Origin: Blastocystis sp. Blastoise
Lineage: Eukaryota > Protista > Bigyra: Opalinata
NCBI GenBank assembly: GCA_039096225.1
Contig: JBBPEB010000021.1
Span: 930,001 to 994,000, forward strand
Reading direction: 5' to 3'
Length of the DNA: 64,000 nt
A program made the translations under genes and the position numbers. Numbering within the stretch: position 1 is the first letter of the stretch; each line of letters starts with the position of its first letter. Under the pieces are notes generated by a model that saw nothing but the letters and a program-made list of their open reading frames with translations, had not been told where the DNA came from and ran no database searches. Shown in pieces: positions 1-64,000 of the stretch.

Positions 1-116
1 TAATGGTGGATCAGGAAGAGAAGAAGAAGGAGAAGAAAATGGATTAATTAAAGAAGGTGTTCCTTGAGAATAAGGATCTAAATATGATGGAGATATAGGA
101 GGAAGAAGAGATGGTA

Positions 117-157
<41 letters not shown>

Positions 158-182
158 GTATTATTAGTATTATTATTATGTA

Positions 183-230
<48 letters not shown>

Positions 231-1045
231 CTGAGATATTATTATTATCTGAGATATTATTATTATTATTATTATTATCTGAGATATTATTATTATTATT
301 ATTAGATTTAGGAGGGAGAGGTGAAGAAGGAGTGAATGTTATTTGTGATGCTTCATTAATAGAATATAATGGATCATTCGACAGTGCACCTGGTTTACTT
401 AAATAGGATATGATTCGTTCAACTCCATCTAAAGTACCACATACAAAAGATAAGGGAGAAACGAAAGAAGGACGAACTAAGCATGCATCTCTATACAAAT
501 AGATATATTATATATAATAAACAATAGTATATATAAAAAAAAACTATATTTATAAAAAAACCCTATAAAAACAAGATATATACAATTTACTAACGGATAG
601 AATAAGATTAAGAGCTTTTTCAAATTCCATTCTATCGAAATCTTCACTGAGGATTTGAAATCGATAATCTTGAGAGTAAGTTGTAATTAATTGTTGACTA
701 TATTTTGGCCATTCATCAATTAAAGATGTACAAGAAGGACTAAAATATACTTTAATACGGTTATCATTACATTCCATGGAAAGTATTTCAAAACCATAAG
801 TAGCAAAGAAATCTTTTACAGATATTGACTTACAATAATATAAATAGTTAGCAATGCCTGTAATACTATCTTCTATAGTGAAAGAAATGGGTTTCGTGTT
901 TCCTTCATATTGTTCTACAGGGATTGTGTCCTGATGTTCACTAAATTGCATTTTTCTAGACCGATATTCTTCTTGCAAAAACCTCTTTTCTCTATATAGT
1001 TGACACAATTATATTAAAGAAAAGATACGGAGAAACACTTGTCAT
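1..1045 (-). CDS. hypothetical protein with poly-Asn and Pro/Ser-rich region, spliced, 3' end beyond window start
   Basis: ATG at 1045 (MTSVSP), a 37-nt intron at 992-1028 joining in frame to ORF 550..1008 (EKRFLQEEYRSRK...), a further intron near 493-582, then an exon running into poly-N and SSLPPISPSYLDPY. No family recognised. Confidence 0.6.
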
Positions 1046-1646
1046 ATATAAAAAATAACTTTTAAAAAGGAAAAAACCTTGAATACAACCATTTTTTCTT
1101 TTTCTATATTTATCAATTCCATTTAATCATAATATCTAGAAATTATGCATTTAAGCTCATTTAAATATGTTTCTCTAGTAGTTAAACTGAGTTTAAAATC
1201 AAAAGACGTATGTCAATCGTTGTTCACTCCAATCTATCTTTTATATTTGTTTTATAAATATTCTAAAGAGAGTCTATAGTATATTTATATATGGATAGAA
1301 ATATGAAAATGAAGATATCTGTGATAATGATCAATCTTTTTTCTTTTTGATGTTTCCGTTTATAGTTAATAAATATGAGAATGTAATTATTGTTGCTAGG
1401 ATATCTGATCATTAAAATGTATAATACAGATAGATTTATGTTTTTATTGTTTTTAATAATAAAAGATGTCCTGACGAAATCATATTCTTGAATATACATA
1501 GTCTATAAATCTAATAAATATATAGAAAAACAATTGTTTATAAAATATATACGAATAGGAATGAGAATATTTGTTATGTATGAAAAATTTATACGTACAA
1601 ACAAAACTCTACAGTTTTAAAACAATTAGTGAAACAATAAAACAAA

Positions 1647-1654
1647 AACAAACA
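1647..1654 (-). terminator. TGTTTGTT 3'-end/polyadenylation-associated motif (Blastocystis-type) downstream of the MFS gene
   Basis: AACAAACA on + is TGTTTGTT on -, about 180 nt after the MFS stop codon. This motif is known from Blastocystis mRNA 3' ends. Confidence 0.45.
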
Positions 1655-1832
1655 CAACTGACAATATATATATATATATAACATTCAAAATGGAAACACT
1701 GAATAATCATTATTATAAATATATGATATGCTTTATAGAAAGAATCAAGAATAAATTACTTTTATAATAAATTATTATGAAGATATTGAAAAAATGAAGA
1801 AACTATTATTATTAATATTATATATTATATTA

Positions 1833-3371
1833 TTATTTATTATCATTATTATTTTCTACATAAATTTCTGGAATTTCAGAAGATGTATTTACAATAGTTG
1901 AAGACTCATTATTCTTCATAATATTGTTATTATTATTTATATAATTATCATTTGTTTCTTTCATCTTCGTTTCTTCTTTTTCTTTTCCTTCTTCTAGTAT
2001 TATTTCTCCTTCTTTTTGTTTTTGTTGATTTTCATTTTTTATTTGATTTTCATTTTTTATTTGATTTTCATTTTTTATTTGATTTTCATTTTTTATTTGA
2101 TTTTCATTTTTTATTTGATTTTCATTTGTGACTCCAGTTAACTCTATATCTTTATTCTTTTCTTTTGCTTCTTTTTCCATACGAGTTCTCTTTGTTAATA
2201 TACAATGTAACCAAAGGATACCACAAATACCTAATAAACAAAAAGGCATGACTAATTTAAATCCAAGAGAAGGATCATAAGTATTAATAAACCCAATACA
2301 TATATTAAAGATTTCTTTAAATAATCCTTGTAGCGTTAATACTAAACTTGTTGCTAAAGGAGCATTTATTTGCCAGAATTCCATAATACAACAAATAATT
2401 AATGGCCATAAAGGTCCAATAAAGAAACCAGTACAAGCTAATACATATATACCAGATTCACCAATACTAAAACCAATTACATAAGTAATAAAACAAAGAC
2501 TTAAGAAAATAAACAAAGAATTCCAATAACCAATTTTTTCATAAAAGAAAGCAAATACACCTCTAGAAACACCATAACCAATAGTATAAACGGTCATGAA
2601 GTTCGTACCTTGAGTTGTAGGATCCCAACCAAAAGTATCTTGTAAATAAAGAAGACCCCAATCTAATGTACAATAAGAAAGAAGCATAATAAAACAATCA
2701 GCTAAGACCCAAAGCCATAAAGTAGGATAGCATAAAATAGCTTTCACAGAAAGAGGAGCAACCGTTGGACCTGAATCATTTTCAATTCGTTTGAAATCAT
2801 ATTTAATACAACTGACATAAATAATTGCAATCAAAATAGGAATAATCATAAACATATAGGATGATCTAAACCCATAATTAAAGAGTGGATTGATATTCTT
2901 TGCAATAATTGGGGAAAAAATCTGACCTAAACCATACATAAGATGTGTATAACTGATCATAATACCCTTGTTCTTCACAAAGATAGCAGGTGTCAATGTA
3001 TTATTAGATATATGAATATATGTCATACCAAACCACAATACAATAAGCAATATAATCACAAGAACTAGATTATAACTGAAGAAAATAGCAATAATACCTA
3101 GAAGCCATGTAATCAAACCTGTTAAATAGGTCACTTTAGTTCCCCATTTCTGAGCACAAATAGTAGCTATAAAACCAAACAAGACATAACTATATCCAAG
3201 AGAACTAATAATGTACGATAAGGAGTCGTAAGACAAACTGAATTCTTCACGTAATAAAGGAAAAACAATACTTCTGAAGTTTTCCATAATACCATTAATA
3301 ATTTGAATGATACCTGTTTGAACAACAAGAAGTATATAGGTCTTCTTGCTGATTTCTATATCATAACCCAT
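1833..3371 (-). CDS. major facilitator superfamily transporter, intronless
   Basis: 512-aa ORF with about 12 hydrophobic segments, a motif-A-like loop (GFIATICAQKWGTK), HLMYGLGQIFSP and GFFIGPLWP segments typical of FucP/MFS_1-like permeases, and a charged/Asn-rich C-terminal tail. Confidence 0.88.
   Translation of the reverse strand: MGYDIEISKKTYILLVVQTGIIQIINGIMENFRSIVFPLLREEFSLSYDSLSYIISSLGYSYVLFGFIATICAQKWGTKVTYLTGLITWLLGIIAIFFSYNLVLVIILLIVLWFGMTYIHISNNTLTPAIFVKNKGIMISYTHLMYGLGQIFSPIIAKNINPLFNYGFRSSYMFMIIPILIAIIYVSCIKYDFKRIENDSGPTVAPLSVKAILCYPTLWLWVLADCFIMLLSYCTLDWGLLYLQDTFGWDPTTQGTNFMTVYTIGYGVSRGVFAFFYEKIGYWNSLFIFLSLCFITYVIGFSIGESGIYVLACTGFFIGPLWPLIICCIMEFWQINAPLATSLVLTLQGLFKEIFNICIGFINTYDPSLGFKLVMPFCLLGICGILWLHCILTKRTRMEKEAKEKNKDIELTGVTNENQIKNENQIKNENQIKNENQIKNENQIKNENQQKQKEGEIILEEGKEKEETKMKETNDNYINNNNNIMKNNESSTIVNTSSEIPEIYVENNNDNK
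2026..2127 (-). repeat. 18-bp coding tandem repeat (NENQIK, about 5.5 copies) in the MFS tail
   Basis: ttgattttcattttttat repeated on +; translation NENQIK repeated. Confidence 0.9.
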
Positions 3372-3782
3372 TTTACTGAATCAAATATATTAAATAAGAT
3401 ATCAATAAAAAAAAATCTAGGGAGTCTCCACAAAAAAAAAGATGTTTCTATTAATCAAAAATGTTTCGTCATATAAAAAGGGATGGTTATAAATTGGAGA
3501 CTTTTTCATTAGACTTTTCAATTCTTTGAGAGAATTCATTTACCAGTGAAACGAATGTGTTCTTTGAAATGAATTTCAAGAACAAATTGATGTTTTCCAC
3601 TGTAAATACTATTATTTCCATGAGAAATTCGATTCTCCTTGTCAATATATAAAAAAAAATAACGAAAAACTGAATAATTTTAAGTACTCATATGGTATTG
3701 TCTTAAAAATAGAATCCTTTTGTGTTTATCAATTTATTTTGTAACATATTATCAGCATTTTTACTTTAAATCCATATAAATA

Positions 3783-4545
3783 ATGTCTATGAAAGTGACT
3801 ATCTTTGGTGCATCCAGTTGTTCAGAAGAAGAGTATAATAACGCTGTTTCATTAGGGTCAAAACTCGCTGCTGAAGGATACACAATTGTATATAATTATT
3901 TTATGTATTCCAGTCATCACTTTGTTTTTTTTTCTTTGACTCTCTTCTCATCTAGGTAAATGGAGGTTACTGTGGTACAATGGAAGCAACTGCAAAAGGT
4001 GCTAAAGAGAATGGAGGCAATGCCATCGGTATAATTGTTCCAACAGTCTTAATTCATCGTGATCCTGAAGGTAATCAATATTTGACATCTAATATAAAAG
4101 AAAAAACATTGAATGATCGTATTAATAAACTTATTGAAATTGGAGATGCCTATATTATTTTACCTGGATCCTTAGGAACATTGAATGAATTTTTATATGT
4201 AATGACCACAATCTACATATCATCAGACTCTAATACTCAGAAAAAACCTGTTATAGCCTTTAGTAAACCATGGAAAGATATTTGGAATACATCTGCTAAA
4301 GAATTAAATGTATATCAAAATAGTAATTTTTTTTATATTATATATATAGATTCCTGAATCTGTTTCAAAGAATATCATTTTTGTAGACACAGTAAGATCT
4401 CTTATCTTCTCTTAATATATATATTTAATTCTAAATATTTATTCATTATTGTTTTTCCTTCATTGCTTTATTCAACATAAAATACTAAAATTACTACTTA
4501 TAGGTCGATGATGCTGTTCTCGCCTTGAAGAACAATAAAATGTAA
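3783..4545 (+). CDS. LOG/SLOG family protein (nucleotide 5'-monophosphate nucleosidase-like), 3 introns
   Basis: Spliced translation MSMKVTIFGASS...LGSKLAAEGYTI|VNGGYCGTMEATAKGAKENGGNAIGI...NDRINKL...AYIILPGSLGTLNEF matches the LOG motifs GGxxGxM and PGGxGTxxE. Stop TAA at 4543-4545. Confidence 0.85.
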
Positions 4546-5028
4546 TAAAAAGCATATATTTAACTATACATTCAGTCAATGAATGTATTATTTCTTTTTG
4601 ATTTCGCAATAATTATATCGTATTAGATACCAGATATTCATTGTTTCGTTGGATGACGATTCTTATTATTAAATACATATTCCTTTTCTTATGACAATCT
4701 CATTATTTTCATCTAAAAGCTTCGTTATGACTAGTCAATGAATACCACTAAGCTCTAAATAGTAAATAGAGCACATTAATGAGTCATACATTAATAAAAT
4801 AGCATTAAAAACTTTACAAAACTTGTTCTTCCTTTTTTTTGTGTGACAAAACAAACCCACGGGAATGGTCGTTTAATAAGAGAATATTTAGAAAAATGTA
4901 TTAACAAAAATACCTAAAAGAAAAGTATAGAAGATACTTGTTTATACAAAGAAATACTTCTTTATTTTATCATTTTCTTATTGCCTACATTACTTTAATC
5001 TAGAAAATAAGAGTAGTAAATCAAAAGG

Positions 5029-8706
<3,678 letters not shown>

Positions 8707-10044
8707 ATAAAGAGAAACTGTCTTTTTTTTTGATATATATGTTAATTAGGAAGTTTTCTAGACTATTTTTTCTATTTCTTTTTAATAATATATAAAATAA
8801 CATCAATTTTTTTTAATTGCTCGTATTTATATGTTTTTTCGTACATATTATTTGTATATATTATTATATACATTAAAAATTATATATTTTATTTATTTAT
8901 AATTGATACTGTTTGTGATTACTGGTGTATTTTATATTATTTAGCTATATTAGATTCTTTTTATTATTCTTTTTTATTCATATTTTTTATGTATATATCA
9001 TAGCTATTCATTTCTAGTACTACGAAAGCTATATTATTTGCTATTTATAATATTATATAATTTGTTTCATAGAATTTTTATGTTTTTATTACTGTCCAGT
9101 ATAGTAATCAAGTCTATTCCTTTTTCAACTCTTAGTTTGTTTCTTTATATAGATATACATATACATATATAAATCTTTAGACTGACTACAACTTTATCTA
9201 TGCATATTGAATGATAATATATACCTATAAACACATAAGATCTTGAAAAATGATATATTTTAAAATGATCTGTTTTTAAGGGATTAAGTATAAACTAGAA
9301 TCAAATATATATTTTATGAAGATTTTAGATTTCAGGACAGAACACAATAAATTCTACAACCCAATTATAAACTTGATACAGTTTCACTAAATTCTTTTGA
9401 AGATAACAAGCTCACTTATTTAATAAAAGCTAAAAATAAATAAACTGATAATGAATGATTTAAATATAATTTATCATATTGTTCATATCATGAATACTTT
9501 ATATATATTGTGAGAATATGCCACACACAACTAATATTTGAAGAATATATATTTTAGAATTCAGCTTTAGTGTTTCTAGTATAATCTCCAATTCATATAT
9601 ATGTTGACTAATGCATAAAAAAAAGAAAATGACCCATAAAGATATCCATTAAAAACTCTTCTCAGGTTATTTATTTTTCTTCTCTTTAGACCTGACTTCT
9701 CTGACATCATCGAACATATAATAATTCATTTAATTATATCAAAATACATAAAAACTATTTCAAATATGAAATCTTAATAATATTGAATAAACCAAGATTA
9801 TTCATATAATTTGATAAAACCAAAAAGCATCTTCATTTAATTGGCTGAATAGTAGTTCATCCAATAAATAAGAAAACGGATTTTTTTTTATATACCAAAT
9901 CTTCAATACTGAAAACGACTCCATTCATGGGAAACGAGCTCTCGATAAGTCTGGTTTACAAATAGCCAAAAGAAAAAACAGTTAAGGTTTTGTTATTTTT
10001 ATTTGACAATATCTAGGCTTTACTGAAGATATATTTAGCCACAA

Positions 10045-12272
<2,228 letters not shown>

Positions 12273-13295
12273 AATCATATACTGTAGAATATATCTATAT
12301 ATCTTCTTCTAACTATATCTTTTATTATATTTATAATGAGTAAAGGTATTTGTTTACATATATATATGTATGAGAATTCTGAATATTATACCTTTCCTTT
12401 TCTATTTTCTATTTTCTTTTTTTACTATTTATATATTTGTATCACCTAGTATCCTTTTTATTTCATACTTCGTTTTCTAACTTAATTATTTCTTCTTCTA
12501 TAATTAGTTGTAATCTATAAACATTATTCACTCTAATGTATATATAATCTCGTGATTTGTTTTCATTATTCATTACTACTATCTATTTTGATATAGTATA
12601 CATTCAAATGAATTTAAAAGGTTATTTTTTTTTTTATAAATGAATCAGTATTTTAATTAACAAACATTTGACGATTATTATTTTTTAATTATTAGAACAT
12701 TGACTATACTGTGCATTGATTATTTTTTTTTTATAAATATAGTCTAGGAAGAGATCTAAGAATAAATTGAGTTTAAAACTATGTAATATTATTCATATAT
12801 ATATTTTACTGATATTGTTATCACTTGCTTCAAAATATAAAATTGAAAAAAAACATTATAAAATATAATTAAGTCACATAGACGACACAATTATCTTTTA
12901 AATAGTAAAATAAATAGCATGACGTCATCAACACATTCTCTAGATCATAAATATAATTTTATTTACAATAAAAAAAATGAAAAAATATGAACTTATTAAA
13001 AAAAGTCAAAAAAATACTTTTTAAACACCACTTCTGTTATCTTTATAAATTTCTTATTTTTTTAAAACGAAATTTATTAAAAAAATAAAGAAATCCAGGG
13101 GGTAAATATTGTTTTATCTAATAGACGTTTATATATAAATCTTGATTTAACCCCCACCCCCTTTTCAATATCTCGATTCTTCTTGAATTCTTCATTTATG
13201 TTTCTTTTATTAATTATTTGTTTTTAATGAATAGACTTCTGTATGTAATGTAAGTGGATTGCTATTTTTATTATATTATGTTATGAATTTATGAT

Positions 13296-13370
13296 ATGGA
13301 ATGATGGCGATGGCAACGGGCGGACCGAGAGATGCATATGTGGATACAAAGTGTTGCCTACTGACCTCAT
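13296..13370 (+). ncRNA. SNORD43: box C/D snoRNA, U43/SNORD43/snR70-like
   Basis: C-like box ATGATG at 13301, guide ACGGGCGG-A-CCGA (D') complementary to the universal SSU rRNA CCGCCCGT, D box CTGA at 13361-13364, and an internal GGCAAC/GTTGCC stem. Confidence 0.75.
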
Positions 13371-13470
13371 ATCATTTATTCCAATATTTTTCTTTATTAA
13401 TTTATTAGATATATATCATTTGTACGCTAAGTACTTAAATTCATGAAATGAATTATATAAATATTATATA

Positions 13471-13586
13471 ATAACCGAGATGAAAAAACCGGTTCACCCA
13501 AACCATTCGCAGGCCCACCCTAGAATACTCCTCTGCCAAGAGAAATGTATTGATGCGGGTTCTTCCTTGGATGTCTGAGTTGTTAT
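13471..13586 (+). ncRNA. U14: U14 snoRNA, copy 1
   Basis: Domain A CCATTCGCAG (antisense to 18S CTGCGAATGG), domain B TTCCTTGGATGT (antisense to 18S ACATCCAAGGAA) followed by D box CTGA at 13575-13578, a degenerate C box GAGATGA, and an ATAAC/GTTAT terminal stem. Confidence 0.88.
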
Positions 13587-13643
13587 ATATATTTATTTCT
13601 TTATTTATGAATGATTATACTCCGTATATCGTTAAATTATTTT

Positions 13644-13764
13644 ATTTATTGCGTTGATGAAAAAACCGGTTCACCCAAACCATTCGCAGGCCCACCCTAG
13701 AATACTCCTCTGCCAAGAGAAACGTATTGATGCGGGTTCTTCCTTGGATGTCTGAGCAATAAAT
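13644..13764 (+). ncRNA. U14: U14 snoRNA, copy 2
   Basis: Near-identical to copy 1. C box TTGATGA at 13654-13660, D box CTGA at 13752-13755, and a perfect 9-bp terminal stem ATTTATTGC/GCAATAAAT. Confidence 0.9.
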
Positions 13765-13934
13765 ACTATTTTAAAATTTTTGTATTAAAGCATTAATAAC
13801 ATTAAAAAATTGTTTTGTTTTATTTTTTTGATAATTATAAAGTCAACAAAACAGCATATTAATTATAGAAGACTAGAATAAAAGTTAAAAGCTATGAATG
13901 AATGTTAAAGAGTATAAAATAATGAAACTACAAT

Positions 13935-18117
<4,183 letters not shown>

Positions 18118-18491
18118 TCTTATTTATTTCTTTATATGAATATCTTCGAATTAATAGGAAATTAACGAAAAAAACAGTAAAGATATTTCTTATTAAAAAC
18201 AAGTGTATTTTTCATAATTATGGGAAATTTGTTTCTCCTTGTGTTTTTCTATAAATTCCCTTAGGAATAATTGTGTTTATCAAAAGTAATTCAATTTTCA
18301 TTTCAAGATTTGTTCAAATAAAAAGGTATTAAGATAAATATGTTTCTGCTAAAATAGTTTTGATGATGAAAGTAATATGTAGAGAATAAAGTAACCAAAA
18401 AATAAAATAAAAGACTCACTAATTTGCTACTACTTAAACTAAAATTATTATAAAATTAATAAAAATATTGAAAATGTGGACTATATGACTT

Positions 18492-20267
18492 TTAAAAACT
18501 TAATCCAACAGCTTCTTTTATAGATTTCATATTACGAGAAGCAATTTCATGGATTCTACTTTGTTCTTTCATCATAAGTTGTCTTATAGATTCAGGATCT
18601 TTCATCATAAGCTCATAGTTTTCTCGAATAGGTTTAAGACATTCAATTAACGCCTCACTGAGAACTGGCTTCAATTGTGACATCGTTTTGCCCTATATAA
18701 AGTAGAGATCAATTTATAATTCATTTAAATGATACTAAATTATGAAAACACATACGTTCCATTCTTCATAAACTTGATCTATTGATTTATTTGTGGCAGA
18801 TGATAGAATTGTCAACAAATTTCGTACTTCGAGACGATTCTCATCATTTCTAAAAATAAAAGAGATATAAAATAAAGATGTATATATAAAGAATCAAAGT
18901 AGAAAGTTAAGATGAGATTAATATATACGTAATATAAGGAAGACTATCTGATTTCGCTTTTTTTATTGTTTTTTGAATATGATCTGGTGTGTCTATATAT
19001 AAAGAATATTTAATGAAACTCCTCTATATATATATATATGTATATGTATATATACCAGTAATAAGAATACGACTATATTCAGAAGGAGCAGACTTGCTCA
19101 TTTTCTCAGATCCGTTAATTAAACTCATAATACGTTTTTCATTCTCTATTTATATTGTTATTATTATATATATATATATATTATGATTATTATATTATAT
19201 ATGTATATTATTGTTATTATTATATTATATATATATATTATGATTATGATTATTATATACTTTCAGGTAATACATATATAGGAAGTGGAATAGATGTTTG
19301 ATACTGTTTATTGAATAAGAGAACTAAATCTCTGCATAATTCAACGTGTTGAATCTGATCCTCACCTACTGGAACATCTATATATATATAAGCAATTCTA
19401 TATTATGAGTTATATGTTAGTGAAGAATTAATAATAATAAATATAATAATAATAAAAAAGTAATTATAAAAATAATAATAATAAATATAATAATAATAAT
19501 AATAATAAATATATAATAAAAATAACATAATAAATCTTATAATACAAAGAATAAGAATAATATAAGAATATGATTATACGTGTGGTATTATATAGCATGA
19601 TATCTGCTGCCATAAGGACGGGATAGGCTAATAATCCCAAGTGAATGTCATCTTTTTGAAGAGACTTCGATTTATCTTTATATTGAGTCATTCTACTCAA
19701 TTTACCTAATAATAATAATAAATATATTATATTATATATACCTAATTTAGAAAGATTTGATAAAATCCACATCAATTCACAATGTTCTGGTATCTAAAGT
19801 ATATATAAATAACTCTTATATATATATATTAGTTCGTATAGAAAACAAAGATTATGTATACATCCGACTGAATGAACAGAATACTATTATCTGTTGGCTT
19901 TAATCCTGAAGCTAACAATGAACAATATCCTTTTCTATATAGAATATTCATGATTCGAAATATATTAATCTATCAAATACAATATATTCTCATGCAATAT
20001 TTTTGGATTATTTTGCGTTGTTAAAGCATGATAACTCATAATGCCAAAGTAAACTTGATCTTCAGCTAAAAGCATATATAGAATACTATTGATCATATAT
20101 CATTATTTACGAAGTGCATCCTGTTGCATCTGAACCCAATTCTTGATAGCACCAAAATAATTACCTATGTGAGGAATGCCACTTGGTTGAATCCCTGAAA
20201 AGATAATTTTAGACTTAGAAGAGACTGCACTGAAACATCTGTTGAATGAATAAAGGGATCGAAACAT
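18492..20267 (-). CDS. WARS2: tryptophan--tRNA ligase, bacterial/organellar type with N-terminal presequence
   Basis: [23 protein letters not shown] (HIGH-like motif), [45 protein letters not shown] and EKMSKS. The N-terminus [18 protein letters not shown] resembles a mitochondrial targeting peptide. Confidence 0.93.
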
Positions 20268-20396
20268 CTTCAAAAAAAGAAAAAAAATATTTTTGTATAA
20301 GTTTTCTAAGAAATTCTAATTAATTAAGTATGATATGATTATATAATTTATCTGAATGATATGTATAGTTGTGCTAGTATTTATCTGTTAATAAAA

Positions 20397-21935
20397 ATGG
20401 CTGTTGACGAGTATATAATCATTACTTTTTACATAATTGATTTATAGGAGACATATAATGCTTCTTGTGTTCGTCTTATCTTTCCTAGTTGCTGTTGTAG
20501 TCATTATAAAGACTGTTATTTCATCAGGTTCATTGGTATTTATTTTTTCTTTTGAAAATTAGTTATTTCTATATAGAAAGGTGCTCATGACGATGATGCA
20601 GAAGAAGAGGATTTGAACGATGATGATGATCAGTGTATTTATTATTGTCAATTCTGATTTTTTTACTTTTTATTTTTATTTAGTTAATGAAGAACAAATA
20701 AAAGATTTATTAAAGTATATATTTTTATAAGTATATATAATAAATGTATTCAATATCTAGGGAAAATCAATCTGGAGATAGAGCAAAAGAATTAAAGAAA
20801 ATGTTAAAGAAAGCAATGAAACGAAAAGAGAAATCTGAACGAAAAGCTGTAATTATATATTGTGTTTCTGATTATATTTTATATTTATTTTTATTGATTG
20901 ATAAATAATATATATAGGCTATAGATGCAGAGATAGAGAATCGTAAGAGAAAACAAGAGTATCAGGAAGAGATTGATCGAAGAAAAGAAGAAGAGAGACT
21001 AGAGAAGATTCGAGAAGAAGTATATATATGTGTTTATTATGTTTATATATTTATTATGTTTATATATTTATTATATTTATTAGTATTATGTTTATTATAT
21101 TTATTATGTTTATATATTTATTATGTTTATATATTTATTATATTTATTATGTTTATTATGTTTATTATTATTATATTTATTATATTTATTATATTTATTA
21201 TGTTTATTATGTTTATTATGTTTATTATTATTATATTTATTGTGAATAGACTATATATTGATTATAATTAATATAATTATAGTTTTCATAATGAATACTA
21301 CTATTTTGAATACAATATATATTAATAAACTTTATTCTATATATATATATAAAGGAGGCTAAGTTGCAGACAGCTGAAGAGCGTAAGAGATATGAAGATG
21401 AATATATATATAAGAAATGGAAGAAAAGTATTGTTTTATTAGAATCAGGAACAGTCGGAGTATCTTTAAAAGAAGATGAAGTAATCAATAATATATATCA
21501 ATACTTGATAGAGAAGAAAACTATTTATATATCGGAATTACAGAAAACATATAGACAAACAAAAGATGTATATATTATATATTATATATTATATATTAAA
21601 TATTTATTTATTATTTGTTTAGGAAATTATTACTCTATTGAAAAAAATAAGAGATAAATACAAATTATGTGTATATATAATATATATATATATTTCTTAT
21701 TAAATACTATATATATATGTAGATTCTTATTGATTCTCAGAATTGCGTTCATTATATTACTAATGAAGAAAAAGAACAAGTATATATATACTTATTATTC
21801 GTATTATATATATTATGTATAAATATATATATTATTCATGTATAGATTATAAAGAAGATACGTGAAGAAGGTATAATGTCTATATATGCACTTAATGATT
21901 CTATTACTACGCTTCTATCTCCTCTTCATCTTTAA
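20397..21935 (+). CDS. DDRGK1: DDRGK1/UFBP1-like protein (divergent)
   Basis: N-terminal TM segment (LLVFVLSFLVAVVVII), an E/K/R-rich coil, then YKKWKKSIVLLESG...IYQYLIEKKTIYISEL...ILIDSQNCVHYITNEEKEQIIKKIREEGIMSI, aligning by eye with the DDRGK winged-helix domain. Confidence 0.72.
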
Positions 21936-22261
21936 ATATATATATATATTTTATTTATTTGTATATAAACATTATATTTTAATATATATGAACAATAGTC
22001 TTTTGTTAATACTTTTTTGTATATATAATTAAAACAGTTGTAATTATCATGAAGATCTATATATAAACACATATGAACAAAATATAAATGAATTAGTATA
22101 TAGATTAAGTGGTATAATTTTTGTGAAAATTTCATATATATATTATATCACTGTATTCTATAAACTTATTTTATAAATTAACAAAATTTTTTATGTATTT
22201 ACTAAATAATAGGGATAAAAGAATGAAAAAAAAAACAAAACTATAAAAACATAGAATTCTA

Positions 22262-24300
22262 TTAGAACAAATTCATTTCTTTGATAATAATTAGTATTCG
22301 ATCAACATAAAATAATGATGTCTTATAATCTATATTATATTTATAATATATAATAATATATAATAATATATAATATATATAATATATATATATATATATA
22401 CATGATGAGGAGATATTTGTTTTAATCTCTTCGAGTAGTGATATCAAAGTAGGTATTGACGCTATAAATAATATATATATATATATAATAAATAAAAATA
22501 ATAATAATAATTATTATAAAAAAATAAAAATAAAAATAATATATTATATATATATACGTTTATAAAGATCTTGTGAAATAATACTGATTTTCTTGATAAG
22601 TCGATAAAACAAACAAAATGTGATATACAGTAACGAAGCTACCTGTATATGTATATATAATAAAATTATTTTTCTTTTATATAAAATAGAAACGAAGTAT
22701 TCCTAAATATATATACTTGTTTATTATAAGTATCATCTATGATTTGATCAACTTCTTGGAAATATACATTTTCCCCGTAAATATTCATACAATTTCTGAG
22801 TATTTCTGTTAAATAATTAAATGTAGTCATGTTCTAGAAGAAGAAGAAGAAGAGTAATAGGAATAGATGATATATATATGTAATAATAAGGATAATAATA
22901 ATATGAGAAACATAATAAATCAAAAAATGTAATAATATAATAAATATATAAATCAATACTTTAATAAAAACACAATAAATATGGTAAATAAAATAATAAA
23001 CATATTAATAAATATAATAATAAACAGAATAATAAATATAATAATAATATATATAATATATACAAAGAATCGCTTGGAGAATTCAAGTCTTACTTTTCGG
23101 TCTAATGTTGAGTTTGTGAGAAAATAGTTATATATATGGTTACATATTGAGAGAGAAGATATATATATAGAAACAGTAGAAGGTGACACTGGGTGATATT
23201 TACTTCGAATAGAATTCGTTATGGTAATATAATTATTGATTATATAGATCTATATAATGATGTATGAATAATTTGTGAAGCTATGTATATGTAAATATGA
23301 ATAGAATTATTATTATTATTCACATTATTTTTATAAAAGTATATATATACTGAATCTAAAAAATGAAATATATTTAATTCGATTAATCTAGAAATAAGCC
23401 TAAGTAGTTGATGACAAAGATAATAATCCTGGGGATTTCGTGTTATTTGTTTGGCGGGGAGAAAGAGCGGGAATAAATCCATTAGTTTCTTATATATAGG
23501 AGCATAATATAATAAATAGGAATCATTTTCAATCGAAGGAGGGGTAGATGTGAGTAGTGAGGGATTAAGGAATAGTATTTCATTGATAAGAAAACATAAT
23601 TGCTATTTAATGAAAACATATGCAAAACATTACAAATATAGTTATATATATATAAATATAATTAAGAATCTATAATAAATGATTATTGATAATAAGGATA
23701 TGAGTATTGAGTATAGATAATGTTATATATATGTATATTTTCTCTGAGTCAGAATTTAAATACATCATACAGATCTCCATATATTTCGATAGAATATCAA
23801 TGTCCGTCATGGGGGATGTCACGTGACTATCTATAGTAGAGCCAATAGAACGTTTCAAACTGTCGGGTTCCTCAATAATCATCGAATTACTGTCTTTAGA
23901 AGTAACACTTGAGTTTTCATGTATAGATTCGACTCTATCCCCGTGGGAAAATGACTTTTTTGATGAGATGGAGGATGTAGGTGAAGAAGGTTCCTGTTCT
24001 TGAATTATATGTATATCATTCTTTGAAATATCTATATCTATATCTGTATCTATATCATTCTGCTTTATATGGATTGAAGTAGCAGTATTATTATTATAGT
24101 TATTATTAACATTATTATTATTATTATCCGTTGGTGATATACCCTTATTATTAGTATATAAAGAAGAAGAAGCAGATATAGAGAGAGACTTATAATACGT
24201 CTAGAGATGAAAGGAAATAGAAATTATATATATATAAGTTAATATTTTTAAAATAAAAGGAAATACTTTTAAATTCTTAATTTGAGAACTTTTCCAGTGA

Positions 24301-24368
<68 letters not shown>

Positions 24369-25294
24369 CATATAAGATTATAAATATATTTATATAAACA
24401 TAATATATATATATACTTTCGACATGAGAATATGATATAGAATCTATATATATATATATATATACTTGGTTGAGTATCTTTTAAAGTATTATTAAGATTT
24501 GAATATAAAAAGGAAGTTAATTGTGGACAATGTGATGTTAATACTGATAGTAAATATATATATATAATCTATATATATATTAATGATATAATCATTGTAT
24601 ATTTATTATATAATATATATATATATGATTAATACATACCCCCTCATTAAAAATATATTTATAAATATATGTAAATAAAGTAATATAATCTTCTTTTTGC
24701 AATGATATATTCACCATAATATTCTCTATCTATAAAAATAGTATTTATATAAAAAACAAATAATATATATATAATTACTTGAATGAATGTATTGAGATCA
24801 TATATATATTGTCTTTTCTTATGAGATAAACTCTATATATAACATTTACTATAAAGAAAAAGAACATATAAAAAATACAGTGGACTTTTGATCGTTTTTA
24901 GAAATAACTATACAGTGAGAATAGTTTACGTAACATATATACTTTTTAAAAGGTAATTCATGAATTGAGATATAAATTTATACGAAAGATCTTCTTGGTT
25001 TTCTATAAAAGGGGAATGAAAGAAAATTTTTATTATTATTTGATGTTTTCAAGGTAAATACCATCCTTTTCTCTTATAAGATGCTTTTTAATACTATCTT
25101 CAAAGCCTTCTTCTATCGATAAATCATTCTATGAATGATAGAGTTATAAATATGCCAACGATAATATATTTATCTTGATATACATGTTTTGCTGAACTGT
25201 TTTCAGTATTTGCAACGAGCAACGACATTTCCAAATCTTCGATTCTTTGTTTGAGGTCTTCATTCTCCAGTTTCAACTCATTAATAGATGACAT
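22262..25294 (-). CDS. hypothetical protein, N-terminal coiled coil followed by a helical region, multi-intron
   Basis: MSSINELKLENEDLKQRIEDLEMSLL start and a chain of GT-AG-bounded exons down to TAA at 22262. No family recognised. Confidence 0.6.
24303..24365. repeat. intronic (TA)n microsatellite
   Basis: Uninterrupted TA run. Confidence 0.9.
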
Positions 25295-25795
25295 AGATGT
25301 TGAAAACCTTATATGAACACAAGATAGATAATAAAACAAATTCTTGAGCGAAAAGGAATTTTTTAAAAAGAATCTGAAATTATTTTAGTCCATAGCTGAA
25401 ATTAATGATGAAACACATTTATTTGTCTTTGAAATGATGATACAAATGAATATTTATATTTTAAGACATGTATTACTTTGTGTAAAGCATAGTAGTCGAT
25501 GGTGGTAATAATTGATCTAACAGTTTTTGCATATAAAGAAATAATCAGAAAGAATGTTCAAGAGTTATTACTTTTATATATATATATAAATATTTATATA
25601 ATAAATGGTTATTTAAATAGAATAAATATGTATTTGAAAGGAATATAAACAATATTTTGTAAAAAAGAAACGAAATCTAACAGAGAAGAAAAAGCAAAAG
25701 AGAAAAAATAATTATATAATCAAAGAATATTGTAATATAATAAATGAGATAGAATCTACAATAATGAATATTAAATATTTAATGAAAATATAGAT

Positions 25796-25974
25796 TTACT
25801 GTGTTGATTCTATAGCTGTTTTAATAAGAATTCGATTTTCAACATCTTTATTATATACCGTTAAAAAATCTTGATTATAATACATATATTCCTTCTTTGT
25901 AAATATCCATATTAATAAATCAAATATACCATATATTAATTGTAAATATACATATACATGATATACAGAATTCC

Positions 25975-26032
<58 letters not shown>

Positions 26033-27146
26033 TTTCATATAATAATATTTCATATAATAATAAATATATTGCTTATAATAATAATATAAATGATACATTT
26101 CAGCCGAATCAATATTGGGTAGAGCAATGAAGAATCCTAATAATCCTGAGAATATATATAAAATAGGAGGAATTCCAAATATATATCTTCGAATAATAAT
26201 GTTTTGTATGGGTATAATATGCTCAAAGAAAAGAACAATACACACACTATATATATATATAATATATATATATAATGCAGAGATATAAAGAGAATAGTAG
26301 TAGACTAATTACATATAGAAACAATACTAAATATTACGAATAAATTAAAAAGAATTATAATTATTATAATCGATGAATAAAGCAACAACAACAAAATAAT
26401 ATGAATAATAAGTATAAAATAAGCAAAATGGTTATTATGAATATATATATATACGATAAAGAAGGGAAGATTGTGAAGACCATATAAGAGAATAGAGTAC
26501 TATTAGCAGTTTTATAGCAGAAGAAGGAAACAAGAATAATAGTAACCAAAAAGAAATATACAGAAAGCGCAAAACGAAGATATTTCTTATCATTTTGTTT
26601 TATACAAGATAACCGTAAATATCCGAAGATTTGGTCCGATTCGTCATCTCGAAGCATTTCATAAGGATGTTTATTAAAGTAATATAGAAAACAACTTGTG
26701 ACAATAATATTTATAGACGATAAAATGATGGCACAAATGCATAGATATTGATGCATAGATAGCCAGATTGCATTATACACTAATCCGAGGGCATTCCATA
26801 CAATATAAGTATAGGATATAATAGAAGCGACTGTTGAATGTATTTTTTCAAAAAATTGAGAATCTGACATCCAGTAAAACATATATGCAATAATTGAACA
26901 CATAATTGGGTTGATCAGGTACCACCATTCAGTTACGTGATAAACTTCTTTGAAGAATTCAAACCATGCTATTATAATACAGAAAGCTGCTGAAATGCCT
27001 AGATTAGCGTGACGAATTAAGAAAAGTATCGAAGAACAACATAATTGACAAGAATAACATTAAATAAAGGATATATAGTAATAGATCTTGAATTTCTCTA
27101 TCCCTTTATAAGGATGTTCACGAATATTTTTTTTTTCGATTTCCAT
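25796..27146 (-). CDS. multi-pass membrane protein of unknown function, containing a U12-type intron
   Basis: ATG at 27146 (MEIEKKNIREHPYKGIEKFKIYYY). The AT-AC intron 27009-27074 joins in frame to ANLGISAAFCIIIAWFEFF... and ORFs 26364..26903 and 25796..26245. Many hydrophobic segments. Confidence 0.7.
27009..27074 (-). other. minor-spliceosome (U12-type) AT-AC intron, 66 nt
   Basis: 5' end ATATCCTTT, branch-like TTTTCTTAAT, 3' end CGTCAC. Removal keeps frame and deletes an in-frame TAA. Confidence 0.85.
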
Positions 27147-27309
27147 GAACGAGAATCATATAAAATAAAATTTAAAAGAAAAAATCTGTTTCTTTTTGAT
27201 TTTCACACTGAACTTTTTATCATAATCACGAAACTATTCCATTTTCTTTTTAAATACTCTTTGCTATTTCTACATGAATATTCACTATGGACATTTTGTG
27301 TTTTTTTGA

Positions 27310-28110
27310 CCCTATTTCCCGTAAGAGAAACAACAAAATGACTGGGATTTTTTAATCAAAAATACGTTGGCCTAAACTCGAGAAAAGAGTGTCCGCCAAC
27401 TTGTCAAGTTTCTCTCTTTTTGACGAGAAAAACTTAAAAATAACTCTACAAAATATATTGTTTATTTATATAATCATAGACATTCTAAATATTGACTATT
27501 TTACAGTGTTTTATGATTTAAAATGACTGTTTAAAACCAAAAAGACTTTAATTTTTTCTCTGAAGTCTATAATTCAGGAATGGATTACATGAGTGACAAA
27601 TTTTTTAAAGTTGTGTGTTCTCTGAGTGATGTATTATCATTTCAATCATTCTCGTCAAGTCCTTTTACAATAAAAACCATTATACAGCCTAAACCAAAAC
27701 ACACCTAAAAATTTCTTCTTTTTTATTTCCCAAGGAAAAAACAATAAAATGACTTGACTTTTTTATTCATCATTTTTTAGCCTAAAGACGACAACATTTC
27801 TTTCAGCCAACTACCCTAGAAAGTCAAAACAATTAAAAATTCAAAAAAGAAAAGTAAAACGGAAGCTCTTGTTTTTGTTTATTGATTATCGTCATTAAAC
27901 CTGTTTTTAAAAATATGACTTTAGAATATCATTCAGGACTTGATTTATAGTTCAGGGTATCGTTTTAAGGTTTAAAATAGCTTTTTTTTGAGAGAATTCA
28001 TAATTATGTCCTAAACCAAGAGGAGTTGTGTGTTTTTATCATCTCTGTTGTTAGATATGTGTATACACAACATACTCAGCTTCACATAATTGTTTTTCTT
28101 GCTAGTCAAG
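27310..28110. repeat. left subterminal region with a degenerate ~410-bp duplication
   Basis: tatttccc...aaaatgact...gcctaaa...gccaact at about 27312-27400 recurs at about 27723-27812. ttcagga...gttgtgtgtt also recurs at similar spacing. Confidence 0.6.
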
Positions 28111-28909
28111 ATTTTCACTCATTTTTAAATATTTGATTTTTAGTCTCAAAAGTGGTATAGAGTCTCTATACATGCCTGTAAGAATCGTTTTTAATACTAA
28201 AAAGTCAAAAATATTAAAGAAAAGTGACAGTGAAAAAAGGAGGGAAAAAATACTTTTTTTGAGTTTCTTGATATTCCCGCAAAAATGATTTTTCTTTTAA
28301 GACCTGAATACACCCATACGCTATTGAGCCTATTAACTTAGAAAATATTTTCATTTGTTACTTATTTTCTTTATTTTTATTTTATTTTTATTAGCTGTTA
28401 TTTTAAAAAATAGAAGTTGATTTTAACTTCAGATTATTCTCTTGTATGTATATTACTATTTTTTATTCTTTATCAATATTAACATTCTCCCATTCTCTAG
28501 CATGTATAGGTTCCTGCTCGTCCATGGTTATAAGAGTCCTCTTCAGTCCATGTCAACAACGTCTATGATGTCAAACTACTTTCAAAGTATATATGTATTT
28601 ATTTATTTTTATAATTATCTCTAATTTTTTTCTTTGTTATATTTTTAAGTATTATATAATAGAGTACTTATCGTATATTCATTCTATCTATTATTAGCTT
28701 TCTTTTTGTTTTTTCTTAAATTAGAATCTAATTCATTTTATTATTTATTTTCATTATTTTTATATTTTTATTTATTATTATTTATTTATTTAGGTTGTTT
28801 TCTACTGTTTCTGTTGGTTATCTTTCCCTATGACTCAACATCACCAAATTCATTTTTTTCTATTAGGTATGTTTATTTATTTATTTATTTATTTATTTAT
28901 TATCTAGTT

Positions 28910-30917
28910 CTTCTTTATTTCTTCTTCTTACACAAAATGATTCCTTCTTCTCTCTTCTTCATTTTCTTCCTTCTACACTTTTATCTCCTTATTTCTTCAT
29001 CTTCTTTCTTTATTACTTCTTCCTATGCCTTGTCTCCAGCCTATATCCTTGTCTCTCCCTTTGATTCATTATCTTCCTCAGATCTTCATTTTTCTTTTAT
29101 TTTTTCTTCTATCTAAATTCCTTTATTTTTCTTTTTTTTAATTATACCTCTCTCTTATCTTCGCTTCCCTTTTATATCACTCTTTCATTACTCTTTCTTA
29201 ATCACTATTCTATTTACATTGTATTTCGTTATGTCTTTTTCTTTTATCCTGTTATCCTCTTCTCCTTATTCTATACTTCTTTTTCCTCGACATGTATTAG
29301 TGTATACCCTCCTTTTCTTCCTCTTCCTCTTCTTCTTCTTCTTCTTCTCCATATAATTCTTTGCTTTTTTCAGATCTTCATCTTCTTATTTATATTTATA
29401 TCACTATTTATTATATATATAGTTCTCTTCTATTATTTGCCTTCCTCCTCTTCCTTCTTTCTATTCTTCTCATACTTCTTCTCTCCTCCTTCTGATTCCC
29501 TTTTTTTTACTGCCCTATTTTCCTTCTTTATCTTCCTTCTCTCCTCTTTCTGTATAATTCTATCTCAATCTTCCTTCTCTCCCTCTCTATTCTCGTATCC
29601 ATCTTTATCCTTATTCTTTTTCCATTTATTTCTCTCTGTCCCTGTCTATTTTATCTTATATGTCTCTTTCTACCTTCTTGTTTCCTTTTATATTTCCTTC
29701 TATGTCTCCTTTTCCACTTTATATCTACTTTTTTTTCTCTCTCTCCTTCTCTCTATTATTATATATTCTTATGTTCTAGTTATCTATTTTCTATTTTTAT
29801 TTCTATCCTTTCATTCTCTATATTGTTATATCTACTTCTATTTTGTCTCTTTTCTTCTATCTTAATCTTCTATTTAATCCTTTTATTTCTTTCTATATAT
29901 CTATATCTTCTTGTCTCTAACTTCTTTCTTAATCTCTTTTATATCCTTCTATTTCTCCTTCTATCTCTCCTTCTTTCTCCTTTTCTATTTTCTTCTAACC
30001 ATCTTTTTTCCTATTTTTCTCTTTCTATCCCTATTATCTCATTCTCTATCTTCTTCTATATTCTTCTTCTTTCATCTTCTCTCCTTCTTCCTTCATCTTT
30101 CAATTTCCTTCTCTATCTTCCTTTTATCTCAGCTACTCCTTCTGTCTCAATCTTCAGTCTTTCCTTTTCTTTCTCTTTCAACATCATTCTATCTCTCTGT
30201 ATTCCTATATTTCTCTTCATATTTCTCTATCCTTATCTATCTCATTCTACCTCATTTATGTGTCTCAATCTCATTCTCTATTTCCTTCTATTTTCTCTTA
30301 TCTACTTATATCTTCGTATATTTCCTTATATCTACGTATATCTACTTCTCTATCTTATTATATCTCCTTCTAACTTAATTTACTTCCTCTTCTTCTTTTT
30401 CTCCTTCTATCTCCTCTTCTATCTCCTCTTTATTCTCCATCATCTTCTATCTACTTCTCTATTTCCATCTACATCCTTCCATCTTACTACATCTCAATCC
30501 GTTTTCTCTCCTTCTATATCCTTTTATATCCTTTTATCTCTCTTTCTCTCTTATCCTATTTATTTTTCTTATTTCTATCCATTTCTATCTACTTTATCTT
30601 CTCTATCTCATTCTATTGTATCTATATCATTCTCTTATCTTTCTATCTCCTTCTATTTTTAATCTTTTCTATCTACTTCTCCTTCTCTATTTCCTTCTAT
30701 TCACTTCTATATACATCTCATTCTTCAAATCATTCTATATTCTTCCCTTCTTCCTTTTAACTCTTGCTATTTGTTTTTATTTTAATCTACTTCTCTCTTC
30801 CCTCAATCGACTTTTATCTACTTCTCCTTCTCTGTTTGATTCTATCTCCTCTCTATCCATATTTTCCTTTTTATTAATATTTATCTCCTTCTCTATATCT
30901 TTCGGTATTCTTCTATC

Positions 30918-30990
<73 letters not shown>

Positions 30991-32700
30991 ATATCTATCT
31001 ATTTATTTATCTCAATCCCCTCTCCCCTTCTATATATTTTATTACCTTCTATGTCTCTACCCTATTTCCCGTTTTCTTTCTGTCTCTTTCTTCTCTCATA
31101 TACTATTGTTCTATCTTTTCTTTTTTTATTCTTCTTTTTTTCTTCTTTGTTTTTTCTATTATACTTCTTTATCTTGCTTTGTCTCTCCTTCTCTCTATGT
31201 CATTCAAATTATAATTCTCTCTATCATTCCCTATCGTTTTCTTTGTATGTATTTTTCTTTCTAATTTTTTTCTATATAAATTTATCTTTCTTGATATTCA
31301 CTTCCTGCTCCTTTTTTCTCCCTTCTTCGTCTCATCTTCTTTTCTTCGTCTTCCAATTCTATCTGTTTTCCTCCTCCTTCTCTATCCTTCTCAATTCCTC
31401 TCTACCTATCTTTATATTCTTTCTTTTTTATACACCTTCCCTACTCCTCTATTTCTCTTTTTATCTTTATTCTTGTATCTATTTTTATCTTATTCTCTAT
31501 TTCATTTGATTTCTTTTGTATATCTCTCATTCTATATAGAATTCTATCTCTTTCTATCTAATTTCTTCTTTATGTCTCTCTTTTCTTCTTTCTTTCTATT
31601 CATCTATTAGTGTATCTATCTATTTATATCTTTGTATTTTTTTTCTCTCTATCTATCTATCTATCTATCTATCTCTTTTATTTCTTTATATCTTTCTGTT
31701 TCTCTATATATGTTTCTTGTTTATTCTTCTTTTCTTTTCTTTCTCTTCTTCTTCATTTTCTTGTATATCTTCTTCCTATTCTTTATCTTACTTTTCTTTC
31801 TTTTTTTCACCTCCTTCCTTGTCTCTTCTTCACATTCATCCTCTTGTTCTCTTATTAATCTATTTATTCTTTCTTATCATTATTCTATTTATTCTTCATC
31901 TTCTTGTTGTCATTATTCATTTCCTTCTTCTTATTCTTCCTTATCTTCCTTATCTTCTTATTCTTCTTCCTATTCTTCTTCTTCTTCCTTATCTTCTTCC
32001 TATTCTTCTTTTCTTCTTCTTCCTTATCTTCTTCTTATTCTTCCTTATCTTCCTTATCTTCTTATTCTTCTTCCTATTCTTCTTCTTCTTCCTTATCTTC
32101 TTCCTATTCTTCTTTTCTTTTTCTTCTTCCTATTCTTCTTTTCTTCTTCTTCCTTATCTTCTTCTTCTTCTTCCTTATCTTCCTTATCTTCTTATTCTTC
32201 TTATTCTTCCTTATCTTCTTATTCTTCTTCCTATTCTTCTTCTTCTTCCTTATCTTCTTCCTATTCTTCTTTTCTTCTTCTTCCTTATCTTCCTTATCTT
32301 CTTCCTATTCTTCTTTTCTTCTTCTTATTCTTCCTTATCTTCTTCTTATTCTTCCTTATCTTCCTTATCTTCTTCCTTATCTTCTTCTTATTCTTCCTTA
32401 TCTTCCTTATCTTCTTCCTTATCTTCCTTATCTTCTTCTTATTCTTTATCCTCTAATCCTCTTCTCTTCTGCATTCCTTATTATTATAGATCTCTATATA
32501 TCTATCTTTGTCATTTATTATAAATTATTTTTCATTTTTTTTATTAATCTCAATAATTAAAGACCCTATCTCATTTACTTTATATTTCTTTCTCTTTTAT
32601 TCTTTTTTACTTCTTTTCCCTTCTTCTAGCATCCTTTTTCACTTATACATATATAAATATATCCTTACACATCATACTGACTCATTATTCCTACTATTTT
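28910..32700. repeat. ~3.8-kb pyrimidine-rich (C/T) low-complexity tract inside the transposon, including (CTAT)n and a TCT/TAT higher-order minisatellite at about 31920-32450
   Basis: The + strand is almost devoid of G. Overlapping F/L/S/Y ORFs occur in several frames, as expected from composition alone. Confidence 0.85.
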
Positions 32701-34650
32701 ACTTTCATTTATGTATTTTTATTCTATATTATCCTTAAGCTTATATTGGTAAGTATCTATCAGTTTATGATAGAAAACAGGTTCAATTCCTGTCTTAAGG
32801 TCAATTACATAACTAATTCTTTATATATAGGTATCAATAATTATATTATATTAATTTTTTCAAAAATTATCTATTCAAATAGATGAAGATAAATTAGATC
32901 AATTACTATTTTTTCTTTACATATGTATTTATTTCATCATTGAATGCATTGATAATATATAGATCAATCAAAAATAGCATTCAAAATAATCTTTTTAACA
33001 AAAAGAGACACAATAACATTCAATTACTTCTTAAGTGTATTATAAAACAAAATAATCTTCTCAAAAGATTATTCAAGTCGTTTTATAATGAGTATATGTG
33101 AAAAATTAGTTTAGTTCAAAATAATAATTCTATTTTTCAAAATTATATTATCAAATGATTCTGCGTAATTTTTTTTTCATATAACCACTATACCCTTTTA
33201 CACAAGAAAATAATCATTTAAATACATTTTTAAGTTGATAAACAATAAATTAAGAATTTATTCTTGTTAAAAAACAAAATTCTTAGAAAATATTACTAGA
33301 ATCATACAAATAATCAATGCAACTATTCAATTATACACCTTTAACGTGATTTAAGACAAGTCATAAAAATGGAGATTCTCAATATTTTATATTTTTTAAC
33401 TAATTGATATTTTAATAACTTTTAAACTTCATTTAAACACTAAATATGTAATATAATATGTTTTTGTCATTTTCGAAATTAGAATATGTATTTCAAATAA
33501 TTTTAGTTTTACTAAAAATCACTTAAAATGAATACACAGAGTTTGTAGACAATAAATAAATTATGAATAAAACTATATATCGATATAAGACTTTTTTTGA
33601 CAAAAAAGTGATTTTTGCATTTGTTTTATAATAAACTATCAACACGACTCCGACTATTCAACTAAAAATATATAAAATATGATTTTTGTTTGTTTATACG
33701 TATATTTGATAATAGTAAGTCCTTGAATACTAGAAAAAGTTCTTGCTGAGTAATTATAAAATACTATTTTGATTTGTTTTTGATATTATTTAAATGAAAA
33801 ACACTATTTGCATGAAAAAATGCTTACTCTATGTATTTCAAGTCTATTTAAAGGTATTAGAAGACTTTAACTTGATTCCAATTATTGCTTTAATTCACTT
33901 TTAAAATGTTTTTACCACTCTCTTTGTCATATTATGATAACAGATTAATAAAAAATCGGGACAAATACATTAAAAAGATAATATTTCATAACATTTTTCG
34001 ACTCTAGACCTTTTTATCTTCATTTTCTTTATTTTATAATTTTATTGAAGATATGTGATAAAACTGATTCTTTAAATAATGATTCAGGCAATCATTCTGG
34101 ATTATATAAATGACTTTTATTCTGGAAATAGAAGTTTCAGAGTCTTCTCTATAAGTCTGTATTGTAACCTATATTTATTTTTTAAAAGACTTATACTTAC
34201 TGAGTGATACTAAAAATAATTTTGACAATTAAGGATAAAAATCACTCTTCCATAGTCAAAACTGATTATAAAATGATATAATGATAAATAACTATATAAT
34301 TCTTTAAAATAAAACAATTTTTGTATTACTTATGATAATTATGATAAATTGAAAATAACAATAACAATATCCATTTTCCTCATAGAAATAAAATTTTTCT
34401 TTCTCTTTTATTCTTAACCATTCATTTTTCTTATGATGAAGATTCTCTATATTTAGTAGATATGAGATTATTCATGTTTATTTTCATTATTTCAGCTATA
34501 TCTTCTAAATTCCTATTACACCCTTTTATAACAAAACAAAATGCTACATGACTTATCACATATTTATTTTATTATATCTTATATGATTAATATGATATAT
34601 TATTAAATTTTATTTTTATTTTATTATATATGATACTATTATGATGGTAG

Positions 34651-35340
34651 GTGTTTGCTGTTTCTTTATATTTTATTTTTTCTACTCTATTCATTCATTT
34701 TCTATAGTAGCTGTCTCTGCTTGGTGTTTTGACACTTGCTGGTCTCCTTAAACGTTCTGGTCCTTCTTGTGTGTGGTCGTGGCTCTCTTATAGGTATATA
34801 TATATATTTTCTTTTTATAATTATCTTTATAGATGGGTTCTTTAGGTCTAGAATGGAAGGAATCAATGTTAAAAGAAGGTATATATCATCTATATTATCT
34901 ATTACATATTATATAACTAACCCCACTTTATATTTATATAGCATTAATGTATATATTTATATTTTATTATTCTATATTAATTTACTTTATTATATATTAT
35001 TATATTATATAACTTACTCTATCTTTATATAGGTTTCCAGGGGTTCCGTTGCTGTCGTTGTTGTTAATTGGAGAGAATGGTTTATAAAAAGTATATATAT
35101 ATATTTAATTATATTGTTTTATTCATTATACTATTTATCATATATCTTTTATAGGATGGTTCTTTGTCTTTGATTCCTTGCCTGTCTTGTAATGATTAGA
35201 AAAGGTATATATTTTTTATTTTATTATTATTTTAAAATGTTATATATATATTATTATTAGTAATACTTAACTAATATCATCTCTTTATATAGGTTGCTTA
35301 GGCTTAAATGCAAATTAAAGACTGAAACTGTCCTGGTTGA
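34651..35340 (+). other. chain of host-type GT-AG introns separating short GC-richer exons inside the transposon; coding status unresolved
   Basis: Donors at 34651, 34794, 34879, 35091 and 35205; acceptors at 34707/34710, 34832, 35032, 35154 and 35292 (four share TCTTT(T/AT)ATAG-like ends); TGTTTGTT at 35471-35478. Confidence 0.6.
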
Positions 35341-35645
35341 AATATTATAAATTAAATATTATATATATTTTATTATATTATTTATTATATGTTTTATTAT
35401 CTTTTTTTTATATATTTATTATTATTGTTTTCTATTATTTGTTTTTATGATTATTTGATAATATTTAATTTGTTTGTTTTGTTATATCGTTTATTATTAC
35501 ACCACAAAAAGAATAAAAAAAGCCAATAAATGAAAAAATAGAGAATATTTAAAACCATTTTTATTCGCCAATTATTGTTTTAAGGTGCGTCATACTTTTG
35601 CACTGCTTTTCGATTTTATAAAATCACTGAAACTCTGACAAAAAA

Positions 35646-35848
35646 TTTCACTGCTCACCACTGGGGAAACCAAAGCAAAAAAGTCGTTGGACCTTTTGTC
35701 AGCTACCCTTTAAAATTTTTTCACTGCTCCACCACTGGGGAAACCAAACAGAAAAATCAAATAACCTTTTGTCAGCTACATATTTAAAAATTTTCACTGC
35801 TCACCACTGGGGAAACCAAAACAAAAAAGTCGTTGGACCTTTTGACAG
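35646..35848. repeat. right subterminal tandem repeat, 3 copies of about 72 bp
   Basis: ttcactgctc(c)accactggggaaaccaaa...ccttttg(t/a)cag at about 35646, 35719 and 35791, adjacent to the right TIR. Confidence 0.9.
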
Positions 35849-36359
35849 AAACCTGAAAAAATGTCCATAGTGATTATGTATTCCAAATAAATTATTATTG
35901 TTTAAGATTTTGATTTTTGTTTAGTCTCAATTTAAAATAGAATAATAAAAAATGGGTTTGAAAAAATATATATTAGTGATTAATCAGCGTGTAAGTTGAG
36001 TATTTGTTATACTTAATGCTCTTAGATGATTGAATAAATACGTATATGTATAGTGGATATCATGTTAACGTAGAAAACAAAATGAATAGACAATAACAAG
36101 TATATGTATACTTCAATATTACAGAATAAAAAAATAAAAATAAAAGAATCAAAAAAATTAAAACTAAGACGAATAGTGAAGTATTATCAAATAAATAAAT
36201 AAGGTTATGTATAATAAACCCCTATATATATAAAGGAAAGATAAGAAATAAAAATCAAGAAACAAAAAAATAGTGTTATATTAATAAGAAAAAAAGATTA
36301 AAAATTTTATGTATTTGTATTGTGTATATGTAAATATAACATTAATATGGATATATATA

Positions 36360-36401
36360 TTAATTATCAGTCATATCTATATCACAATGTATAGTATCTT
36401 G

Positions 36402-36450
<49 letters not shown>

Positions 36451-39276
36451 GATTGATTAGTTGTAGAAGGAATAAATGAATTAGAATTGATGGATGAAGA
36501 GGAAGAGAAAGTAGATATATTTTGTGAGGTAGATATAGGAACAGAAGAAGGAATAGGAATAGGAATAGAAGAAGAAGAAGGAATAGGAACAGAAGAAGGA
36601 ATAGGAATAGGAATAGAAGAAGAAGAAGGAATAGGAATAGAAGAAGGAGGAATAGGAATAGAAGAAGAAGAAGGAATAGGAATAGAAGAAGAAGAAGAAG
36701 AAGAAGGCATAGGAATAGAAGAAGAAGAAGGAATAGAAGAAGAAGAAGATTTTGATTGTTCTATTGCTGTACTTTCATATAAATTAATTAGTTTTTCAAC
36801 TTGATCTGAATCCAATGGACTTTCAAAAACATTTTTATTATACTATAAGAAAAAGTATTAGTATTATATAGTTAATTATGAATTTTATAAATAAAAAAAA
36901 TATATATATTAAGTATATATATAAATATTTAATATATAGCTAAATAAATAAATAAATAAATTACTTAATTATACATAATAAAATGAATTAATATATATAC
37001 ATAATGTAGGATTCCTCTAATTTGGTTTTCATGTAGTGCTGGATATTTCTTTACGAGAACAACTTCAACTTGGGCACCGAAATAAGTATGAGGATTATTA
37101 TTGACATTTATATTATTGGGATTAATAGGCCAACTAGAATATATATAGTTATTATATGTATTATATGTATTATAGTATATATAATTAACAAAAGAAAATG
37201 AAATAATTAATAATTAATACGCATTCTATAAAAATATAACTATTCATAATTTTGCATATATACTATAATAATATTAATACTAAGAATATTACTCTTTATA
37301 TATATATATATATATATATACGGGTAGCACCAGGCATCACTATGTATATAAAGCGAAGGAGATTCTTTGGCTTGAAAACATCCATATAACTGCCTAGTGG
37401 TCTTATTAAATAAGAAGAGCTTCGTATCCATGGGATTCTATATATATATATTATTATTCTTATTATTCTTATTAATCGAATTAAATAAAATATCCAATAT
37501 TTATTTATGAGAAAATCAAATAGAAAAATTATATATATATATATATATATATAATACATACAATAATACGTTGAATCATATTAATATAAGGAGTTGGCGC
37601 GCCAAATAAATGGCGCTCAAGGCATTCCCTGAATGTATGTTCTGAAGATATAAATATATAGCCATTATATATCTTGGTAGGCTATATAGAATAATATAGT
37701 AGAATAGAGTATACTAAATAATGAATAATTTATATATATAATAATATATAAAAATATAATATAATATAATATAATATACATCAACTTCATGAGGATAAAC
37801 TTTTAATGTTTTCTTTGATAACCGCGGTAATTCCATCTTATGACTTGTATGTAATTTTGGCACTTTATATTGAGGATTTGCGAGAGTTTCTTTAAGGGCA
37901 TCCTATAATAATAATAATATACATAATTATAATAATATACATAATTATAATAATATACATAATTATAATAATATGAAGAAGAAGAAAACAAAACAATTAG
38001 AGAAATAAAAAAAAACGAAATAATAAATAAATTAAATGATTACTATAAATATAACCAAGTATTTTATCAGTTAAATTAATATATATATATATACATGAAT
38101 CTTTTGATTAATCACTTCATCTAAGATATCAGATTTTGTTAATTTCTGAATAAGTTTATTTTGTATAATATTAGAATCTATATAGTATATATTAATTATT
38201 ATATTATATAATATGTAACAAGAGATGACAAATATATAATAAACATAATAATAATAAATATAATAATAAAAAAAATAATAAACATACTAATTCCAAGTTC
38301 TTTTTCAATTCCATTCTTAATAGTTTGATTAAGTGTTTGTTCTTCTTTTACTTCTTTTATAAATTCAGCATCTACTTCTACTTCTCCTTCTTCAGATATA
38401 TCATCATCCTCTATATATATATATAATATATATATAGTACACAAAAAACATTTATATAATATACAAAAAATTTATAAATATACAAAAAATTTATATATAA
38501 TACATAATATTTATATAATAACATAATATTTATATAATATACATAATATTTATATAATATACATAACATTTATCTAATATACATCACTTTTAAATATGAA
38601 ATATATATATATATATACCATTTAAAGAATGAGAGGACTTGGTCTGTTTATTAATATCCCTATATATATAATTACATATATATATAAATAACATATATAC
38701 TGTTCTTTCATTTGTGATTTCTTAATAAAATCTTCAGGGTGATCTTCTTTATATTGTTTAAGAATAATCATTAAGGAACTAGGATCTGATGAATATAAAA
38801 AATTCACAAAATTCTATATATATAAATTATTTAAAAAATGTGAAAAATATATACTTTGAGTGCATTATTATTCATTTCTGATGTAATACTTTCAAAGGTG
38901 GCTTCTTCTTGCTCTTCCTGTATTGGTTCATCAATGATAGGTACTAAAATAGAATTATTAGGTAATAAACATAATGAATTACAAATACATACCACTGTCT
39001 ATGCAATCCAGTTGCTTTTGTTTCTTGTATTCATCGACAGTAAGAATCATATCTTTTATAATATCTTTATCACACAGAATACAAGAAAAAGTTGAATTAT
39101 CATCTAGGTTGTTTGTCTTCATCCATCTATCGTAACAAGACTTGCATCTAAAGTAAAATGACGAGAATAAAGAAAAAACAAATAAAAATGTACATTTTGT
39201 TAGTACAACAGGTCACAACGTAGTCTGTAGAACTCAACCTACATATCGCACAAGATGGCACATCGTCGTTACTCAT
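36360..39276 (-). CDS. RING-like zinc finger plus DCD (development and cell death) domain protein
   Basis: N-terminal CAIC-x10-CC-x4-CKSC...CILC. C-terminal GYIFISSEHTFRECLERHLFGAP...KLFLFNKTTRQLYGCFQA...FGAQVEV...LDSDQVEKLINLY matches the DCD consensus. Ser/Pro/Ile-rich repeat tail. Confidence 0.8.
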
Positions 39277-39541
39277 AGAGAATATATATGATTTGAAAAC
39301 GGTAGATTTAAATAAATAAAATGATCCTATATAATCTAGAATAATATCATTCGTATACTTGTGAAAAACAAATATTCCGTGGGAGAAATGTTTTCAAAAA
39401 AAATTCACAAAATTTAAAAATGGCTCACGACAAGAGAGATTTACGCGATTAAAAGTCCAGTTTTGAATATTTATTATTCTTTAATTATCACCTTAATTCA
39501 TTATTTGATTTCTACATGTTTTGGTGTGAAAAGAGTATTCG

Positions 39542-40393
39542 ATGAGTCTGAACTATTATGAACTATTTGAAAATGCGCTGAACACAAATCCACAACAATT
39601 TTGTATGTTTTGTGCTATATTTATTGATTTATGTAGTTCCTACAAGTATATTACAACAATATATGAATGAAATGTACACAAAGAAAGACCAACTATCTAA
39701 AACAGATATGAATACTCTCGTATTGTTTTCAGAAGTACTTATCAATTATCCATATGATATCCGATATCATGTCGTAGTCTATGTATATAGATATGCTGTT
39801 ATTATTTAGATATTAATAATAATTATTATTTCAATGAGCTAAGAATACTCTATTTAGGAATTTTATCTTTATTGTAGTTTGAACAGTTCTCGAACATTGT
39901 TAAATATATTTTTATCTATGTTTTGCACGTTCTCTGCAGAGCGAATTTCCTATTTTGAAGATTTAGTTAAACATATTGGAGAAAATATATTATTATATTT
40001 AGATGTATGTGAATTTAATCTTGATACTCTTCTTACCTTTTGTTTTCCTTATATAAATGAAGAAGATCTATATAATATGGCATTATACTCTAAAAAGAAT
40101 GTTCGAATTCATGTATATTTTTGTTTATTTGTTTTATTTATTATTATTTTTTTATTTAATTTTTTTTTATTGTATTATTCATTTATTTTTTATAATATTA
40201 TATATAATATTTTTTGTATATAATGTTATATATATATAAATAGGTAATAAGAAGAATATCAAAATTGGATCTTCAATCGATATATACTTTTTTTTCGGAA
40301 TACGTATATTGATAAAAATTATTTATATGAAACTATATGATAATATATTTATAGAATTTTGTGGTATTACAGTTATTTCTTGATAGAGATGAA

Positions 40394-40431
<38 letters not shown>

Positions 40432-41100
40432 TATTATTTCTCTATAATTTTATTCTTCTCTTTTTTAAACATATCTATATATATAGTTGTTTAATGAATG
40501 TTTAAATATGTTAACAACAATATTGCCACTTCTTAGTTTAACTTTATTAAATGATTTCATTTCTCAACTTATTAATAAACTCTCGAATAGTTCAGAATCT
40601 ATTCTTGTTATTCATTTTATACAAATACTAAAAACTATTATTATGTATATACATATATTCATCGTATATATTATTATATAACATTATAACTTGTATACTC
40701 AAATAATGTAGTCTATACATATTCATATATTATTATCTAATTATAATTTACATTCTAAAATGATATCGTTTATACATTTATATTATTTCAGCTATTATAT
40801 ATATATCTAGTTCTTATCCTTATTTTTTAAAGCCAAATTATATATCACTTCTTTTAGATTATTCAGAAATTAACGAATTAAGGTATTTTATTTATATAAA
40901 TAAATCAATAGTGATTCATAGAAGCATTCTTATATATATATATATATATTTAACAATCAAATATTTTTTTTTTCTTTCTTTATAGACCTGTAGTGTTAGA
41001 CTTTTTTAAATCTGTTCCTTTGTTTACCAAATTTATCTTCTCCCAAATTCATTTATATTATTCTGATTGCACTATTGACCAGTTTCATTGGCTGAGCTAG
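39542..41100 (+). CDS. hypothetical helical protein, multi-intron
   Basis: ATG at 39542 (MSLNYYELFENAL) and in-frame spliced exons to TAG at 41098-41100. No family recognised. Confidence 0.55.
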
Positions 41101-41482
41101 TACTCCACTTTCTAATCAAAAATAAGTTTTTCTTATTCATCTTGGTATCACTTCAATAAAGATAAAAATACAATCAAAAATAATTTCCTTTTTCTCTTTT
41201 TCTCTTTTCTATCACATTACCTTTTAAGCTTGTATATAACTTGTATATTCATTTGTTCGTCAGAATAACTATTTTTACATAGTAAACAAACATCTAAAAC
41301 AAGACCAACGAAACCATTCATTTCATTGGTTCATTTCCTTTTCTCTAACGCCATTACTGAATAATATAATTGTTTCCCCTACAAAACAAAGATAACCGTG
41401 AATATCTATGTTGACTGTTTGATAATGAAGTGAATGTATTCCTATCCAAGTCCATTGTTGTTTTTCTTTTGTGTGTTATTAA

Positions 41483-44789
<3,307 letters not shown>

Positions 44790-45077
44790 TAACAATTATT
44801 TATGAATATAAATATTTATAATAAATTGAGATTTATAATATGTATTCTTTCTACTTTTTTCAATTGTTGTTTATTATGTATTTTCTTGTCTTACTTATTA
44901 TTAGAATCTCATTAGCATTTCAATATTCTATTCATTTTCGTTTCGTTTGTATATAAACTGATTTATGACATAATCATTCAATCAATCACTATTAATATAT
45001 TTGTTTATACAAATCAATATCAATATAATAATTCTGTTAACAAAACAGCAGAGAAAACAAACAATTAAAACAACTAT

Positions 45078-45238
45078 TTAAGGTATAACTTTGATAATAA
45101 GAGAACAATTATCACATTCAATTAATTCGATTCCTTCATCTATATCTTGTTGGGTAATCTATATTATATGATTTGTTTACTTTAAAAAAAGTTTCTTATA
45201 AAGAATAAGAAAGATTTTTATCAAGAAAATATCTTAAG

Positions 45239-45272
<34 letters not shown>

Positions 45273-45638
45273 TTACTTCATAGGTACCACCACATCTGCA
45301 ATTAAATACATAATTCTCACCATCAAAAGAAAACTCATCAAGTTTGATTTCATCACTAATTCCAATATCATTTATATTTGCTGAAAATATAAAATAATTA
45401 CAAAAATATAATATATATGAATATAAAATCAAAAAGATTTACAAAAAAAAGTTTGATCATATTGTTCTCTTTTTTTTGTATCACTCAGCGTCTGCCACGC
45501 TTCCTGAATATCACTAAATAATGATTCGTCGTGTGACTTGTCTGGATGATATACTAATGCTAGTTTACGATATGCTTTCTTTATATCATCAAATGAAGCT
45601 GTATTTTCAACTCCAAGAATTAAATAATAGTTTTTCAT
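45078..45638 (-). CDS. DPH4: diphthamide biosynthesis protein 4 (J domain plus CSL zinc finger), 2 introns
   Basis: NYYLILGV...KKAYRKLALVYHPDK J domain, then FNCRCGGTYE|ITQQDIDEGIELIECDNCSLIIKVI (CSL finger). Confidence 0.92.
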
Positions 45639-45743
45639 TTTACGCAAAAATTAACAAAATAAATCTAGAAAATAATTTCAAAAATTATATTCGTGTCACT
45701 TTACTATATATATATTGTTTTTATTGATAGAAATTTAATTTTT

Positions 45744-47614
45744 ATGTTCAACAGAGGTACGTGGAGACTTCTGAACTTCTCAAAAGAAATTTTGAAAGGT
45801 AATGAATTAACTGGTTTTATTAATTATTGTTTTTCATAGATAATAATGCATTAGCAAGATCCGTGTCCTATAAAAAACTATTTGATATAAAAAACTTTAG
45901 ATTGGATGATATTACAAAGCAAGAATTGGAGCATTTAAAATGTTTAGTGAAAGATTATATAAATACTTTTACAGAATTTGATGAAATTCAACAGTTGAAG
46001 AAGGTGACATCAAATAGCGAGCAGAAAGTAACGGAGACAATGTCTCGTGTGCATCATGTTAAAAAAGAAATAGAAGTAAGATATTCTTATATACAGAATT
46101 TTATTATATTCCTTTTTTTAGGAAACTAAGAAGAAATTACATGATATTACATATGATTATAATCACTACTTAAATAAGGTAGAAAGAACAGATGAGGACA
46201 ATATAAAATTAGAACAATTAACAAACACAAGAGCTCAATATAGAAAACATGTCAATGATTTACGTCAAGATTATGCTGGGTATATATATATATATATGTA
46301 TTTATTATTTGATTGAATATTTGTACTTATTTTATTATATATATAAATATTTGATTGAATATTTAAAAATTTTTTTATTTTATATATATATGTATTATAG
46401 AATTCTTCTTGAATATATATACATATTAGTTATCTATACTTGATAATAAATATTTATATATATATGATTATAAATATAGGAAAATGAAGTTACAAAGTGC
46501 TTATTTGATTGGATATCAGACTAATTTAACTAAATTAAGTGAGAAAGAAACTTCGTGGGAATGGAAAACAAACCTTAAAGGTAGGGTAACCTATATTTTT
46601 TATAGATGGTCTACTATACTCTTTGATATATATTTAAATGAATATTTTACATTTTATTATGATCATTATATATATATATAACATGTTTAGAGTTATTTAT
46701 ATCTGTGAATTATATATAAATATATATAATATTATGTATGAATAGGTTGGGGTATATATGCGTTAACTATAATGATAAACATGATTATTTCATTTTATTC
46801 ACGAAAACGGTTTATGAAACTACGAGCATCTAATGATATTACTGAAGTATATATATATATATGTTGTTTTATATTATATATATATTTTTTAGTTTATATT
46901 ATTATATATATAGTATATAATAATATATAATATATAATATAATATATAATATAATACATAATATATAATATATAATATATAGAAAGAACTAAAAGATAAA
47001 TATTTTATTATAAATTTAGTATCTGAGTTGAGTAAATATTATGAAAAAATAAATGAATTAGATTCATTAGGAATTGTATATATGTATTATTTGTTGATTT
47101 CTTTTAAAATAATATATTCATATTTATAATATCACTCACTCTCTTCTATTTTAGTTTTTGATCAATTATACCTATATATTATATAGGATGAAGATCTATA
47201 TAAAGCAACAAATGAATCGCTACAGTTATTAACAGAAGATATTCCTCCAACGAATATATCGACATTACATGAGAATAAACAAGAGAATTCTTCTTCTTCT
47301 TCTTCTTCTACTTCTTCTATTGTGACTAAATCTTCTATGGAATCAACTTCTGAAAATATAAAAGAATCTTCAAAAACACAATATATAAACAATCAATCTA
47401 ACTTGAAACAAGGTATATATATATATAATGTTTTCTTTTCATTATTATACTACCATATAGTATCTATTCTATTCATGATTCTATAGAAACTCCAACTACA
47501 CTAGAATCAATAGAAACAGAAGTACAAGAGTCTGAATGGATATTCCCATCATCTTCTACCTTATATATACCATTAATTATTGTTATTGCTCAAATATTTG
47601 GATTTGTATTATAA
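45744..47614 (+). CDS. She9/Mdm33/CCDC51-like mitochondrial inner-membrane coiled-coil protein
   Basis: Presequence-like MFNRGTWRLLNFS, coiled coil DYINTFTEFDEIQQLKKVTSNSEQK...LNKVERTDED, SEKETSWEWKTNLKGWGIY followed by a TM segment, and a second C-terminal TM segment. This is the She9/CCDC51 architecture, judged by eye. Confidence 0.55.
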
Positions 47615-48333
47615 TATTATTCCTTTAGATACAATATTATTATTTTTTTCCACTTTTTTCCTTTTTTTTATTATATAAATACTATACTATTTTGTTTGGT
47701 TTTTCAGATATTTATGTCTACACTTATATATACTCAAATATCATGAATTAACGCTTCTTTAATCAGAAAAAAATTATTGACAACTAATATTAATTTAGCA
47801 TTTTCATGAATAGCATCATTCCACTATCTATGCCCATATAATTATTCATCAAAACAGTCAATATATCACACATTAGTCACTTTTTTTTGGTTTCTATAAA
47901 CTCAATTAAAATGAAATAATATTTATCAATATATGATAATAAGAATCTATTATACAAAAGCTCATTTTATCAAATCATTATTGAATACGACATCATATAA
48001 TGTTGACATGATGATTAAGAGAAAAATGAATGGGCCCATAAGAAGATAAATTAGGTCTTTCATTTGGAAATACCTGCAAAGTCAATAGACTTCTTGAATA
48101 ACTATTGGGTCTAGTTCTTTTTTTGATTGTAACTGATGGATTATTGGTTATAATAAATGCAAATGATTGCAGTTTCCACTCTTCTGTCTGATCACCATAC
48201 TATTCCATAATCACTATACATGAAATCGTCCTAAATTCATCACTATACGTTTTAGCTTTATTCAAAAAAATTGACACAGAATTATCATAATTTATTGTTT
48301 TTCCTATCTTATTTCGAAATCTTTCTATTAGAG

Positions 48334-49290
48334 ATGAGAACTATTGCTATCTTATTTAGCGTCTTTGCTTTATTTGCTGTTGCTCAGAACCTTCAAGCTT
48401 CTACTACTACTGATGTTAATGCTGATTGGAGACAAGCTTTCAATGCTGCTCTTGCCAGAGTTATATCTAGTGGAGAATTCCTTGAACTTAGATCTAAATG
48501 GGAAATTAGCGAAATTATTGCTTGTTTCACTTGTGCTCCTTCTCCTTCTGTTATGCCTTATCCTCCTGCTTCCTCTGCTACTGGTAAACTTAAGAAGATT
48601 CTTGCTAATAAAGAAATCGTTATTACTGGATATTACTACAATGATTTACCTTCTGGTAATTATATGGTAGATCCTCCTGTAGGTTTTTGGCCTGAATATT
48701 TCTCTCTTATTGTCAGTAAACTTTCTGAAGAATATGGTCAACTCAATATCAAGAGACTCTATTTCAAATCTTCACTTGATGCTTTAGATGCTGTTGCTAC
48801 TGGAAAAGCTGATATTTCTGAATTATATTATGTTATTGGTGGTTTTTATAATGGAAGACCTAGAATTGAAGCTTTTGATATTCCTTGTACTGCTGGTGCT
48901 TATGAATCATCTGCTTGGACTGCTTCTACTTCTTCTATTACTTCTATGGATTCATTAAGAAATGCTATTACTAGAGGTGATAATAAGAAAGTTGGATTTA
49001 TGTCTACTGGTGATTTTAATGCTGTTGAAGCTGTTTTACCTTCTTCTGTCCAACCTGTTTATATTTTTGATGATGAAGAACTTCATCAAGCTGTTGTTAA
49101 TGGTACTCTCTTAGCTGTTGTCACTTCTTCTCGTCCTCCTGAAACTCCTGATATTCAAATCTTTGGATCGGGTGTCATTTCTCCTAGAACTGGATTTATT
49201 GGACGTGATGGTATTCTTAGTTCTACTATCACTATGTCTCTTCTTCTTCTTGTTTCTTTCGTTGGAATCGTTTTCTTTCAAATGATGTAA
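48334..49290 (+). CDS. secreted, C-terminally anchored protein with a type-2 periplasmic-binding (amino-acid SBP_bac_3-like) domain, circularly permuted, intronless
   Basis: Signal peptide MRTIAILFSVFALFAVA; GKLKKILANKEIVI, PVGFWPEY, ALDAVATGKADI, SITSMDSL...KKVG, AVVNGTLLAVV; hydrophobic C-terminus; strongly biased codon usage (GCT/CTT/ACT). Confidence 0.75.
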   Translation: MRTIAILFSVFALFAVAQNLQASTTTDVNADWRQAFNAALARVISSGEFLELRSKWEISEIIACFTCAPSPSVMPYPPASSATGKLKKILANKEIVITGYYYNDLPSGNYMVDPPVGFWPEYFSLIVSKLSEEYGQLNIKRLYFKSSLDALDAVATGKADISELYYVIGGFYNGRPRIEAFDIPCTAGAYESSAWTASTSSITSMDSLRNAITRGDNKKVGFMSTGDFNAVEAVLPSSVQPVYIFDDEELHQAVVNGTLLAVVTSSRPPETPDIQIFGSGVISPRTGFIGRDGILSSTITMSLLLLVSFVGIVFFQMM

Positions 49291-49724
49291 ACATATAAGA
49301 CGAAATCATTATTTAATAGGACTCTTTAATATATCATATTATTTTGCCCTTTTAAATTTGCTTCATATATATAAATTTTTAAAATTTATATATATATATT
49401 TTTTTTATTATTTATGCTTTTTTTTTTTTACTTTATATATTTGCCTGAAGAACCGTAACTTAAAATTAATTTCCAATAGTAAAAAAATTTTTTACTATTC
49501 TAAATATTGTCTATTGTCTAACTAATTTTTTTGTTTTGTTTCATTTTAATTAAGAAAAGTTTTTTAAATTAAAGTATAAGAGATATTCGTTGGAAACGAC
49601 GTCACATTACAAAATAAATGATTTTTTGTGTTTTTTTGGTTGTTAAAAAATAAATAAAACTGGGAATTTTTTCATTTTTTTAAAAGGTTTCTTGAATTGA
49701 TTTATACTCACTGAACAATACATT

Positions 49725-61986
<12,262 letters not shown>

Positions 61987-62212
61987 ACGATCCACAATTT
62001 ATATGTATATATAGAATAATTATTTCATATATTTTCTCTTCTTCACTTTTCAATACTCATAAAACTCTATATTCCAAGAGGATATAATGGTTTTATATTC
62101 AATTATTCTTTATTAACACTAGTGACATATAAAAATTTGCTTTGTTTTTAGTAATTATAAGAAACAATTAAAAAAATGTTTTAGTAACAAAAATATAAAG
62201 AATAAAAAGAAG

Positions 62213-62285
62213 CGCCCACCGGGGGGCTCGAACCCCCGACCACCAGGTTAAGAGCCTGGCGCTCTACCGACTGAGCTAGACGGGC
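62213..62285 (-). tRNA. tRNA-Lys(CTT)
   Basis: The reverse complement GCCCGTCTAGCTCAGTCGGTAGAGCGCCAGGCT-CTT-AACCTGGTGGTCGGGGGTTCGAGCCCCCCGGTGGGCG is a 73-nt cloverleaf followed by a T-run terminator. Confidence 0.97.
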
Positions 62286-62944
62286 TTAACGAGAGATTTC
62301 TTTTTATTTATATACTCATAGCAGAGTACACTTTATTGTTTATATATTCTAAAGTTTTTTTATGATAAAGAAAACCACTATATCAAAGGATAGGATACGA
62401 ATAACATTTTATAGACGACATATACATACAAATTTTTTTTTGTAGCATTATTATAATCTATGCTGTCATGTATAATTGCATTCTTGATACTTTTATTATC
62501 ATTGATGATTTATTTTTGAAGAAATCAACTTTTTCATCGTATATCCTAGATAAGCAAACTCAATAAAAACAAATAACTTGACGATCCGGTGTTCAAAGTA
62601 CTTCTAGATATGTTTTTGATTTAAATGTTGAAAGAATTTAAGTTTCATTCAGCTATTGTTTAAAAAAGTTGTCAAAGATAAAAACCCTTCCCTAGAGATA
62701 CTCTATTGTACGCCATATGATTGCAAACTTGTTAAAAAAAGCTGAGATAGTTATACATCAAGAGAGTTTTTAGGACATTCTAAAAATTTTTTTTTTGTAT
62801 TCCAAACAAAACGAAAAACGCAATGAAATGATTCCATGGTTATTCTATAAATCTCTAGGTAAATTGCAATTTTTCTGTGATTAAATGAAGTGTACAGAAA
62901 AATAATATATATTTAGGACAGGTTTATTTCTTCTTTATCAGAAC

Positions 62945-64000
62945 ATGGAGATTATTTACGTGTTAGCATACTGCTCATGTTTGTTGTTTGTGTTCATGAC
63001 TTTTTATTTGGCTCAAGTAATTAATTCTCCTGTGTTTACTGTACAGTATATATATGGAGAAAAGAATGTGACATCAGCAAAAGAACAAATCAAGAACAGA
63101 GTTACAGTGAAGAAGTCTCTGGATTTGATCGAAACATCTTTAAATGAGGAAATTATAACCCGTTTTGATTTTACTTATGTTACGCAAACATCGTATATAT
63201 ATTGTTCGTTTGTATTTGATTCTAATATTATGATATATACAGTGCTGAAAGAATGTATTATTTTCCTGAGCTTCTATTGAGATGGCCTGGGTATATATTT
63301 ATTTATCTATTTGTATTATATTATATGTTTATGACTAAATATAGTGAATTCTCTGTTGCTATCTATGTTACTGGTGATATTGTTGAATCTACAAAACAAT
63401 ATATGAATAGTATTCAATTACCCAGTCGATTTCATGTAGTTTATTTACAACGTAATATTACTAATGAATATCCTATTAATACACTTCGTAATATGGCTAT
63501 TAAAGGTGTTCTTACAAGCCATTTCTGGCTAACTGATATGGACATGTGGCCTTCACGTATATATATTGTTATATATTGTTATTATATATATTGTTATATA
63601 TTGTTATTATATATATTGTTATATATTGTTATTATATATATTGTTATATTGTTTTTATAATATTATATATGTTTGTATTACTTTTTATGGCTATATATTG
63701 TTATAATTATTTTTATTATATATATTGTTATATTCTATTTTATTATATATATTGTTATATATTTTTTTATTTTTATAAATGTTTTTATTCCTTTTTATAG
63801 TTATATATAGTTATATTACTTTTATTTTATTATTAATAATTAATGGATATAATTTATTATATATATATATATAGCTAATCTTTATGATACCTTGCATGAA
63901 CTTCCTGATACAGAAAAAGAAAATAAGAAATTGGCGGTTATTGTTCCCGCCTTTCAATATAATAAATTCAGAGGAGTTTGTCGTGGATTTAATGACTGTC
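62945..64000 (+). CDS. glycosyltransferase family 49 (LARGE/B4GAT1-like), type II membrane protein, 3' end beyond window
   Basis: N-terminal TM segment, DFTYVTQTS|AERM, RWPG|EFSVAIYV, EYPINTLRNMAI, HFWLTDMDMWPS (DxD motif) and AVIVPAFQY. Confidence 0.85.

Follow-up and report, generated by a model that had tools for sequence, protein, structure and literature searches.

A probable CACTA-type DNA transposon, very recently mobilised and without a recognisable transposase gene, in the gut protist Blastocystis sp. 'Blastoise'

The CACTA transposons of plants, such as maize En/Spm-I/dSpm, have 5'-CACTA...TAGTG-3' ends in terminal inverted repeats of the 13–28 bp class and are flanked by 3-bp target-site duplications of variable sequence. 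They carry subterminal repeats, classically numerous copies of short motifs that the two ends share, in direct and inverted orientation, and their non-autonomous members need a transposase in trans. Large non-autonomous CACTA elements with passenger DNA are known from the Tpn1 family of Ipomoea and as the 'Pack-CACTA' type. The target-site duplications of other superfamilies are TWA in PIF/Harbinger, 5 bp in Transib (whose elements have heptamer-like ends), 8 bp in hAT, 9–11 bp in Mutator, TA in Tc1/mariner and TTAA in piggyBac.

In the available Blastocystis genome literature we found neither a described transposon family nor an account of the element presented here, and a literature search on the accession and on Blastocystis together with CACTA or EnSpm found nothing. 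The older genome paper on Blastocystis ST7 only masked repeats. In tortoise Blastocystis genomes, transposable elements are reported to constitute 5.6–7.5% and low-complexity sequence ~12% (PMC10690189); the host is not especially transposon-poor, contrary to the picture of compact, transposon-poor Blastocystis-like genomes in the first-pass annotation. Transposons are already known there in bulk; the main text of that paper mentions neither CACTA nor individual transposon families and contains no family-level description.

The element was found in a 64-kb stretch (hereafter the window) of assembly GCA_039096225.1 from Blastocystis sp. 'Blastoise' (Rus-B), a tortoise-gut isolate. This stramenopile gut protist has a 33-Mb genome of 22% G+C; a Blastocystis-like host had been considered in the first-pass annotation. 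The element spans positions 27283–35872 (8.6 kb; Table 1) and is one among at least 14 almost identical genomic copies. It is real and very recently mobilised, and most likely a non-autonomous cut-and-paste DNA transposon that belongs by its structure to the CACTA (CMC/EnSpm) superfamily. It has the CACTA...TAGTG termini and the 3-bp duplications of variable sequence that characterize this superfamily; a CMC-clade DDE transposase (Pfam Transposase_21 and associated domains) was not found within the element. The putative superfamily assignment comes entirely from the termini and the duplication length, because no transposase was seen in the element or in the ~300 kb of the genome that were read.

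Table 1. Features of the window copy and its target site, in window coordinates
Feature	Coordinates	Strand	Comment
Left target-site duplication, ATT	27280..27282		Same triplet after right end
Left terminal inverted repeat, CACTATGGACATTTT	27283..27297	+	Identical in all 14 left ends
Left subterminal region, two dispersed direct copies of ~90 bp	27313..27812	+	Not tandem
Two G+C-richer exon-like islands with ...AG / GTAT... splice-like borders	28497..28867	+	Coding capacity poor; no Pfam match
Pyrimidine-rich (C+T) low-complexity core	28900..32470	+	GC skew -0.83, AT skew -0.57
Annotated 134-aa 'hypothetical protein', spurious F/L/S ORF	30258..30662	+	Tag for finding copies
Annotated 248-aa 'hypothetical protein', spurious F/L/S ORF	31710..32456	+	Tag for finding copies
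A+T-rich interior of ordinary complexity	32471..34690		No ORF, Pfam match or Rfam match
Several short exon-like islands bordered by GT...AG-type signals	34700..35345	+	Stops in all frames
39-bp GT...AG segment with TTATAG on either side	34784..34822	+	Window copy only; absent in other 13
Subfamily-divergence patch	34944..35271		~10% local divergence vs near identity elsewhere
Right subterminal array of tandem 73-bp units (x 2.9)	35640..35848	+	80% matches; adjoins right repeat
Right terminal inverted repeat (AAAATGTCCATAGTG on + strand)	35858..35872	-	Identical in 13 intact right ends
Right target-site duplication, ATT	35873..35875		Matches left duplication

Similarly to En/Spm-I/dSpm, the Blastocystis element has CACTA...TAGTG ends in a short terminal inverted repeat, a variable 3-bp duplication and subterminal repeats at one end at least; it is non-autonomous, and would depend on an enzyme in trans. 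In contrast to the maize system, it has neither a transposase nor a TnpA-like gene, its two subterminal regions have no motif in common, its termini share only CACTA with the plant ones, and its host is a stramenopile of very low G+C content. The resemblance to the Tpn1 and 'Pack-CACTA' elements includes a size of several kilobases, intact ends, the lack of a transposase, an exon/intron-like interior and amplification as a unit. Unlike those elements, most of its cargo is a 3.6-kb pyrimidine-rich tract that resembles the host's own tracts.

Both the 15-bp terminal inverted repeats starting with CACTA and the ATT duplication are present exactly as initially described. The right repeat is the exact reverse complement of CACTATGGACATTTT, and in the window copy the pairing effectively extends to 16 bp because the flanking T and A pair by chance. 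Within the window, this inverted repeat by itself is at chance level: 51% of 100 block-wise dinucleotide shuffles contained, within 20 kb, an inverted pair that was no less informative (mean 0.67). A second pair of such information exists in the real window at 44273/52559. The chance of a 3-bp flank match is ~0.03. No additional copies or common motifs were found elsewhere in the 64-kb window. The sequence evidence on which the element had been proposed was thus statistically weak when taken alone. Given the outcome of the shuffles, the reality of the element is argued here from its other genomic copies and not from the window.

The copies were traced using the two annotated 'hypothetical proteins' of the core as tags; their count is a lower bound. 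The tag ORFs are encoded identically at 10–11 further contig positions of the assembly, and two extra copies were reached through a variant ORF. In total, 14 copies of 8.55–8.59 kb were recovered on 10 contigs. Similarity among them starts and stops precisely at the 15-mers, which are perfect at every intact end within the fetched loci (14/14 left, 13/13 right). The flanks are unrelated to one another and have no target consensus. Perfect 3-bp duplications border 12 of the 14 copies and comprise nine different triplets (TAA, ATT, CAT, ATC, GGA, TAA, ATT, GAT, TCT, TTC, ATC and ATA); the two imperfect ones, AAA/AAG and ATT/TTT, are each off by one base. The duplications end at the third base and do not reach a fourth. 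The probability that the copies share their ends and duplications by chance, calculated from base composition, is ~1e-16. According to the gene tables, all 14 copies are located between genes or at their edges.

One insertion is nested in another copy. On contig 4, a copy sits within the right terminal repeat of copy A and splits it, reading ...AAAATGTCCATA/CACTATGG...CCATAGTG/ATAGTG/ATC. The insertion duplicated ATA, and the pre-insertion sequence is known from the remaining copies. The first-pass annotation had described a CACTA-type transposon with a duplication of 3 bp. The dispersed copies with the same ends, unrelated flanks and differing duplications, together with the nested insertion, bear out the description.

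All 14 copies are full length. Such uniformity is unusual among deletion derivatives, and the interior may matter. A BLAST search with the element revealed no partial or diverged copies in any fetched flank, and no partial or longer relatives in the ~300 kb fetched of the 33-Mb genome; resemblance was limited to a low-complexity C+T-rich tract in one fetched locus (L005). A metagenome scan with the left-end 22-mer gave no matches, and a scan with a 19-mer core of the 73-bp unit gave six single chance matches in unrelated G+C-richer contigs.

The copies are 99.9–100% identical. The main subfamily consists of 11 copies that differ by 0–12 substitutions per 8.5 kb, and copies of the second subfamily differ from each other by 1–2 substitutions. 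The window copy has no substitutions relative to the copy at locus L003. About 30 substitutions part the two subfamilies, nearly all of them within a single patch near the right end (Table 1), a clustering suggestive of recombination with a more distant relative. The near identity of the copies shows that transposition was very recent, and possibly ongoing, in agreement with the recent mobilisation originally proposed. Assembly polishing could slightly inflate this near identity, and the copies are unlikely to be assembly artefacts because their flanks are unique.

The subterminal regions differ from the initial description as arrays at both ends, which holds for the right end, with its tandem array, and fails for the left. 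The two left copies (27313–27401 and 27724–27812) are dispersed, 411 bp apart and 71% identical. At the right end, the last unit of the array can be matched without gaps up to position 35862, inside the terminal repeat. Beyond the 15-mer, the left and right subterminal regions showed no significant similarity in either orientation, and in a k-mer check of these regions CAGTGAAA alone was common to both. This layout, with an array at the right end only and no motif common to both ends, appears atypical for CACTA elements.

The interior is dominated by the pyrimidine-rich core, which includes (TCTA)n at 30918–31012 and repeats of 9, 21 and 30 bp at ~31860–32450. Similar C+T-rich tracts occur in the host outside the element, for instance at positions 1–5500 of L005. 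The core strand contains ~3% G and 13% A; stop codons are rare there, hence the long 'ORFs' of F, L and S. Spurious gene calls of this type had been predicted, and the annotation contains two of them (Table 1). A homology search with the 134-aa ORF returned no match, not even to itself, presumably owing to low complexity, and an exact look-up of one protein from the window in a cluster collection gave no entry. The exon-like islands were compared with Pfam singly, piece by piece. The element yields 105 stop-free pieces 30 aa or longer, and not one of them matches Pfam (best E 0.006), consistent with the first-pass statement that a transposase is not recognisable, and no Rfam match was found within the element at gathering or relaxed thresholds. 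A scan for bacterial-type promoters and terminators is uninformative given the eukaryotic host. The element thus has no recognisable protein-coding gene.

No transposase of any kind was found in the element or in the gene tables of the ~300 kb read of the 33-Mb genome. As CACTA ends and 3-bp duplications are present and a transposase gene is absent, the mobilising enzyme is most likely encoded elsewhere, and an active autonomous partner may exist. We propose that an autonomous relative sharing these termini supplies a DDE transposase from elsewhere in the genome. This enzyme would bind the terminal repeats, and probably also the 73-bp right-end array, cut the element out at its CACTA ends and reinsert it via 3-bp staggered cuts. 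The pyrimidine-rich core and the exon-like islands would be passenger or decayed sequence amplified as a block. It is quite improbable that the genome has no CMC-type transposase, that the whole interior is kept because it matters, and that the mode of mobilisation is new. If so, the mover would be an unrecognised or host-encoded enzyme, or a spliced non-coding transcript or the polypyrimidine core would aid the element's own mobilisation or maintenance.

A chance inverted repeat around ordinary intergenic DNA of low complexity, or alternatively a segmental duplication, would fit the chance-level score of the repeat within the window, but is refuted by 14 copies that are bounded exactly by the 15-mers, have differing duplications and unrelated flanks, and include one nested in another; its probability is negligible. 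Membership in another or a new cut-and-paste superfamily with 3-bp duplications, with a coincidental CACTA start, is unlikely. This reading agrees with the lack of a transposase by which to classify the element and with a subterminal architecture unlike that of CACTA elements, and CACTATG, with which the repeat begins, is reminiscent of the heptamer-like ends of Transib elements. However, the duplications are exactly 3 bp long and varied in sequence, and it is by CACTA termini with a 3-bp duplication that the CACTA superfamily is structurally defined. Several known types of element were rejected individually: PIF/Harbinger (3-bp TWA, TAA/TTA), since TAA accounts for only 2 of the 14 duplications; Transib, hAT, Mutator, Tc1-mariner and piggyBac, since the match between the flanks is exactly 3 bp long; and MITEs (below ~800 bp, non-coding, with high copy number), since the copies are 8.55–8.59 kb long and ~14 were found.

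Two further readings retain the CACTA-type element and differ in the source of its enzyme. The element could be autonomous, with the enzyme encoded by a cryptic gene, for instance one split into many very small exons, or the low-complexity ORFs of the annotation. The full length of every copy, the plus-strand exon-like islands with GT...AG borders on either side of the core, the 39-bp GT...AG segment, with its clean presence/absence difference among copies, and the placement of genes on the plus strand by the annotation pipeline would all agree with this. Yet the islands sum to well below 1 kb with stops in all frames, no piece has a Pfam match, one island of two lacks conservation across the patch that separates the subfamilies, the annotated ORFs reflect the strand composition of the core, and the sequence beyond the core is too small to encode a transposase several hundred residues long. 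An autonomous element is thus very improbable. There is a similarly slight chance that the family was stranded after a recent burst, its partner being lost, or its enzyme being host-domesticated or horizontally visiting. The copies cluster tightly in a star-like manner, as after one burst, and the partner was not seen in the ~300 kb read, but with below 1% of the genome covered this absence is uninformative. Moreover, two subfamilies moved recently, and the nested insertion involves copies two substitutions apart, which suggests sustained rather than one-off activity. Mobilisation in trans by an active autonomous partner remains the preferred explanation.

This transposon family has precisely defined ends, a defined target-site duplication and signs of very recent, possibly ongoing, movement. 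For the annotation of this genome, at least 28 'hypothetical proteins' (two per copy) are artefacts, and at least two gene models drew their start or end from transposon sequence. The element provides a handle for finding the responsible transposase, and its insertion polymorphisms could serve as strain markers. To our knowledge, few genetic tools exist for Blastocystis, and the element is a candidate basis for a transposon-based one.

The element begins and ends with a perfect 15-bp inverted pair and is directly flanked on both outer sides by ATT, so that the CACTA termini and target site duplication proposed in the first-pass annotation are present as described; a further T and A pair in the flanks extends the inverted repeat to 16 bp in the window copy by accident. 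Subterminal arrays had been claimed for both ends, of which only the right one is a tandem array. Its last copy reaches into the terminal repeat in a gap-free match, whereas the left end has no tandem array and contains only two dispersed repeats. With the 15-mer removed, the left and right subterminal regions have no significant similarity in either orientation and no repeated 9-10-mer in common.

Features of the window copy of the element, and the RNA gene found in the window
Feature	Window position	Strand	Description
Left terminal inverted repeat	27283-27297	+	CACTATGGACATTTT; read from sequence
Left-end dispersed repeats	27313-27401 and 27724-27812		~90 bp each, 71% identical
Pyrimidine-rich low-complexity tract	28900-32470		GC skew down to -0.83, AT skew -0.57
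Annotated "hypothetical protein"	30258-30662	+	genome annotation
Annotated "hypothetical protein"	31710-32456	+	genome annotation
Right-end tandem array	35640-35848		73-bp unit, 2.9 copies
Right terminal inverted repeat	35858-35872		exact reverse complement of CACTATGGACATTTT; read from sequence
tRNA-Lys (CTT)	62212-62285	minus	sole RNA gene detected in the window

Within the window alone, the inverted repeat is not beyond chance. The G+C content is 22-25%, and 51% of 100 block-wise dinucleotide shuffles hold an inverted pair of at least equal information within 20 kb. A 3-bp flank match has a chance probability of ~0.03, and the evidence initially available from the sequence was on the whole suggestive, not compelling. 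The window also contains a second perfect 15-bp inverted pair (GAATGACTGTGAATA, 44273-44287 and 52559-52573) of similar information, consistent with chance; very long (ATT)n/(AAT)n microsatellites in opposite orientation (43679-43836 and 53066-53313); and many ORFs with long poly-I, poly-N or poly-Y runs.

The decisive evidence comes from other genomic copies, located in GCA_039096225.1 by exact look-up of the two element ORF products (10 and 11 contig positions) and of a variant ORF of one copy, which gave two further copies. The 14 distinct copies, 8547-8590 bp in length, lie on contigs 2 (three copies), 4 and 5 (two each), 7, 9, 17, 21 (the window), 28, 29 and 32. The perfect 15-mer is present on all 14 left ends and on 13 right ends, the remaining right end being interrupted by a nested copy. 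Perfect 3-bp flanks were observed for 12 of the 14 copies (TAA, ATT, CAT, ATC, GGA, TAA, ATT, GAT, TCT, TTC, ATC and ATA), and the flanks of the other two (AAA/AAG and ATT/TTT) are each one base off. At ~0.03 each, this number of perfect duplications has a probability on the order of 1e-16 (hand arithmetic). The flanks of the copies are not similar to each other, and no target consensus is evident. The family has at least 14 copies, or ~0.36% of the genome.

The nested pair on JBBPEB010000004.1 (retrieved loci L024, 7414-20822, and L025, 1-15996) reads ...AAAATGTCCATA / CACTATGG...CCATAGTG / ATAGTG / ATC, and the left flank of the outer copy ends in ATC, which is its own duplication. This junction means that the inner copy landed within the right terminal repeat of the outer one, at 3 bp from where that repeat ends, and duplicated ATA. 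As the intact terminal repeat is seen in other copies, the site amounts to a before-and-after comparison of insertion. The 15-bp inverted termini are the exact limits of the moving unit; its insertion duplicates 3 bp, and its movement was recent.

The recent mobilisation suggested earlier agrees with the divergence within the main subfamily: any two of its 11 members, among them the window copy, are separated by 0-12 substitutions per 8.5 kb, and no substitution separates the window copy from the one in locus L003. The second subfamily (the L020 copy and both contig-4 copies) has 1-2 internal substitutions and differs from the main one by ~30 substitutions and a 33-bp insertion at window position 29861. 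Nearly all of these substitutions fall within window positions 34944-35271, and this mosaic suggests that recombination occurred with a more divergent relative, not among the sequences read. Only the window copy has an extra 39 bp (34784-34822), which begins with GT, ends with AG and has TTATAG on each side; this intron-like piece is precisely present or absent between otherwise identical copies. It could be a private insertion of the window copy, or equally a segment that was present ancestrally and that the progenitor of the remaining copies lost.

The element encodes nothing recognisable. Its core contains microsatellites and 9-, 21- and 30-bp repeats. Long "ORFs" in several + strand frames of the core are solely a result of stop codons requiring A and G; the opposite strand has none. 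As anticipated, the two annotated "hypothetical proteins" are F/L/S runs of low-complexity DNA, and at two ORFs per copy the assembly probably contains at least 28 spurious models of this kind. A tract of at least 5.5 kb with such composition (T 57%, C 27%, A 13%, G 3%) and no gene calls occupies positions 1-5500 of locus L005, outside element copies, indicating that sequence of this kind is a host feature. The core is flanked on both sides by short islands that are richer in G+C, have splice-like GT...AG borders on the + strand and contain stops in every frame. Outside the core, non-A+T-rich sequence is too scant for a transposase of several hundred residues. When all 105 stop-free pieces from both strands that reach 30 aa or more were each scanned singly against Pfam, no transposase family was detected, in line with the first-pass annotation; the best E-value, 0.006, is the chance expectation for 105 queries. 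No Rfam match was found in the element.

According to the annotated gene tables, all 14 copies are intergenic or touch a gene edge. In locus L007 (7028-7039), the annotated start of a 2334-aa gene is an outward-read ATG in the left terminal repeat (MSIVSVMD...), and another ATG follows in frame after a further six codons. In locus L012 (7030-7056), the final nine codons and the stop of a HAD-family gene model are element sequence. Contig 2 holds three copies inside ~150 kb and contig 4 the nested pair, a hint of local reinsertion, though from small numbers. The L009 copy (JBBPEB010000002.1, ~394-414 kb) sits in a ~273-bp non-palindromic spacer of an inverted duplication with 100% identical arms of at least 4.7 kb each (2163-6876 and 15706-20405), with RIO1, SUI1 and ribosomal P-protein genes mirrored on either side; the duplication may be genuine, a true palindrome, or may have arisen by fold-back during assembly. 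The left neighbour of the window copy has its annotated start at 26870. An ATG at 27146, 137 bp from the element, opens a short frame in the same orientation, apparently followed by an intron, and the gene model may be incomplete at its 5' end.

By structural definition, with CACTA termini and a 3-bp duplication, the element belongs to CACTA/CMC-EnSpm; the subterminal repeats of this group are only half represented, and the CMC enzyme is absent from the element itself. PIF/Harbinger, Transib, hAT, Mutator, Tc1/mariner and piggyBac are excluded by duplication length and sequence, and a MITE by size. Large non-autonomous CACTA elements that carry passenger DNA come closest as analogues; capture of the islands from a host gene is a possibility only. 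By analogy with cut-and-paste elements of like structure, a DDE transposase supplied in trans would recognise the termini, and probably also the right-end array, excise the element and integrate it via 3-bp staggered cuts. In the ~300 kb of genome read, we found no transposase domain or longer relative, and in the available literature no description of this family.

The host, guessed to be Blastocystis-like, is Blastocystis sp. Blastoise, strain Rus-B from a Russian tortoise, with a 33.3-Mb genome of 23% G+C (PMC10690189). Exact look-up of one of its proteins puts the window at positions 930001-994000 of contig JBBPEB010000021.1 in GCA_039096225.1, where the product of a nearby gene is listed as hypothetical protein WA158_006264 [Blastocystis sp. 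Blastoise]. The premise of a transposon-poor host holds only loosely, as transposable elements make up 5.6-7.5% of tortoise isolates and low-complexity sequence ~12% (PMC10690189). The proposal of a recently mobilised, non-autonomous element is supported, its family being CACTA-type and very recently active. It would be a new type of system only if the missing transposase proves absent or unconventional. For work on Blastocystis, the family is relevant to genomics and to genome annotation, and it may offer a lead to a genetic tool.
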